Of a DNA stretch of 64,000 nucleotides, positions 1 to 64,000 are shown in pieces (position 1 is the first letter of the stretch; each line of letters opens with the position of its first letter). The stretch lies in the NCBI GenBank assembly GCA_045612485.1, contig JAZKZE010000030.1:2386-66385 (forward strand). Reading direction: 5' to 3'. Source of the DNA: Victivallales bacterium. Lineage in GTDB: Bacteria; Verrucomicrobiota; Lentisphaeria; Victivallales; UBA1829. A program made the position numbers and the translations under genes. The notes beneath the pieces were generated by a model, which did no database searches, was not told the origin of the DNA, and was given only the letters and a program-made list of their open reading frames with translations.

Positions 1-1
1 T

Positions 2-643
2 ATTACCCAGGGGACTGCATTGCGGATGCCTGCGGGAAGGATCATGCGCTGGCTTACCATTGCTTCTGCCGGAAGTTTCCGTTTGTGGCCCTTTCCTCCG
101 GAAATCGCTGTCATCCAGCCGCAGAATGCCACATGGAAACACTATGAGGAAACCGATCTGACCTGCGGTATTCTTGCATCCATGACGGGGGTATTGGGTT
201 TTTCCGGAGATTTTGCCAGTCTGAAAGACGAAACGCTTTCCGCAATCCGGGAAGTCACGGAGTTTTACAAAGAATATAAAGAGGTCTTCCAGAATGGGGA
301 AATGACACTTCTCACCCCGCCGGACAGTATAGATCACCGTCACGGCTTCATTTCTTTCCTTGTTTCGCACCGGGAAAGCGGAAAACATTTTCTTTTCCTT
401 TTCTACCGTAACTGCGATGGCGCAAGCCGCATGATCCTGCAAATGCCTGCCTGCGCTTCCGCAAACGGACTGAAAAAGGATTCTCTTTATAATGTCGTCC
501 CCCTGTTCGGCAATCAGGAAAGTGCCGCACCCTTCACTGCAACAGGGGAAGACCTTGCCGCAGACGGTATTGAAATACCCCTTCATGTGGAACAGCATGG
601 GGATTTCAAAGGTTGTCTCTGGCAGATCACAGAAGCCGAGTAA
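2..643 (+). CDS. Alpha-galactosidase (GH36-like), C-terminal part; 5' end lies before the window
   Basis: Frame is open from base 2 (ITQGTALRMP...). ITQGT and ASMTGVLGFSGD plus a C-terminal beta-sandwich (TGEDLAADGI) resemble GH36 C-termini. TAA at 641-643. Confidence 0.6.
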   Translation: MTQGTALRMPAGRIMRWLTIASAGSFRLWPFPPEIAVIQPQNATWKHYEETDLTCGILASMTGVLGFSGDFASLKDETLSAIREVTEFYKEYKEVFQNGEMTLLTPPDSIDHRHGFISFLVSHRESGKHFLFLFYRNCDGASRMILQMPACASANGLKKDSLYNVVPLFGNQESAAPFTATGEDLAADGIEIPLHVEQHGDFKGCLWQITEAE

Positions 644-751
644 AAAAACAACATTCGACCGGAAAGGATGATTGCCATTGATTTGAAATATTGCAAAAAT
701 GTGATAAAATGTTATTTTTAAACAAAAAATATAAAAAAAGGAAATAAATCA

Positions 752-2134
752 ATGCTTTTTTGTTCGTATATATTTATTTTTATGTTTCTGCCTCTCTCAG
801 TGGCGGGATATTTTCTTCTGAACAGATGCAGCCGTACCGCCGGGAGAGTATGGCTTCTTGCTGCATCGCTGTTCTTTTACGGGTATTTCAATATATATTA
901 TCTTTTTCTCCTGATTGGATCCCTTGTATTGAATTACACGTTGGGACATATTCTCTGCACTAAAAGGAGCAAATTTCTTCTGGCTCTGGGGATCGCCGCC
1001 AATATTTTTATATTGGGGTATTGCAAATATTATGATTTTTTTGTAAGCAACATCAATTTTCTTTTCGGAACGGATCTTCTTCTGAAAAACCTTCTTCTGC
1101 CGTTGGGGATAAGTTTCTTTACCTTTCAGCAGATCTCTTATCTTTATGATGTGTATGACCGGGTCCTGACGGAAAAATATTCCCCACTGACCTATTCATT
1201 GTTCGTTACATTTTTCCCCCAGCTGGTTGCCGGGCCCATTGTGCTTGCCAATGAGATGATGCCCCAGTTTGCCGAAGAAAAGAATCTGAAAGTCAATTAC
1301 TCCAATCTTGCCTGCGGAATTTTCATCTTTTCCCTGGGGCTTGCCAAAAAGATGCTTCTTGCGGATTTTCTTGCTCCGGTGGCAGACAGGACTTTTGCGA
1401 TGAGTACGCCGGGATTTGCCGATTCTCTTGTTGGTTCATTGGCCTATTTCCTTCAGATCTATTTTGATTTCAGCGGATATTGTGATATGGCGATCGGGAT
1501 CGGATATATGTTCAATATTGTCCTTCCGGTAAACTTTTATGCTCCTTACCGCTCTGCCAATATCCAGGAATTCTGGAAAACCTGGCATATCACCCTGGGG
1601 AGATTTCTTACCCAGTTTGTTTATTTTCCTCTGGGTGGAAGCAAGAAAGGAAGACTGCGTACCTATATAAATCTTTTTATGGTATTTTTTGTCAGCGGGA
1701 TCTGGCACGGGGCAAGCTGGATGTATGTGATCTGGGGGATGGTGCATGGGATCGCGGTAATGGTACACCGTTTCTGGAGCAAGGATCTGAAAAAGACCAT
1801 GCCCCGGTATGCCGGATTCATTCTTACCTTCCTTTTTCTCTGGCTGAGTGTGATCATATTCCGGTCGGAAAATCTTGCTGTGGCAAAAAGAGTTTATTGC
1901 GGGTTCTTCCGTTTCCGGACAAATGATTTTATTGCATTTGCCGATTCTTTCAGCCGCAACGATCTTCTGCTTTTTATTGTATCCTTTCTGATTATTTTCC
2001 TTCTGCCACCGGCAAATTCATTTCAGAAAAATTTCAAACCGGTGGTATGGCATCTTGCTGTTTCGCTGATCCTGCTTGTATGCAGTATTTTCTGTTTTAA
2101 TAAAATATCACCTTTTATTTATTTCAATTTTTGA
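752..2134 (+). CDS. MBOAT family membrane O-acyltransferase (AlgI/DltB-like)
   Basis: Hydrophobic 460 aa. Motifs LPLGISFFTFQ, FFPQLVAGPI, YFDFSGYCDMAIG, FWKTWHITL and SGIWHGA (catalytic His). Confidence 0.93.
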   Translation: MLFCSYIFIFMFLPLSVAGYFLLNRCSRTAGRVWLLAASLFFYGYFNIYYLFLLIGSLVLNYTLGHILCTKRSKFLLALGIAANIFILGYCKYYDFFVSNINFLFGTDLLLKNLLLPLGISFFTFQQISYLYDVYDRVLTEKYSPLTYSLFVTFFPQLVAGPIVLANEMMPQFAEEKNLKVNYSNLACGIFIFSLGLAKKMLLADFLAPVADRTFAMSTPGFADSLVGSLAYFLQIYFDFSGYCDMAIGIGYMFNIVLPVNFYAPYRSANIQEFWKTWHITLGRFLTQFVYFPLGGSKKGRLRTYINLFMVFFVSGIWHGASWMYVIWGMVHGIAVMVHRFWSKDLKKTMPRYAGFILTFLFLWLSVIIFRSENLAVAKRVYCGFFRFRTNDFIAFADSFSRNDLLLFIVSFLIIFLLPPANSFQKNFKPVVWHLAVSLILLVCSIFCFNKISPFIYFNF

Positions 2135-2149
2135 TGAACGGGGGCGGCA

Positions 2150-3322
2150 ATGAAAGAATTTTTTATAAAGAATTTTGAAAAAGTAAAAGAATTTGCAATG
2201 AAAGCAGCCGGGAAGATCCTTCCTGTGGTAAATCATTCCTTGAGTGCGGAAAAGTTCTGTAAATATTTTTTCTGCATTTTTGCAGGTTTCGTTGTTTTCT
2301 TCACCCTCCTTGTATTCTGGCTGGATCCCTATGTTTATTATCACAAAGCCTTCGGGGTGCGTCAGGTCTATGATTTGAGATCGGTAGCAGTCATTCCCGG
2401 AATATTGCGGCATTTTGATTATGATTGTATGCTGGTTGGCAGTTCCATGACACAGAATTTCCATATAGACAGGATCAATTCCGCTTTGAAGGTGAACTGC
2501 ATCAAGGCAACCTCTGCCGGACTTACCGGAAGTACACTTAATGAATATCTGAAGAAAGCTCTTTCTGTGAAGAAAGGAAAGCTGAAGCGGGTTCTTATCG
2601 GGATGGATTTTTTTGCTTTGACCCAGGATAAACTTCAGCTTTGGGAGCCGTATCATTATCTTTACAAGGACACATTCTTTCCGCCGGAATATTTTTATTC
2701 TGCCGATACCCTTGAAGCTGTATGGAAGGTCATCCGGGTGAATATTGCCTATCCGTTCAGTCAGAAAATGCGGGATGAAGCCTGCTATAATACCATGTTC
2801 TGCAATCAACGCAACAGGCATAAATACGGCCGCAGGTATATAGAAGATTATGTAAGAAGAATGACCAGTTACCCTATGGGCAATCCGGTGATTTTCCGTA
2901 AAAGTCTGGATACTTATGTTCTGAAACACGTCCGGGAAAATCCGGAAGTGAGATTTGATCTTTTTCTGCCGCCGTACAGCGTTTATCTGTGGTGTACTCT
3001 TGATGAAGCAAATTTTCTGGATATGTTCTGCAATGACCGCAATTATCTTGCCGGGATCGTCGGAAAATATCCCAATATCGTTTTGCATGATTTCCATGCA
3101 GTGGAGGAGATCTCCTGTAATCTGGATCTTTATAAAGATGTCACCCACTATTCTCCGGCAGTTAATGATATGATCCTTGAGGGGATCGCCTCCGGAAAAT
3201 ATGTTTTCAAAGGGAAGGCTTTTACTGAAAGAACAGAGAAACTTAAAAAACTCACTGCAAAGTACCGGCCCGAATTTGACTCTTTACGCGTGGAAATCAA
3301 AAAGAAACTTGCGAAAAAATAA
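2150..3322 (+). CDS. Membrane-anchored SGNH-like partner of the MBOAT (AlgJ/DltD-like role)
   Basis: N-terminal TM segment, GSS motif (LVGSSMTQNF) and DxxH (DVTHY). Starts 15 bp after the MBOAT gene. Confidence 0.6.
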   Translation: MKEFFIKNFEKVKEFAMKAAGKILPVVNHSLSAEKFCKYFFCIFAGFVVFFTLLVFWLDPYVYYHKAFGVRQVYDLRSVAVIPGILRHFDYDCMLVGSSMTQNFHIDRINSALKVNCIKATSAGLTGSTLNEYLKKALSVKKGKLKRVLIGMDFFALTQDKLQLWEPYHYLYKDTFFPPEYFYSADTLEAVWKVIRVNIAYPFSQKMRDEACYNTMFCNQRNRHKYGRRYIEDYVRRMTSYPMGNPVIFRKSLDTYVLKHVRENPEVRFDLFLPPYSVYLWCTLDEANFLDMFCNDRNYLAGIVGKYPNIVLHDFHAVEEISCNLDLYKDVTHYSPAVNDMILEGIASGKYVFKGKAFTERTEKLKKLTAKYRPEFDSLRVEIKKKLAKK

Positions 3323-3366
3323 AAAAGGCAGCAGAGGGGTTCTGCAATATCTTTCCTGCCGGAATT

Positions 3367-4074
3367 TTATTGCAGAAGAGCCATTTCCTCTTTGGTAAGT
3401 TCCCTGCATTTTCCCGGGGGAAGTGTTTCATCAAGGAAAAGTTTCCCTATGGCGACCCTTTTGAGGAAAAGAACATTTTTACCCACTTTTTCACACATTC
3501 TTTTCACCTGATGAAATTTGCCTTCCGAGATCTCTATAAAGACTTTCCGGGGATCTTCCGTTATTTCAAGAACGGCACTTTTTGCACTGAAATCCCCCAA
3601 ATCCATTCCGGAGGCAAATTTTTCCATATCCTCTTTTTCCGCAGGGATATCCAGTATTGCAAAATAGCGTTTTTTTACCTCTTTACGGGGGGACATCAGG
3701 GCGTGGTCGAATTGTCCATCATTGGTGAGAAGGAGCAGTCCTTCCGTATCTTTATCCAGTCTGCCTACCGGAAAGACTTTGTAGTGCTGTAATTCCTCCG
3801 GGACAAGTTCTGTGACTACCGGATCATGATCATCTTCTGTGGCACTTAAATACCCTTGCGGTTTGTTCAGCATAAGATAAACATATTTGCGGTAGGGGAT
3901 AAGAACGCCTTTTACAGTGATGACGGAATTTTCATCCACTTTTTCATCCGGACTTTTCACACATCTTCCGTCAGCAATGATCCTGTTTGTTTTTGCCAGC
4001 AATCTGATTTCCCTGCGGCTGTAGGAACTGGATTCGGAAAGAAATTTATCCAAACGCATTTTTGCCATATTCAT
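3367..4074 (-). CDS. rsuA: 16S rRNA pseudouridine synthase, RsuA family
   Basis: S4 domain start (MRLDKFLS), LNKPQGY, PVGRLDKDTEGLLLLTNDG, EGKFHQVKRM. Confidence 0.9.
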   Translation of the reverse strand: MNMAKMRLDKFLSESSSYSRREIRLLAKTNRIIADGRCVKSPDEKVDENSVITVKGVLIPYRKYVYLMLNKPQGYLSATEDDHDPVVTELVPEELQHYKVFPVGRLDKDTEGLLLLTNDGQFDHALMSPRKEVKKRYFAILDIPAEKEDMEKFASGMDLGDFSAKSAVLEITEDPRKVFIEISEGKFHQVKRMCEKVGKNVLFLKRVAIGKLFLDETLPPGKCRELTKEEMALLQ

Positions 4075-4178
4075 CCTTTCTTTACCTCATTACAATACAC
4101 TCTTTTTTCCATATTGCAAATCATGGCACCGGAAATCTTTTTTGAAAGGAATATTTTACTTTTTTCTCACTCTTTTGT

Positions 4179-4207
4179 TTGATTCTTTTCACAAAGTGTA
4201 TTATAAT
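4179..4207 (+). promoter_or_regulatory. Sigma70-type promoter for the amidohydrolase-GH2-cmk-nitroreductase run
   Basis: TTGATT (4179-4184), 17-bp spacer, TATAAT (4202-4207). AAGGAG lies before ATG 4252. Confidence 0.6.
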
Positions 4208-4251
4208 ATTATAATACAAAAAATTCAATACCTTGCAAGGAGCATTTTTTT

Positions 4252-5466
4252 ATGAATACCATTCTGGATCAGAAGATCGATTCTCTTGTTCAGGAGATCC
4301 TGCCTGCCATGAAGAATATCCGCCGTACCATCCATGCCAATCCGGAACTTTCCGGTGAGGAAGTGGAAACAAATTCCCTTATCCGTAATGAATTGGCGAA
4401 GATCGGTACTGTGCAGGTGCTTCCTCCTTTTATCGGAACGGATACTGTTGCTCTTCTTTACGGAAAAAAAGGCGGGGAAAACAGGTACAATGTAACTTTG
4501 CGGGCAGATATAGATGCTCTTCCCATGCAGGAAGAGTCCGGTGTGGAATATGCTTCAAAGATCCCCGGAAAAATGCATGGCTGCGGCCATGACGGGCATA
4601 CTGCCTGTGTGCTGGGGGCGGCCTTTGTGTTGTCCAGACTTACAGAAGAATTCAATGGGTCTGTAAGATTTGTTTTCCAGCCGGGGGAGGAACGGGGTGC
4701 ATTGGCAAGATTTCTTGTAGGGAAAGGAGCTTTGGAAAATCCTTCTCCGGATGCGGTTTATGCTCTGCATGCCCACTCTACTGTTCCTGTGGGAACGGTC
4801 AAGACGATGGCAGGAACTCTCATGTCCGGGATCACCTGCTTTAAAATCACTCTGGAAGGGATGAGTTCCATCCGCAGCGAGCCGGAAAAAGCGGTGGATG
4901 CGGTTATTGCTACCGCAAACCTTATTACACAGATGAATACTCTTATCAGCAATAAAGTTTCCCCCCTTGACAGTGCCATCATCGACTTTGCAAAAGTTGA
5001 AGCATTCAATCCAGCCGGGGATGCCGCCGGAAAAGGGGTTCTCTCTGGTCATATCCGTTATCTCAAAAATTCCACAGGAGAAACTTTACGCAACAGTATT
5101 TCCTCCATTGTAAAAGGTCTGGAAGTTTCCATGGGAGTAAAGGGAACATGTGAATTTGAGGAGGAGTACCGTACAAGTACCAATGCAGAAAGCTGTGTGG
5201 AACTTTTGAAACGTATCACCATTGGTAAATACGGGGAAAAGATGTTCCAGTATATGCCCCAGCCTTCCATGGGCAGCGAGGATTTCTGTTATTTTCTGGA
5301 AAAAGCCCCCGGCGCATTTTTCAATCTGGGGGGAGGGGTGGATAAAGCCTATTGTCACAACCCCAAGTTTGACTTTAATGATGATTCTCTTGTCTATGGC
5401 ATTACCTTAATGGTGCATCTTGCTCTGGAAACATTGCAGGAACTGGAAGTGGGAAAGAAATTTTAA
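4252..5466 (+). CDS. M20D family amidohydrolase
   Basis: HANPELSGEE, LRADIDALP, MHGCGHDGH, FQPGEE, MGSEDF, HNPKFD. Confidence 0.92.
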   Translation: MNTILDQKIDSLVQEILPAMKNIRRTIHANPELSGEEVETNSLIRNELAKIGTVQVLPPFIGTDTVALLYGKKGGENRYNVTLRADIDALPMQEESGVEYASKIPGKMHGCGHDGHTACVLGAAFVLSRLTEEFNGSVRFVFQPGEERGALARFLVGKGALENPSPDAVYALHAHSTVPVGTVKTMAGTLMSGITCFKITLEGMSSIRSEPEKAVDAVIATANLITQMNTLISNKVSPLDSAIIDFAKVEAFNPAGDAAGKGVLSGHIRYLKNSTGETLRNSISSIVKGLEVSMGVKGTCEFEEEYRTSTNAESCVELLKRITIGKYGEKMFQYMPQPSMGSEDFCYFLEKAPGAFFNLGGGVDKAYCHNPKFDFNDDSLVYGITLMVHLALETLQELEVGKKF

Positions 5467-5484
5467 GAAAAAAAGGAAAGAAAC

Positions 5485-7809
5485 ATGTTTATTCAGAAAG
5501 ACCTTGATCATGCCTCCTGGCGTTTTATCCGCAAAGACCTTGCTCCGGAGAAAGCGGCTTCTTCCGATCTTAATGATGTGACCTGGGAGAAAATAAGTCT
5601 CCCCCATTGTGCTCATATCGAACCAGCCCTCTGCAACGATCAGTGGGAAGGCATTTGCTGGTACCGTCTGCCCATTATGGTGGAAAAAGAGTGGGGGGAA
5701 AAGATCATTTATCTTGAATTTGACGGGGTGATGCAGAAAAGTGAATTTTATATCAACGGGAAATATTATTTCACCCATGATGGCGGCTATCAGAGATTTA
5801 CTGTACCTTTGACCAATATGCTTAATGCCGGGAAAGAAAATCTCATTGCCATAAGAGTGGACAACCGTCCTTCCTGCAACTGCCCTCCCGGTCAGCCTTT
5901 GAAAAGTCTGGATTTCTGCTATTACAGCGGCATCTACCGGTCGGCAAGATTGACTGTAAAGGAAAAAATCCATATTTCTGATCCTCTGGAAGTAAATATA
6001 GAGGCGGGAGGCGGTATTTTTCTTCAGACAATGGAAGCAACGGAGGAAGCGGCAAAGATCCGCTGTTCCACCCATGTGATGCACTCTGTTCTTTATGGAG
6101 AGGTGTGGAACCTCCCCCAGAAAGCGGATACGGAAGTACCCTGTACTCTGGAAATACAGATGCTCAATGCCGATAAAATTCCTGTGATGAATAAAATCGT
6201 GATGACTGAAAGCATCCGCCCCAATATGGATCACACTTTCTGTACGGAATTTGAACTCAGGAATCCTTCTTTGTGGAGTCCGGATACCCCTTACCTTTAT
6301 ACGGTACGCTTTACCCTTATCCATGAGGGGAAAGTTCTGGAAACGCAGGAAGTGCGTTATGGCATACGCCTCATTGCTTTCACAAGGAAAGACGGCTGGC
6401 TCATCAATGGGAAAAAGACGCCCATTCTGGGAACCAACCATCATCAGGATTTCCCCATGATCGGCAATGCTGCTCCTGCCACTATGCAGAGAAGAGATGC
6501 CATGATCATCAAAAAGGCGGGGTATAATCTTGTGCGTCTTGCCCATTACCCCCAGAGTCCTGCGTTTCTGGATGCCTGTGATGAACTGGGGATCTGTGTT
6601 ATGGCTCCCATTGCCGGATGGCAGTTTGCCAGTTACAATTCCACCTTCATCAATAATGTCCTGCGGGATTGCCGGGAACTTATCCGCAATGAAAGAAACC
6701 GCCCCTGCGTGGCTCTGTGGGAAGTATCCCTCAATGAAACCTATCCCAATGCCTGGCTTCAGGAGGAGATGCACCGTATCGCCCACCGGGAATATCCCGG
6801 AAAACACTGTTACACCTGCGGGGATGTGTATGGATTGTATGAAGGCTGGGATGTGCTTTTCAACCGGACAAAACTCAACAACCGGGAAAAGCCGGTCATT
6901 GTGCGGGAATACGGCGACTGGGCATTCGGCGGCGGCAAAAGTACCTCCAGACGCACCCGTAAAGACGGTGAGTTCGATCTTCTGCGGCAGGCGTGGAACT
7001 ATCAGTGGTCTTTAAACAGAATGCCCACGGAAGATGGATATATCGGAGGCTGTACCTGGTGCATGTTTGACTATAATAACGGGTTCCGGGATCTGCTCTG
7101 CGAGTGCGGTGACGGCGATAATTTCCGTTATCCCAAATATAAATATTTCTTCTACATGAGTCAGGGCGCAAAAGACCCCATGGTCTATCTTGCCACAAGA
7201 CGGGAGTGGAAGGAAAAAACCATCGTATTTTCCAACTGTGAAGAAGTGGAGATCTTCCTTAACGGAAAAAGTGTGGCAAAACAGAAACCGGACGGCGGGG
7301 AAAATACCTCCTATCATACTACCGGCAACCCCAACTGGGAAACTGTTCTGCGCCCCTGGGAACTGGATGGACTTACTGTAGAGATCTTTAATGGCGGCAA
7401 CTGCGAAAATCTTGCGCATCCCCCTTTCACTTTTATGGGACTTCCCCGGGAGGACGGAGAGTTGAAAGCTGTGGGGTATGTGAATGGCAAGGCAGTGGCG
7501 GAACATATTGTGCGTACAGCAGAAAAGCCTGCAACTCTCAAGATCGAGGTACGGGAAGACGGAGTCCCTGTGACCGATGATGATATTGTTTTTGTGGATG
7601 TGTTCCTTACAGACAGAAACGGTACCATTGTCAGTAATAATGATTTGAAAGTAACTCTGGAAGCAAGCGGAAACGCTTTTGTTATCGGGGAAACAAAACG
7701 GCAGATGGAGGCGGGGATCGTTTCCTTTGTGCTGAAAGTAATGAAAAAAGAAGGCTTTGCCTTGAAAGCGAAGGGCGGGCGTTTTACTGCTCCTGAATGG
7801 ATAAAATAA
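5485..7809 (+). CDS. Glycoside hydrolase family 2 (beta-galactosidase-like), no signal peptide
   Basis: EFDGV, YSGIYR, WSPDTPYLY, VRLAHYPQ, acid/base WEVSLNE, nucleophile VREYG. Confidence 0.9.
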   Translation: MFIQKDLDHASWRFIRKDLAPEKAASSDLNDVTWEKISLPHCAHIEPALCNDQWEGICWYRLPIMVEKEWGEKIIYLEFDGVMQKSEFYINGKYYFTHDGGYQRFTVPLTNMLNAGKENLIAIRVDNRPSCNCPPGQPLKSLDFCYYSGIYRSARLTVKEKIHISDPLEVNIEAGGGIFLQTMEATEEAAKIRCSTHVMHSVLYGEVWNLPQKADTEVPCTLEIQMLNADKIPVMNKIVMTESIRPNMDHTFCTEFELRNPSLWSPDTPYLYTVRFTLIHEGKVLETQEVRYGIRLIAFTRKDGWLINGKKTPILGTNHHQDFPMIGNAAPATMQRRDAMIIKKAGYNLVRLAHYPQSPAFLDACDELGICVMAPIAGWQFASYNSTFINNVLRDCRELIRNERNRPCVALWEVSLNETYPNAWLQEEMHRIAHREYPGKHCYTCGDVYGLYEGWDVLFNRTKLNNREKPVIVREYGDWAFGGGKSTSRRTRKDGEFDLLRQAWNYQWSLNRMPTEDGYIGGCTWCMFDYNNGFRDLLCECGDGDNFRYPKYKYFFYMSQGAKDPMVYLATRREWKEKTIVFSNCEEVEIFLNGKSVAKQKPDGGENTSYHTTGNPNWETVLRPWELDGLTVEIFNGGNCENLAHPPFTFMGLPREDGELKAVGYVNGKAVAEHIVRTAEKPATLKIEVREDGVPVTDDDIVFVDVFLTDRNGTIVSNNDLKVTLEASGNAFVIGETKRQMEAGIVSFVLKVMKKEGFALKAKGGRFTAPEWIK

Positions 7810-7832
7810 CGGAAAAAGAGGAAAAAATAATC

Positions 7833-8918
7833 ATGGCAACCAACGTTATTGCGATCGACGGACCTGCCGCATCCGGGAAAAGCTCTGTGGCAAAAAGACT
7901 TGCGGCAAAATTGAATATCGTTTTTGTAAGTACGGGGGCATTGTACCGGGCTATTGCATGGAAAGCTATTAATACCGGTATTGATACGACAGTTCTGGAG
8001 GAAGATAAAGAGAAACTTTCTTCTCTTCTTTCTTCTACGGTTATCGCCTATGAAAAACCGGAGGGAACGGAGGATTTTCAGGTAAAAATAGATGGAGTCT
8101 TCCCCATGGAAAAACTGCATACCATGGAGGTTTCCGCCGGCGCAAGTAATGTGGCAAGGATCCCGGAAGTAAGAAAATTCCTTCTGGATTTCCAGCGGGA
8201 TTTTGCTGCAAAGGGCAACTGGATCGTTATGGAGGGACGGGACATTGGTACAGAGATCTTCCCGGATGCAAAATATAAATTTTTCCTTACTGCGGCTCCG
8301 GAGGCACGGGCAAAACGCCGTCTGATGCAGGATGGGGGAACTCCAACCGCAGAAGAGATCGCTAAAGTAGCGGAACAGATCGCCGCAAGGGATGAACAGG
8401 ATCGAAACCGTCCCGTCGCCCCGCTGAAGCAGGCGGAGGATGCCTATTTCCTTGATAACAGTGATCTGGATCTGGAAGAAACTCTTTCTGTTCTTTTGTT
8501 CCATATCGCTCCGGAAGACGGGGGGAAGGTGCCGACTGTATTGCGCTACCGCATCCCCTATGCGGATACAGACAATATGGGGGTGGTGTATTACGCCAAC
8601 TATTACAAGTTTTTTGAGATGTTCCGTACAGAATTTATGATCGATGCCGGATATCCCTATGCCAAAATGGAGGAAAAGGGGGTGGCGCTGCCTGTGATCG
8701 AATCCGGATGCAGTTATAAAAGTTCTGCAAAGTTTGAGGATGTTATTGAGGTGACAGGAAGGATCGCGGAATGTAAAGGGGTGAGGATCCGTATTGAATG
8801 TGAGATCCATTGCAGGGGAAAACTTCTGGCAACAGGGTTTACCGTTCACGCCTGTCTGGATATGAAAACAAGGAAATTGGTGAAAGTTCCCGCCATTCTT
8901 TCCGCTTTGATGAAATAA
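7833..8918 (+). CDS. cmk: Cytidylate kinase fused to a YbgC/FadM-type acyl-CoA thioesterase
   Basis: IAIDGPAASGKSSVAK, TGALYRA, MEGRDIGT, RDEQDRNR, then in frame YADTDNMGVVYYANY (hot-dog thioesterase). Start placed at ATG 7833 after GAGG. Confidence 0.9.
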   Translation: MATNVIAIDGPAASGKSSVAKRLAAKLNIVFVSTGALYRAIAWKAINTGIDTTVLEEDKEKLSSLLSSTVIAYEKPEGTEDFQVKIDGVFPMEKLHTMEVSAGASNVARIPEVRKFLLDFQRDFAAKGNWIVMEGRDIGTEIFPDAKYKFFLTAAPEARAKRRLMQDGGTPTAEEIAKVAEQIAARDEQDRNRPVAPLKQAEDAYFLDNSDLDLEETLSVLLFHIAPEDGGKVPTVLRYRIPYADTDNMGVVYYANYYKFFEMFRTEFMIDAGYPYAKMEEKGVALPVIESGCSYKSSAKFEDVIEVTGRIAECKGVRIRIECEIHCRGKLLATGFTVHACLDMKTRKLVKVPAILSALMK

Positions 8919-8919
8919 T

Positions 8920-9510
8920 ATGGTAGATCCGGAGAAAAATATGCAGTTTGATGAACTTTTGCAAAGACGTACGGTACGCCGTTTCCTTCAGAAAGAGATC
9001 CCGGAAGAAAGTATCCGGAAAATCATTGATGCGGCAAGAAGAAGTTCCTGTGCGAGAAACGCCCAGCGTTTACGCTATATTGCCGTTGTAAGCAAAGAAA
9101 AAGTGGATGCCATTTTCCCGCATACCGCTTATGCCGGAAGTGTGGCTCCCCGGAGAAATCCGGTTCCGGGGGAAACTTCCCCCACCGTTTTCATTGCAGT
9201 TTACGGAACGGAAGAACCCGACAACATGCTTTACGCTGATGCCGGAGCTGCCATACAGAGTATGGAATATGCTGCCTGGGAGGAAAATATCGGAAGCTGC
9301 TGGATCGGTTCTTTCAACAAAGAAAAAACAGCAGAGATCCTTGACTTGGAAAAAGAGAAACTTCTTTTCCTTGTTGCATTGGGATATAAAGGGGAAGAGC
9401 CTGTTCAGGATGAGATAACCCTTTCCGATTCTCCCAAATATTATCTTGATGAAAAGGATGTTCTTCATATTCCCAAATATACGGTGGACGCCATTACAAA
9501 GTTTGTCTGA
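8920..9510 (+). CDS. Nitroreductase family protein
   Basis: RRTVRRF, SSCARNAQ, DAGAAIQ, GSCWIG, ALGY. Confidence 0.88.
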   Translation: MVDPEKNMQFDELLQRRTVRRFLQKEIPEESIRKIIDAARRSSCARNAQRLRYIAVVSKEKVDAIFPHTAYAGSVAPRRNPVPGETSPTVFIAVYGTEEPDNMLYADAGAAIQSMEYAAWEENIGSCWIGSFNKEKTAEILDLEKEKLLFLVALGYKGEEPVQDEITLSDSPKYYLDEKDVLHIPKYTVDAITKFV

Positions 9511-9519
9511 AATGTTATA

Positions 9520-9641
9520 AAGGATTCGGTAAAGCAGTTTGAACAGAGATCGTTTTGCCGGATCTTATTTAACTAAAATTGGATAAATCTTGTATTTTAT
9601 CCGGCATTGATGCAGGAACTGTCCTGAAAAAGCAGTTCCTT
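9520..9641. terminator. Cluster of hairpins between convergent genes
   Basis: Imperfect IR AGGATTCGGTAAAGC/GTTTTGCCGGATCTT, a GGATAAA/TTTATCC stem, and AGGAACTG/CAGTTCCT (9614-9640). Confidence 0.4.
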
Positions 9642-9688
9642 ATTAAGGGAAGAGGCAGATGCCGTATTGTCCCGGTATATAACTGCAA

Positions 9689-11014
9689 TTACTTTCCTGC
9701 GGTCAAAGTATTGACAATAATGCAATTTTTTACATTTTGCCTGCCGGATTGATAAACGACCGGAGTTGTTTGCGGATTATGATTTATCACATTGGAAATG
9801 ATGGAATCCTGCAAACTTCCGGCAATCAGTATGGGATTTTTGGAATAACTGATAACGTTGCTGATCTGTATTCCATAAGTATCTCCCAACGGAGTGACTC
9901 CGCCCCATTTTTTATTATTGTCGCCGATTTTTATGGTTGCTGCATTCCTGTGACCGGCAGGGGAAGTATCGATCACACCGTCACAGATAACATTGTAGAT
10001 TTTTATCCCCCTTGTATTGAGAAAACGGATGATATGGTGTCTGCCGACGCAATACCCGCGAACGTTTCGGATGGTGATATTACAAATATCTTCATCGGAA
10101 ATCGTTTTATTTCCGCCGGGACGGTGTTGTTTTGAGGATATTGCAGTCAGAGCGATCAAATCATCTCCGCTGTTGCCTGTAATATTTTCTATCAATATAT
10201 TCCGGCATCCCCGCCGCAGATCAAGTCCGTCCTGATTGCGGAAAAGTTCCCATTTGCCATTGACGTTTTTGCCGTTGCGGGAATCAAATTCAATATTCCT
10301 GACCCGTCCGTTGGTACACGCTTCCAGAGAGATCCCCCAGCTGTGCGAATCCCGGATGCGGATATTTTCAATAGAAAAATCATGGGTTTTTGTCAATAAT
10401 ATCCCAATGTTGCGCCAGTCGCCTTTCTGACGTACTCCCGCTTTTCCTGCGTCAGTGCCGAAACTTACCGAACCCTCCGGAATAAATCCAGGCTTATACA
10501 GTGGTTTGCCGCTGTCTCCGGTGGCACGGGGAATATCCGCACCTTCAAGAACAGCGTTGCCGATGCCGGTGATATGGATGTTTTTCAAAGGGGAATTTGT
10601 TTTGTGATTCCACATTCTGTTGGCACTGCGGATCATATTATCCCGGCAGGAATTGCTTAATTTGATCGTGGTATTGTCAATGATAAGCCGGACATTACCG
10701 GGAACAAGTATTGCTGAATCAATGACCCAGATATCCCGTTCCTCCATTGTGCTTGTTCCATTACCGCTGCTGCATTGGACCGGGGGGCGTCTTTTACCGA
10801 TGCGGACAGTTCCGTTACAGCTGCCGGCATCTTTCAATGCTGCATTGATCCTTTCTATATCACTTCCGGAGTAACTGTTCGGATCAAAAAAACTATTTTT
10901 GATAATGAGGGGATTTTTCTGTGCGGCACCGGATGAAACACTGGAATTCCCCTTTGTGCTGCAACCCTGAAACAATAAAGCAGCAAATATTGAAAGCAGA
11001 AAAAAAATTCTCAT
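9689..11014 (-). CDS. Pectin-lyase-fold lipoprotein, GH28-like
   Basis: Lipobox LFQG-C, beta-helix repeats, NQDGLD and SGDD resembling the GH28 NTDG/DD motifs. Confidence 0.7.
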   Translation of the reverse strand: MRIFFLLSIFAALLFQGCSTKGNSSVSSGAAQKNPLIIKNSFFDPNSYSGSDIERINAALKDAGSCNGTVRIGKRRPPVQCSSGNGTSTMEERDIWVIDSAILVPGNVRLIIDNTTIKLSNSCRDNMIRSANRMWNHKTNSPLKNIHITGIGNAVLEGADIPRATGDSGKPLYKPGFIPEGSVSFGTDAGKAGVRQKGDWRNIGILLTKTHDFSIENIRIRDSHSWGISLEACTNGRVRNIEFDSRNGKNVNGKWELFRNQDGLDLRRGCRNILIENITGNSGDDLIALTAISSKQHRPGGNKTISDEDICNITIRNVRGYCVGRHHIIRFLNTRGIKIYNVICDGVIDTSPAGHRNAATIKIGDNNKKWGGVTPLGDTYGIQISNVISYSKNPILIAGSLQDSIISNVINHNPQTTPVVYQSGRQNVKNCIIVNTLTAGK

Positions 11015-11389
11015 AAAGTCCCTCTTGATATAAAAAATACAAAACAGACCATTATTTTAACATATATTCCCGATTTTTCAAACTTTCAAATGATAAACTG
11101 TTGAATATTTGCCAAAGGAATGTGCCGGATATAAGAAGGATCAAAAAATCTGATAATATTATTGAAAAAATACAGAAATCCCTGTAAATTCCATTTTTTA
11201 CAGGTAGTTGCAGCAATCTTTTGCTCTGGTACGGTAAAACATTTTGCTTTAACGGGTACACGCTTCTGCTTTTATAATCTGCGACAGACTTTTTTACTGA
11301 AAAATTTTCTCTGTTTTCTTGATTATTTACCTGAAACGTGGTATTGTATCAGGAGTCTTTCCTGTACAGAATCTCAATAAGAGGGTATT

Positions 11390-13030
11390 ATGATTCTTTA
11401 TCTTGTTTTTGGTCTTTTTATCGGAGGAGCGGCATCTTTTGCCGTGGCGTACTTTTATTTCAAGGCAAAAACTGCCTCCCTTGTTTCCAATGTACGCAGT
11501 ATGGAGGAATTTACAACATTGGAAGAAGAAAAAAAATCATTGGAAAATCTTCTTCATACCGGAAATATTGAACTTGCCAGAAAAGAACAGGATCTGGAAA
11601 ATCTGAAAAGAAATACAGAAACGGAAAAAGCCCTTCTTGTATCCTCCCACGAAAGAGAACTGGATACTGCTTTAAAAAATATGGAGGAAAAACTGCTTCT
11701 GGAACGTAAAAATGCTTCCGGAGTGTTGGAAGAGACAAAGAATTTCTATGAGGAGAAACTTGCCCTTGAGAAAAAGAATTCTGCCGCGATCCTTGAAGAA
11801 GCCGGAAAAACTTTTGAAGCGGAAAAATCTGCTTTGTGCAATACGATAGAAGCAATGAAAAAGACCTTTGAAGAGAATAAGGAGGAAGCGGAAAAAAGTT
11901 TCCGTGTACGTACAGATCTTCTGAAGGAGGAATTCAAAGTCCTTTCGGAAAAGATCCTTTCGGAAAAGTCTGCTTCTCTGCAAAACAATAATAAGGAACA
12001 ATGGACGGAACTTCTTGCCCCTCTCAATGAAAAAATGCTTCTTTTCCGCAAGGCTGTGGAAGAAAGCAGGGAAAAAGAGGTGGAGCTCAATACCGCTTTG
12101 CGTACAGAATTATCCCGGATGGCGGAGGAAACAAGAAAGATCGGACTGGATGCGGATAATCTGGCAAAAGCTCTGAAAGGGGAACAGAAAACGCAGGGGA
12201 ATTTCGGGGAATTTCTGCTGGAGGATCTGCTCAACCGCAGCGGTCTTGTGAAAGGGGTGCATTATGAGTCACAGGGGACGATCCGGGATGATGCCGGAAA
12301 TGCTGTGATCAATGAACTCAATAAAAAGATGCGTCCTGATGTGATCATCCATTATCCCGATGGAAAAGATCTCATTCTTGACAGTAAAGTAAGTCTTACC
12401 GCCTATGTGGATTATATGAATGCGGAAAATGATTCTGACAGAAAAAATGCTCTGGCAAGACATATTTTAAGTGTACGCAAACATGTGGATGAACTGGATA
12501 TGAAAAATTACAGTTCCTATCTGCATCTTGCAGACCGGGAAACTATTGATTTTGTGATCATGTTCATCCCCAATGAAGGACCTTTCCGCCTTGCTATGAC
12601 GGAAGCTCCCTCACTGTGGGACGAAGCATTCCGCAAGAAAGTTATGATCATTTCCCCCACCAACCTTGTGGCACTTCTGCGTCTTATCCATATAGCCTGG
12701 ACAAGGGAGGAACAATCCAGAAATCAGCGGGAGATCCTGGATACGGCAACAAAACTTCTGGACAGACTTTATGCTTTTTACAAAGAATTCAATGATATTG
12801 GCGAAGCACTGGAAAAAACAACGGATACCTACCATAAGGCAGTGCGCCGCCTGAAAGGGGAGGGCAAATCCCAGAGTGTAGTGAAGGCTGCGGAAAAACT
12901 TGTGCTTCTCGGAGTGAAAAAATCCAAAGAGCAATCGCTTCCCGCAAGACTGGTACCGGATGAAGGTGTTCTGGAGCTTGTGGAGGATGTTTCCGCCGCA
13001 AAAGGGGAAACTTCTGAAGAAAAACTTTAA
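11390..13030 (+). CDS. rmuC: DNA recombination protein RmuC
   Basis: N-terminal TM, long coiled coil, KTQGNFGE, RPDVIIHYP, LDSKVSL, DFVIMFIPNE, SPTNL. Confidence 0.92.
   Translation: MILYLVFGLFIGGAASFAVAYFYFKAKTASLVSNVRSMEEFTTLEEEKKSLENLLHTGNIELARKEQDLENLKRNTETEKALLVSSHERELDTALKNMEEKLLLERKNASGVLEETKNFYEEKLALEKKNSAAILEEAGKTFEAEKSALCNTIEAMKKTFEENKEEAEKSFRVRTDLLKEEFKVLSEKILSEKSASLQNNNKEQWTELLAPLNEKMLLFRKAVEESREKEVELNTALRTELSRMAEETRKIGLDADNLAKALKGEQKTQGNFGEFLLEDLLNRSGLVKGVHYESQGTIRDDAGNAVINELNKKMRPDVIIHYPDGKDLILDSKVSLTAYVDYMNAENDSDRKNALARHILSVRKHVDELDMKNYSSYLHLADRETIDFVIMFIPNEGPFRLAMTEAPSLWDEAFRKKVMIISPTNLVALLRLIHIAWTREEQSRNQREILDTATKLLDRLYAFYKEFNDIGEALEKTTDTYHKAVRRLKGEGKSQSVVKAAEKLVLLGVKKSKEQSLPARLVPDEGVLELVEDVSAAKGETSEEKL
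11684..11815 (+). repeat. Two diverged 66-nt (22-aa) tandem units within the RmuC coiled coil
   Basis: EEKLLLERKNASGVLEETKNFY followed by EEKLALEKKNSAAILEEAGKTF. Confidence 0.6.
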
Positions 13031-13047
13031 CGGAATAAAGAAATATT

Positions 13048-13917
13048 ATGATCGATCTGCATACACACAGCACCGCTTCCGATGGCAGCGATACTCCCTC
13101 TCTTCTTGTGGAAAATGCTGTCAGAAAAGGACTTTCTGCCATAGCCCTTACGGACCATGATACAGTAAGCGGACTTCCTGAATTTCTGAAAGCAGGGGAA
13201 AATGCTCCCCTGAAAGTCATTCCCGGCGTGGAGCTTTCCAGCAGAGGGGAGAACCGGGAGCTGCATATAGTGGGATTGTTTATAGATCACGAAACGCCGT
13301 CCCTGCTTGCTTTTCTGGAAAAAATGCGGGAAAGCCGGAAAAAACGTAATGAAGAGATGCTTATAAGACTTAATGTGATCGGTTTTCCCCTTACATGGGA
13401 AGAACTTGTAAATGAGGCAGGCGGGGAAAGTATCGGAAGGCCCCATTTTGCACAGGCGTTGATCCGTAAAGGATATTTCAAAACTCCGAGAGATGTATTT
13501 GAACAATGTCTGAAAAGGGGGAAAAGAGCTTATGTTCCAAGGGAACTGCCTTCCCCCGCCGAAGCCATCAAAGCCATACATGAGGCAGGCGGAGTGGCGA
13601 TTTGGGCGCATCCGGTAAGTCATAACAGCGGAGGAAGCGGCAGAAGTCATGTGAGAAGATGTCTTAAATACCTGATCCCGGAAGGGTTGGACGGCATGGA
13701 AACATATTACTCCCAATTCACACCGGCCCAGCATGAAATGGTAATGGAACTTGCCGGAGAGTATTCCCTTTTATCTTCCGGCGGGAGTGATTATCATGGA
13801 AAAAATATTCCTGATCTGGCTCTGGGGACGGGTATGGGGGATCTTGTTGTACCTGATGAACTGCTTTCCACTCTGGAAGCACGGTGGAAAAAGCGTTATG
13901 AAGACGGAATGAAATAA
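13048..13917 (+). CDS. PHP domain metal-dependent phosphoesterase (YciV/TrpH-like)
   Basis: DLHTHSTASDG, ALTDHDT, PGVELS, GRPHFA, WAHP, SGGSDYHG. Confidence 0.9.
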   Translation: MIDLHTHSTASDGSDTPSLLVENAVRKGLSAIALTDHDTVSGLPEFLKAGENAPLKVIPGVELSSRGENRELHIVGLFIDHETPSLLAFLEKMRESRKKRNEEMLIRLNVIGFPLTWEELVNEAGGESIGRPHFAQALIRKGYFKTPRDVFEQCLKRGKRAYVPRELPSPAEAIKAIHEAGGVAIWAHPVSHNSGGSGRSHVRRCLKYLIPEGLDGMETYYSQFTPAQHEMVMELAGEYSLLSSGGSDYHGKNIPDLALGTGMGDLVVPDELLSTLEARWKKRYEDGMK

Positions 13918-13918
13918 A

Positions 13919-14587
13919 ATGGAACTGCCCTTTGTTGATGCACATACCCATTCATTGCCTGAAAAGGAGGATGTCCTTGCATGTGTCGATCTTTCCTCTT
14001 ATGAAATATTGCCCGGATTTTCCGCAAAGAAAGTTCTTTTTTCTCTGGGGATACATCCGGCAAAAGCGGAAGTGGAAAATATGGAACACCTCCTCCGGAA
14101 AATAGAAAATGCTCCCATGTATTCCGCTGTGGGGGAGTGCGGTATGGATAAATACCTGCCCATAGATCTCTCAAAACAGAAGAAACTTTTTTTACAGCAG
14201 GCTCTTCTTGCTTATGAAATGGAAAAACCCCTTGTCATCCATTGTGTGAAGGCGTGGGATGTTCTTTATGAATGTGCAAAGAAAGTTCCGCAGAAAAAAG
14301 AGAGAAAATGGCTTATCCACTCTTTCCGGGGGGATCTTCCCCTTGCGGAAGATCTTTTGCGGCACGGCTTTACTCTTTCACTTGCTCCGCAGATGATAAA
14401 AAATATGCCGCAGAGAGTTGAATTGATGAAAAAAATCCCTTTTGTACTGGAAACAGATGATTCAAAAGAGGATATGGATGTATTGTATCAGAAAACAAGC
14501 AAGTCCTGCAATATAAAAATGGCAGAACTTAAAGAAAAGACTTACTCTCTTTTCTGTGAATTTTATAATTATTCTTCAAGGGGATGA
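13919..14587 (+). CDS. tatD: TatD family hydrolase (short form)
   Basis: DAHTH, GIHP, GECGMD, IHC, IHSF, LETD. Confidence 0.85.
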   Translation: MELPFVDAHTHSLPEKEDVLACVDLSSYEILPGFSAKKVLFSLGIHPAKAEVENMEHLLRKIENAPMYSAVGECGMDKYLPIDLSKQKKLFLQQALLAYEMEKPLVIHCVKAWDVLYECAKKVPQKKERKWLIHSFRGDLPLAEDLLRHGFTLSLAPQMIKNMPQRVELMKKIPFVLETDDSKEDMDVLYQKTSKSCNIKMAELKEKTYSLFCEFYNYSSRG

Positions 14588-15363
14588 GAATGGTAAACGA
14601 TATGGATGAAAACAGGTATTTCCCTTTCTGTGAAGAGGAGTCCTGGCAGGCAAGGACGGATCTTCTGCTGGGAAATGAGAAAGCGGAAAGATTACGGAAG
14701 AGTCACGTTCTTGTTATCGGGCTTGGCGGAGTGGGCGGTCTTGCTTCCGAAATGATCTGCCGTGCCGGAATAGAAAAAATGAGTATTGCTGACGGGGATA
14801 TTGTGGAAGCAACCAACCGTAACCGTCAGTGTGCCGCATTGACAAGTACCGTGGGAAGAAGCAAGGCGGAAGTCATGGCGGAAAGACTTCTGGATATTAA
14901 TCCGGAACTGGAATTATTTGTGTACAATGAATATTTGCAGGAGGAGAAAATGGTGGAATTGCTCCTTGCGGAAAAATATGATTGCGTACTGGATGCCATT
15001 GATACCATTGCACCCAAACTGCTTCTGGCAAAGACCTGCCTTATCCATAAGATCCCTCTGGTAAGCTGTATGGGATCGGGGGCAAGAATGGATCCAACGA
15101 AGATCACCATAGCAGACATCGGCAAAACATATAACTGCCCCCTTGCCGGTTCCATACGCAGACAGTTGCGGAAAGAAAATTTCCATAAAGGTTTCAAGGC
15201 AGTTTTTTCCACGGAAAATGCCATAAAAAGTGCTGTAGTGGAATGTTTTTCAAGAAATAAACGCTCCAATACGGGAACGATTTCCTATATGCCGGCAGCC
15301 TTTGCCTGTCATTGTGCAAGTGCTGTCATTGAAGAATTGCTGAAACATATTGACAATAAATGA
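14584..15363 (+). CDS. tcdA: tRNA threonylcarbamoyladenosine dehydratase (ThiF/MoeB family)
   Basis: GLGGVGG, TNRNRQ, DAIDT, MGSGARMDP, CPLA, GTISYMPA. ATGA overlap with tatD. Confidence 0.88.
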   Translation: MRMVNDMDENRYFPFCEEESWQARTDLLLGNEKAERLRKSHVLVIGLGGVGGLASEMICRAGIEKMSIADGDIVEATNRNRQCAALTSTVGRSKAEVMAERLLDINPELELFVYNEYLQEEKMVELLLAEKYDCVLDAIDTIAPKLLLAKTCLIHKIPLVSCMGSGARMDPTKITIADIGKTYNCPLAGSIRRQLRKENFHKGFKAVFSTENAIKSAVVECFSRNKRSNTGTISYMPAAFACHCASAVIEELLKHIDNK

Positions 15364-15374
15364 AAGGAAGAAAA

Positions 15375-16175
15375 ATGAAATTTGTTTATCCGGGACCGGC
15401 TTTTAATGTATCCTGTCACAATCACAGTTCCTGGAGTGACGGGGGCAGTCCCCTTGAAGAGGTCTGCCGCAAAGGGAAAGAGATGGGCTTGAAAGTTCTG
15501 GGAATGTCGGATCACTATGTACTGCCTCCCGGGGAAGGGTATGATTCTGAAACATGGAGTATGAAATTATCCCGTCTGGAAGAGTATATAGAAGTATTGC
15601 AGAAGATGAAGAATGAATTGGAAGATGACACATTCTCTTTGAAAATCGGTCTGGAAGTGGACTTTTTCTTTGAAAATATTGATGAACTTCTTGCAAAATT
15701 ATCTTTCTATCCACTGGATTATCTCATTGGTTCTGTCCATTATTCCGGAAAGTTCCCCATTGACCACAGCAGTGAGGACTGGGTGGGGTTGAGTGAAAAG
15801 GATAAAGAGGATATCTGTACAGAATATTATGACAAACTTGCCGCGGCAGCTTTGCGCAAGGAGTTCCTTTTTATCGGACACCTGGATCTGCCGAAAAAAT
15901 TCGGACTCATTGATAATGAAAAATACTTTCCCCACGCATTGAAGATTCTGGATAATCTTGCCGTAAGCGGTATCGGAATGGAACTTAATACCGCAGGATG
16001 GTATAAAGAGTGTAACGAACAGTATCCCTCCCTTGCTATTCTCAAGGAAGCCAATAAAAGAAAAATCCCTGTGATCGTCAATGCGGATGCCCATGATTCC
16101 GGTCATTTGAAACGCAGTTTTGAACAGGCATCAAAAGTTCTGAAAGAGGCAGGATACCCTGACCGTCCTTTCTGA
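15375..16175 (+). CDS. Histidinol-phosphatase, PHP (HisJ-type) family
   Basis: CHNHS, SDH, GLEVD, IGSVH, GHLDLPKKF, ELNTAG, DAH. Start moved to ATG 15375 after AAGGAAG. Confidence 0.8.
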   Translation: MKFVYPGPAFNVSCHNHSSWSDGGSPLEEVCRKGKEMGLKVLGMSDHYVLPPGEGYDSETWSMKLSRLEEYIEVLQKMKNELEDDTFSLKIGLEVDFFFENIDELLAKLSFYPLDYLIGSVHYSGKFPIDHSSEDWVGLSEKDKEDICTEYYDKLAAAALRKEFLFIGHLDLPKKFGLIDNEKYFPHALKILDNLAVSGIGMELNTAGWYKECNEQYPSLAILKEANKRKIPVIVNADAHDSGHLKRSFEQASKVLKEAGYPDRPF

Positions 16176-16203
16176 AAAAATGACAAATATAAATACAACA
16201 TTT

Positions 16204-16238
16204 ATCCTGTGAAGAAGAATTTCTTTGCAGGATTTTTT
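16204..16238. terminator. Hairpin between convergent genes, probable terminator
   Basis: ATCCTGTGAAGAA-GAAT-TTCTTTGCAGGAT followed by a T run. Confidence 0.55.
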
Positions 16239-17394
16239 ATTTTCCGTTCAGGGCTTTCCGCAAGCCTTCCCCGGCAAAATTGAAGGCACATACCGTAAGA
16301 AATATGGCAAGACCCGGATAAAGCATCAGATGAAAATAACTTAAAGGATCCGGATATGCCTGACGCAGAAGTTCCCCCCAGCTTGCTGTGGGATCCTGTA
16401 CGCCGAAACCGAGAAAACTTAACGAACTTTCCGCAAGGACCGCTCCCGCTACTTCAAAGGAAAATGTAACAAATATGGGCCCGGAAACATTGGGCAGAAG
16501 GTGTTTGAAAAGGATCTTGCTTACCGGCAACCCCATACATTCACAGCTCTGGATATATGCCATTTTTCTCTGTTTCAGAGTTTCCCCGCGGATCAGGCGT
16601 GCCAGTGCCGTCCAGGAGGTCAGCCCCAGAACGGTGATGACAAGAAGGATGGACTGCCTTGAACCGTAATCCAGCAGAATGGTCATTAAAATAAGTAGAA
16701 GCAGAAAGGTGGGAAAGCAGATGACGATCTCCACAAACCGCATCAGCAGCAAATCCATTTTTCCGCCATGATAGCCGCAGACCAGTCCGGCAAGAGTCCC
16801 GAAAAACAGGGAAAGAAGTGTGGCTCCGAAGCCCACAGCAAGAGATACTCTTGCTCCATAGATCATTCTTGCAAAAACATCTCTTCCCGCCTGATCTGTT
16901 CCGAATATATGTTTTCTGCTGCTTTTTTCATAAGGGGATCCATTCATTTCAAAAGGTCCGTAAGGAATAGCGGCAAACAAAGCAAAATCCGGACTTTTCA
17001 GATTGGCAGTCATCTCCTTCCAGGGGGTTTTATCTATCCTGCTTCCGTTAAAAAGAAAGGGCAGAAGCAGGAGAAGAAAAAGGATGCCGGAAGAAATGAA
17101 AAAGGATTTTTTTCTCTTTTGAACAGGAAAAACTCTGCATAACAGAAAAAGAATCCCGGAAAGTGGAAGAAAAAGCATAAGGAAATTCCAGCTTTTTTCC
17201 ACAAAGATTTCCGGGCTTTCCGGAGTGAAAAGAGCAGAAAATGCCGGACTGGATAATTTGCCCCCTATATAAAGAAGAAGTGGTTTTTCATTGGCAAGTA
17301 GCGGAGCAGATACGGCACAGAAAACAAGTAAAAAAATGATTACAAGCCCGGTAACGGCAAGAGGATCTTTTCTGAAGTTTTTCCATGTCCGCAT
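16237..17394 (-). CDS. Peptide/nickel ABC transporter permease (OppC/DppC-like)
   Basis: FGTDQAGRDVFARMIYGARVSL, ARLIRGE, HLLPN, ESSLSFLGFG, SWG. Confidence 0.9.
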   Translation of the reverse strand: MRTWKNFRKDPLAVTGLVIIFLLVFCAVSAPLLANEKPLLLYIGGKLSSPAFSALFTPESPEIFVEKSWNFLMLFLPLSGILFLLCRVFPVQKRKKSFFISSGILFLLLLLPFLFNGSRIDKTPWKEMTANLKSPDFALFAAIPYGPFEMNGSPYEKSSRKHIFGTDQAGRDVFARMIYGARVSLAVGFGATLLSLFFGTLAGLVCGYHGGKMDLLLMRFVEIVICFPTFLLLLILMTILLDYGSRQSILLVITVLGLTSWTALARLIRGETLKQRKMAYIQSCECMGLPVSKILFKHLLPNVSGPIFVTFSFEVAGAVLAESSLSFLGFGVQDPTASWGELLRQAYPDPLSYFHLMLYPGLAIFLTVCAFNFAGEGLRKALNGK

Positions 17395-17411
17395 TATTCT
17401 TCCTTTCCTTT

Positions 17412-18314
17412 TTATTGCAGCAGGGCAATAAGAACAAGTCCGGTAACGATGAGAATGAGTCCCAGCAATTTGGGTTTGCTTGCCTTCTCATGCAGAATGA
17501 TGACTCCGGCAAAAAATCCCAGCGGCAGACTCATCTGCCGGAATGCCTGTACGAAACTTACATTGGTGACAAAGGCAAAGGCAAAAAGAATCAGTGCATA
17601 CGCTGCCGAGCCGCTCAAGCCGGCAATAACGGGGGAGAGAGGAGCTTTCAGAAGTTCTTTAAGCGCACATCTTTCCTGTTTGTTGCACATGACAAAAATA
17701 CATTCGCCGATAAATAACCCAGCTTCCATAAGAAAGAGATAGGAGAGAGTATCCACAATATTGAGTTCCCCCCGCATTTCTCTGACGATTTTTATGGCAG
17801 AACTGTCAAAGAGTGTATAAAAGGTCGTTCCGCTTGCTGCAAGAAGAATGAAAAATATGGTTTTATTGAAATAGCGGGAGAGAGCAAAGTCCCGGAAATT
17901 TTTTAACGGCATGAGAAGACAGCCTGCTGTAATAATGACCATTCCGCCAAGAGCTGCCAATGAAGGAGTTTTGCCAAGTCCGAAAATAATGGTGATCGCC
18001 GCAATGATAAGAACCGGCAACGCTCTTACTACCGGATAGACATAGGATATATCCGCACTTTTGTAACTTCTTGCCAATCCCAGCATATAAATAATTTCCC
18101 CAAAGATACTCAACAATAAAAAGAAGAAAAATTTTCCCGGCATCCGGAAAAAGGGGATTTCACAGAAACAGAATACGGGCAGCCACATGAGAGTAGCCAC
18201 AAACCCCATGATCATATAAAACGCCATGGAAGGATTACTTTTCTTGGAAAGCATATTCCATGTCACGTGCAGAAAAACAGATGCCAGAATAAGAAGAAAT
18301 GCCGGAACAGTCAT
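17412..18314 (-). CDS. EamA/DMT family transporter
   Basis: HVTWN, YPVVR, YTLFD, AFRQ, LHEK, about 10 TM segments. Paralogue of 54237..55145. Confidence 0.85.
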   Translation of the reverse strand: MTVPAFLLILASVFLHVTWNMLSKKSNPSMAFYMIMGFVATLMWLPVFCFCEIPFFRMPGKFFFFLLLSIFGEIIYMLGLARSYKSADISYVYPVVRALPVLIIAAITIIFGLGKTPSLAALGGMVIITAGCLLMPLKNFRDFALSRYFNKTIFFILLAASGTTFYTLFDSSAIKIVREMRGELNIVDTLSYLFLMEAGLFIGECIFVMCNKQERCALKELLKAPLSPVIAGLSGSAAYALILFAFAFVTNVSFVQAFRQMSLPLGFFAGVIILHEKASKPKLLGLILIVTGLVLIALLQ

Positions 18315-18350
18315 AGGAAAAGTTCAGTTGTTATTACATGTTTACAGTGT

Positions 18351-18394
18351 AAAAGGGGGAAAGGAATACTTTCAGAAAAAGTACTCTTTCCCCC
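18351..18394 (-). terminator. Intrinsic terminator after aspartate kinase
   Basis: Imperfect stem GGGGGAAAGGAATACTT / AAGTACTCTTTCCCCC, with AAAA on the left (U-tract on the minus strand). Confidence 0.55.
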
Positions 18395-18418
18395 TGTCAG
18401 ATATAATGGAACCGGTTT

Positions 18419-19828
18419 TTATGCCTTCTGCTGTTCCACGAATTCTCTGTGGAGAGCGATCTGGGCGGTCTTGAACTGACTGCGGTCAATAATGAACTGG
18501 ATGTTCACCTGACGCATCACCTGATCCAGTGCAAGAACATTGATCCCTTCATTCCAGAGAGCCGTTGCCGCTCTGGCAAGGAATCCGGGGATCTTCATAT
18601 TGGTTCCGATAACGGAAACAATCGCCACTTCCTGTTTGGAAATAATGGCATGAGGCAATACTTTTGCAAGTTCTTCCAGGAACTCGTTCAATCTTTTTGC
18701 CTTCTGCGGCAGGTAGTGGGTAATGGTATTGGCATTGGTGTTTTTTGCAATGTAACTGATCTTGTATTTAGCGAGTACGGAAGTGATCTTGTTGTCATAA
18801 CCGCACTCGCTTACCATGTCATGATCATGCACCTCAATGGCGATAATGTCGTTGCGTCCGCAGATCATTTCCACTCTGGGAACAGGGGAAACATAGTTTA
18901 CAGAAATCAGAGTGCCGGGGTGTTCCGGATCGAAAGCATTTTTCACACGGATGGGGATCTCTTTAAGTTCCATATCCTTGGCGGCTTTTGCATGGATGGC
19001 TTCCATATCCATATCGGACAACTGGTCGGCAATGTCAAAGGAGGTTTCCCCGATGACCTGTACTTTATCCACGCCCATAAGTTTGGGATCGCCGGTGGAA
19101 AGATGGAATTCCTTGTGGATGATCCCTTCTTTTGCATCAGTGAGAACGGCAATGCGGCTGAAGGTGATCTCACTGTAGCCACGGTCATAGCGGCGCATGA
19201 TCCCTTCATCATATTTCACATAGCCTGTGACAATGGGCATTTCCGTTGCAAAGTCGATTCCTTTGAATGCGGAAAGAATCGCTTCGTCAAAGGTGAGAAT
19301 ATCGGTACTCATCCAGCCGGAAAGATCTACAAAACGGGCATTGACGCCTCTTTTCTGGAGAATGAGAGTGGAGTTGTAGGCACTGTGGGCTTCCCCGATG
19401 GCAGCAAGAAATTCTCTGGTGGAGGGAAGGTATTCAGAGGGTTTCAGGTGACCTGCCGTACGCAGAAACATCAAATGTTCCAGGCAGGAACGGATCCCGT
19501 TGATGCGTTCATTTACAAAAGCATCCGCTTTTTCCAGATCCAGACCGATATCTGCAAAACTTTTATTGTATTCCAGCATTTTTTCACGCACGGTTTCCAG
19601 TGCATCTGTCCAGCGGGAATTGCCGGCGGCGATCTGACCGAAAACACCGGGCGCGCCGGTTTTCTTGTCTTCCAAGAGAAGATTGGTGATACTGGAGTAG
19701 GCAGAAACAACAAACACTCTGTTGTAAAGTTCCGCACCTTTTCTCTTACCAATGATCACATTTTCCATGACTTCGCCGAAACGGCTCATGGAAGTACCGC
19801 CGATTTTTTCAATGGTATGCTGTCCCAT
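18419..19828 (-). CDS. Aspartate kinase resembling the ectoine-associated Ask_Ect type
   Basis: HTIEKIGGTSMSRF, VVSAY, GEAHSA, DRGYSEITF, IHKEFHLS, C-terminal ACT domains. AGGAGG 11 nt before ATG 19828. Confidence 0.9.
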   Translation of the reverse strand: MGQHTIEKIGGTSMSRFGEVMENVIIGKRKGAELYNRVFVVSAYSSITNLLLEDKKTGAPGVFGQIAAGNSRWTDALETVREKMLEYNKSFADIGLDLEKADAFVNERINGIRSCLEHLMFLRTAGHLKPSEYLPSTREFLAAIGEAHSAYNSTLILQKRGVNARFVDLSGWMSTDILTFDEAILSAFKGIDFATEMPIVTGYVKYDEGIMRRYDRGYSEITFSRIAVLTDAKEGIIHKEFHLSTGDPKLMGVDKVQVIGETSFDIADQLSDMDMEAIHAKAAKDMELKEIPIRVKNAFDPEHPGTLISVNYVSPVPRVEMICGRNDIIAIEVHDHDMVSECGYDNKITSVLAKYKISYIAKNTNANTITHYLPQKAKRLNEFLEELAKVLPHAIISKQEVAIVSVIGTNMKIPGFLARAATALWNEGINVLALDQVMRQVNIQFIIDRSQFKTAQIALHREFVEQQKA

Positions 19829-19896
19829 AATTGACAAAGCCTCCTATGAATAATATTATTGATGTTTATATTTTGTAAATTTTTGAAATCATCTCA

Positions 19897-21189
19897 TCAG
19901 ATATCTTCAATGCGGATGAGTTTCACGCTGTTGCGTACTTCCGGAAGATTATTGATGGATTCAATGGCACTTCTCACCGCTTTTTCCTTGGTGCAATGGG
20001 TGATGATGAGCATGGTCACATTGCTGTGCTGCTGCCCTTCACGCTGAATGACACTGGAAATACTGATACTGTTTTTGCTCAGGATGCCGGCAACTTTTTC
20101 CAGAACTCCGGGGACATCCAGAACCTGTACACGCAGATAATAACGGGAATCCACTTCGTCCATGGGTTTGATCCTGCTGTACTGGACTCCTTCCAGGAAT
20201 CCGGGGATCCTGCGGGCTGCTTTGTTGACGATGTTGCGGCCGATATCAACGATGTCCCCTACAACAGCGGAGGCGGTAGCTTCTCTTCCTGCACCCCGTC
20301 CGTAGAAAAGGGTGTCGCCCACATAGTCACCTGTAACCATCACACCATTGAATACGCCGGAAATGGCGGCAAGCTGGGTGGTCTTGGGAATCATGGCAGG
20401 ATGGACACGCACTTCCACTGCATTTTCCTCATTCTGCTTGATGATGGCAAGAAGTTTGATCTTGTAGCCCAGTTCATCAGCATTTTTGATATCGGCAAGG
20501 GTAATATCCCTGATCCCCTGTACATATACAGGATCCATTCCCAGCCATTTGCCGTAAGCAAGGGAGGCAAGGATGGAGGCTTTGTGGGCGGTATCGAATC
20601 CGTCGATATCCAGAGAGGGATTTGCTTCTGCATACCCCAGCTGCTGGGCATCTTTCAGAACAGGGGCAAAGTCGATCCCTTCATTTTCCATTCTGGTGAG
20701 GATATAGTTACAGGTACCGTTGAGGATACCGTACATTCTGGATATGCGGTTGCCGGAAAAACCTTCACGCAATCCCTTGATGATGGGAATACCACCGCCT
20801 ACGCTGGCTTCGTAATAGAGATCCGCATTATTCTTTTCCGCAACGGCGAAAAGTTCTTCCCCGTGTTCGGCAAGAAGGGCTTTGTTGGCGGTCACGACGC
20901 TTTTTCCGGCATTCAGGGCTTCAAGGATAAACTTTTTGGCAATCGTTGTTCCGCCGATAAGTTCCACAACCACATCCACATTTCTGATCATAGCGGAAGC
21001 ATCGGTTGTGAGCAGTTCTTTCGGAACAGCCACACCTCTGTCTGTTTCAATATCCAGGTCGGCGATCCCGGCGAGGGTAGCTTTGATCCCGGTACGTTTA
21101 GCGATCACATCTGCATTTTTCAACAGGCAGGAGGCTACTCCTGCTCCAACAGTTCCGAATCCGATGATTCCAACTTTGAATTCTTTCAT
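19897..21189 (-). CDS. hom: Homoserine dehydrogenase with ACT domain
   Basis: GFGTVGAG, VVTANKA, EASVGGGIP, GILNGTCNYIL, GYAEANP, GRGAG, C-terminal ACT (DVPGVL). Confidence 0.95.
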   Translation of the reverse strand: MKEFKVGIIGFGTVGAGVASCLLKNADVIAKRTGIKATLAGIADLDIETDRGVAVPKELLTTDASAMIRNVDVVVELIGGTTIAKKFILEALNAGKSVVTANKALLAEHGEELFAVAEKNNADLYYEASVGGGIPIIKGLREGFSGNRISRMYGILNGTCNYILTRMENEGIDFAPVLKDAQQLGYAEANPSLDIDGFDTAHKASILASLAYGKWLGMDPVYVQGIRDITLADIKNADELGYKIKLLAIIKQNEENAVEVRVHPAMIPKTTQLAAISGVFNGVMVTGDYVGDTLFYGRGAGREATASAVVGDIVDIGRNIVNKAARRIPGFLEGVQYSRIKPMDEVDSRYYLRVQVLDVPGVLEKVAGILSKNSISISSVIQREGQQHSNVTMLIITHCTKEKAVRSAIESINNLPEVRNSVKLIRIEDI

Positions 21190-21429
21190 AAAATAACTCC
21201 CGAAAATGGTATTGTTCTATTCAATTCATATATAATATACCATCTTTTTTAAAATTTCCCAATAAAAAGTTGAAAATTATTGTTGCTTTTCTTGAAAAAT
21301 GATGATATTTTAAAAATCAAAAGTATTTTTTCAGCTTCTGCCGAACTTGCGGAAGGAGGAAAAATATTCTCTGCAACGGTAAAATACACACAATAAATAA
21401 AATAAAACAAACATTATTTGAGGTGAAAA

Positions 21430-21990
21430 ATGAAAAAACTTCTTATCGCCGCGCTCTTTTCTTTTGCCGCAATGTGTGCTTTTGCACAGAAATCCGTGAA
21501 TACAGCTATTACGGACATTGAGGAAGATCCCACCAACGGTCTGGAAATGACCCGCTGTCTTTTCAATGAGTATTATCTTGCTGAATTGACTACCCATGCC
21601 AAGGTCACTGTAACAGATTCCGCTTCCGTTCAGAAAAAGATCAATGCTTTGAAGATCCCCCGGGGTGTGAAACTTTCCGCAAAAAATGTGAAGGCTCTCT
21701 GTAATGCTGTGAAAGCCAAAGCTCTCTGCCTTGTTTCCATGAAACGCAATGTCAAAAACAAAAGTGTGGATGTGGTGATCCGTGTCATCAGTGCGGACAA
21801 TAAACTGCTGGGCAGCTGCAAAGGCGTTATGAAGGGTATCGGCGATGCCGGAAAATTGAGTGCTGTTCTTGCTGCTGAATCCGCTGCCTTTGTCCGTGCC
21901 GCTGACAAAGCAGCTGCTCCCGCAGGAAAAAAGGCTGTCAAAGCTGCTAATGCTGCCGGAAAAGTGAAAAAGCCGGTTGCAAAAAAATAA
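21430..21990 (+). CDS. Exported hypothetical protein with Ala/Lys-rich tail
   Basis: Signal peptide MKKLLIAALFSFAAMCAFA, GAGGTG RBS, own terminator. Confidence 0.8.
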   Translation: MKKLLIAALFSFAAMCAFAQKSVNTAITDIEEDPTNGLEMTRCLFNEYYLAELTTHAKVTVTDSASVQKKINALKIPRGVKLSAKNVKALCNAVKAKALCLVSMKRNVKNKSVDVVIRVISADNKLLGSCKGVMKGIGDAGKLSAVLAAESAAFVRAADKAAAPAGKKAVKAANAAGKVKKPVAKK

Positions 21991-22009
21991 GATTTTATAC
22001 AGAACTTCC

Positions 22010-22034
22010 AAGCAGGGGCGACCCTGCTTTTTTT
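22010..22034 (+). terminator. Intrinsic terminator
   Basis: AAGCAGGG-GCGA-CCCTGCTT followed by a T run. Confidence 0.85.
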
Positions 22035-22065
22035 GTACCGGGATTTCCGTATGGAAAGGGGTTTT

Positions 22066-23160
22066 ATGAAAACAGTTCTTCTTCTGATATGTTTATTTGT
22101 TGCTTTTCTGCTTGCAGGAAAGGAAAAAGATATCGTTGCCTACTCAAAAAATTGTGCCGTTACTCCGGAAGGGGCATTATTGGAGGAGGTATGGCAGGTG
22201 ATCCCGGATGAAGAGTTTTTACAGACGGAAGAAGGAAAGAAGCCTTCCCGGAAAACGGTTATCAAAGTTGTTTATGAAAGGGAATATCTCTGTTTCGGTT
22301 TGAAAATGGTTACCGGACGTCCGGCAATGAGTGAAGCCGTAAAAAACAGCAGAGTCGATTCTGTTTCGGTGAAACTGTTCTCCCTTTCCGGTGCAAAAAC
22401 AGCAGAATTTTTCGTGACGCCCTTGTGGGTGGAAAGCAGTTGGAAACAGAATAAGATCCACCGTTCCGGAGTGAAACGGGGGGGCGATTATTATTCTGCG
22501 GAAGTACGGATCCCGCTTTTTGCGGAAGAGGAATTTTTTGAGAAGGGGCAGAAATATCAGCTGGAATTCGTACGGAAAAGTCTTTCTTCCTCCGGTAAAC
22601 GGGAGACCGCCTTTTTCAGGGGATCTCTTCTGACGGGAAATCTTGCTTATACAGACAATGCGCCGCGTACCAATAAAAAAGTCTGGCGCAACGGGGAAAT
22701 GAATACCTTTTTCAAACGTCCCAATATCCGCTGGAATTCCAACTGGGATCTGGGTGAGGGGGATTATCTTCAGCAGGGTTGGAACCTGAACAAGGCAAAG
22801 GGCAGGGGAAATTTTGAAGTTTTTGCCCATGAAGACAAGGCGGATGATTATTATGTGGTGCTGCGTAACGGGGATTTTTATCAGATGTATAAAGGCACGG
22901 AAAAGAAGATGAGCTATACCTTTCAGGCAAAAGGCAAAGGGGTGCTGAAAGTCCGTTTCCTGCGTTTTTCCTTCCGGAATCAGGCGTTGCGTTTTCTGGG
23001 AGTGCGTTCCGAACGGGAGATCCGTCTTGATTCAGATAAATGGCAGACTTACACGGGAACGGTTGAAAAGTCCACCGGTACAGAATATCTTGCACTGGAT
23101 TTTTCAACGGAAAACAGTGAGATCATGCTGGATGAGGCCTATATGCGGGGAATAAAATAA
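22066..23160 (+). CDS. Exported protein: degenerate CBM9-like domain plus NGxF beta-sandwich; homologous to the C-terminal part of 28705..31635
   Basis: Signal peptide MKTVLLLICLFVAFLLA. YSAEVRIP, WRNG, GWNLN, LRNGDFYQ, YTFQAKGKG and WQTYTGT match motifs in the DUF4838-like protein. Confidence 0.75.
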   Translation: MKTVLLLICLFVAFLLAGKEKDIVAYSKNCAVTPEGALLEEVWQVIPDEEFLQTEEGKKPSRKTVIKVVYEREYLCFGLKMVTGRPAMSEAVKNSRVDSVSVKLFSLSGAKTAEFFVTPLWVESSWKQNKIHRSGVKRGGDYYSAEVRIPLFAEEEFFEKGQKYQLEFVRKSLSSSGKRETAFFRGSLLTGNLAYTDNAPRTNKKVWRNGEMNTFFKRPNIRWNSNWDLGEGDYLQQGWNLNKAKGRGNFEVFAHEDKADDYYVVLRNGDFYQMYKGTEKKMSYTFQAKGKGVLKVRFLRFSFRNQALRFLGVRSEREIRLDSDKWQTYTGTVEKSTGTEYLALDFSTENSEIMLDEAYMRGIK

Positions 23161-23198
23161 ATCTTTTTCAACTTTATATTACCGCTTTTTCTTTCTGG

Positions 23199-23227
23199 AG
23201 ATGACCCGGTTGCGGTCATCTTTTTTT
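23199..23227 (+). terminator. Intrinsic terminator
   Basis: AGATGACC...GGTCATCT followed by a T run. Confidence 0.7.
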
Positions 23228-23435
23228 ATACCTCCATTCCTTGTTTATTACGGTAAAATTACCTTTTTATTGCATGAAAATTATGAGTTTGCAATCTTTA
23301 AAATCCTTTTTTACGGAATTTGAACTTAAATAGAAATATTGATAACCTGCATGTTATTATAAAGTCAGAAATGATATATTGTAATTTTTTATGTTTTTAT
23401 TATTTTATGTGCCGGAAAAACAACAGGAGATGTAA

Positions 23436-24818
23436 ATGAAATGTATTGCAAAAAGTATGGGAATATGCCATATTGCCTCTGGTATCAGAAGAATGAAAAA
23501 ACAGTTTTTCAACAGGGATCTTTTCTTTTTTATTTTATTGCTTTTGGGCGGGAGTTTATCCATTACTGCTCTTTGCTGTATGCAGGGAGAGTCCCTTTAT
23601 GAACTTTTTCCGGAGTGGTTCGGATATATCTTTGGTGGCAGTGTGGTCATTTCCATAGGATATTTTATTTTTCTTGCCCTTTCCGCCCTGACTTACAAAG
23701 TAAATACGAATGCGTTTCCGGAAAAAGATTTGCCTTTCTGTACGGTACTTGTTCCGGCATATAATGAAGGCAGACATGTGGCGGAAACGTTATGGAGTCT
23801 TCTGGAAGCGGATTATCCGGAGGAAAAACTGGAGATCATTGCCATCAATGACGGAAGTAAAGATGATACGCTCTGCTGGATCCAAAGAGTTGTAAGGGGG
23901 TCTTCCGGACGCGTTTCCTGTATTGATCTAAAGGTAAACAAAGGTAAGAAATATGCTTTATATACCGGGATGAAACGTGCCAAAGGGGATTTTATCGTTA
24001 CCGTGGACAGTGATTCCCTTGTGAATAAAGATGCCGTACAAAAATTGATGATCCCCTTCCGTGATCCCGCTATCGGTGCTGTTGCGGGAAATATCCGGGG
24101 GAAAAAGGAGGATACAAATTTTTATATGCAGATGATGGATGTTCTGCTTATTTTCGGTTGTGAGTTTCTCCGTGGCGGACAGAGCGTGACCGGAAATGTA
24201 TTCTGTACTCCCGGAGCTTTGAGTGCGTACCGTAAAAAAAGTGTTCTGCCGCTTCTGGATGAATGGCTCAACCAGAATTTTCTGGGAGTACCTTCCACTA
24301 TCGGGGAAGACCGTGCCATTGCCACTTTATTGCGCCGGGAGGGATACCGGATCGTGCATCAGAAGGATGCGCTGGCGGAAACCTGTCTTCCCGGAACATA
24401 TATCCAACTTGTAAAAATGCTTATCCGCTGGACAAGAAGTGATATAAGGGAAAATTTCCTTATGGCGGGAACGGTATTGAAAAATCTTTCTTCCTTCTCC
24501 TGGCAGGATGTCAGTTATTTTATCCATTGGATCAGTATATTTCTCAATATGTTTCTGCCCTTTGTTTTTCTTCCGGCTGTATTGATTTTTTTATGGGTAT
24601 CCTCTTTTCCTCTTTACCAGACAGCTGTTCTCTTTATAAGTGTTATGGTATGGAGTCTGCTTCCTGCCATCGTTTACGGGAATGAACGGGGGATAAGTAA
24701 AGTATGCCGTGCATTTATTTTCGGCTTTTTCACTCTGCTTTTTCTTTCCTGGATGCCCATCTATTCTCTCTTTACCATGCGGAATTCCAAGTGGCTCACA
24801 AGGGAAAAGAGGGTATGA
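23436..24818 (+). CDS. Processive GT2 membrane glycosyltransferase, hyaluronan synthase/NodC-like
   Basis: Two N-terminal TMs, VPAYNE, INDGSKD, KGKK, VTVDSDS, CTPGALSAYR, GEDR, MLIRW, C-terminal TMs. Confidence 0.8.
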   Translation: MKCIAKSMGICHIASGIRRMKKQFFNRDLFFFILLLLGGSLSITALCCMQGESLYELFPEWFGYIFGGSVVISIGYFIFLALSALTYKVNTNAFPEKDLPFCTVLVPAYNEGRHVAETLWSLLEADYPEEKLEIIAINDGSKDDTLCWIQRVVRGSSGRVSCIDLKVNKGKKYALYTGMKRAKGDFIVTVDSDSLVNKDAVQKLMIPFRDPAIGAVAGNIRGKKEDTNFYMQMMDVLLIFGCEFLRGGQSVTGNVFCTPGALSAYRKKSVLPLLDEWLNQNFLGVPSTIGEDRAIATLLRREGYRIVHQKDALAETCLPGTYIQLVKMLIRWTRSDIRENFLMAGTVLKNLSSFSWQDVSYFIHWISIFLNMFLPFVFLPAVLIFLWVSSFPLYQTAVLFISVMVWSLLPAIVYGNERGISKVCRAFIFGFFTLLFLSWMPIYSLFTMRNSKWLTREKRV

Positions 24819-24820
24819 AA

Positions 24821-24864
24821 AAAGGGATCGCTGTATGTTATTTGATATGTACAGCAATCCCTTT
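24821..24864. terminator. Bidirectional hairpin between convergent genes
   Basis: AAAGGGATCGCTGTA ... TACAGCAATCCCTTT. Confidence 0.6.
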
Positions 24865-24889
24865 ATGATTTTACTGCGGAAGAAAACGT

Positions 24890-26779
24890 TTATACGATTT
24901 TATCCGCAACAGCTTTTCTGATGTCGGGAAGATCCATTTCTTTCAGGATCCCGGGTACCATGAAGGAGAGAGGGAATCTGGAGAAGGGATCGGAGAGAAG
25001 AGCCTCGTAAGAAGGGGTTGCTTCATCCACAAGTTTGAGTCTGTGGATCTTGTCGGAAAGAAGAGCTGCCATTAAAGCTGTAACACAGCCCAATCCATGA
25101 GCTTCCACCGTAAGAACCATATCGGAAGGAGCATTTTCCGCAATAAGGGCGACTGCACTTAAAAGGTCAAAGACTCTTTTGCCGAGTTCCGGAGCGTTCC
25201 ACATGATGCCCAGAGAAGCATAATGGTAATCAAACTGGTAGGCACTGAAAAAATCTCTCTTCCAGGGTTGATCCGTTCCGGAAGGCATCATTTCTCCGAT
25301 ACCCCGGGTATCCAGAGCGTAAAGAAGTTCCCCGTTTTCAGGATCCCGTTCCCCCATTTCCTCTTTGCTGTCAAGGGAGGGGATGACAAGTGTGATATTT
25401 TTCTTTGTGTCATCCGGATTATATACGATATTGGGCGTATAGGAGGCAAGAATACTCATAATGGAATCTTTTTCCGTTTCCAGACCGAATCTGTTGCGGA
25501 AAAGATCTTTTTTGATCGCCCGCCACCTTAATTTCCTGTAATAGGGAGCCTTTTGCGGAAGAGTGATCTTCAGGAGAGAAAGAAGAGTGTTTTTCAATTC
25601 TTCTTTTGAACGGGCTTTTCTTTCCCCGGCAAATTTTTCCGCCATATCCTTTATGATTTCCCAGATATATTTATTGCCGGCAAGATTTCTCAAATCGCCG
25701 TCTTTGACTGCGTATGTGCTTTCCGGTGCGGGAAGAGTAAAACCGGGTTCCGGTGCATTTTCCTTTCCTGCAATATGTTTTGTCAGGAATCCATACATGG
25801 CTTCCCGGTTGGCTTTGGAGAATCCGTGTTCATCCGGACCGATGAAATATTGGGTATCACGATCGGAAAGAAGGGAATTGATCTTTTTGACCTCCGCACA
25901 GGTTTCCACCACGCCCCTGGGGTCGAAAAAGTCCTTTTTCTGTCCCATGATCAGGATATGACGGGGTGCCTGGGCAAGGAGGAAATCTCCCATTTCCAGA
26001 CCGTATTCAAAAGCGTGGGGCGGCATCTGTTCGATGTCGGCGGGCAGTTCATTTTCTATATTGTGTTTCCAGCTTGTCACATAACAGCTGGGGGCAACTG
26101 CCACAGGACGGGGGTCGGCTGCTGCCACCCATGTGGTAAGGGTTCCGCCTCCGGAGTTTCCTGTAACACACAGGCGGGAGGAGTCGATCTCGCTTCTTGT
26201 TTCCAGATAATCCAGCCCTCTTACGCCGTCCCATGTACGCCATGCTCCCAGCCATTCGCCGCACAGGGAGAGATTTTTACCCATAAGGTTGTGGTTGCCG
26301 CAAAGTCCGAATTTTGTGGGGGTATCTCTGTATTGCTGACGTTCTCCCTGTTCCACAGGGTCAACGGCAAGGACGGCAAAACCTTTTTTCACCAGACCAA
26401 CGCACGCGGAACGGTAAGTATCGCTTGCCTTGCCCTCTTCCGCATGACCGCAGAGGAAAAGTACACCGGGGACTTTTCCGGAAACGCCGGAAGGCAGATA
26501 GAGATTTGCTGTGACGGGATAGGAGGGACGGCTGTAATAGATGATATTTTCCACAGAATATCCGTCAAAGGTATTTTTTCCGGTAACGGAAGCAAGAAGC
26601 GGAGTACGTTCCGGGAAAGCAAAGATTTTTTCTATTTTGCTTTTTACCTCTTTTACATAGGAAGCTGCCTGTTCTTTTGTTGTGATGGCATCCAGTTTCT
26701 TTCTGCGTTCTTCAAAGTTTTTTCTTGCCAATGCCACATAATACTCATTGACATTGTTTCCGAAAAGGGAATTTGTCAT
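24890..26779 (-). CDS. Alpha/beta hydrolase, acetylxylan esterase-like (duplicated fold)
   Basis: VTANLYLP, CGH, QGER, nucleophile GNSGGG, DFF, HGF. Degenerate second half (DTRGIGE). Confidence 0.8.
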   Translation of the reverse strand: MTNSLFGNNVNEYYVALARKNFEERRKKLDAITTKEQAASYVKEVKSKIEKIFAFPERTPLLASVTGKNTFDGYSVENIIYYSRPSYPVTANLYLPSGVSGKVPGVLFLCGHAEEGKASDTYRSACVGLVKKGFAVLAVDPVEQGERQQYRDTPTKFGLCGNHNLMGKNLSLCGEWLGAWRTWDGVRGLDYLETRSEIDSSRLCVTGNSGGGTLTTWVAAADPRPVAVAPSCYVTSWKHNIENELPADIEQMPPHAFEYGLEMGDFLLAQAPRHILIMGQKKDFFDPRGVVETCAEVKKINSLLSDRDTQYFIGPDEHGFSKANREAMYGFLTKHIAGKENAPEPGFTLPAPESTYAVKDGDLRNLAGNKYIWEIIKDMAEKFAGERKARSKEELKNTLLSLLKITLPQKAPYYRKLRWRAIKKDLFRNRFGLETEKDSIMSILASYTPNIVYNPDDTKKNITLVIPSLDSKEEMGERDPENGELLYALDTRGIGEMMPSGTDQPWKRDFFSAYQFDYHYASLGIMWNAPELGKRVFDLLSAVALIAENAPSDMVLTVEAHGLGCVTALMAALLSDKIHRLKLVDEATPSYEALLSDPFSRFPLSFMVPGILKEMDLPDIRKAVADKIV

Positions 26780-26794
26780 TTTTTACCTCATTTA

Positions 26795-27664
26795 TTATGG
26801 TTGTTCTATTTGAAAAATCTCATGAGAAGTCTGTTCCGATTCCCGGAATTTCTGCGGGGAAAGACCGGTTTCATTACGGAAATATCTTGTAAAATAAACC
26901 GGATCGGAAAAACCGGATTTCACCGCAATATTTTTCACGGAAAGATCGGTGGTTTTCAGAAGTTTTGCAGCACAGGCGAGCCGCTGTCGGATAAGATAGG
27001 TGGATAAAGGTATATTGTAGGCTTTGCGGAATTCCCGGGAAAGATGCACTCTGTGTATGGAAAGAGTTTCCGCTATCTCATTTACATTCATCCTCTGATC
27101 TGTATAATGAAGATCTGCAAGAGCTTTGGCAAGGGAGGCATAATTCCTTTCCGGTTTGTCTGCCGGGGAATCTTTTCCCTTTTCCTTGGAAATGTGTGTA
27201 CTTAAAATAAGAACTTTCACCCCTTCAGCAAGGGCGGAAAGCATACTGGTATCATCCTTTTTTCTGATAAGATCATAAAGAAGGGAAAAGAGTTCCTCCG
27301 GGCAGGTTCCTGCATAATGAGGGGTTCTGGGGATATTGAATCTTTTCCAGAATTCTCCGGAAAAATTCCCTTCAAAAGCTACAAAACAATACTGTCCGCC
27401 ATTGCCGGGGGGAGCGTCAAAAATATGAGTTTCCCCGGGCATAAAGTAACACACATATCCCGGCTGCATGGTATATTTTCCTTCCGGAAATTCCACCTGG
27501 AAAACGCCATCCGTACACCACAAAACCTCCAATGAGTGCAATGTACGGGGTTTCGGCAGCAGACCGTGCCGGATAAGTCCCCTTCCGCAGGAACGTATCC
27601 GGAAAGGAAAATTTCCCGCCAGATCCGTAAAAGCAGCAAAACTCCATTCAAATTTCTGTTTCAT
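26795..27664 (-). CDS. AraC family transcriptional regulator
   Basis: N-terminal cupin-like domain. C-terminal HLSREFRK...AAKLLKTTDLSVKNIAVKSGFSDPVYFTRYFRNETGLSP. Confidence 0.93.
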   Translation of the reverse strand: MKQKFEWSFAAFTDLAGNFPFRIRSCGRGLIRHGLLPKPRTLHSLEVLWCTDGVFQVEFPEGKYTMQPGYVCYFMPGETHIFDAPPGNGGQYCFVAFEGNFSGEFWKRFNIPRTPHYAGTCPEELFSLLYDLIRKKDDTSMLSALAEGVKVLILSTHISKEKGKDSPADKPERNYASLAKALADLHYTDQRMNVNEIAETLSIHRVHLSREFRKAYNIPLSTYLIRQRLACAAKLLKTTDLSVKNIAVKSGFSDPVYFTRYFRNETGLSPQKFRESEQTSHEIFQIEQP

Positions 27665-27670
27665 ATCCGG

Positions 27671-27737
27671 AATGTATCAAAAATATTAAAAATGTTACAT
27701 TTGTCCTATTGTGAATAAGCCCTTTATGGATTAAAAT
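27671..27737 (+). promoter_or_regulatory. Putative AraC direct repeats plus promoter of the pilin-like operon
   Basis: AATGTATCA (27671) and AATGTTACA (27691), then TTGTGA (27709), 17-bp spacer, TAAAAT (27732). Confidence 0.45.
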
Positions 27738-27852
27738 ATACTGGAGAAAAATATTTTTACAAGGTAAATACGGAAAAAAGCCATGAAAATATTTTTTTGT
27801 TCCACAGGTAAAAATGAAATTTTATTACAAAAATAACAGAAAGAAGGAAGGT

Positions 27853-28659
27853 ATGAAACGGAAAAATTATTTTACCCTTATCGAACTGTTGGTGGTTATT
27901 GCGATAATCGCCATTCTTGCGGCGATGCTTCTTCCCGCATTGAACAATGCCAGAGCTATTGCCAATGCCATCAAATGTACATCCAATCAGAGACAGATCG
28001 GGTTGTCATTTGTGCTGTACGCCAACGATTTCAAGGATTGGACGATCGGAAGTTCCACATTGTATTCCAAAAATTCCGCCGGACAGACAACTGCTGAAAA
28101 ACGCAATCCCTGGCATCACTTCCTGGCAAAACCCAATCCCAGCAATGCCTATGGATCCCCCACAGAAAAGAAACTTCTTATCGGGTATCTGCCTATGATC
28201 ATCTATGCAAAACCCGGTAAAGACCTGATTTCCTGCCCTGTTGAGATGGGGGAACCCAGCGGTTCAGACAACTGTGATTATACGATCTGTGATTTCAGTC
28301 AAAACCAGGCGATTTATGACAAGTGCGGTTTCTGGAAATTAAGTTCTTTCCGCAGTAAGTATGTGGACAGTTACGGACGGGGAAAAACAATAAGCCCTTC
28401 CAACCGTGTATGGTTTGCCGACTCTCATGACTATGGGAATATCAAAGCACACATTCCCCGTCATACAAAGGACAAGGCATTTGTCATGTCTTACGCTGAC
28501 GGACATGTTGGAAAGGTGAAAGTAACGCAAATGTCCCCCCGGCTGACAAAGATAACAAATGCGGAATACATCAAAAAGTTTGGTGGTGTCATCAATGCTG
28601 TTTCCCCCTCTGAAAGGGATTTCCCCTACAGTGGGACTACCGGGGAAAGTCTCTGGTGA
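27853..28659 (+). CDS. Prepilin-type N-terminal cleavage/methylation protein (DUF1559-like, H-X9-DG-type C-terminus)
   Basis: [70 protein letters not shown] before ATG 27853. Confidence 0.92.
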
Positions 28660-28704
28660 TTTGTATAAGAATAATCCAATCGAAAATAACATAAAAGGAA
28701 CAAA

Positions 28705-31635
28705 ATGAAAAAAACATTATTTCTGCTGTTGTCCTGCCTGCTTGGCTGTATGAGCCTTGCATCCGCAGAGAAAGTCATACTTTCTGAAAAAGGAAAAACC
28801 TCATTTTCCATCGTCATCCCTGCAAATGCTTCCCCCGCCCACAAACGGGCTGCGGAAGAATTGGCAAAATATACGGCAAAGATCTCCAATGCCCCTGTGG
28901 CAAAAATCGGGACTGCTCCGGTAAAGGGCCTTCTGCCCGTTTATCTGGAAATCTCCAAAGAGAAACTTCCCATGATCGACGCCTACCGGTTGAATGTAAG
29001 CAAAAATGCTGTACGCATCTCCGGTCAGACCGCCCAGGCTCTTCTCCATGGTGTGTACCGTCTCCTTTTCAAATATGCCAATATGAGATGGCTTGTTCCC
29101 GGGGAAGATGGGGAATATTTTGTTCCCGGAACGAAAATAGCTATTCCCGTTCAGAATAAAGTGGATTCCCCCGCATTCTTCCGCAGGGGGCTGGAACTCA
29201 ACTGCGCCAATACTTCCGGGATCATGAAAGATACCTGGGACTGGATTTTGCGTAACAACTATACTCTTGGCTATTATGACGGTGCCGTATATGCCGATAA
29301 AAAATGGAAACCCGAACTGGGGATCGCTTTGAGAGAAAGAGGCAGTTATGTCCGGGAAAGTAAAATGTTCTGCGGCATACTCACCGGTACAAGGATCCGG
29401 AAAGGTGCCGGAACGGAAAAAAAGGAACTGGACAAACTTTTTGTCACCAATAAGGACTTTTTCCCCCTTGTGGAAGGAAAACGCATTTATATGAAAGGGC
29501 ATGAACAGCCCTGTACCAGCAATCCCGGCGTGATCAGAATGATGAGTGAACACGTCCTTATGCATGCCCGTACTCTTTCCGGAAAAGGACAGGCTTCTTT
29601 TGCTGTCATCAATCAGGACGGTACCACATGGTGCAAATGTCCTTCCTGCCTTGCCATCGATCCTGCAAGCGAAAAGAAAAACAACTATATGTCCACAAGA
29701 TACTGGACACTTCTCAATCACATTTTCAAAGGCGTTCTGGAAAAATATCCGGATGTGATCCCCTACGGGCTTGCCTATCAGAACTTCCAGACCGTTCCCG
29801 ACGGCGTAAAGATCGATCCCCGCATCGGTGTGGGACTTTCCTTCAACCGCCGCTGCTTCCGTCACAATCTGGATGACCCCAAATGCCCCACCAATACGGA
29901 ATTTCTCAAATATTACACCGCATGGGGAAAACTGCCCAACAAGACCTATTCCCGTGAGGAACTCCATGCCGGTGTGGGCAGTTTTATGATGCCCTCCGCC
30001 CGTCAGATGGTGCAGGGATTCAAGATCTACAATAAAGTGGGGATCGACGGGGCTTCCATCTGTACCGTTCCCCCGGATGGCACTTACCGTCCTTTCTATA
30101 CCGATGTCGTAAAACAGGGCTGGTTCTGTGAATGGCAGACCCTGTATCTTGCAGGGCTTGCTCTGTGGGATCAGAGTGCGGATACAGATAAATATCTGGA
30201 AGAAGCCAACAGTCTCTACTACGGAAAAGGCTGGAAAGGCGGTATGAAAGAATTCCGTACCCTTCTAGACAAAGCCTGCCGGGAAGATTCCGGCTGTTAC
30301 GGCTGGGGACATGGTACACCTCCCGGAAGAGTCCTTGCCAAAGCCGGTTTACTGGAAAAATTGGAAAAATGCCTTACCGATGCGGAAAAGGCCGCCAAAG
30401 ACGATGCCAGAGCATTGGCGCATATCAAACGGGAAAAATATCTTTTCAATATCTCCCTTGTAGCCGCCGCCAAGGAATTTATGAGTTCCTATAAAGAACT
30501 CAAAGGTTTTACCGCTCCCGGTAAGATCAAAATCGACGGAAAAGCGGAAGATGCCTGGAAGAAAACTGAAACCTATTCCTCCTTCCGTAAATTTGCCCCC
30601 GGCAATATCGACAAGGAAAAAAGCTCCCTTGCCAAATATCAGACCTTTGTACGGGCTATGTACGACAAGGAAAATCTCTATCTCTTCATTGAGGCGATGG
30701 AGCCCGATCCCGGTACCGTTGTGATGAAGAAAAACAAAGGGGATGCTCCCTGGGGCGATGATGCTCTGGAAATTTTCCTCACCCATCCCAACTTCAACGG
30801 CGGATATTATCACTTCGCCTTTACAAGAAAAGGCGCATTGTATCAGGCAAAGACCACTCCCGGGAGCATGACTGCCGATGCTTCCATCAAGACCGATATA
30901 GAGATCGCCTCCCTTTCCATGCCGGACAGATGGTGTGCGGAAGTGCGTATCCCTGCCGGAAAGATCGGTCAGACCTTTGATGACGGTCACACCTGGCAGA
31001 TCAATATTGCCAGAGGCCGTAAAAATACCAAAGGAAATGAATTGAGCAGTCTTACCGGAAGTTTCCACGGTGCATATCTGCCCCTTTCTCTTGCCGGAAA
31101 AATGGTAAGCAGCAAGACCGGTAACAAGGATACCAGACTGTGGCAGAACGGTAATTTCAGTGACATATTTGTCAAACCCAATGACAAATGGGCGAAAAAC
31201 TGGAATCTGGGAAAGAAAAATTCTCTTGCCAGAGGCTGGGCATTGAATGTGGCATGGAAGGGAGGATCCACTTTCGAGATCCTCACCCACCCCGGCACCA
31301 ATGATAACTATGTACATCTGAAAAACGGGAATTTCTATCAGCGTCATGCCGGAAAGGATAAAGCACTTAAATATACCTTCCGGGCAAAAGGAAATGGACT
31401 TCTCACCATTATGGTATTCCGTTACCAGCGGGCAAAATGGCCCAAGCATATTGCTACAGAAAGTATTTTGAAGCTGAAACTTGACGGAAAAAGCCAGTGG
31501 AAGACTTATACCGGTACTTATGTAAAGAAAAATGCCGATGAACTCATCTCCTTTGTATTCTGGGCAGATAAGACCGGGGATTTCTATATAGATGATGTCT
31601 ATTGCTACGGTGCGGATGTGCCTGCAAAAAAATAA
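28705..31635 (+). CDS. Exported DUF4838-like protein with CBM9-like and NGxF beta-sandwich C-terminal domains
   Basis: Signal peptide, AAEELAKY, HGVYRLL, QPCTSNP, WCKCPSC, LAY, then KIDGK...W, YDKENLY, WCAEVRIP, WQNGNF. Confidence 0.8.
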   Translation: MKKTLFLLLSCLLGCMSLASAEKVILSEKGKTSFSIVIPANASPAHKRAAEELAKYTAKISNAPVAKIGTAPVKGLLPVYLEISKEKLPMIDAYRLNVSKNAVRISGQTAQALLHGVYRLLFKYANMRWLVPGEDGEYFVPGTKIAIPVQNKVDSPAFFRRGLELNCANTSGIMKDTWDWILRNNYTLGYYDGAVYADKKWKPELGIALRERGSYVRESKMFCGILTGTRIRKGAGTEKKELDKLFVTNKDFFPLVEGKRIYMKGHEQPCTSNPGVIRMMSEHVLMHARTLSGKGQASFAVINQDGTTWCKCPSCLAIDPASEKKNNYMSTRYWTLLNHIFKGVLEKYPDVIPYGLAYQNFQTVPDGVKIDPRIGVGLSFNRRCFRHNLDDPKCPTNTEFLKYYTAWGKLPNKTYSREELHAGVGSFMMPSARQMVQGFKIYNKVGIDGASICTVPPDGTYRPFYTDVVKQGWFCEWQTLYLAGLALWDQSADTDKYLEEANSLYYGKGWKGGMKEFRTLLDKACREDSGCYGWGHGTPPGRVLAKAGLLEKLEKCLTDAEKAAKDDARALAHIKREKYLFNISLVAAAKEFMSSYKELKGFTAPGKIKIDGKAEDAWKKTETYSSFRKFAPGNIDKEKSSLAKYQTFVRAMYDKENLYLFIEAMEPDPGTVVMKKNKGDAPWGDDALEIFLTHPNFNGGYYHFAFTRKGALYQAKTTPGSMTADASIKTDIEIASLSMPDRWCAEVRIPAGKIGQTFDDGHTWQINIARGRKNTKGNELSSLTGSFHGAYLPLSLAGKMVSSKTGNKDTRLWQNGNFSDIFVKPNDKWAKNWNLGKKNSLARGWALNVAWKGGSTFEILTHPGTNDNYVHLKNGNFYQRHAGKDKALKYTFRAKGNGLLTIMVFRYQRAKWPKHIATESILKLKLDGKSQWKTYTGTYVKKNADELISFVFWADKTGDFYIDDVYCYGADVPAKK

Positions 31636-31656
31636 CCGTTCCGGGGAAGAAAAAGA

Positions 31657-33021
31657 ATGGAAGAAAAAGCTGTGAAATTTCTTCATCTGGACTTGAAGGG
31701 GATCGTTCCCGGTATTGACCGTTTCCGGAAGTTTCTTCAATATTTTGCTTCTCTTGGTTTTGAGGGGATCGTGCTGGAATGTGACTGCCGCATCCCCTGG
31801 AAATGTTGGGAAGGTGCCGGGGAATACCGTTTCACAAAGGAAGAGATCGTTTCGCTTGCCGGCTGTGCGGAAAGTCTGGGAATGGAGATCATTCCCCTTA
31901 TCCAGGTACAGGGCCACATGGAATGGGTGCTGAAAGAGGAAAAGTACGCTTTTCTGCGGGAAAACGGTTTTTACAATGATCTGTGTCCCTCCCATCCGGA
32001 GGCAAAAAAAATCCTTACGGAATGGATCGATGAAACTGTTTCTCTCTTTCCCCGTGCGAAAAGGATCCATCTGGGCGGGGATGAGGCGTGGCATCTGGGA
32101 TGCTGTCCGGTATGTCAGGAAAAGATCTCTTCCGATCCCCTGAAACGGGGAAAGATGGGGCTTTTTGCCGACCACGCTTCCTTTCTTGCAAACTATGCAA
32201 AAGAAAAATATTCTTTGCAGGTGATGCTGTGGGATGATATGTTCTGCAAAGTGGAAGGGGAACTTCTTGACCATCTTCTGGCAGAATTTCCTTCTGATAC
32301 CATTTTTGTCCATTGGAAATATCTGGGGGATGTGAATGCGGAACTTTCCAAAATCTCTTCCGGGAACCGCAGGGTATGGGGGGCTTCCGCCATACGCTGC
32401 ACCTGGGCGAACCATTTTATCCACGCCCTGAATTTTGTGGGTGAGAGGATCGAAAATATAAAGAACTGGGAAAATACCGGATTACCCGTCCTGCATACCA
32501 CATGGGGCCGCCCCAATGACCTCTGGAATCCTTACGGTCCATGGGAAGCATTGATCCCGGAATTCATTGCTGCCGGAAAAGGTGTGGCGGTATGGGAAAA
32601 ACATCCCTGGAAGGCTTTTACTGTGCAGATGGATGAGGCAGTAAGGCGCGGGGACTATAAAATGCTGGAAGAGTGCCTTGCCGAAGGGGAAAAACTTCCC
32701 TGTGCCGATGAATGGGAAGAGGCGGGAAAAGCCTTTTTCCTTCTGGGACTGCGTTATGAGATCCTGCGTCTGGAGGCAAAAGGGCATCTGGAACTTGTAC
32801 GGATACGGGAGGTATTAAGTAGATATGGAAAGGGAGATCCTGCCGGTTGTGAAAAAGATTATGCCGCCTGCCGGGAAAAAGTGCGTCTGAAAATGGAAAA
32901 ATGGGAAAAAGATCTTGAAGAATTCTGGAAAAAGAATACTTTAAGCGATTTTGAAGAATACAGAGATCTGCGGAAGGCAGAATTTTTTGAAGAAGAACTT
33001 TTTGAAAGGAAAATGCAATAA
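31657..33021 (+). CDS. GH20-like beta-N-acetylhexosaminidase, no signal peptide
   Basis: HLDLKG, IIPLIQVQGH, LCPSHP, HLGGDE (catalytic DE), MLWDDM. Confidence 0.82.
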   Translation: MEEKAVKFLHLDLKGIVPGIDRFRKFLQYFASLGFEGIVLECDCRIPWKCWEGAGEYRFTKEEIVSLAGCAESLGMEIIPLIQVQGHMEWVLKEEKYAFLRENGFYNDLCPSHPEAKKILTEWIDETVSLFPRAKRIHLGGDEAWHLGCCPVCQEKISSDPLKRGKMGLFADHASFLANYAKEKYSLQVMLWDDMFCKVEGELLDHLLAEFPSDTIFVHWKYLGDVNAELSKISSGNRRVWGASAIRCTWANHFIHALNFVGERIENIKNWENTGLPVLHTTWGRPNDLWNPYGPWEALIPEFIAAGKGVAVWEKHPWKAFTVQMDEAVRRGDYKMLEECLAEGEKLPCADEWEEAGKAFFLLGLRYEILRLEAKGHLELVRIREVLSRYGKGDPAGCEKDYAACREKVRLKMEKWEKDLEEFWKKNTLSDFEEYRDLRKAEFFEEELFERKMQ

Positions 33022-34670
33022 TGGATCATTGGGGAAAAGTGCAGAACCTTGACGGGATATGGGATTTTGCTTTTACGGAAAAAGGCCTGGAGGAGCTGGA
33101 TGTAAAAAATATCCATTTTGATACGGCGTCCTCTGTACCGGGATGTTTTGATACTCTGCCGGAATATTATAATTTCCGGGGAAGCGGTGTTTACAGAAGA
33201 ACGGTTTTCTGCGGCGGACTTATCCGGCTTTCCTTCGGCGGAGTGACTCTGCGGGGTGCTGTTTACTTTGATGGTGTTCTCATCGGTAATCTGGAACACC
33301 CTCTCACTCCGGAAGAGATCGTTTTTGATGCCGGTGAGAGAAAGGAACATACTCTTGTTATTGCTGTGGAAAATATCTTCCATGAGGAAAATTCCTCTCT
33401 CTTTCACCAGTATTATGATTACTATGGATTTGGCGGTATCTGCCGGGAAGTTACTCTGGAGGAACTTCCTTCCTGCTATATGGAAAGAATTTCTGTTATC
33501 CCTCTTTCTTATGAAACAGGGGAAGTAAAAATTTCTGTATATTTCGGCGGAACTGTTCCTGCAAATGGGGAGATTTCCATACAGTTTGATACGGAGGAAA
33601 AGGAAAGCTCTTATTCTTTCAGCGGGGAGAAATTTGAACTTGTCAAGAAGGTTCCTTCCCATCAAGTCTGGTCTCCAAAATCTCCTGCCATGCATAAGGT
33701 GAACGTTGCCGTTTCCGGACAGAAAAAGGAGATTTCTTTCGGTATCCGTATTCTTTCCTGGAATGACCGGAAACTTTGTGTCAACGGGGAGGAACTCAAA
33801 CTTATCGGTTACAACCGGCATGACAGTCATCCCCAGTTCGGTTATGCTGTGCCCCTTACACTTTGTGCTTCCGACCTGCATCAGATCCAGAGTCAGGGGT
33901 GTAATTTCATCCGCGGATGCCACTATCCGCAAAGTGAGAAATTCCTTGAACTTTGCGACCGTATGGGGATACTTGTATGGGATGAAACTCTTGCATGGGG
34001 CAATAAGGAAGAACATCTTGCGGATCCTGTTTTCCGTAAGAAACAGAATGAATGTGCCCGCCTTATGGTGCGTGCAAGCATCAATCACCCCTCTGTCATC
34101 ATGTGGGGATTCCTCAACGAATGTGCCTCCGATACGGTTGCCGGGTATGAATTGATCTCCCAACTGCGGCAGACTATTCTTTCTGAAGATACTTCCCGCC
34201 CCATAACCTTTGCCTCCAGCAGAGGAACAAAGGAACTGTGTCTTGATCTGGTGGATATCGTTTCCTATAACTCTTACCCCGGGTGGTATCTGGGGATCAA
34301 TGAGGCAAGACCTTTCCATCTTGTTGCAAGTACATTTGATGAACTTCTCGCTTTTGCGGAAGAAAAGGGAAGCGGTAATAAGCCTTTCATCATAAGTGAA
34401 GTGGGAGCTGCCGCCATCATCGGGGAACGCAACGGGGAAAGATGGTCGGAAGATTACCAGTCGCAGCTTCTTGCGGAAGTATTGCGTTATACTCTGGAAA
34501 ATGACCGTGTTAACGGGCTTGCCATCTGGCAGTATTGCAACTCCCGTACCTATGCAGCCACAAGCGGGATCATTGTGAGACCCCATGCCATGAATAATAA
34601 GGGGGTGGTGGATGAATACCGCCGTCCGAAACTGGCTTATTACACCATTAAAAATATGCTGAAAAAATAA
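33021..34670 (+). CDS. GH2, beta-glucuronidase-like, no signal peptide
   Basis: LDGIWDF, DYYGFGGICR, GYNRHD, RGCHYPQ, NHPSVIMWGFLNE, ISEVG, NNKG (N-K motif), RPK. TAATG coupling to GH20. Confidence 0.87.
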   Translation: MDHWGKVQNLDGIWDFAFTEKGLEELDVKNIHFDTASSVPGCFDTLPEYYNFRGSGVYRRTVFCGGLIRLSFGGVTLRGAVYFDGVLIGNLEHPLTPEEIVFDAGERKEHTLVIAVENIFHEENSSLFHQYYDYYGFGGICREVTLEELPSCYMERISVIPLSYETGEVKISVYFGGTVPANGEISIQFDTEEKESSYSFSGEKFELVKKVPSHQVWSPKSPAMHKVNVAVSGQKKEISFGIRILSWNDRKLCVNGEELKLIGYNRHDSHPQFGYAVPLTLCASDLHQIQSQGCNFIRGCHYPQSEKFLELCDRMGILVWDETLAWGNKEEHLADPVFRKKQNECARLMVRASINHPSVIMWGFLNECASDTVAGYELISQLRQTILSEDTSRPITFASSRGTKELCLDLVDIVSYNSYPGWYLGINEARPFHLVASTFDELLAFAEEKGSGNKPFIISEVGAAAIIGERNGERWSEDYQSQLLAEVLRYTLENDRVNGLAIWQYCNSRTYAATSGIIVRPHAMNNKGVVDEYRRPKLAYYTIKNMLKK

Positions 34671-34687
34671 AAATTGCCGTTATACAC

Positions 34688-34737
34688 AAAACAGTCTGAA
34701 CCGGGAGAAGATACTCTCTGTTCAGACTGTTTTTTTT
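34688..34737. terminator. Bidirectional intrinsic terminator
   Basis: Perfect 14-bp stem AAAACAGTCTGAAC / GTTCAGACTGTTTT with a T run. Confidence 0.85.
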
Positions 34738-34772
34738 GTATCCGGATGTTACGGATCAGAAACGGAAAATCT

Positions 34773-36122
34773 TTACACTTTTTTTATGACAAGAGCCGCA
34801 ATAAAAAGCCAGATGACAAACATTACACAGCTTATGATCCATACCGGAAGCCAGCCCATGGTAAAAACAAGGGTAAGGGCGAATGCTGTCCAGAGTCCGC
34901 CGCCCATAATGGGTTCATGGATAAGCTGTTTGTAACCGAATGAAGCGGCAGCTTCTGTTTTGCTTTCCGGGTCAACGGTTCTCAAAAGCATAAGTCCGGT
35001 GGCAGTTACGCCGGTAGCCTGTCCGAATTCTGCGATGGCTTTTTCAAACCATGCTTTTTTCAGGAGTTTCGGACCGAGAAACATGATGGTGAACACACAG
35101 AAAATACTTCCTGCGATCACAAGAATGAGAAGGGGCAGGAAATTATTGGCAACAACTTTCAGCTGGATCGTTGCAACAGCGGAAACAACAAGAAAGTCCA
35201 GAGCTGTTCCGGAAAGACGCTGCATCTGTTCCTTGTTGACAAGATTCCCCAGTTTGACTTTGTTGAGAATGATTTGCAGAAAAACACCGCCGATCATGCA
35301 GAGGGGGAACAGGGGAAAGCCTTTGAAAATACGCATTTTCGCATCGGGGAAAAGAAAAATTTCAAGGTGCTGCAATCCTTTGAGAAGTCCGAATCCGGCA
35401 AGAATGGCAAGCCCGATAAGGGAGATATGGAATGCCAGAGAATCAATGGAGTCGCAGAATACGGTCTGCAAACCGGCGGGAGGCTGCTCCTGCAGTGTAT
35501 AGATCCCGATCCTTTCCATCTGTTTTCTTTCTTTGAACGTACGGATCTCTTTAACATGACCTTTCTTCAATGCCCAGTTCACAAGGATCATCCCGATGAC
35601 GATCCCTATGATCATCCCGCAGGTGGCAACGGTATAACCCAGAGCGATACCGTCTTCCCATTTGAAACTTTTAAATACGTCCGCAGTTCCCCCTACTGTC
35701 CCGTGTCCGCCCTGGAAACCGATTTCCAGCAGATTTCCGAATGCGGGATTCAGTTTGAAAAGAGGCAGAAACAGGAAGCCTGCCAGTCCGAGTCCCACCG
35801 TATATTGTCCCCAGGCAAGGAGCTGCCCCATGCAGATCTGCGGAAACGCTGTACGCAGGATCGTGGAAAGTTTCGGGGTAACCGCTCCCAGAAAAAGAGA
35901 GGCAAAGATAACATTTATGAGAAAACCGGGCAGAAGTTTGATACTGTTGATCCATTGCACCGGAATATATTTCTGGAAAACTGTGAAGATGAACAATCCC
36001 AGAAGTCCGCCGATAACGGAACTTGGCAGATAGAGTTTCTGGAAAAGCGGTATGGCACTGCGCAGAAGTTTTCCCAGTACCAGTAAAAGCGAAAGCAGAC
36101 AGAATACGATCACAGCAAGCAT
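34773..36122 (-). CDS. Sodium/glutamate symporter family protein (GltS-like)
   Basis: PSSVIGG, GFQGGHGT, FGQATGVTATGLMLLR. Multi-TM. Confidence 0.85.
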   Translation of the reverse strand: MLAVIVFCLLSLLLVLGKLLRSAIPLFQKLYLPSSVIGGLLGLFIFTVFQKYIPVQWINSIKLLPGFLINVIFASLFLGAVTPKLSTILRTAFPQICMGQLLAWGQYTVGLGLAGFLFLPLFKLNPAFGNLLEIGFQGGHGTVGGTADVFKSFKWEDGIALGYTVATCGMIIGIVIGMILVNWALKKGHVKEIRTFKERKQMERIGIYTLQEQPPAGLQTVFCDSIDSLAFHISLIGLAILAGFGLLKGLQHLEIFLFPDAKMRIFKGFPLFPLCMIGGVFLQIILNKVKLGNLVNKEQMQRLSGTALDFLVVSAVATIQLKVVANNFLPLLILVIAGSIFCVFTIMFLGPKLLKKAWFEKAIAEFGQATGVTATGLMLLRTVDPESKTEAAASFGYKQLIHEPIMGGGLWTAFALTLVFTMGWLPVWIISCVMFVIWLFIAALVIKKV

Positions 36123-36210
36123 AAAAAAATCCTTTTTTGAGTTATTGTCAGTCTGATTAATTTACCAGTAAATCGGAAAATTGCAAATTATTTTCTCTCT
36201 GTTGTGTAAT

Positions 36211-36250
36211 AAAAGAAATCCCCGGATGGAGATTTTTCTCTTCCGGGGAT
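36211..36250 (-). terminator. Intrinsic terminator after the flavodiiron gene
   Basis: ATCCCCGGA...TCCGGGGAT stem with an A-rich left flank. Confidence 0.6.
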
Positions 36251-36275
36251 GAAATAACTTTGGAAAAAGCTTTTC

Positions 36276-38066
36276 TTATACGATCTTTTCAAAGTCGCTT
36301 GCTCCATGTTTGCACAGGGGGCAGACATAGTCGGCGGGAAGTTCTTCCCCTTCATAGACATAACCGCAGATCTGGCAGACATATCCTTTTTTCCCTTCCG
36401 TTTCGGGAGCGGGTTTCACATTTTTCTGATAGTAGTTATAGGTCATGGTTTCCGTCTGGGAAAGGACTCTGGATTCGGTGATGCAGCAGATAAACATCAC
36501 ATGGCTGTCCAGATCCACTTCCTCTTCCACCTTGAGGGAGAGGAAACTGTTGATATAACTGGGCAGGAAAACAAGCCCGTTAGCGGAACGCAGTTTGGGG
36601 AAGTCTTTGAACTTATCCACGTTTCTGCCGCTGTGGAAACCGAATCTTTCAAAGATCTCGAAGGGAGCATCTGTGGAAAGGCAGTTGAGGTTCATGATCT
36701 TTGTTTTCTGGATCACATGGCAGGAGTAATTCTGTTTGTTCAATGTAACGGCAATACGGTTGGGGGTATTGGTCACCTGGGTGACGGCATTGACGATAAG
36801 GGCGTTATCCCTTGTGCCGTCATTGGAGGTGAGGGCATAAAGACCGTAGCCGATATTGAAGAGTGCTGTAAGATCGTTCTGCTGCCGGGAATCCCCTTTC
36901 TGGACAAGATAGGCACTGGAAAGTTCATCAGCAAGAGCGTCAAGCGTCTGACTGCTTTCTGCATTGAGGGCAGATTTGATGCTGACTGTATTCTGGGCAA
37001 AGGTGATATTTTTGCATTCTTCCAGCATCCCTTTCATCACTTTTGCTGCGAGAGGAGCCCAGGAACCGTTTTCAATAAGTCCTACTGTACGGTTCTGGAA
37101 ATTGCGTTCCACAAGACCGTGGATAAAGGTATGCATGAAGGGGAAAATATCCGCATTGTAGGTCGTTGTGGCAAGGACAACTTTTCCGTAACGGAAGGCT
37201 TCAGCGATTGCCTGCGCCATATCACATCTGGCAAGATCCCGTACAACAACTTTGGGACAGCCGTTGGAACGCAGTTTTTCCGCAAGGATCTCTACCGCCT
37301 TTTTGGTATTACCGTAAATGGAGGTATAGGCAATAAGGATGCCTTCACTTTCAATGGAGTAGGAACTCCAGGTGTTGTAAAGATCCAGATAGTAACCCAG
37401 ATTTTCTGTAAGGACAGGACCATGCAGCGGGCAGATGGTCTGAATATCCAGTCCGGAAGCCTTTTTCAGAAGGTTCTGCACCTGATTGCCGTATTTGCCT
37501 ACGATCCCGATGTAATAACGGCGGGCTTCATCCAGCCAGTCTTCTGTCACATCCAGCGCACCGAATTTACCGAACCCGTCGGCGGAGAAAAGAACTTTGG
37601 AAGTGGTATCGTATGTAACGATGACTTCAGGCCAGTGTACCATGGGGGCGGCGACAAAGGCGAGAACATGTTTACCCAGAGAGAAGGTATCGCCTTCGGC
37701 TACTGTAATACGGCGGTCGGCAAAATCTTTACCGAAAAAGTTCTGCATCATGGTAAAGGCTTTGGCGGAAGAAACGATTTTTGCTTCCGGATAAAGTTCC
37801 ATGAAATTGGCGATATTGGCGGCGTGATCCATTTCCATGTGCTGGATGATAAGAAAATCCACGTTTCTGCCGTTGAGGGCTTTTGTGATGTTATCCAGCC
37901 ACTGGTGAGTGTATTTTGCATCCACTGTATCCATGACGGCTACTTTCTCGTCAAGGATGACATAAGAGTTGTAACTCATTCCGTTGGGGACTTTGTACTG
38001 ACCTTCAAAAAGATCGGTGATGTGATCGTTCACTCCTACATAAAGAATATCTTCTCTGATCTGCAT
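36276..38066 (-). CDS. Flavodiiron protein (FprA family) with fused flavin reductase and rubredoxin-like domains
   Basis: HMEMDH, HWP, SADGFG, HGP, flavodoxin SIYGNT, GYGLYAL flavin-reductase domain, CQICGY...CPLC. GGAGG RBS before ATG 38066. Confidence 0.9.
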   Translation of the reverse strand: MQIREDILYVGVNDHITDLFEGQYKVPNGMSYNSYVILDEKVAVMDTVDAKYTHQWLDNITKALNGRNVDFLIIQHMEMDHAANIANFMELYPEAKIVSSAKAFTMMQNFFGKDFADRRITVAEGDTFSLGKHVLAFVAAPMVHWPEVIVTYDTTSKVLFSADGFGKFGALDVTEDWLDEARRYYIGIVGKYGNQVQNLLKKASGLDIQTICPLHGPVLTENLGYYLDLYNTWSSYSIESEGILIAYTSIYGNTKKAVEILAEKLRSNGCPKVVVRDLARCDMAQAIAEAFRYGKVVLATTTYNADIFPFMHTFIHGLVERNFQNRTVGLIENGSWAPLAAKVMKGMLEECKNITFAQNTVSIKSALNAESSQTLDALADELSSAYLVQKGDSRQQNDLTALFNIGYGLYALTSNDGTRDNALIVNAVTQVTNTPNRIAVTLNKQNYSCHVIQKTKIMNLNCLSTDAPFEIFERFGFHSGRNVDKFKDFPKLRSANGLVFLPSYINSFLSLKVEEEVDLDSHVMFICCITESRVLSQTETMTYNYYQKNVKPAPETEGKKGYVCQICGYVYEGEELPADYVCPLCKHGASDFEKIV

Positions 38067-38180
38067 AGATTCCTCCATTTTCTGTATAAAATTTTCTGTA
38101 CGGATCATGCTGTAATATAGCACAGAAAAAAGTTTCCTGCCAATCAAAAAACGTAATTTAAGAAAAAAATCGTATTTTTT

Positions 38181-38996
38181 TCAATCCAAAAGAACTTTTC
38201 CCCGGTCGGCACATTGTTTTCTGTAGGCAACCGGGGCAATTTTGAAGAAACTCTTGAACACCTTGGAAAAGTGGTACCGGTCGGAAAAAGCGGTTTTTTC
38301 CGCGATCTCCTTTATGGAAAGATCGGAATGAAGAAGCAGACTCAGGGCCTTTTCCATTCGGATGGATAAAAGATAATTTTTTGAGGTCATGCCGGTTTCT
38401 TTCTTGAAAAGTGCGTAATAGGTATTCAGGGATAAACCTGTCCGGCGGCAGATCTCCCTGCAGGAGTGACGGGAACCGGGTTCTGAACTCATAATATCAA
38501 TGGCACGTTTGATCCTGGGATCGAGAATGGTCTTTTCCCGGGGGAGAAAACGCTCTTTCGGAAAGGAGAGAAAACAACTGTAAATAATCATACGTAAGTG
38601 CAGGGATAAATTGGGTTCACTGCGGTCGGAACGCAAACTTTCTGCATGAAAGGCAATATTTCCCGCAGGAAGGGTAATAATACCCCGTTTCACATGGTCA
38701 AAAGGGGGCGGTGCGGAAAAATGAATGTAAAAATGGGGAAAGGGTTTTGTCATGGAACTGGTAAATGTAGTGTAGGGGGGAATGAGGATGACTGTATCCG
38801 GCGTGAGTGCTGTTATCCTGTCATCTTCTTTGAGAAACGCCCCTTCCTCCCTGTTCCAGTAAAGCCGCCAGGAGTGGGAATTGACATTTGTATATTTCCA
38901 GAAATCGATCCTTTCAATATAATCAAAACCGCTTATTCTGACATCAAAAATACTTTTCCCGCCTTCTGAATCCGGAAAAATTGTGTTTTTTGACAT
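38181..38996 (-). CDS. AraC family transcriptional regulator (alternative start 39017)
   Basis: WRLYWN, FYIHF, C-terminal LSIKEIAEKTAFSDRYHFSKVFK. Confidence 0.92.
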   Translation of the reverse strand: MSKNTIFPDSEGGKSIFDVRISGFDYIERIDFWKYTNVNSHSWRLYWNREEGAFLKEDDRITALTPDTVILIPPYTTFTSSMTKPFPHFYIHFSAPPPFDHVKRGIITLPAGNIAFHAESLRSDRSEPNLSLHLRMIIYSCFLSFPKERFLPREKTILDPRIKRAIDIMSSEPGSRHSCREICRRTGLSLNTYYALFKKETGMTSKNYLLSIRMEKALSLLLHSDLSIKEIAEKTAFSDRYHFSKVFKSFFKIAPVAYRKQCADRGKVLLD

Positions 38997-39103
38997 AATA
39001 ACACCACTTTTGTACATTTATTTTTTTGTGTTTCCGTGTATAGTAATATACATGGAAAAATCAAAAATCCAACCCCGCAACAAAAAAACAACAGGAGAAA
39101 AAG

Positions 39104-40126
39104 ATGTTTGCAAAAGATCCTCTGCATCTGAAGCTGGATATTGCCCTTGAAAAACTGCTTGCCAAAAGGAAAGAACTTATTGCCAACCTTCCCAAAGGTG
39201 TCGCTTACGGTGCCCCTGCCGCCAGACGGCCGGAAGGATATGTGGAAGAAGATAAAGAACTTGGTGTACTGAACTTTGAATGGGCAGACCAGATCAGAAA
39301 GGAAAATGATGAATGTAATGAAGTCCTTTTTGAGATCCTTGCCGGTCTTCCCCGTTGTGACAGAAATACTCTCCCCAAACTTACCCCGGATAAAGTCTGG
39401 GTATGGGGCGGTCCCACTCCCCAGTGGGGCGGAAGTATGGCGGATGATACCCTTGTGAGGGGGGCGGATTATTTCAATGCGGAAAATGCTGTATATGTTT
39501 ACGGCCCCACCACAGACAAGATGATGCAGATGCACTCCAAATACAAAAAAATGCTCTGCCAGGTGAACTCCAACTGCCGTACAGCCGGAGCGTTGTATCA
39601 CTCTGAAGAAGAAAATGCGGCACTTTTGAGCGAACTTTCTCTCAAATACCCCAATATCGTCGGAGCCATGTGCGATGACTACTGTACCGGGACAAACCGT
39701 ATTCTTCTTCCCGAACGCTTTGAAAAGATCTACCGCGGCACGAAGAAGTACAATAAAGATCTGAAAGTATATGGCGTAGTTTATGCCCATGAACTTGCTG
39801 TCCGCAACTTCCAGCTCATTCAGGATTATGTGGATGTGGTCAACTTCTGGATCTGGAACAAAGATGAGATCCTTGATTACGACGAACATATCGCCCGTTG
39901 TCAGGAAAACTTCCCCGGCAAACCTATCATCCAGGGGATCTTTATCCATGAATACGGCAGAGCCGATGTGGGCAATCCTCCCGCACTTCTGGAATACCAG
40001 CTGGATAAGGCAAGAGAATATATGGCAAAAGGCGTGGTGGAAGGGATCATTATTCTCGGTGACAGAGAGATCAAAAAATGGCCGGAATCCGCTTCCGCAG
40101 TAAAGAATTATCTTCTGAATCAGTAA
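39104..40126 (+). CDS. Hypothetical cytoplasmic protein, probable TIM-barrel enzyme
   Basis: 340 aa, AGGAG RBS, clean codon usage. WVWGG, GAMCDD, VVYAHE and VDVVNFWIW form a beta/alpha pattern. Confidence 0.75.
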   Translation: MFAKDPLHLKLDIALEKLLAKRKELIANLPKGVAYGAPAARRPEGYVEEDKELGVLNFEWADQIRKENDECNEVLFEILAGLPRCDRNTLPKLTPDKVWVWGGPTPQWGGSMADDTLVRGADYFNAENAVYVYGPTTDKMMQMHSKYKKMLCQVNSNCRTAGALYHSEEENAALLSELSLKYPNIVGAMCDDYCTGTNRILLPERFEKIYRGTKKYNKDLKVYGVVYAHELAVRNFQLIQDYVDVVNFWIWNKDEILDYDEHIARCQENFPGKPIIQGIFIHEYGRADVGNPPALLEYQLDKAREYMAKGVVEGIIILGDREIKKWPESASAVKNYLLNQ

Positions 40127-40149
40127 GATGCTGTTTCTGTAAAATAAAC

Positions 40150-40191
40150 AAAGATCCTGTCAGAAAATACTTTCCGGCAGGATCTTTTTTT
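40150..40191. terminator. Bidirectional intrinsic terminator
   Basis: AAAGATCCTG...CAGGATCTTT followed by a T run. Confidence 0.8.
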
Positions 40192-40215
40192 GACCTGTTT
40201 TTTACAGTCCGGGAC

Positions 40216-40836
40216 TTATTTGAATTTTTTCCTGACCATGGAGGCAAGCAACTTTGCTGTTTGTGCTGTTTCAGAAAGAGGCTTGCCCGGTTTGTAAAGA
40301 GCGCCTCCTATGCCTGCTCCGCAGGCAACATCCAGGAAGGATACAAAGTTTTCTGTTGTTACGCCGCCTACTGCCATAATGGGAGTTTTGATGACCGCTT
40401 TCAAATCTTTGATGTAGGAAGGGCCCAGACAGGCGGGAAAAAGTTTCAGATAGTCCGCTCCGGCTTTGACCGCTTTGAACCCCTCTGTAGCGGTAAAGAA
40501 ACCCGGTATGGAAACAAGGGAGAGGGCTTTTGTTTCTTTGATGACCTCTTCATCAGTATTGGGAGAGATGATAAACTTTCCGCCGGAAGCCTTTACATTC
40601 AGCACATCTTCCTTCGTAAGGACGGTACCCGCCCCCACCATCTGACGTGTACCGCAATAGTCAACAGCCTCCCGGATGCGGGAAAAGGCATCCGGGGTAT
40701 TGAGAGGGATTTCCAGAAGTTTGATCCCCGCATCATAAAGAGCATCGCAAACCGGAAGAAGCTCTTCTTTACGGATCCCCCGGAGAATGACAACAATGGG
40801 CATTTCCTTCAGGAAGGTATCAAACTTTTCTTTCAT
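40216..40836 (-). CDS. KDPG/KDPGal aldolase (DgoA/Eda family)
   Basis: ILRG, EIPLNTP, GAGTV, SPN, PG...TE, LKLFPA, AVGGV. Confidence 0.9.
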   Translation of the reverse strand: MKEKFDTFLKEMPIVVILRGIRKEELLPVCDALYDAGIKLLEIPLNTPDAFSRIREAVDYCGTRQMVGAGTVLTKEDVLNVKASGGKFIISPNTDEEVIKETKALSLVSIPGFFTATEGFKAVKAGADYLKLFPACLGPSYIKDLKAVIKTPIMAVGGVTTENFVSFLDVACGAGIGGALYKPGKPLSETAQTAKLLASMVRKKFK

Positions 40837-40868
40837 ATATCCCTCTCTTTCTGTATTATTCAGAATGA

Positions 40869-41969
40869 TTATCTCTGTACTCTTCCGGATGCAGAGCCTT
40901 TCATCAGATTTTCCACTTCTTTCCGGGAGGAGAAATTGTAATCTCCGGAAATGGTGTGTTTCAATGCACTTGCGGCGACTGCAAAGCGTATGGCATCAGC
41001 AGGGGCGGCAAGTTCTTCTGTATTCAGAGCAAAAAGAAGTCCGGCGCAGAAGGAATCGCCTCCGCCGAATCTGTCCACGATGTCCTTTATTTCATAGGGA
41101 GCGTAAGTTTTATCAGCGGCAAGAGGAGCAAAAAATGCTTCTTTTGCTCCGCAGTCATAGAGCATACCGCCCCAGTTGTTGTGGTCGGCAGAGATACTTT
41201 CCCGCAGAGTGATGGCAACAAATTTTGCCTTGGGGAATTTTGCGGAAAGAAGTGCGGCTACTTCCCTGTAGCCCTCAATATTCAATTCCCCTTTTTCAAT
41301 GGAAGTATTGCTGGCATTGATCCCGAAAACATCGGAAGCATCCTCTTCGTTTCCGATAATGATATCTGCCAGGGGAACGATCTGACTCATACAGCGGTTT
41401 GCCAGAACATTTTTTGCAGTCCCTTCCTCCCAGTTCCAGAGTTTTTTACGGTAGTTGAGGTCAATGGAAATGGTGATATTCTTTTCCGCCGCCTTCTGTG
41501 CAACAGCAAGGGTGGAAAGAAAGGCATTTTTTGTGAGAGAGGGGGTGATCCCGGAAAGATGCAGATGGGTGACTCCTTCCAGCATGGCGTCAAAATCGTA
41601 CTCTTCCGGAGCAAGAAGAGATATGGTGGAGCCTTCCCGGTCATAGACCACATTGGAGCCTCTCATATTGGAACCGTGTTCGGCAAAATAGATCCCCATT
41701 CTGCCTTTTTTGCTGTAAAGGATCCTGCTTACATCGCAGCCCATACCCGCCAGCTGTGCGGCAAAACCTCTGGAAACGGGATTATCCGGCAATCCTGTAA
41801 GGTATCTGCTTTTTCCGCCAAGCACGGCAAAGGAGGCACATACATTGGCTTCCCCGCCGCCGTAACACGCCTGCAATTCCCCCGGAAGAACCTGGGCAAA
41901 ACGTTTTTTCCCTTCCGGACTGAGCCGGAGCATGACTTCACCGAAACCGGCAATAAGAACTTCTTTCAT
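40869..41969 (-). CDS. kdgK: 2-dehydro-3-deoxygluconokinase (PfkB family)
   Basis: FGEVMLRLSP, GGGEANV, SGITP, DLNYR, NEED, DRFGGGDSF, KHTISGD. Confidence 0.88.
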   Translation of the reverse strand: MKEVLIAGFGEVMLRLSPEGKKRFAQVLPGELQACYGGGEANVCASFAVLGGKSRYLTGLPDNPVSRGFAAQLAGMGCDVSRILYSKKGRMGIYFAEHGSNMRGSNVVYDREGSTISLLAPEEYDFDAMLEGVTHLHLSGITPSLTKNAFLSTLAVAQKAAEKNITISIDLNYRKKLWNWEEGTAKNVLANRCMSQIVPLADIIIGNEEDASDVFGINASNTSIEKGELNIEGYREVAALLSAKFPKAKFVAITLRESISADHNNWGGMLYDCGAKEAFFAPLAADKTYAPYEIKDIVDRFGGGDSFCAGLLFALNTEELAAPADAIRFAVAASALKHTISGDYNFSSRKEVENLMKGSASGRVQR

Positions 41970-42061
41970 ATTTTCTCCTTGTAAGGTTTGTACTGTTGTA
42001 TTCCTGCTATAATAATATACCTGTTTTCCAGTATTTCAAGTATTTTTTTCCGTAAAAAAAG

Positions 42062-43063
42062 TTATTTTACACAGTTTATAAGCCCTGTATGGATGGCAAT
42101 GCACCAGATTGCGGAAAGAATGATCCACAATATCACTCCCTGAATGACCGGTTTCAGACCAAGTTCCTTCAGCTTTTCTTTGCTCAGATTTCCGCCGATG
42201 AGATAAAGGGTGGTGATCATAAGGTATTTTGAAATATTTTTCAGGTGACTGCCGCAGGATGTGACAATTTCTTCCGTTGCCGGAAAAAGTTTCGGCAGAA
42301 AGGTGACAAATGCCGCCGCAAGAAGAAAGCCGGGGATGAACCAGGGGACTTTCCATTTGATTTTCCTCTTTTCCCCCTCCTCATCTTTTTCTGCAATAAA
42401 ACAGCTTAAAAAGACAGTGACAGGAACGATCCACAATGCACGGGCAAGTTTGATGGTCGTTCCCACTTCCAGTGCTTCCTCCCCGTATGCCATAGCCGCT
42501 CCCACAACGGAGGAGGTGTCATGGATACCCAATGCGGCAAAATAACCGAATTGCGTCTGGGTGAAATGCAAGGCTTTGCCCACAAAGGGAAAGACCCACA
42601 ATGCAATGGCGTTCAGGGCAAAGACCACCGCAGAAGCCATGGCGATCTCATGGGATTTTGCTTTCAATGCCGGGGCGGCAGCGGCAATGGCACTTCCGCC
42701 GCAGATGGAGGTGCCTACTCCGATAAGGTAAGAGGTATTTTTCTGTACTTTCAGGATCTTTCCCAGAAGAGTTCCCAGACCGATCCCCATAACGATCCCG
42801 GCAAAGGTATAGAGGAAACCGTTTGCTCCTGCACGCAATACTTCAATAAGGTTCATGCCGAAACCCATGCCAACGATCGTTGCCCCCAGCAGATTGGAGG
42901 TCATTTTTGAGGTCTTCTCCCGGAAGGGATTGCCGATAAAAATGGAAAAGAGTATTCCGCAGAGGACGGCAAGTCCGGGTGCAAAATTTCTTGTTGCTGG
43001 GATAAAAGCCGGCACAAGGAAAAAGGCGGCTCCGAGGGCAGAAAAAGAGATTTTTTTGAGCAT
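42062..43063 (-). CDS. YeiH / putative sulfate exporter family membrane protein
   Basis: GTSICGGSAIAA, IHDTSSVVGA, KLARALWI, PWFI. Confidence 0.9.
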   Translation of the reverse strand: MLKKISFSALGAAFFLVPAFIPATRNFAPGLAVLCGILFSIFIGNPFREKTSKMTSNLLGATIVGMGFGMNLIEVLRAGANGFLYTFAGIVMGIGLGTLLGKILKVQKNTSYLIGVGTSICGGSAIAAAAPALKAKSHEIAMASAVVFALNAIALWVFPFVGKALHFTQTQFGYFAALGIHDTSSVVGAAMAYGEEALEVGTTIKLARALWIVPVTVFLSCFIAEKDEEGEKRKIKWKVPWFIPGFLLAAAFVTFLPKLFPATEEIVTSCGSHLKNISKYLMITTLYLIGGNLSKEKLKELGLKPVIQGVILWIILSAIWCIAIHTGLINCVK

Positions 43064-43196
43064 AGATAAATCATCCTGTAAAATAATAAAAACAAAGTTC
43101 AGAATAATATACATCCAACAAGGGAAAAATCAAACAGGAGTGGGGATTTTTCTGTTCAGATCTTTGCAGGGAAACAAACTGTTTTCTGTTTCTGTG

Positions 43197-44405
43197 TCAT
43201 GTAAAAGAATTGCTCTTCTGCTTTTTTACCATGTGGATGATAAACGGGATCATCAGGAACATCAGAAAGGCTCCGGTAACATAAACACCCCGGACGCCGC
43301 AGGTCCAGACCACCGTTCCGCTTAATACCGCACTTACCAGTCCGCCAGCCTGATGGATACTGCTGCCCCAGCCAAGATACGTCCCTTTCAGTTCCGGATC
43401 TGTGGAAGAGGAAAGCCACATCATCAGAAGCGGGTGGATACATCCGCTTGCCATAGCCGAAAGAAAACGGATGGAGACAAGCATATAGATATTTCCGGAA
43501 AAGGGGAGAATGAAGGAGAGCAATACTGTTATTGCCAGAGCGGAAAGCAGGAGTTTGAAATGGCGGATCTTATTGCTTATCCAGCCGAAAAGGCAACCGG
43601 AAAGCAAGCCGCCCGATGCGGCAATTATGCTTGTAGTCCCCGTCCAGAATGCCGCATTTTTCTGTCCGTTGACCACTTCAACAAGCATGGCGGCAAATGG
43701 CTGGGTGATCCGGTTTGCCATTCCCAGAAGGAGAAAAAGGACCATAATGCCGGCGACTGCCGGGGAGGCAAGATCCCGTATGGAAAAGAGTTTTTTTCTT
43801 TTTTCCTTTTTTACTTTTGTTTCCTGTCTGACAAAGTTATCCTTTACAAAAAACTGTACCAGAAGGCCGCCTGCGATATAAAGGGCTCCGCAGCTTAAAA
43901 ATGCCGCTTTATACCCGAATAATTCCACAATGATCCCGCCGCAGAAATAGCCGATCATGTGGCCGCTTGTGGTAGCAGTGGAAAATACTCCCAGAACATA
44001 GCCGTGTTTTTCTGCCGGTGCCGTTGCCAGAAGCAGAGTCCTCGCCGGATTGGCAGTTCCGGAAAAGAAGGAACAGAGAAAACGGATGCCGATCAGAGTA
44101 TATATATCCGGGGCAAAACACAGCAGGGGGTAAAGCAGAGCCGCTCCGAAATTAGCTCTTAAAAGCATGAGTTTTCTGCCGAATTTATCTGCCAGCATTC
44201 CCCAGAGTGCTGTGGCAATACATAAACTTGTCAAACCGGCAAAGGCGAATGCGGAAACATATACTCCGCGTACACTTTCCTCCACTTTCAATACTTCCCG
44301 CATGAAAAGAGGAATGAAAGGCATACAAAGTCCGAACCCTGCTGTGGCAAGAAGCTGGGAAAGCCAGACGAAAAAGAGATTTTGTTTCCAGTTTATATTG
44401 ATCAT
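43197..44405 (-). CDS. MFS transporter (MdtG/DHA1-like)
   Basis: WKQNL, PFIPLF, WGMLADKFGRKLMLLRA, about 12 TM. Start placed at ATG 44405 after GAGGA. Confidence 0.88.
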   Translation of the reverse strand: MININWKQNLFFVWLSQLLATAGFGLCMPFIPLFMREVLKVEESVRGVYVSAFAFAGLTSLCIATALWGMLADKFGRKLMLLRANFGAALLYPLLCFAPDIYTLIGIRFLCSFFSGTANPARTLLLATAPAEKHGYVLGVFSTATTSGHMIGYFCGGIIVELFGYKAAFLSCGALYIAGGLLVQFFVKDNFVRQETKVKKEKRKKLFSIRDLASPAVAGIMVLFLLLGMANRITQPFAAMLVEVVNGQKNAAFWTGTTSIIAASGGLLSGCLFGWISNKIRHFKLLLSALAITVLLSFILPFSGNIYMLVSIRFLSAMASGCIHPLLMMWLSSSTDPELKGTYLGWGSSIHQAGGLVSAVLSGTVVWTCGVRGVYVTGAFLMFLMIPFIIHMVKKQKSNSFT

Positions 44406-44611
44406 ATATATGTTTCCTCTGCATATTCCGGTAATATAATCCTTTATTTGTGTTTTACAAGCTGAACAATATAAGATTTCTGTCAGGCGGAAAATATATA
44501 TATTTCTGCTTGCTTTTAACAGACAGAAGTATATATTACTTTTCAATATATATTTTTTTTCTTTTTCCGGGGAAAACGGAAAATCAACTTTTATAAAACA
44601 GAAGGTGAAAA

Positions 44612-46279
44612 ATGGTGAATTTGAATGGAATTTGGGATTTTGCTTTTTTCAGGGATAAAGCACTGGAGGAGATCGAATATGAAAAAGTTGAATTTACAGG
44701 AGTGATGAATGTTCCCGGATGTTTTGAAGAGTTTACTTCATATCACAGGGGAACAGCTGTTTACCACCGTACTTTTGAACTGGAAAAAGAGGAACTTCGT
44801 CCGGTTCTGCGTGTAGAGGGCGCAGGGCAGAGAGTCAGATTTTTTGTTGACGGGAAAATGGTGGAGTTTCTTCCGCTTCCCTACTCTGTCCTGGAAAGTC
44901 CTCTGGAAAAACTTGATGCCGGTAAACATGAGATCATTGCCCTTGTTGACAACCGTTTCGATCCGGAAAAATTGAAACTTGTCCGGCCGGATTTTGATTA
45001 TTATTCCTACGGCGGATTTTTTGACGGAATTTCCCTTTTGTTCCGTACTTCCCCCTGTTCCCTTGACCGGGTGAAGATCACAACAGAAGATTTTGAAAAA
45101 GGTATTGTGGGACTTGAGTTCATCTTTTCAGGAGTTGTTCCGGAAACTGCGGAAGTGCAATATGCTTTTGATGATGAAGAAGAGTTCCGTAATGTTACTG
45201 TGAATCGTGGCGAAAAACTGCTCTGCCATGTTCCCTGCTGCAAATTGTGGAGTCCGGAAACACCCTTTCTGCATACTCTGAAAGTAAAATTCAATGGAAA
45301 CACCCTCCGGGAAACTTTCGGGGTCCGGACTGTTGCTGTTAAAGGTAAAAAACTTCTGCTGAACGGTAAAGAACTTTTCCTCAAAGGTTTCAACCGCCAC
45401 AACTCCTGTGCTGTTTCCGGGGCTGCTGTACCGGCGGAGATCATGCTTCTTGATTTGAAACATCTGAAAGATATGGGGTGTAACTTCGTCCGGGGGGCGC
45501 ACTACAAACAGAGCCGCACTTTCCTTGAATTGTGTGACCGTATGGGGATTCTTGTCTGGGAGGAAAGTTACGGCTGGCAGTACAGACCGGAGGAGTTTCA
45601 GGATCCTTCCTTCTGTTTTCTTGTAAAAGAGCAGACACAAATGATGATACAGGAGGATTTCAATCACCCCTGTATTATTTTCTGGGCGTTTATGAATGAG
45701 TTTTACTCCGGAACTTTTGAAGGCAGGAAAATGGCGGAAGAACTTGCTTCATTGATCCGCAGAGAAGATCCTTCCAGACTTGTTACATTTGCCTGCAGCC
45801 ATATCAAAGCGGATATCTGCTGTGACCTTTGTGATGTGATCGCATTCAATACTTATCCCGGCTGGAATGAAGTTTCCATGGATGAACCTGTGAAACTCCT
45901 TCAGGAAAATCTGGAGGATATTACCGCATTTTTCCGTGAAAAATATCCGGAAAAACCCCTTATGGTGGGGGAAATGGGGCTTTGTGCCGAATACGGCAGA
46001 AGAGATCCTTACGGGGCGCAATGGACAGAAGAGTTCCAGGCAGAATTTTATTCTGCTGTTGCCCGCTGGGTGCTTGCATCCCCGGAATATTGCGGACTTA
46101 CCTTCTGGCAGTTGAATGATGCAAAAAGTTATTGCAGAAAAGGTGCTCCCGTGCGGGTAAAACCCTTCGGAATGAATCTTGCCGGGGTCTATGATGTTTA
46201 CCGCCGTCCGAAACTTGCTGCTGCCGCAGTGGGGGAACTCTTTAAAGGTACAGGCGATGGTTTCAGACTTGAAGAGTGA
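44612..46279 (+). CDS. GH2, beta-glucuronidase-like; paralogue of 33021..34670
   Basis: LNGIWDF, VPGCF, DYYSYGG, GFNRH, RGAHY, NHPCIIFWAFMNE, VGEMG, RRPK. Confidence 0.87.
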   Translation: MVNLNGIWDFAFFRDKALEEIEYEKVEFTGVMNVPGCFEEFTSYHRGTAVYHRTFELEKEELRPVLRVEGAGQRVRFFVDGKMVEFLPLPYSVLESPLEKLDAGKHEIIALVDNRFDPEKLKLVRPDFDYYSYGGFFDGISLLFRTSPCSLDRVKITTEDFEKGIVGLEFIFSGVVPETAEVQYAFDDEEEFRNVTVNRGEKLLCHVPCCKLWSPETPFLHTLKVKFNGNTLRETFGVRTVAVKGKKLLLNGKELFLKGFNRHNSCAVSGAAVPAEIMLLDLKHLKDMGCNFVRGAHYKQSRTFLELCDRMGILVWEESYGWQYRPEEFQDPSFCFLVKEQTQMMIQEDFNHPCIIFWAFMNEFYSGTFEGRKMAEELASLIRREDPSRLVTFACSHIKADICCDLCDVIAFNTYPGWNEVSMDEPVKLLQENLEDITAFFREKYPEKPLMVGEMGLCAEYGRRDPYGAQWTEEFQAEFYSAVARWVLASPEYCGLTFWQLNDAKSYCRKGAPVRVKPFGMNLAGVYDVYRRPKLAAAAVGELFKGTGDGFRLEE

Positions 46280-46303
46280 GACAAAAAAATGAGAGGAAAT
46301 TTT

Positions 46304-48316
46304 ATGGAGAAAAAATTGGATATAAGGTTCCGGCAGGTACATCTGGATTTCCATACTTCGCCTTTGATCCCCGGTATAGGGACAGAATTTGATAAAAAAC
46401 AATGGCAGGAAAACTTGAAAATGGCTCATGTGGATTCCATTACCTGTTTTTCCTGCTGTCATCACGGCTGGAGTTATCACCCTACGGAAGTTGGGGCAAT
46501 GCATCCGGAACTTTCTTTTGATCTCTTGCGGGAACAGATGGATGCTTCCCATGAGATCGGAATAAAAGTTCCCATCTATCTTACCGCCGGGATCAATAAC
46601 CGTATTGCGGAACTTAATCCCGGCTGGCGGGAGATCAACTTTGAAGGACAGCTGGTGGGCTGGGCACGTTCCCCACTCAAGGCGGGATTCAAAACTCTCT
46701 GTTTCAATACTCCTTATCTGGATTTTCTTGCCCGTCTGACAGAGGAGGCCGCCAAACTTTTTCCGGATGCCGACGGAATGTTTTTCGATATCATTTCCCA
46801 GAATCAGTGCTGTTGTCCCTGCTGTATGCGGGACATGAGAAAAATGGGATTTGATCCGGCTAAGGAAGAGGACAGAAAACATTTTTCCGATACTGTCCTG
46901 CGTAAATATTTCAGAAAAATCACCGATGCGGCAAGAAGTGTGAACAGTGATCTGAATGTATTCCACAACTTTTCATGGCTGGGGGATCCGGGCAATGAGG
47001 ATGTATATAACTATGTAAGTCACATTGAATCCGAATCCCTGCCCACAACCGGTTTTACCGGATATGATGCTTTCCCCATGTGTGCCGCGTTCAGCCGGGG
47101 GAACAAGGAAAAAGCCCTTGTGGGGATGACAGGAAAATTCCATACCCACTGGGGAGAATTCGGTGGCTTTAAATCAGCGGATGCTCTGCGTTATGAGTGT
47201 GCCGCCATGATCGCCCAGGGGGCAGCTTGCAGTATCGGCGATCAGCTGCATCCCTGCGGTAAACTGGATGAAAGCACTTACAAACTTATCGGCAAAGCCT
47301 ACAGGGAAGTGGAGGAAAAAGAACCCTGGTGCAGAAATGCTCAAAGCAGTGCGTTCTTTGCTGTTCTCTCTTCCCGCTGGTTCAAAAGAACTCTTGTGCC
47401 GGACAGAAATACTGATCTGGGAATTGCCAGGATTTTGCGGGAAGGACATATACCTTTTGATATGCTGCGGGATATTGATGCGGAAAAAATCTTCCGTTAC
47501 AAAGTATTGATCCTTGCTGATGAAATCCGTCTGGATAAAAAATGGCGGGCTAATATCCGGGAATTTCTTGCAAATGGCGGCAAGATCATCCTTTCCGGAG
47601 AGTCTCTCCTGAAAAAAGAGGAGGATATTCCCGCCTTTGATATTGGAATATGTGAAGGGGAAAGTACGCAGTACCCCAACTACATTCAGGCGGAAGAAAT
47701 GTTTGCTCCGCAGGACATCCATACCCCCTTTGTCATGTATATGCCCTCCATGAATTTCAGAAAGACAAAAGGTGAAAGTCTGGGGAAAATTTTTGAACCT
47801 TATTTTGTCCGTTCCTATGAACATTTCTGTTCCCATGCCCATACTCCCTTTAAAACAGTTTCTTCCTGCTTTGACGCAGGGACGGTGACGGAAAATATCC
47901 TTTATTTTGCCCATAAAATTTTCCGCAATTATGCGTTGTACGGCAATGTGATTTTGAAAGATTTTATTCTGAAATGTATTTATGCCTTTGCAGGAGATGA
48001 GGCGGGAATAAGAACAAATCTTCCTTCAACGGCAAGAGTTACTTTGATGCAGCAGAAAGAGGAAAAAAGGTATATAGCTCACGCTCTTTATGCCAATATC
48101 ATCCCCAGGGGAACTCCGGAAGGACATTTTACACTTCTTATTGATGAGATCATTCCTTTGTATCACGTGGAATTTTCCTTTACACTGCCGGAAAAGATAA
48201 AGAAAGTAACTCTTGAACCGGAAGGAAAAGAGATCCCCTTTACGGAAAAAGAGGGAAAGATCCTTCTGATTCTGGAAAAGCTGGATTGTCACGCCATGAT
48301 GGTATTACATTACTGA
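46304..48316 (+). CDS. GH151-like alpha-L-fucosidase with beta-galactosidase trimerisation-like domain
   Basis: FRQVHLDFHTS, CHHGWSY, DGMFFDI, ESLPT, GMTGKFHTHWGEFGG, IGDQLHP. Confidence 0.8.
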   Translation: MEKKLDIRFRQVHLDFHTSPLIPGIGTEFDKKQWQENLKMAHVDSITCFSCCHHGWSYHPTEVGAMHPELSFDLLREQMDASHEIGIKVPIYLTAGINNRIAELNPGWREINFEGQLVGWARSPLKAGFKTLCFNTPYLDFLARLTEEAAKLFPDADGMFFDIISQNQCCCPCCMRDMRKMGFDPAKEEDRKHFSDTVLRKYFRKITDAARSVNSDLNVFHNFSWLGDPGNEDVYNYVSHIESESLPTTGFTGYDAFPMCAAFSRGNKEKALVGMTGKFHTHWGEFGGFKSADALRYECAAMIAQGAACSIGDQLHPCGKLDESTYKLIGKAYREVEEKEPWCRNAQSSAFFAVLSSRWFKRTLVPDRNTDLGIARILREGHIPFDMLRDIDAEKIFRYKVLILADEIRLDKKWRANIREFLANGGKIILSGESLLKKEEDIPAFDIGICEGESTQYPNYIQAEEMFAPQDIHTPFVMYMPSMNFRKTKGESLGKIFEPYFVRSYEHFCSHAHTPFKTVSSCFDAGTVTENILYFAHKIFRNYALYGNVILKDFILKCIYAFAGDEAGIRTNLPSTARVTLMQQKEEKRYIAHALYANIIPRGTPEGHFTLLIDEIIPLYHVEFSFTLPEKIKKVTLEPEGKEIPFTEKEGKILLILEKLDCHAMMVLHY

Positions 48317-48330
48317 GGAATGTCGGAGAA

Positions 48331-48377
48331 CCTGTAAAAACGTTTTTTCTTCCTTCCGGAAAGAACGTTTTTGCAGG
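48331..48377. terminator. Long hairpin after the GH151-like gene
   Basis: CCTGTAAAAACGTT ... AACGTTTTTGCAGG. No strong U-tract. Confidence 0.45.
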
Positions 48378-48405
48378 AATAATGGAAAATGCCTTTCTTT
48401 CTGTC

Positions 48406-48433
48406 TTGAAATAACGGTGGATAATGGTATATT
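48406..48433 (+). promoter_or_regulatory. Sigma70-type extended -10 promoter
   Basis: TTGAAA, 16-bp spacer ending TGG, TATATT. AAGGAG RBS before ATG 48480. Confidence 0.45.
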
Positions 48434-48479
48434 AGTTTGAAAATAAGTATTTTTATTATTATAAAAAGGAGTTGATCAA

Positions 48480-49679
48480 ATGAAAAAACTTTCTGTTGCT
48501 GTTACCGGATGCTCTCTGGTGGATTCCCTCTATGCTAATGTGAATACTTCCGCCGGTGCTTTTCAGACTCTCCGTTCAAAGAAAAACGGTGACGGCGGTC
48601 TGAAGGAAGGGGAACTTACTTTTGCCGATGCACTGGAAAAATTCAGCGGCAAAAAATATGATAAGATCCTGGAAGCACTCACCAACGGGGAAAAGCCCAC
48701 AGCCAGAAATCTGGGAGGTCCTGCCATCGTCGGTGCCATCAATGCTGCCCAGGCGCTCTACTCTCTGCCTGTGGAGTTCTCCTTCTACGGTGCCACCGGA
48801 AAAGATGAAAAAGGTAAATTCATCCGTTCCATCATCAAAAAGACTCCTGTGGATATCAAAAACTATGTGGAAGTAAAGGGTGATACCCCCGGTACAGATG
48901 TGATCTCCGATCCTGCCGCAAACAACGGCAAAGGGGAACGCACCTTCATTAATACCATCGGTGCCTGTTACAACTATACCCCCTCTGATCTTCCGGAAAG
49001 TTTCTATAAATCCGACATCGTCTGGGTGGGAGCTACTGCCCTTGTTCCCGGGCTTCACACAAAACTTACCTCCATTCTGAAAAAAGCCAAAAAGAATGGA
49101 GCTGTCACCATCGTCAATACCGTTTATGACTTTATCAATGAAAGAAAGAATCCTGATAAAGCATGGCCCATGGGCGATGGCGTGGAAGCATACAAATATA
49201 TCGACCTTCTTCTTATGGACTGGGAAGAAGCCCGCCGCCTTTCCGGAAAAGAATTTTTCGGTGAGATCATGGGCTTTTTCATGGAATCCGGCGTAGGAGC
49301 TTTTGCCATTACCAGAGGCGCACATGCTTTCTTTGTATGGAGTAGCGGAAAGATCTTTTCTGAAGTGGAACTTACCGAAATGCCTGTTTCCGCCAAAGTG
49401 GATGAGATCCTTGCCGCCCATCCGGAAAAGAAGGGCGATACCACCGGATGCGGTGACAACTTTGCCGGTGGATTCGTTTCCTCCCTCCTGCGTCAGCTTG
49501 CCAATGGAAAAGAACCCGGTACTCTGGATATTTATGATGCGTCCGCATGGGCTGCCGCTTCCGGCGGATTTGCCATCTTTACTGTGGGCGGAACCTACAT
49601 CGAAAAGAAAAAAGGCGAAAAACAGGCAAAATTGCAGGAATTGCGTGATGCCTATATGCTTCAGATCAACCGTGTCTGA
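48480..49679 (+). CDS. PfkB family carbohydrate kinase
   Basis: NLGGP, ERTF, ITRG, DTTGCGDNFAGG. Confidence 0.88.
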   Translation: MKKLSVAVTGCSLVDSLYANVNTSAGAFQTLRSKKNGDGGLKEGELTFADALEKFSGKKYDKILEALTNGEKPTARNLGGPAIVGAINAAQALYSLPVEFSFYGATGKDEKGKFIRSIIKKTPVDIKNYVEVKGDTPGTDVISDPAANNGKGERTFINTIGACYNYTPSDLPESFYKSDIVWVGATALVPGLHTKLTSILKKAKKNGAVTIVNTVYDFINERKNPDKAWPMGDGVEAYKYIDLLLMDWEEARRLSGKEFFGEIMGFFMESGVGAFAITRGAHAFFVWSSGKIFSEVELTEMPVSAKVDEILAAHPEKKGDTTGCGDNFAGGFVSSLLRQLANGKEPGTLDIYDASAWAAASGGFAIFTVGGTYIEKKKGEKQAKLQELRDAYMLQINRV

Positions 49680-50137
49680 TGAGTAAGCCTTATACAGAAG
49701 AATTTCTTACCTCCCTTTTCCGCAGATATGCCCCTTTTCCGGGGGCAAAAGCGGGGATCGTCGGGTATGGCACATTCGGGAAAAGAGTTGCCGGATGTGC
49801 CGAAAATACTTCCATGCACATATTGTTGTGTGATCCATTGCTCCAGCAGGCGGAAAGTGAGGACGTCTTTGATGCGTTTCAGGAATCCTGGGGCAACGGT
49901 ATGGGCCGCTGTTACTATTCCGATACTCTTACAGAAACTTTTTTCCCTCTTTCATTTCTTATAAAGGAATGTGACATCCTTTCCATCCAAATCCCGGAAA
50001 ATGAGGAGAATATTTCTCTCATTACCCCGGAAATTTTTTCTCAAATGAAACCTCACACCCTTGTTTTCAATTTTTCTTCAAAAAGAATCGTTCCCTTTGA
50101 GGATGAAAGGATCCTTTTCTTCGGAGAAGAACCATGA
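49679..50137 (+). CDS. Stand-alone NAD-binding module of a PdxB/D-2-hydroxyacid dehydrogenase
   Basis: GIVGYGTFG, ILLCDP, CDILSIQIP, MKP...VFN. Only 152 aa. Start and stop overlap both neighbours. Confidence 0.65.
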   Translation: MSKPYTEEFLTSLFRRYAPFPGAKAGIVGYGTFGKRVAGCAENTSMHILLCDPLLQQAESEDVFDAFQESWGNGMGRCYYSDTLTETFFPLSFLIKECDILSIQIPENEENISLITPEIFSQMKPHTLVFNFSSKRIVPFEDERILFFGEEP

Positions 50138-51033
50138 AGATCTTTGCCGCCCCGTTACAGGGATATACGGATCGTTTTTTCCGTAATGCCCATTTTGCTG
50201 AAATAGGCGGGATCGAGGAATATTATACCCCTTTTCTCCGTATGGAACAGAATTCTATCCGGGAAAAGGAACTTTCCGATGTGGAAAAAGAAAAGAATCT
50301 TTCCCCGGAGACTGTTCCCCAGATCCTTGTGAAAAGCGGTGCGGAACTTGCCTTTTTTGCAGAAGAACTGGGCAATAAAGGCAAATGGAAAAGGCTTGAT
50401 CTCAACTTTGGCTGTCCTTATGTTCCCGTAGTGAAAAAGGGATATGGGGCAGGGGTGCTTGAAGACAGAAGGGTTGTGGAAGAAATTTTGAAGGAAACGG
50501 AAAAATTCCCCCATATTACTTTTTCTGTAAAGTGCAGACTTCCGGAAAAGGATGAGAATATATTGCATATATTGCAGGATCACAAGTTGAAACATATTGT
50601 TCTGCATCCCCGGAAAGCCAGTCAGGAATATAAAGGAAGTGCAGATAAAGAAGCCTTTTACAGGTTCCTTGCTTACGGAGGAAAGAATCCTCTTATCTAT
50701 AACGGAGATATCAATACGCTTTCTGATATACCGGAAAATACCGAAATGCTTATGCTAGGACGTGGACTTTTGCGTGATCCCCTTCTTGCAAGAAAAATAT
50801 CAGGGGAAAATTTTTCTTTTGAAGAAGAAAATTCCTTATATAAAAAATTCCATTCTTCTTATGTTGCTTCTCTCCTTGAAGGAACAAAAAAAGCGGAAGA
50901 GAAACTTCCCAAATTAAAAACTTTCTGGGAATATTTCCTGCCGCAAAAGGATAAAAAAATCAGAAAAAAACTCTCCAAATGCAGAACATTTGAAGAGTAT
51001 AAGGTTCTTACGGAAGAACTTTTTTCTATGTGA
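50134..51033 (+). CDS. tRNA-dihydrouridine synthase family protein
   Basis: APLQGYTD, PQIL, DLNFGCP, SVKCR, HPR, YNGDI, MLGRG. Confidence 0.9.
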   Translation: MKIFAAPLQGYTDRFFRNAHFAEIGGIEEYYTPFLRMEQNSIREKELSDVEKEKNLSPETVPQILVKSGAELAFFAEELGNKGKWKRLDLNFGCPYVPVVKKGYGAGVLEDRRVVEEILKETEKFPHITFSVKCRLPEKDENILHILQDHKLKHIVLHPRKASQEYKGSADKEAFYRFLAYGGKNPLIYNGDINTLSDIPENTEMLMLGRGLLRDPLLARKISGENFSFEEENSLYKKFHSSYVASLLEGTKKAEEKLPKLKTFWEYFLPQKDKKIRKKLSKCRTFEEYKVLTEELFSM

Positions 51034-51042
51034 AAATTTCTT

Positions 51043-53508
51043 TTATTTTTTCACAAGTTCCATGTGGGTGATGACCGCATCTCCTGCCCGGAGATAAAGG
51101 TATCCCAGTTCATTGGCCTTTTTGGTAAATTCAAAGGAAAATTCCTGTTCTTTATCCGTTAAAGTAAATTTTTCTTCCGGAAGGCGTTTTTTGTGACCTC
51201 TCAATTTTCCGTCAGGGGAAATGGAAGTGCTTAAATAGGCACTAAGTACCCCTTTTCCGGATGCCTTGATGGTAACTTTGAAATTTCCCGCCTGTTTCGG
51301 GAAAAAGAGATAAGACCACATCAGACCTTTCAGATGAATGGAATTATTCCCTTTGTCATCGGTTTTCATGCTTCCGTTGCTGGTGCTGAATCCGGCGGGG
51401 AATTTTTTTGACGTATAACGTTTTGCCTCGTTTGCTTTTACATCTCTTGTCAGAGCAAAATTGCCGTTCCGCAGAATCTCATTGGAGGGAAGACCGGATG
51501 CCTTCTGCAATACAGGGGCAGCGATTTTTCCATATTTTCCTGCGTGTTCCTTGAAGATCAGGATATTGGCGGGATCAGGGGAGAGGAGGGGAAGAAGAGG
51601 AGCTCCCAGTCTTACCCAGGATTTTGCCACAGCAAGCTGCAATGCCCAGATCTCAAATTTATTTGCGTCAGAGCGTTTTGCTGCAAGGATCTTACCGCCT
51701 TCCAGTTTTACGCCGCTGGCAACGATTTTTCCTTCTGCATTGTAAAGGTAGCCGCTGGCAGGTTCCCGGGGAGAGCCGTTCAATTCCACCATTACCTCTT
51801 TTACTCCTGCGGGAACTGCAAAGTAAAGGACACCGGAAGAACCGAATACATAAAGTTTTTCATCGGCACGGAAGGCATGGGGGGCAGCTGTCTTGATGGA
51901 AAGAGTCTGACTTCTTGCATCCATGCTGAAGCGGTAAACACCTTTTTCCCCGGCTTTCAGATTGTATGTGAAAGTTTTGTCAAAAGGTACACCGAAACGG
52001 TCGATCTCATTGATGGTGGGGGAGTGGACCGTTACAGTAAGGGGATTTCTGTAATTGGGGGCATCATAGCGGTGGACCGGTCTGTTGATAAAGGTCACAG
52101 GGATCGTCTGACCGGGTTCAGCATAAAGAACAAATTCGTTTTTTTCCCGGAAACGCAAAATCCCGCCGCTTGATTTGCCTTTGGGGGAGAGGGGAACGAC
52201 TTTTTTGAAGTCGGGCAATACTACATTGAATCTCTGTGCCATGGGATCGGGCTTGGCTTTGGCAATGAATTTTGCAATGTCAAAAGATCTTTTCACCCCT
52301 TTGGAATTCTGTATGGTGATATTTTCGATGACCGGATCCACAATGCCGTTACCGTAACGGGAGGTAAAGACCATGGGAGGACGGTTTTCATCGTCAATGA
52401 CGGTAAGATTTCGGATCACAAGATCTTTGATATTTTCTTTCGTGGAGTTGGAAATGAGAAGACCGGCAGTTTTGCCGCCACGGGTATCGATCACGCAGTT
52501 TTCAATGACCTGTTTCACGCCGGGCAGATAATGGGTCAGCCCCAGCTGGGAATATTTGTTGCCGGAAAAACGGCAGTTGGAGAGAATGATATATCCTCTT
52601 TTTCCGTCATTGGGGGTTTGGTGATGTCCCACATGGCCTGTGGTGAAGCCGCTGTTCACATTGTCTTTGAATTCGCAGTTGCGGAGGGTAAGTTCGATCT
52701 TCTGTTTGGAGTTGTTGGAAACATAGAATCCGGAAAGATTGTTCCGGTTGAATTCACAGTTTTCAAAAAGGATCTTTGTGAGCCCTGTCACTCCGTCAGG
52801 AAAATTGGGTTCCAGGTCGATACCGCATTCAGGCGCGGTTCCTTTGGTATCATTGAATTTACAGTTGCGTACAGTAAGATTGTGGCAGCCTGTAACACTT
52901 AATCCCTGCCGCCAGCCGTAAACACAGTTCAGGTCTTCCAGAACCACATTGCGGCAGTTCAGACTTCCCACATAAACGCAGTCGCCGCCGCCATTGATGA
53001 TGTCAAGGTTTTTGACTTTCACATTGTCACTGTTGTAAATATTGACTGTATGTCTGTGGTCTTTCTGTTCGGAACGGGGGAAGATCAGTTTGACTTTTCC
53101 TTTGCCCTGCAGAAGAACATTTTTCTGATTGCGGATATCGAACATACATTTCTGCACATATCTTTTGCCCTTTTTCTCCTGCCAGACACCTTTGAGAGCC
53201 TGCACAACAACACCGTCGGCAAAGTGGATCTCAATATCGGAAGGTACTTTAAGGGAACCGGTGATCCAGGGGGAGGACATCTTTTCGATATACACCTTTT
53301 TTGCTCCGGAATCCAGAGCCGCCTGGAGGATCTTTGTGGAGTCATCTTTATTGAAGCCCCACCAGTGTGCTTTTGCTTCGGCTTTTTTTCCTGCTTTTAC
53401 AAGGGCGATCTCTTTTGCAAAATCCTTTGCGGCAAGATCGCCGGGGATGAGTGCTGCAAGCAATATTACTGCCGCTGCCGGAAGAAGAAATGAATTCTTA
53501 CTTTTCAT
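51043..53508 (-). CDS. Exported right-handed beta-helix (pectin-lyase-like) protein with C-terminal NGxF domain
   Basis: Signal peptide, DSTKILQAALDSG, GDCVYV, RQGLSV, PECGIDLEPN. C-terminal LRNGNF...KASGKGVL. Confidence 0.8.
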   Translation of the reverse strand: MKSKNSFLLPAAAVILLAALIPGDLAAKDFAKEIALVKAGKKAEAKAHWWGFNKDDSTKILQAALDSGAKKVYIEKMSSPWITGSLKVPSDIEIHFADGVVVQALKGVWQEKKGKRYVQKCMFDIRNQKNVLLQGKGKVKLIFPRSEQKDHRHTVNIYNSDNVKVKNLDIINGGGDCVYVGSLNCRNVVLEDLNCVYGWRQGLSVTGCHNLTVRNCKFNDTKGTAPECGIDLEPNFPDGVTGLTKILFENCEFNRNNLSGFYVSNNSKQKIELTLRNCEFKDNVNSGFTTGHVGHHQTPNDGKRGYIILSNCRFSGNKYSQLGLTHYLPGVKQVIENCVIDTRGGKTAGLLISNSTKENIKDLVIRNLTVIDDENRPPMVFTSRYGNGIVDPVIENITIQNSKGVKRSFDIAKFIAKAKPDPMAQRFNVVLPDFKKVVPLSPKGKSSGGILRFREKNEFVLYAEPGQTIPVTFINRPVHRYDAPNYRNPLTVTVHSPTINEIDRFGVPFDKTFTYNLKAGEKGVYRFSMDARSQTLSIKTAAPHAFRADEKLYVFGSSGVLYFAVPAGVKEVMVELNGSPREPASGYLYNAEGKIVASGVKLEGGKILAAKRSDANKFEIWALQLAVAKSWVRLGAPLLPLLSPDPANILIFKEHAGKYGKIAAPVLQKASGLPSNEILRNGNFALTRDVKANEAKRYTSKKFPAGFSTSNGSMKTDDKGNNSIHLKGLMWSYLFFPKQAGNFKVTIKASGKGVLSAYLSTSISPDGKLRGHKKRLPEEKFTLTDKEQEFSFEFTKKANELGYLYLRAGDAVITHMELVKK

Positions 53509-54218
53509 TTGTTGCCTTTCTTTTTTTTATTTGACAGAGAGTTGAAAAAATCAGTGTAGTCACTTACGGTAAGACGTTCGGGCGGAGTATCTTCCTCCCA
53601 TTTCTGGAACCTTTCTCTTTTTTCCGCAAAGCAGTTATCCAGATTATCATCGTTGACGGAAGATACTTCCCCCACCATTACGCTCCCGGAAGAGGGATCC
53701 GCATGGAAGGTATGAAATGCCCCCGGTACAAGAGTCAGGCTTTCCCCCGGCTCAAGGGTTATTGTTTCAGAGGAATCCACTGTAAGAAGAAGACCATCTT
53801 TTACTGTATTTACTTTTCCACGGACTGGTTTATTGTTTTCCGCCGGAGCAAGCTGGAAAACAAGTCTGCCGCCGCCCCTGTTGATAATATCCTCCTGTTT
53901 GCGGTAATGGCAATGCATGGGCGTGACCTGACCGGGTTTCACAAGCATGATCTTTTCAGCATAGGGTTTGGTGTATTTTTCTGAATGCAGTACACCATTT
54001 CTTATGGTGAAAAGCAATAAGCCCACTTTAAGAAAGTCCCCGGAACCGAAGTCGGTAACATCCCACCCCATGGCACAGGAAAGGATCTCATCACACTTTT
54101 CTCTGTTCTTCTTCCAATCCTCCAAAGTCCATTTGGAAAATGCCGGAAGGTAAAACTGGAAAGAGGCAAAAAATTCTTCCGCTTCTTTTATATAAGTATT
54201 GATTTCAGAGCGTTTCAT
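53505..54218 (-). CDS. D-lyxose/D-mannose family sugar isomerase (cupin)
   Basis: MKRSEIN, GWDVTDFG, LFTIRNG, YAEKIM, PMHCH, KQEDIINRGGG, GEVSSVNDD. Confidence 0.92.
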   Translation of the reverse strand: MKRSEINTYIKEAEEFFASFQFYLPAFSKWTLEDWKKNREKCDEILSCAMGWDVTDFGSGDFLKVGLLLFTIRNGVLHSEKYTKPYAEKIMLVKPGQVTPMHCHYRKQEDIINRGGGRLVFQLAPAENNKPVRGKVNTVKDGLLLTVDSSETITLEPGESLTLVPGAFHTFHADPSSGSVMVGEVSSVNDDNLDNCFAEKRERFQKWEEDTPPERLTVSDYTDFFNSLSNKKKKGNK

Positions 54219-54236
54219 GTATTAAGTTGTCCCCTG

Positions 54237-55145
54237 TTAAAATTTCAATACGGAAAGCGTGAGACCTCCGAGAATGAGACTTACCCCCACGATCTTTGTC
54301 AGGGTGCATTTTTCCTTCAGGAAGAATACTCCTGCAAACATGCCCACCGGCAGCCCCAACTGACGGAATACCTGAACATAGGATACATTGCTTACAAAGT
54401 TCATGGCAAGAAGGACAAGAATGTAGGTGGTGGAGGAGAAACAGCCGGCAACTACCGGCATAAAATCTTTCTCCCTGAAAAATTCCTTTGCTTCTTCCCT
54501 GTCTTCTTTCACACAAAGCACAACCAGCCAGAAGAAGAGTGACAAGGCGATCCCTCTTGTGGAGTAATAGGTCATGGAACGCACTGCATTACTTACTTCC
54601 GGATAATGTTTGGCAATAAGTTTTACTCCCAGGGAATCAAAAATGGTATATCCTGTTGTCCCCATAGCCGCCATAAGAAGCAGGAAAGAAGTTTTATTCC
54701 AGTATTGGGAAGGTTTGAAGTCGGAAAATCTGCTTAACGGCATAAGTAATGCCCCTGTAAAAACGATAAGGAATCCTGTTGCCGCCGTCCATGTAAGAGG
54801 ATTACCCAGCCCCAGAAGGGTGGTAAAGAGAGCCGTAAGCACGATAGGCAGTGACCGCATCACCGGATAGGCGGATGCCATCTCCATTTTTTTATAAATG
54901 AGGATGATACCCACTCCGTAGAAAATATCAAAGAAAACCGTTCCGGCAATGACTCCCCAGAAGGAGGGTGGCAAGGAAAAGATTTTTACCGGAGTCCAGA
55001 ATTGCACATGACCCCAGATCAATGCTCCCATGGTACAGATGATGGCATAGAAGGCAAGGCCCATTTTTCTCTTCTTTGCAAGAAGATTCCATGTGGCGTG
55101 GGTGACGGCAGAACCGAAAATAAGAAGAAAAGCTGTAAAAGTCAT
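54237..55145 (-). CDS. EamA/DMT family transporter
   Basis: HATWN, YPVMR, YTIFD, VFRQ, LKEK. Paralogue of 17412..18314. Confidence 0.85.
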   Translation of the reverse strand: MTFTAFLLIFGSAVTHATWNLLAKKRKMGLAFYAIICTMGALIWGHVQFWTPVKIFSLPPSFWGVIAGTVFFDIFYGVGIILIYKKMEMASAYPVMRSLPIVLTALFTTLLGLGNPLTWTAATGFLIVFTGALLMPLSRFSDFKPSQYWNKTSFLLLMAAMGTTGYTIFDSLGVKLIAKHYPEVSNAVRSMTYYSTRGIALSLFFWLVVLCVKEDREEAKEFFREKDFMPVVAGCFSSTTYILVLLAMNFVSNVSYVQVFRQLGLPVGMFAGVFFLKEKCTLTKIVGVSLILGGLTLSVLKF

Positions 55146-55164
55146 TGTTCTTTTTCCATTCTGA

Positions 55165-55596
55165 TCATTCCTCTATGGAGATCACCCGGTCTGTCTCAAT
55201 ATTTTCCCCACGGTCGATATGGATATGGAGAGTATTTTTCGGGAATACTTTCCGGTCGATGCGTTCCGGCCATTCTACAAGAGTGTAGGCACTTTTATCG
55301 TAAAGAAACTCATCCACACCGAAGGCAAGAGCTGCTTCCGTACTGTCGATACGGTAAAGATCAAGGTGATAGAGCATCCCTTTTTCCAGTGCATATTCCT
55401 GTACAATGGTGAAGGTGGGGCTGGAAACATGTTCCGTAACTCCCAGTGCTTTGGCAAAGGCACAGGAGAAAACCGTTTTTCCGGCTCCCAGATCCCCGTG
55501 GAGCGCAATAACAGAACCGGGAGGAAGTTTTTTTACGATCTCCTGTGCCACCAGTGCTGTTTCTGCCGGGGAATGTGTAATATATTCTTTTTTCAC
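55165..55596 (-). CDS. tsaE: tRNA t6A biosynthesis ATPase TsaE
   Basis: LHGDLGAGKT, SPTF, HLDLYR, VEW. GTG start. Confidence 0.95.
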   Translation of the reverse strand: MKKEYITHSPAETALVAQEIVKKLPPGSVIALHGDLGAGKTVFSCAFAKALGVTEHVSSPTFTIVQEYALEKGMLYHLDLYRIDSTEAALAFGVDEFLYDKSAYTLVEWPERIDRKVFPKNTLHIHIDRGENIETDRVISIEE

Positions 55597-55614
55597 AACT
55601 TTTTCCTGTATATG

Positions 55615-56487
55615 TTATTCAAAATGGTCGAAACCGCTTTTGTGTTTATTTTCTTCTTCAATTTCTTTTTTTGCAACGAATCTGCCGATCCTGCTTAATG
55701 GTACATCCGGGAAAGTCCATGCCTTTTTCAATAACGGGGCGTTTTCCGGAGAGACGGCAAAAATAAGTTCATAATCCTCTCCGTCGGAAAGTGCCATTTG
55801 TATATCGGCACCCTGACGCAGTGGAATATTTTTTTCTTCGATTTCCACGGAAAGACCGGATGCAGAAGCAAATCTTTGCGCATCTTTCAGCAGACCATCG
55901 CTTATGTCCATCATGGCACAGGTATATTTTCCTGCAAGAAAACGGCACTCTTTCACCCGCGGACAAAATGAAAGATGATGTTCGGAATAAAAGGAGTTGC
56001 CGAAACAGCCGGTGGCATAAAGAAGATCCCCTTCTTTTGCGTTTTTCCGCAAACAGAGTTTCTCTTTTTCCACTTTGCCCAGAATGGTAAGAGTCCCCAC
56101 CATACCCTCTGCAAAATTACCGGCAGTATCGCCGCCGATAATGCTTACTCCGTACTCTTTCGCACACATTTCCAATCCTTCATGGAAACGCATAAGATAT
56201 TCTTCCTCCAGAGGTTTTTTTGCAATGGTCACAAGGGCATACAAAGGAACTCCCCCCATGGCACAAATATCACTGATATTGCGTTTCAGAAGTTTTGCCG
56301 CAACCCTTTCAGGAGTTGTTTCCGGCAGAAAATGGATGGAGGAGATGACCTGATCCGCTGCGGCAAGCAGGTATTCCCCGTTCCCGCAAACATCCAGAAC
56401 AGCACAGTCATCCCCTATGGAAGTATGCACAGTGGGCGCGACGGAAAAAAGCCCCGCCAGACGCCCTGTAAAAGTTTCCTCATCCAT
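55615..56487 (-). CDS. thiL: Thiamine-monophosphate kinase
   Basis: IGDDCA, NISDICAMGG, GGDT, DISDGL, GEDYEL. Confidence 0.94.
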   Translation of the reverse strand: MDEETFTGRLAGLFSVAPTVHTSIGDDCAVLDVCGNGEYLLAAADQVISSIHFLPETTPERVAAKLLKRNISDICAMGGVPLYALVTIAKKPLEEEYLMRFHEGLEMCAKEYGVSIIGGDTAGNFAEGMVGTLTILGKVEKEKLCLRKNAKEGDLLYATGCFGNSFYSEHHLSFCPRVKECRFLAGKYTCAMMDISDGLLKDAQRFASASGLSVEIEEKNIPLRQGADIQMALSDGEDYELIFAVSPENAPLLKKAWTFPDVPLSRIGRFVAKKEIEEENKHKSGFDHFE

Positions 56488-56496
56488 TTGTATTGA

Positions 56497-57648
56497 TCAG
56501 TAGCCCAGGAAGGAGATATCCACATTGGCTTCTGCTGTCTTGCCGGAGGCGTCTTTGAAGATGACTTTTCCATCGGCAAAATCAGCGGAAACGACTCTTC
56601 CGAAATCTCCGGGAATACGGGCAACGCCCTGAATGTGGCAGATTTCAGAAGGAGCAGCTTTTGTAAATGTGCCGCAGGTGGTCCAGCCCTCTTTGCTCAG
56701 GCAGTTTTCTTCTGTGGAATCCTTGATGCCGTTGGCGAAGAAAGAGCAGTTGTCTTCCACGCCGATACAGCGGGTATTTCCGTTCCAGGGGAATCCGTAT
56801 CTGCCGGAGTTGGATGTCCAGATGGTGGTGGCGGGCAGAGTTTCCGGATTACGGAGCATGAAGAAAAGGTAGCCTCTTTCCGGATAAACGCAAACAGTCC
56901 ATGCGGGGGTTTTCCCGGGTTTGGAAAGCATGGAGAAAAGGTCTGCGTAACCGATGGGGGAGGGGTAGGTTGTGTAGTCATGCACAGGATCGGCTTTGAA
57001 GGCTGTGGGGACTTTCTCCAGAGAATCAAATCTTTCCCCGGAAGCAAGATACTGGTGTTCCAGATTTTTTGGATCGGAAAATACACCGGGACAGGTCATA
57101 CCCGCATCAAATTTACTGGTGGAAAGGTACATCTTTTCCCCTTCTTCCGGCATGTGGATGATGGAGTGGTGACCATAAGGCATTTTTCCTTCCAGTCCGC
57201 TGACGGTATGTTTGATATAAAGGGCGGAATGATTGGAACGCATTTCAAAGTGTTTTACGATATGGAAAGGATTGATGGTGGTATCCATGGAAAATTCAAA
57301 GACCGCCTTGTCGCCTTCTTCCACAGCCTTATCCAGTTTCCAGGTATTTGCGGCAGTTTCCCCGTGGGGAGGATACTGGAATCCGTCTACGGCTTCCGGA
57401 TTTCCACCGAAGGGCAGACAGAAAAAGTCACCGCGCAGATTCTGAAGGAGGGGACAGAAGGAAAGATCCGGTCTCTCATCCTGCCAGGGTGTGAGGGCGT
57501 AGGGGGAAACGCTTTTTTCTGTATCGGTGAAAAATTCCACAGGAGCGTGCATGCCGGCGTCTTCTGTGAGAAACAGTTTGATGCCTTTTGCATTCAGATA
57601 CCAGCCGGGGGTGGAATGATTGATCCCTTTTTCGATGATTTCAGCCAT
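56497..57648 (-). CDS. Hypothetical protein, aldose-1-epimerase/mutarotase-like fold
   Basis: LRGDFFCLPFG, PPHGE, GHH, CIGVE. AAGGAG RBS. Confidence 0.65.
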   Translation of the reverse strand: MAEIIEKGINHSTPGWYLNAKGIKLFLTEDAGMHAPVEFFTDTEKSVSPYALTPWQDERPDLSFCPLLQNLRGDFFCLPFGGNPEAVDGFQYPPHGETAANTWKLDKAVEEGDKAVFEFSMDTTINPFHIVKHFEMRSNHSALYIKHTVSGLEGKMPYGHHSIIHMPEEGEKMYLSTSKFDAGMTCPGVFSDPKNLEHQYLASGERFDSLEKVPTAFKADPVHDYTTYPSPIGYADLFSMLSKPGKTPAWTVCVYPERGYLFFMLRNPETLPATTIWTSNSGRYGFPWNGNTRCIGVEDNCSFFANGIKDSTEENCLSKEGWTTCGTFTKAAPSEICHIQGVARIPGDFGRVVSADFADGKVIFKDASGKTAEANVDISFLGY

Positions 57649-57773
57649 TTTCTTCTCCTTTTTGTAAGGTTGAAAATATTTTTAATGGAATAATATAATA
57701 CTTCATACCCATTACAATACTTTGTTTTTCCATTTTTTCAAGCCTGAAAAACATGGAAAAAAGGAAAGGTGAT

Positions 57774-57801
57774 TTGAAAAGAGCCTTTACCGTGTTATAT
57801 T
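57774..57801 (+). promoter_or_regulatory. Sigma70-type extended -10 promoter
   Basis: TTGAAA, 16-bp spacer ending TGT, TATATT. Same pattern as at 48406. Confidence 0.45.
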
Positions 57802-57874
57802 AAGGGGTATAAGGGACTTTTTTACCCTTTTGTCCTGTAATTTTGGAAGAACTCAAGAGAAACCGGATCTGCTC

Positions 57875-58576
57875 ATGGAAACAGGAAATAACAAACAGCA
57901 TAAAGATGATTATATGATGGATAAAGCCAAACGCAGCTTTCTGCGTATGGTCTCACCTGATGAGTTCGGCTCTGCCGCATCAAAGCATCGGGATTCCCCT
58001 GCTCTTGTGAATGTCCCGCCGGAGATCGCAAGACGGGATGCCGCTTATCTGCGGGCGGTGGAACTGGTGAAAACCGCTTTTTCCGCACAGGATGAACATA
58101 AACGCCGTATGGTCTATCTGCTTGCCGAATCCCTGCTTGAATTTGCTGTGAACCGTACGGAACAACTGTATCAGATCAGCGGGTCACTGACTGCAAAAGA
58201 ACCTCTGGAAGATCTGAATTTTCTGAAATATCTGCGTCTGCTGCGGCAGATGGTGGGGACACTCGGGGATCTTACGGAGTTCCAGCAATTTGTAAATGGT
58301 GAGGATGTACAGATCGCCGAGATCCTTGCCCTTCTGGGGATCCCCTCCGGCAACACAAGCAGTTTTTCCAGCAGTGAAGTAGCCATTTATCATTTTCTGA
58401 AACTGCTCATTGCCAAGTCTGTGGGGCCTTTTGAGATCAACCGTACCAGAACAAGAAATATGCTTTCCAAGAGTGCCGTGGAGCGGTATGACCGTTCCTT
58501 TGAGGCGGCGACGCAGTTCTGTGCATCTATAACCCCTTCGGATCCTGATGCTTTCAAATATATGAAAAAGCTGTAA
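57875..58576 (+). CDS. Hypothetical helical protein (start uncertain)
   Basis: Fills the gap between a promoter and the next gene, with typical codon usage. No recognised motif. Confidence 0.7.
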   Translation: METGNNKQHKDDYMMDKAKRSFLRMVSPDEFGSAASKHRDSPALVNVPPEIARRDAAYLRAVELVKTAFSAQDEHKRRMVYLLAESLLEFAVNRTEQLYQISGSLTAKEPLEDLNFLKYLRLLRQMVGTLGDLTEFQQFVNGEDVQIAEILALLGIPSGNTSSFSSSEVAIYHFLKLLIAKSVGPFEINRTRTRNMLSKSAVERYDRSFEAATQFCASITPSDPDAFKYMKKL

Positions 58577-58602
58577 GAAAATAACCCAACAAAGGAGAAA
58601 AT

Positions 58603-60960
58603 ATGAGTTTTTGTGAAAATGGAATTACCGTAAACAGAGTTACGTTCTATTTCGGTGAAAACGGTCTTCCGGAAAGGATCATCCTTCCTGCTGAACTGGA
58701 CAATAACGACCTTCTCGCAGCCCCCGGTCAATGGAATATCCTGGATGAAAAAGGCAACCGCCTTGAAGTCGTAATGGGGGAAGAAAGCGGCATGGAAGTA
58801 TTGAGAAAAAAAGATAATACTGCCGTAAAATTCCACAAACTCAAGGTCGTGGGTGATGATACTTTGCAGATGGATGTCCGTTACACCCTTTTCGATGACG
58901 GTGTGGTCTTTGCCGAGCCCTTCTTCTTCGGAAATATCTGCAATCCTCCGAAACTTTCCAAACTGGAACTGGTTCTCCCTCTCGCCATGCAGCAGTACCC
59001 CACTATCCGGTTTGCCATGCCCTACCGTCCTAAAACTGTTGACGGCAAACTCATCCAGACTTCTGCTCCGGAACGGGAACTTGTTCCCGGGGATGACCGG
59101 ATCATCGAAGACGGTATCTTCCCCCAGATCGGACTGTATGTCTGCTCTGAAAAAGGCCCCTCTTTCTATGCGGAGATCTTTATGGAATCCGACGGTTCCG
59201 CTGCCGGAAAAAATGCCGATACCAATTCTTCCGTCATCTGGAAAGACGGCAATCCCACTCTTACATGGAACTTCCAGAACAGACCCGATGCCCCTGTCTG
59301 CGGCCCCTGGCAGTGGAGAAACCGTTTCGGTTTCGTCATTGCCCCCGCCCCTGTGCAGAGAAAATATCCGCCCTTTGCCATGTATCACTACTTTGACAAC
59401 TTCCAGAGATTTCCCACAGATCAGGCTCTTCAGGCTGTGGCAGATGCCGGAGCGGATGTCCTCATCATCCATGAAAACTGGAGAAGCGATATTCAGAACG
59501 GCGGGATCCCCATCGACCGCAAACGGTTGAAAGAAGTGGTGGATTTTGCCCACGCCCACAATATCCGGGTAGCTCTCTACATGCGGGGAAGCGAACCTTC
59601 TGTAGATGAAAATCACCTTGACTGGTTTGCTGAAAACCTTACCCCCGGTTACGACGGACTCTATATGGACTACGGCGGACCTTTCGGTTTCAAACGCGCC
59701 GCCTGTGAATTGTTCCCCGGCGGTTCCATCCGTTTCTGCCACCACCATAATCTGGCAGTATTGAGAAGAAACACTGTGGAAAAGACCGGGATCGTTCTTT
59801 CCCATACCGGTCCCATGTATTCCGCTATCGGTATGACCGGCAACCTGATCGACGGTTACGTTTCCGGGGAAGGGGAAAGAGGACTGCTCCTCCGCAGCCG
59901 GTTCGATCACGCCTACTACTCCATGGCTGCGGTCTGCTCCGGTTCTCTCTGGAGTGCCGCATTTCCTGAATACGGAAGCAAAGAGATCGTTCCCTTCCTT
60001 GCCGCAACCGGTCAGTATCCCCACGTCCCGCTGGGAACACAGTTCAAGAGCTGCTCCCTTTCCCATCCTTCCGTGCCGGGGATCAATGACGCTCCTTTCA
60101 TGCCGCTGTGGAGATTGTGGCAGCTGATGAAGGGCAAAGAAGATCTTGCCATTTATAATGATTACAACTCTTACGGGATCTTCCCCAAAGAGGAGAATAT
60201 CTCCCACTATATGATGATTTCCGGCAACGAAAGAGCCGTTTGTATTTACGGAAACTTCTCCAAAGAATCTGTAAAAGTCGATCCCGCCATTTTCTGGGAA
60301 AAGACCTCCTTTGCCGCAGAAGGAAAGAAGATCACACTCTGTATGGATGGAAAAGCTGTTGCCTGGGACGGTAAAACACCCTTTGAACTTGCCGGACTTG
60401 GCGTTGCCGCCATCTGTGTGGGGGAAGCGGATTTTGCCGCTTACGAAAGACCCTATCCCGCCTTGTGTAAACAGGGGGAAGATCATCTTGCCAAAGTGAA
60501 ATTGCAGGAAGAACTGCGGAAATGTCCGGAAGAAGCGGAAAATTATTTCCTCCGTATCAAAGTACCGGATATCGCCCTTTCTTATGAAAACTCCATGGTG
60601 CTTGACCTGTATGACAACCGGTTTGTCCTGGGGGAAGTTATGGAAGACGGTTCCTTCAAACAGCTGGGCTATCTGGGGATCCATGGTTTCCAGAAAGAGG
60701 AGACCAGGCAGGAGGAATTTGTGATGAACGGTCAGGAATCCCCCTGGATCGACCTTAAAGCGGTTCTGGGCAGCGGAACAAAAAATCTTGCAATCTGGAG
60801 TCTGCACCGGGGCGATCTCTATTATGTGAATACACCCTTCTACTCTTTCATCCAGGCGGAACTGGGGAAAGAAAAGGGAAAAGCAGATTACATGCTGGAA
60901 TTTATGAACGAACTGGAAGATGACAGGGCATTTTTGCACTTCACAGTAAAGATCAAGTAA
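58603..60960 (+). CDS. Hypothetical glycoside-hydrolase-like protein (DUF6067-like TIM barrel), no signal peptide
   Basis: AAGGAG RBS, N-terminal beta-rich region, VLIIHENW, VALY, DGLYMD, LSH, SGE. Confidence 0.6.
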   Translation: MSFCENGITVNRVTFYFGENGLPERIILPAELDNNDLLAAPGQWNILDEKGNRLEVVMGEESGMEVLRKKDNTAVKFHKLKVVGDDTLQMDVRYTLFDDGVVFAEPFFFGNICNPPKLSKLELVLPLAMQQYPTIRFAMPYRPKTVDGKLIQTSAPERELVPGDDRIIEDGIFPQIGLYVCSEKGPSFYAEIFMESDGSAAGKNADTNSSVIWKDGNPTLTWNFQNRPDAPVCGPWQWRNRFGFVIAPAPVQRKYPPFAMYHYFDNFQRFPTDQALQAVADAGADVLIIHENWRSDIQNGGIPIDRKRLKEVVDFAHAHNIRVALYMRGSEPSVDENHLDWFAENLTPGYDGLYMDYGGPFGFKRAACELFPGGSIRFCHHHNLAVLRRNTVEKTGIVLSHTGPMYSAIGMTGNLIDGYVSGEGERGLLLRSRFDHAYYSMAAVCSGSLWSAAFPEYGSKEIVPFLAATGQYPHVPLGTQFKSCSLSHPSVPGINDAPFMPLWRLWQLMKGKEDLAIYNDYNSYGIFPKEENISHYMMISGNERAVCIYGNFSKESVKVDPAIFWEKTSFAAEGKKITLCMDGKAVAWDGKTPFELAGLGVAAICVGEADFAAYERPYPALCKQGEDHLAKVKLQEELRKCPEEAENYFLRIKVPDIALSYENSMVLDLYDNRFVLGEVMEDGSFKQLGYLGIHGFQKEETRQEEFVMNGQESPWIDLKAVLGSGTKNLAIWSLHRGDLYYVNTPFYSFIQAELGKEKGKADYMLEFMNELEDDRAFLHFTVKIK

Positions 60961-60975
60961 GTATTCCGGATACAG

Positions 60976-61002
60976 AAGGGGGGGGACGATCCCCCCTTTT
61001 TT
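60976..61002 (+). terminator. Intrinsic terminator
   Basis: AAGGGGGG...CCCCCCTT followed by a T run. Confidence 0.75.
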
Positions 61003-61025
61003 GTTGAAAAATTTTTTGAAAGGGT

Positions 61026-62195
61026 ATGATAATGAAAAGAAATATCTTTGCACTCTTTGCCGGAGCATTTTTTGCGGTAATGCTTCTCTGTTCCTGTAAT
61101 GTGGTACAGGCAAGTAAAAACAATCCTTCCGCCCTTACTGCAAAGCAGGAAAAACTTTTGAAGGTGGGCTATTTTGTAGGCGACGGCAGTAACGGTAACG
61201 GTGTATTCCTCTGGGCAAGACTTCTTAAAAACTCCCCCCAGCTGGATGTGACACTTCTTGAGGGGGAAGATATCCGCAATGGAAAACTTGATGACCTTGA
61301 GCTTCTTGTCATTCCCGGAGGTTCCAGCCGCCGCCAGTATCTGGATGTAACGGAAAAAGGCGGAGATAAAATAAGGGAATTTGTAAAAAAAGGCGGTTCC
61401 TATGTAGGGATCTGTGCCGGATTTCATTGTACGCTGAATAAACCCGACCGTTTCCGTCTTATGCCCTATACCTACCGTAAGGGGGCAGGGGGCTACCGGG
61501 CAAAAGTAGCCATCGACATCAATGAAAGAGGGGCAAAACTTCTGGACATCAGAAATGGCAGATATTTTGTCACCTATTCCAGAGGTCCCATCAGTAAGGA
61601 AGTAAAAGAGTGGGAACACGGGAAAGCGGAAACCCTGGGGATCTACAGAAGTACCGTAAGCCATATCGGGGTGAAAAGCAACTTTATGAATGCACCCGCC
61701 ATGATTTACGGCAACTACGGAAAAGGCAAGGTCATTGCCACAAGTTTCCATCCGGAAATGCACCGGGAAAACGATCCCATCTCCATGGGCTGTATCTATG
61801 CTGTTACCGGGATCAAACCCACGCCCGTTTATCCTGTAAAAGTTTACCGCCCTGTGCGTGTGGCATTTCTTTCCACTTATACAGTGGGCAAGGAACCCAT
61901 CCGGCAGCTGTGGGAACTGGATAAAGAAAAAGAGCTGGATGTAAGACTGCTGGGGGACAGCGAGTTAAGTGACGGAATGCTTCTCAATACTGATGTAGTC
62001 GTCATGCCCGACATCAATGCAAAAGGCAAGAAAAATACCTTGAAGAAATATAAAAAGAATTTTGAAGATTTCCTTGCCGGAGGCGGCAGGATCGTTGCCG
62101 GAAAACGCCTTGCAGATGCTCTTCCGAAGCACAAAAATGTTACCATTATCCCTTCCGGGGCATCTTTCGTGCAGGAGGCTTTGAGAAAACCGTAA
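61026..62195 (+). CDS. Lipoprotein with BPL-N / class I glutamine amidotransferase-like domain
   Basis: Lipobox-like LCS-C, IPGGS, GGSYVGICAG (Cys), GKGKV, SFHPE (His-Pro-Glu). Degenerate second domain. Confidence 0.8.
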   Translation: MIMKRNIFALFAGAFFAVMLLCSCNVVQASKNNPSALTAKQEKLLKVGYFVGDGSNGNGVFLWARLLKNSPQLDVTLLEGEDIRNGKLDDLELLVIPGGSSRRQYLDVTEKGGDKIREFVKKGGSYVGICAGFHCTLNKPDRFRLMPYTYRKGAGGYRAKVAIDINERGAKLLDIRNGRYFVTYSRGPISKEVKEWEHGKAETLGIYRSTVSHIGVKSNFMNAPAMIYGNYGKGKVIATSFHPEMHRENDPISMGCIYAVTGIKPTPVYPVKVYRPVRVAFLSTYTVGKEPIRQLWELDKEKELDVRLLGDSELSDGMLLNTDVVVMPDINAKGKKNTLKKYKKNFEDFLAGGGRIVAGKRLADALPKHKNVTIIPSGASFVQEALRKP

Positions 62196-62198
62196 AAA

Positions 62199-62238
62199 GT
62201 GTACGGAAGTGTACGGAAGCATACGGATCTGTACGGAG
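62199..62238. repeat. Four tandem 10-bp units with a TACGGA core
   Basis: GTGTACGGAA GTGTACGGAA GCATACGGAT CTGTACGGAG. Confidence 0.85.
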
Positions 62239-62244
62239 AAAAAT

Positions 62245-62431
62245 AAAGGGGCTGTTGCAAAACCTCAAAAAAGGTGAGCAACAGCCTTTTTCTATTGTTT
62301 GAGCAGAAAGTTGGAGGTATAATAAGTCATGATAGGAGAAAATCATGGCTTATTTTACAAATTCTCAAGGCTATTTGTTCCTTAGAAAAAAGAGGCCGCT
62401 GCGAAACATCAGGTTTTGCAACAGCCCCTTT
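62245..62431 (+). mobile_element. 187-bp MITE / internally deleted IS (IS1182-like ends)
   Basis: Perfect 21-bp terminal IR AAAGGGGCTGTTGCAAAACCT / AGGTTTTGCAACAGCCCCTTT. Internal sub-terminal copies, promoter, RBS and a stub ORF MAYFTNSQGYL...RFCNSP. Confidence 0.8.
62295..62323 (+). promoter_or_regulatory. Element-borne sigma70 promoter
   Basis: TTGTTT, 17-bp spacer, TATAAT. AGGAG at 62334, ATG at 62345. Confidence 0.65.
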
Positions 62432-62461
62432 TTTACTGGAATAAACTTTTTTCAGAATCGT

Positions 62462-62839
62462 TCAGCCAATATTTTCCCTGCCAAGCCGTATGGCTGTTAC
62501 ATTGTTATTTTCATCAAGGACGACTACTTTCGGACGGAAGGAAGCACTTTCTTCCGGCGTGAAATTGGCAAAACACATAATGGTGATCGTATCTCCCACG
62601 CTCCCTCTGTGGGCAGCTGCACCGTTAAGGCAGAATACTTTGCTGCCTGCTTTACCGGGTATGGCGTATGTTTCCAGTCTTTTGCCGTTGGTTGCATTGA
62701 CTACAAGGATCTTTTCATAAGGAAGGATGCCTGCTTTTTCAAGGATCTCGGAATCAATTTCCAAACTTCCTTCGTAATCAATATCACACATGGTGATCCT
62801 TGCTTTGTGGATCTTTCCTTTCAACATTTCCAGAAGCAT
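62462..62839 (-). CDS. panD: Aspartate 1-decarboxylase
   Basis: KIHKA, YEG-SLEID self-cleavage site, NGKRLETY, LNGAAAH. Confidence 0.96.
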   Translation of the reverse strand: MLLEMLKGKIHKARITMCDIDYEGSLEIDSEILEKAGILPYEKILVVNATNGKRLETYAIPGKAGSKVFCLNGAAAHRGSVGDTITIMCFANFTPEESASFRPKVVVLDENNNVTAIRLGRENIG

Positions 62840-62906
62840 ATTTTTCTCCTTATTTATCTGTCTGCCGTAAATGTGTCATTTAATATACAAGCATAAAACA
62901 GAAAAA

Positions 62907-63491
62907 TCAACCTTTCTTATACAGGGAAGAGATGATCTCCACACACTTTTCAATGCCGAATTTTCCGGTGTCAAGGGTAATGTGATAGTTTTTTGCTTCC
63001 CCCCAGCTCTGTCCTGTAAAGTAATTGTAATGGGCGGCACGTGCCTTATCTTTCTTCTTCAGGAACCGGACACATTTATCCGGTTTGATGTCCGGATTGG
63101 TGGCAAGGAGACGCACTTTGCGGAAATCCATATCTGCATGGATGAATATATTAAGGCAATCCGCTTTGTCCTTCAGAATATAATCTGCACAGCGTCCTAC
63201 AATAATACAATCTTCCTTTGAGGCAAGTCTGCTAATGATATTATGCTGGATGACCCACAGTTTTTCCTGATTGGAAAGTTCCCCGGTCCCGTGGGAAAGG
63301 ATCATGCTTAAAATCCCTTTGGAATATTCCCCTTCCTCCCGGATATATTCCGAATCAAAACCGCTTTTTTCCGCGATCTTTTCCAGTAAAATACTGTCGT
63401 AGCAGGGAATGGAAAGAGTTTCGGAGAGGGCTTTACCAACGGTGCTTCCGCCGCTGCAGAACTGTCTGCTTAATGTAATAATTTTTTTCAT
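62907..63491 (-). CDS. Cytidylate kinase-like family protein
   Basis: ITLSRQFCSGG, IIVGRCADYIL, FIHA, WG...YH. Confidence 0.88.
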   Translation of the reverse strand: MKKIITLSRQFCSGGSTVGKALSETLSIPCYDSILLEKIAEKSGFDSEYIREEGEYSKGILSMILSHGTGELSNQEKLWVIQHNIISRLASKEDCIIVGRCADYILKDKADCLNIFIHADMDFRKVRLLATNPDIKPDKCVRFLKKKDKARAAHYNYFTGQSWGEAKNYHITLDTGKFGIEKCVEIISSLYKKG

Positions 63492-63552
63492 TTGGTCTCC
63501 TTTCTTTCCCCCTTTGCGGGAATTTCATAATGCACAATTCGCTTTTCCGTAC

Positions 63553-63607
63553 TTGATTTATTGTAACGCTGTGCTATAATATAAATGCACAGTATGCTTT
63601 CTGTCAA
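63553..63607. promoter_or_regulatory. Overlapping oppositely oriented promoters
   Basis: Plus strand TTGATT-16-TATAAT with TG extension (63553-63580). Minus strand TTGACA (63607-63602)-18-TATATT (63583-63578). Confidence 0.5.
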
Positions 63608-63658
63608 GCCATTTACCCGGAAAAAATACAAAAATCCTGTTAAAAAGGAATCTTTTTT

Positions 63659-64000
63659 ATGAATAGCAATGTAAAATATATGCTGGAAGATAAAATTGAA
63701 AAAATTCTGCCTGAGATTATAGAATTCCGTCACTTACTGCACCGTATCCCGGAAATGGCAGGAAAAGAATATAAGACCTGTGAAGCGATCCGTAACGCTC
63801 TCCTTCCCCTTGATCTGGAGATCCTGCCCCCGTTCCTTCAAACAGATACCGTTGCTCTCCTTAACAGAAATAAAGCAAAAAATCTTACCCTGCGGGCGGA
63901 TATTGACGCTCTTCCTGTTGAGGAAGATCCTTCCTCCCTTCCTTATGCCTCCATTCATAAAGGAATGAAACACGCCTGCGGTCACGATGGTCATACTGCC
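63659..64000 (+). CDS. M20D amidohydrolase, N-terminal part (runs off the window; absent from the ORF track)
   Basis: My translation from ATG 63659: MNSNVKYMLEDKIEKILPEIIEFRHLLHRIPEMAGKE...LRADIDALPV...KHACGHDGHTA. Paralogue of 4252..5466. Confidence 0.92.
   Translation, partial: MNSNVKYMLEDKIEKILPEIIEFRHLLHRIPEMAGKEYKTCEAIRNALLPLDLEILPPFLQTDTVALLNRNKAKNLTLRADIDALPVEEDPSSLPYASIHKGMKHACGHDGHTA

Follow-up and report, generated by a model that had tools for sequence, protein, structure and literature searches.

A regulator, an orphan type IV pilin-like gene and an exported DUF4838 protein form a recurrent cassette in a gut Lentisphaeria genome

Organization of the locus

The window, the whole stretch of 64,000 nucleotides that was analyzed, comes from a gut Lentisphaeria genome that is 94% complete and contains a locus of six genes in two divergent arms. 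The minus-strand arm consists of an AraC-family regulator (26795..27664; Pfam HTH_18 and AraC_binding) and a cytoplasmic alpha/beta-hydrolase esterase of 629 aa (24890..26779; Pfam Abhydrolase_7/AXE1). A putative divergent promoter region (27665..27852), proposed from sequence and alignment, separates it from a plus-strand operon. This operon encodes an orphan type IV pilin-like protein (27853..28659; PF07963, TIGR02532, and AF2 model), a Sec-exported DUF4838 protein of 976 aa (28705..31635; Pfam, PDB sequence profile, and paralogue alignment), a cytoplasmic GH20 beta-N-acetylhexosaminidase (31657..33021; Pfam, motif, and PDB 8QK1, E 8e-30), and a cytoplasmic GH2 beta-uronidase (33021..34670). 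The pilin and DUF4838 genes are 45 nt apart, DUF4838 and GH20 are separated by 21 nt, and GH20 and GH2 overlap by 1 nt. The 60 nt of the divergent region nearest the AraC gene are partly conserved in the alignment with three relatives (G001, G003, and G040). An AraC gene lies beside the orthologous pilin in three of the four relatives' loci compared, where the contig reaches.

An intrinsic terminator, probably bidirectional, closes the operon (34688..34737, plus strand). Folding gave a hairpin at 34688-34733 (-26.8 kcal/mol) leading into a T8 that ends at 34737, and the opposite strand folds too (-23.9). A simple terminator scan had no entry for the 34688-34737 site, but folding did show the hairpin. 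The gene beyond the locus is, according to Pfam, a convergent Na+/glutamate symporter. An earlier note on this DNA had described a divergent AraC gene and esterase facing pilin, DUF4838-CBM, GH20, and GH2 genes closed by a strong terminator; sequence and Pfam place all six genes where it put them, and the terminator agrees with the folding. By Pfam, none of the six genes codes for a transporter, a TonB receptor, or an assembly component, as had been stated.

The pilin-like protein

The first ATG of the pilin gene is located at 27814. The likely start is 27853, which is preceded by a AAGGAAGGT ribosome-binding site and is the start in two homologues too, giving a protein of 268 aa. The mature protein begins with FTLIELL and has a long N-terminal helix with E5, P22, C36, and Y50 and a variable head with C122, H198, and D210-G-H. 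It scores above the cut-offs of PF07963 (N_methyl; 31.2 bits, cut-off 21.2) and TIGR02532 (21.5, cut-off 16.3). The TIGR01710 (GspG) score is 26.1 versus a cut-off of 88.85, and the gene lies outside the gsp operon. The earlier note had discussed it alongside the DUF1559/H-X9-DG pilin-like proteins. Its nearest ESM Atlas clusters are DUF1559/N_methyl (0.97; mostly Lentisphaerota), with PF07596 carried by 36-71% of the members in the top clusters. For the window pilin itself, PF07596 (DUF1559) gave no match in Pfam at E 0.01, TIGR04294 (H-X9-DG) gave none at E 0.05, and the motif is H-X11-DG-H (H198-X11-D210-G-H). No SBP family matched in Pfam.

On the AF2 model (pLDDT 82; helix 3-53), the protein has the fold of the type IV pilin superfamily, a long N-terminal helix with a head. 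The best fold matches in VIA-align were PilA4 (Z 5.8), EpsG (Z 4.5), and PulG (Z 3.9), and the best 20 rows were all pilins or pseudopilins, with a middling score (rmsd 3.3 and 119 aligned for the best row). Foldseek returned no match at E 0.001 or better. No lectin or solute-binding fold was among the rows of either search, which is not an exclusion of such a fold.

Among the pilin paralogues, P22, a Cys near position 36, Y50, and H198 are present in 84/84. F1, E5, P22, and the helix hardly vary, with a median identity of 65% in the helix versus 17% in the head. The head is roughly double GspG in size. Heads are rich in Trp and Tyr (9.9% versus 4.7%), a composition that also fits glycan binding. 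The canonical Gly at position -1 of the cleavage site occurs in only 2/84 pilins. This absence is a lineage trait, because GspG, H, I, and J of the same genome lack the Gly as well, and we therefore rejected it as a sign that the pilins are not processed. A quick tree showed slight clustering by partner label (12 changes versus 15.7 shuffled).

The DUF4838 protein and the cytoplasmic enzymes

The DUF4838 protein starts with a hydrophobic segment (maximum 8-residue Kyte-Doolittle mean 2.94), followed by a GH20b/GH67N-like N-domain, a DUF4838 barrel (PF16126; 66.2 bits, cut-off 26.6), a CBM9-like domain (CBM9_1), and a C-terminal CBM4-like domain. DUF4838 is a known glycosidase domain of the GH163 (BT1035) and GH185 (Sp_0475) hexosaminidases, in which the catalytic Asp (D309 in Sp_0475) has a His, Gln, and Tyr nearby (PMC10570127). 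Since it is the catalytic domain of these families, the exported protein probably acts as an enzyme, and its sequence indicates that it is probably a GH163/GH185-like hexosaminidase. The barrel of the window copy shares the conserved Asp (Asp305) and contains a C-x-C-x-x-C motif. It differs in lacking the conserved His that 61/75 paralogues carry about 85 residues before Asp305; both residues were equated with D309/H227 of Sp_0475 by spacing alone, and the family placement is putative. A further difference from GH163/GH185 is that this genome has about 80 paralogues, most of them exported and many with CBM9 and CBM4-like tails. The earlier note had correctly called an exported DUF4838/CBM protein, as the Sec-type N-terminus indicates, but had missed the catalytic nature of DUF4838.

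The idea that the DUF4838 paralogues are dead binding proteins is unsupported, as Asp305 is retained in 70/75. Lipoprotein anchoring was rejected, with a lipobox pattern in 2/83 DUF4838 proteins, and so was the CBM4-like domain as a pilin-targeting tag, since it does not mark pilin-led genes (19/45 versus 11/30).

GH20, GH2, and the esterase had been described as lacking signal peptides. Indeed, neither a signal peptide nor a Tat motif was found in the three proteins, whose maximum Kyte-Doolittle means are 1.34, 0.80, and 0.55, respectively. GH20 has an intact H-x-G-G-D-E motif. GH2 contains the catalytic NE and SEVG motifs and an NNKG motif, and its nearest PDB entry is the beta-galacturonidase 6NCW (E 4e-98); by these marks it is classified as a beta-uronidase of the galacturonidase/glucuronidase type. 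The esterase has a G-N-S-G-G-G nucleophile motif at 207, and the PDB sequences closest to it, all weak matches (E 9e-8 to 5e-3), belong to CE15/CE7-type esterases and a DUF3826 protein. It likely removes acetyl or methyl esters.

Gene order across the genome and in relatives

The genome encodes 89 orphan pilins, which are hypervariable paralogues, and about 80 DUF4838 genes. A DUF4838 gene directly follows 30/89 pilins (null mean 0.99, maximum 6 in 2000 draws), while the reverse order, with DUF4838 directly before the pilin, occurs only seven times. A regulator lies directly upstream of 27/89 pilins (null 2.6), and 12 of the 21 LacI/GntR-like genes directly precede a pilin, in line with the anticipated enrichment behind sugar regulators. 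Among genes of at least 600 aa, a pilin is directly upstream of 45/156 with a signal-peptide-like start versus 4/247 others (Fisher p 1.6e-16); the script that called these starts is crude and positive for 27% of all genes. Other partners in the genome are GH123, GH42-like, beta-helix, and CBM proteins. The regulator-pilin-exported protein arrangement is far beyond chance, and cassettes of a regulator, a pilin, and a predicted exported enzyme recur dozens of times in the genome, the present locus being one of them.

The expectation that pilins neighbor CAZymes holds for DUF4838 but not for the other enzymes of the locus, as a pilin is directly upstream of 0/10 GH20, 0/9 GH2, and 0/13 esterase genes (0/32). 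Similarly, pilins had been expected at the first position in operons. They are not enriched there in a strict test that accepts a divergent upstream gene only (22/82 versus 17.9), but they are found at the head of a unit when gaps of at least 140 nt are also counted (48/82 versus 30.9). The first gene downstream has no signal-peptide-like start in 16/69 cases, and some pilins stand in tandem or precede genes for non-exported proteins. A private pilin is not obligatory, since a directly upstream pilin is missing from 45/75 DUF4838 genes of near-full length and 31/83 DUF4838 genes have none within three genes. Over 30 pairs, pilin similarity and DUF4838 similarity are correlated with rho 0.19 (20/5000 permutations), and the partner of the nearest pilin is in the top 3 for 10/30 pairs (3.1 expected). 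One pilin pair that is 0.74 similar, with enzymes that are 0.31 similar, exemplifies weak co-inheritance. Public RNA runs are uninformative on expression (6-14% of words, with contigs and intergenic DNA covered too).

Orthologues of AraC, pilin, DUF4838, and GH20 occur together in another genus (G040; 44, 50, 56, and 34% identity, respectively). In three DUF4838-poor relatives (G004, G013, and G020), GH5, GH42-like, GH2, and CBM9 proteins take the place after the pilin, and two of these GH5 partners have intact NEP and GEF motifs. The partner family varies, while the partner type, an exported enzyme-like protein, is constant. At least 20 DUF4838 hits were found in 14 genomes, all with at least 60 N_methyl hits, versus 0/10 pilin-poor genomes. 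The available text and five supplements of a laminarin transcriptome study on Victivallales strain WC36 contain no pilin terms.

Assembly machines and transport

T2SS, T4P, PilT, and PilD genes are located elsewhere in the genome, with a single PilD, the true GspG on contig C115, and MUL2-like genes on C165. The earlier note had supposed a shared assembly machinery; the genes are present, but in place of a single core machine there are three candidates: a T2SS, a Tad system, and a MUL2-like T4P. PilT-like ATPases are encoded by four genes, and secretins gave 11 hits. The genome gave no match to a TonB receptor (PF00593), OprB, or Alginate_exp, and a TonB receptor is present in only 1/31 genomes of the order, in line with the earlier note. 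Transporter matches comprise 21 MFS, 1 SSF, and 5 SBP_bac_1, along with a few sugar-type ABC parts, and a transporter lies within two genes of 1/89 pilins (null 3.2). Eight pilin-poor relatives with 4-13 GH2 hits have no TonB receptor and 1-4 SBP_bac_1 hits; uptake without a pilin repertoire thus works in relatives.

Comparison with known systems

Like the SusC/SusD PULs of Bacteroidota, the locus combines a dedicated regulator and an esterase with a single endo-type enzyme that is exported and several exo-glycosidases that stay inside the cell, and both occur as many parallel loci per genome. A regulator and complementary CAZymes are co-located here, but there is no TonB receptor/SusD pair, the recurring marker is a pilin, and GH20 and GH2 are cytoplasmic. 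Type II systems export folded glycanases after Sec transport. The pilin has the fold and N-terminal helix of T2SS GspG/PulG; however, GspG is single-copy in its operon, whereas here we find 89 dispersed, larger, hypervariable paralogues.

DUF1559 (PF07596 'SBP_bac_10')/H-X9-DG proteins share with the window pilin a class III signal, a length of about 250 aa, a His...Asp-Gly-His near the C-terminus, and tens of paralogues per genome. They differ in their PF07596 and TIGR04294 scores, which the window pilin lacks, and in its H-X11-DG spacing. According to the accessible text of PMC4807772, DUF1559 is one of the largest families in Planctomycetes, and its members are called solute-binding proteins there. 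In its available parts, the literature on these proteins gives no function or gene-order rule, whereas the order of regulator, pilin, and exported enzyme is measured here.

In Verruconatronum alginivorum, the pilin pgaptmp_000050 is a PulG-like pseudopilin of 251 aa, one of 67 paralogues; within a polysaccharide operon, its gene heads a unit that encodes three proteins with signal peptides (PMC13274419). The pilin made up 0.513% of the proteome on alginate versus 0 on sucrose (one replicate), and the T2SS PulG was co-induced (0.222 versus 0.006) (PMC13274419 Table S3). Its abundance was about 25-fold above that of the adjacent lyase (one replicate; PMC13274419), which is more than a 1:1 adaptor needs. 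The authors suggested T2SS export of the lyases and gave no specific role for the paralogues; their data also include nine TonB-dependent rows, and next to the pilin an SSF transporter is induced (PMC13274419). A pilin is directly upstream in only 1/17 DUF4838 rows of that strain. The likeness drawn here is one of paralogue number, operon place, and induction; the phylum is another one, and the TonB receptors and the SSF beside the pilin have no counterpart here. By analogy, this similar pilin, induced and abundant in a cultured Verrucomicrobiota strain, favors the substrate induction that the earlier note had anticipated.

Proteins with class III signals serve sugar capture in the Sulfolobus bindosome (PMC3047682), in MUL2 of Akkermansia (Akkermansiaceae) (PMC13174399), and as glycan-binding minor pilins of Streptococcus sanguinis (PMC9934059), according to the available portions of these sources. 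In the same portions, the bindosome is built of solute-binding proteins of ABC transporters and MUL2 is a single conserved locus; neither has one pilin per glycan operon. A bindosome-type partner ABC transporter is absent from our locus.

Possible function of the pilins

Our leading explanation, held tentatively and at slightly less than an even chance, is that the pilin serves as a swappable, substrate-induced subunit in a type IV filament and helps to export the neighboring enzyme, predicted to be a glycosidase, or to keep it on the cell surface. The filament would be a T2SS pseudopilus or T4 pilus encoded elsewhere and shared among the pilins. AraC would sense a breakdown product and turn on both arms. 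PilD would cut the pilin, whose near-constant N-terminal helix would enter the filament, as the fold and the invariant F1, E5, and P22 suggest, and the variable head may engage the Sec-exported DUF4838 enzyme, to which gene order and partial co-inheritance point. Judging from its family, this enzyme would cut a HexNAc-/uronic-acid-containing, esterified glycan outside the cytoplasm. Oligomers may then enter via general carriers encoded elsewhere, e.g., MFS or ABC, and GH20, GH2, and the esterase, cytoplasmic for want of signal peptides, would finish them.

Gene order fits a pilin that binds the enzyme and one that binds the same glycan as the enzyme alike. Alternatively, the head would bind glycan and a retractile pilus would draw polymer or oligomer as far as a secretin, or across it, in the role of SusD, with the exported enzymes periplasmic or at the pore. 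The absence of TonB receptors here and in 30/31 genomes of the order, the missing OprB and Alginate_exp matches, the PilT-like ATPases and secretins, the transporter-poor pilin loci, the hypervariable, Trp/Tyr-rich heads, and the abundance of the Verruconatronum pilin on substrate are all consistent with this reading, which has precedents in the parts available on the bindosome (PMC3047682) and MUL2 (PMC13174399). It is weaker because TonB receptors are likewise missing from the eight relatives that are poor in pilins but carry GH2, in which SBP_bac_1 hits are few. Moreover, Verruconatronum has TonB-dependent rows and an induced SSF beside its pilin, the window pilin model matched pilins only (again not an exclusion), and the inner-membrane step to the cytoplasmic GH20/GH2 is left unexplained by a pilin in a genome with MFS, SSF, and a few ABC parts. 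The SusD or solute-binding role proposed in the earlier note is further weakened by the tight partner, an exported glycosidase-like protein and not the cytoplasmic hydrolases. We consider such an importer unlikely. A wider proposal, of a hitherto undescribed kind of glycan utilization in which Lentisphaeria reprogram a shared retractile filament with about 90 operon-specific, regulator-switched pilins so that it both carries the glycosidase and captures the glycan, doing the SusC/SusD job, seems somewhat unlikely to us.

It is decidedly improbable that the pilin is only a co-regulated adhesin subunit that sticks cells to glycan-bearing particles or prey, with neither enzyme binding nor import. 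An adhesin would account for the high abundance of the Verruconatronum pilin, for the pilins that stand in tandem or before non-exported genes, and for DUF4838 genes without pilins, and planctomycete pili aid biopolymer adhesion (cited in PMC11131199, as far as its text is available); alone, however, it predicts no strict place 5' of exported versus cytoplasmic enzymes. An unpolymerised pilin acting as an inner-membrane-anchored periplasmic chaperone or activator of the adjoining enzyme, with the prepilin helix as anchor, would suit the rare Gly at -1 and the large head but is very improbable, as the core pseudopilins lack this Gly too and a mere anchor does not need a near-invariant F1, E5, P22, and helix.

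In PVC bacteria, the DUF1559/H-X9-DG pilin-like proteins rank with the largest families that lack an explanation, and complex glycans are degraded without SusC/D by an unexplained route. The rule of sugar regulator, pilin, and exported enzyme joins both questions in one model with named pairs. With the pilin as a marker, about 45 large exported proteins of this genome become candidate glycanases, and many of them have no Pfam domain. If each pilin serves its own enzyme, as in the filament-subunit explanation that we prefer, this would be a new way to give a type II/type IV machine substrate specificity.

Orphan Pilins Often Precede Genes for Predicted Exported Enzymes

The window locus comprises an esterase and an AraC gene (-) facing genes for a pilin (27853-28659), a DUF4838-CBM9 protein (28705-31635), a GH20 and a GH2 (+); the earlier note had described all six genes, their strands and the closing terminator correctly. 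The genome (G000; 2644 genes called with our own hexamer model) was searched with profiles built from window proteins, giving 94 pilin matches, five of which were set aside as belonging to core loci or being GspG-like. Among the 89 pilins counted, the next same-strand gene encodes DUF4838 in 30 cases (0.99 on average across 2000 null draws, at most 6), the preceding gene does so in seven, and an AraC or LacI/GntR gene lies directly upstream of 27 (null 2.6). These draws span the whole genome and leave the clustering of glycan genes uncorrected, so a within-class contrast carries more weight: a pilin gene immediately precedes 45 of the 156 genes of at least 600 aa with a signal-peptide-like start (called by a script that scores hydrophobicity crudely and flags 27% of the genes in G000), versus 4 of the 247 without one. 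It precedes none of the 10 GH20, nine GH2 or 13 esterase genes. Twenty downstream genes other than DUF4838, picked from 39 by size or signal peptide, include 14 with GH123, GH42-like, beta-helix, LamG or CBM matches, one ComEC and five without a match. The tight gene-order link is that between a pilin and an exported enzyme of variable family.

Among the matches listed for 31 genomes of the order, which are not copy numbers and come partly from non-independent kin, 14 genomes have at least 20 DUF4838 matches, all with at least 60 N_methyl matches; none of the 10 pilin-poor genomes exceeds three DUF4838 matches, and seven are pilin-rich but DUF4838-poor. Twenty stretches around top-scoring pilins were examined in four of these seven. 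By our reading, and with one further pilin added, the next gene could be read for 22 non-core pilins; in 17 cases it is signal-peptide-like (two of these genes are of membrane type). A regulator lies directly upstream of 12/24 pilins. The partners include several GH5, GH42-like, GH2 or CBM9 proteins; two GH5 partners in the relative G020 retain the NEP and GEF motifs, and two other GH5 proteins do not match the NEP pattern.

The regulator-pilin-exported enzyme rule was not found stated in the open-access literature searched, most subscription papers being outside that search, nor in the accessible text of PMC11131199, PMC11685898, PMC13526803 and PMC5615132; T2SS is up-regulated on fucoidan (PMC11685898). 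The closest account in the accessible literature concerns the cultured Verrucomicrobiota strain Verruconatronum alginivorum, where a pulG-like pseudopilin with 67 homologues lies in an alginate-induced cluster and T2SS export of lyases was suggested (PMC13274419). The gene for this 251-aa pilin comes first in a row of four on one strand, and each of the three behind it encodes a signal peptide. With one replicate per condition, the pilin's share of the proteome is 0.513% with alginate as against 0 with sucrose, the three following proteins reach 0.168, 0.021 and 0.097, and a core PulG rises from 0.006 on sucrose to 0.222; a second 251-aa pilin is constitutive (0.9-1.8%) and a DUF1559 pilin appears on sucrose only (0.033) (PMC13274419 Table S3). 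Three of four orphan pilins in the first 137 genes stand ahead of a signal-peptide or lipoprotein gene, such genes being common there. Unlike in G000, only 1 of 17 DUF4838 rows has a preceding pilin (PMC13274419 Table S3).

Enzymes of the Locus

The accessible text of PMC10570127 assigns catalysis in the hexosaminidases of GH163 and GH185 to the DUF4838 domain. An Asp (305 in the window copy) followed by W-C-x-C-x-x-C is kept in 70 of 75 near-full-length paralogues, and a His about 85 residues before it in 61, though not in the window protein and its three inspected orthologues; judged from spacing, these residues may correspond to D309 and H227 of Sp_0475. Possible metal sites are Cys270 with C-x-C-x-x-C (310-315), and Cys384/His387/Cys394. 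A 364-aa signal-peptide protein (22066-23160, +) consists solely of the C-terminal CBM9-like and CBM4-like modules of the DUF4838 protein, with no catalytic domain, and about 10 CBM4-like proteins of 164-208 aa stand alone in G000.

A signal-peptide-like start is present in 67/83 DUF4838 genes and in none of the 10 GH20 or nine GH2 genes, so that exo-glycosidases would act inside and DUF4838 outside. The window GH20 retains HLGGDE, and the GH2, whose nearest solved structure is a beta-galacturonidase (E 4e-98), contains NxKG, which we take to be a uronidase motif. Because of these enzyme identities, including that of DUF4838, the likely substrate is a glycan that is esterified and contains both HexNAc and uronic acid. 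Nine kb away, an MFS transporter gene (43197-44405, -) divergent from genes for a paralogous GH2, likewise cytoplasmic, and a GHL6 protein (44612-48316, +) has the predicted make-up of a conventional inner-membrane uptake locus.

The relatives G001 and G003 keep the cassette as a unit, and so does G040, which belongs to another genus. Orthologues of the DUF4838 gene occur in ruminant-gut records titled Lentisphaeria and one Lentisphaerae bin of another genus; that of G001 (C70) is broken near residues 230-275 by a frameshift, real or an assembly error. The sequencing runs that share most words with the window come from gut metagenomes, none sharing more than 43%.

Pilin Structure and Assembly Machines

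The window pilin carries a class III signal in the Pfam/TIGR profile search. Its AlphaFold model (49-row alignment, pLDDT 82) has a helix at residues 3-53 and a loop-rich head. Pilins and pseudopilins take up all of its top 20 structural matches, with middling Z scores (PilA4 5.8, EpsG 4.5, PulG 3.9). Median identity among paralogues is 65% in the N-terminal helix and 17% in the head; a helix so nearly invariant speaks for assembly on a platform for type IV filaments. Core GspG/H/I/J and 82/84 orphan pilins have no Gly at -1 of the cleavage site, which suggests a prepilin peptidase of relaxed specificity. Invariant His198 with Asp184/Asp210/His212 is a possible metal site.

Some pilin genes carry at the 5' end a dispersed insertion that stays in frame, has a period of 156-231 nt and contains small hairpins. 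The insertion repeats the stretch that codes for FTLIELLV (14-21 identical positions out of 24 nt), so that the mature pilin would be rebuilt behind it. Blastn matches it at 14 places in G000, mostly pilin starts; sites outside the window include C47:1818, C84:42287, C109:40466, C113:14651, C165:5320, C178:205, C180:153 and C106:188, among others. In the C113 copy the second motif leads into a non-pilin frame. An Rfam scan of four loci gave no match.

The earlier note anticipated a single T2SS/T4P core; machinery is indeed present, but as several systems, namely a T2SS operon (GspD, E, F, G, H, I, J, K; contig C115), a MUL2-like set resembling the Akkermansia pilus-like locus (Amuc_1101-, Amuc_1099- and two Amuc_1098-like proteins; C165) and a Tad locus, besides PilB, four PilT-like genes and one prepilin peptidase. 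Tandem pairs of divergent secretin-like genes lie on C56, C122 and C176 with no assembly genes adjoining, and a fourth secretin on C92 precedes RND adaptor and ABC exporter-like genes.

What the Pilin May Do

We tentatively favor an interchangeable subunit, induced by the substrate, that would export its enzyme or tether it, because the pilin is tied to an exported enzyme of any family and its helix is near-invariant. Against this, 45/75 DUF4838 genes lack a directly upstream pilin, pilin-DUF4838 co-inheritance is weak (rho 0.19), and no common targeting domain was found among the enzymes.

That the pilin captures and imports glycan, in the place of SusD as the earlier note had it, is rather unlikely; Trp/Tyr-rich heads and the high pilin abundance in the Verruconatronum data (PMC13274419) are compatible with capture or adhesion no less than with tethering. 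TonB receptors, which the earlier note left to be counted, are absent from G000 (3.45 Mb, 94% complete, with the window as contig C30) and found in 1/31 genomes of the order. Since eight pilin-poor genomes with 4-13 GH2 matches also have none (SBP_bac_1 1-4), this absence is order-wide and unconnected to pilin expansion. OprB and Alginate_exp have no match in G000; carriers (MFS 21, SSF 1, ABC permease 13, SBP_bac_1 5, ExbB/TolQ 4) are not enriched near pilins (1/89 within two genes, null 3.2). The Verruconatronum genome differs: it has nine TonB-dependent rows, and an SSF transporter next to the pilin is induced (PMC13274419). A plain adhesion subunit, which the same heads and abundance would suit, is improbable, and a non-polymerised anchor, set beside a helix that points to filament assembly, more improbable still.

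In the boldest reading, conceivable if doubtful, some 90 operon-specific pilins would reprogramme one shared retractile filament, which would carry the matching glycosidase and capture the matching glycan.
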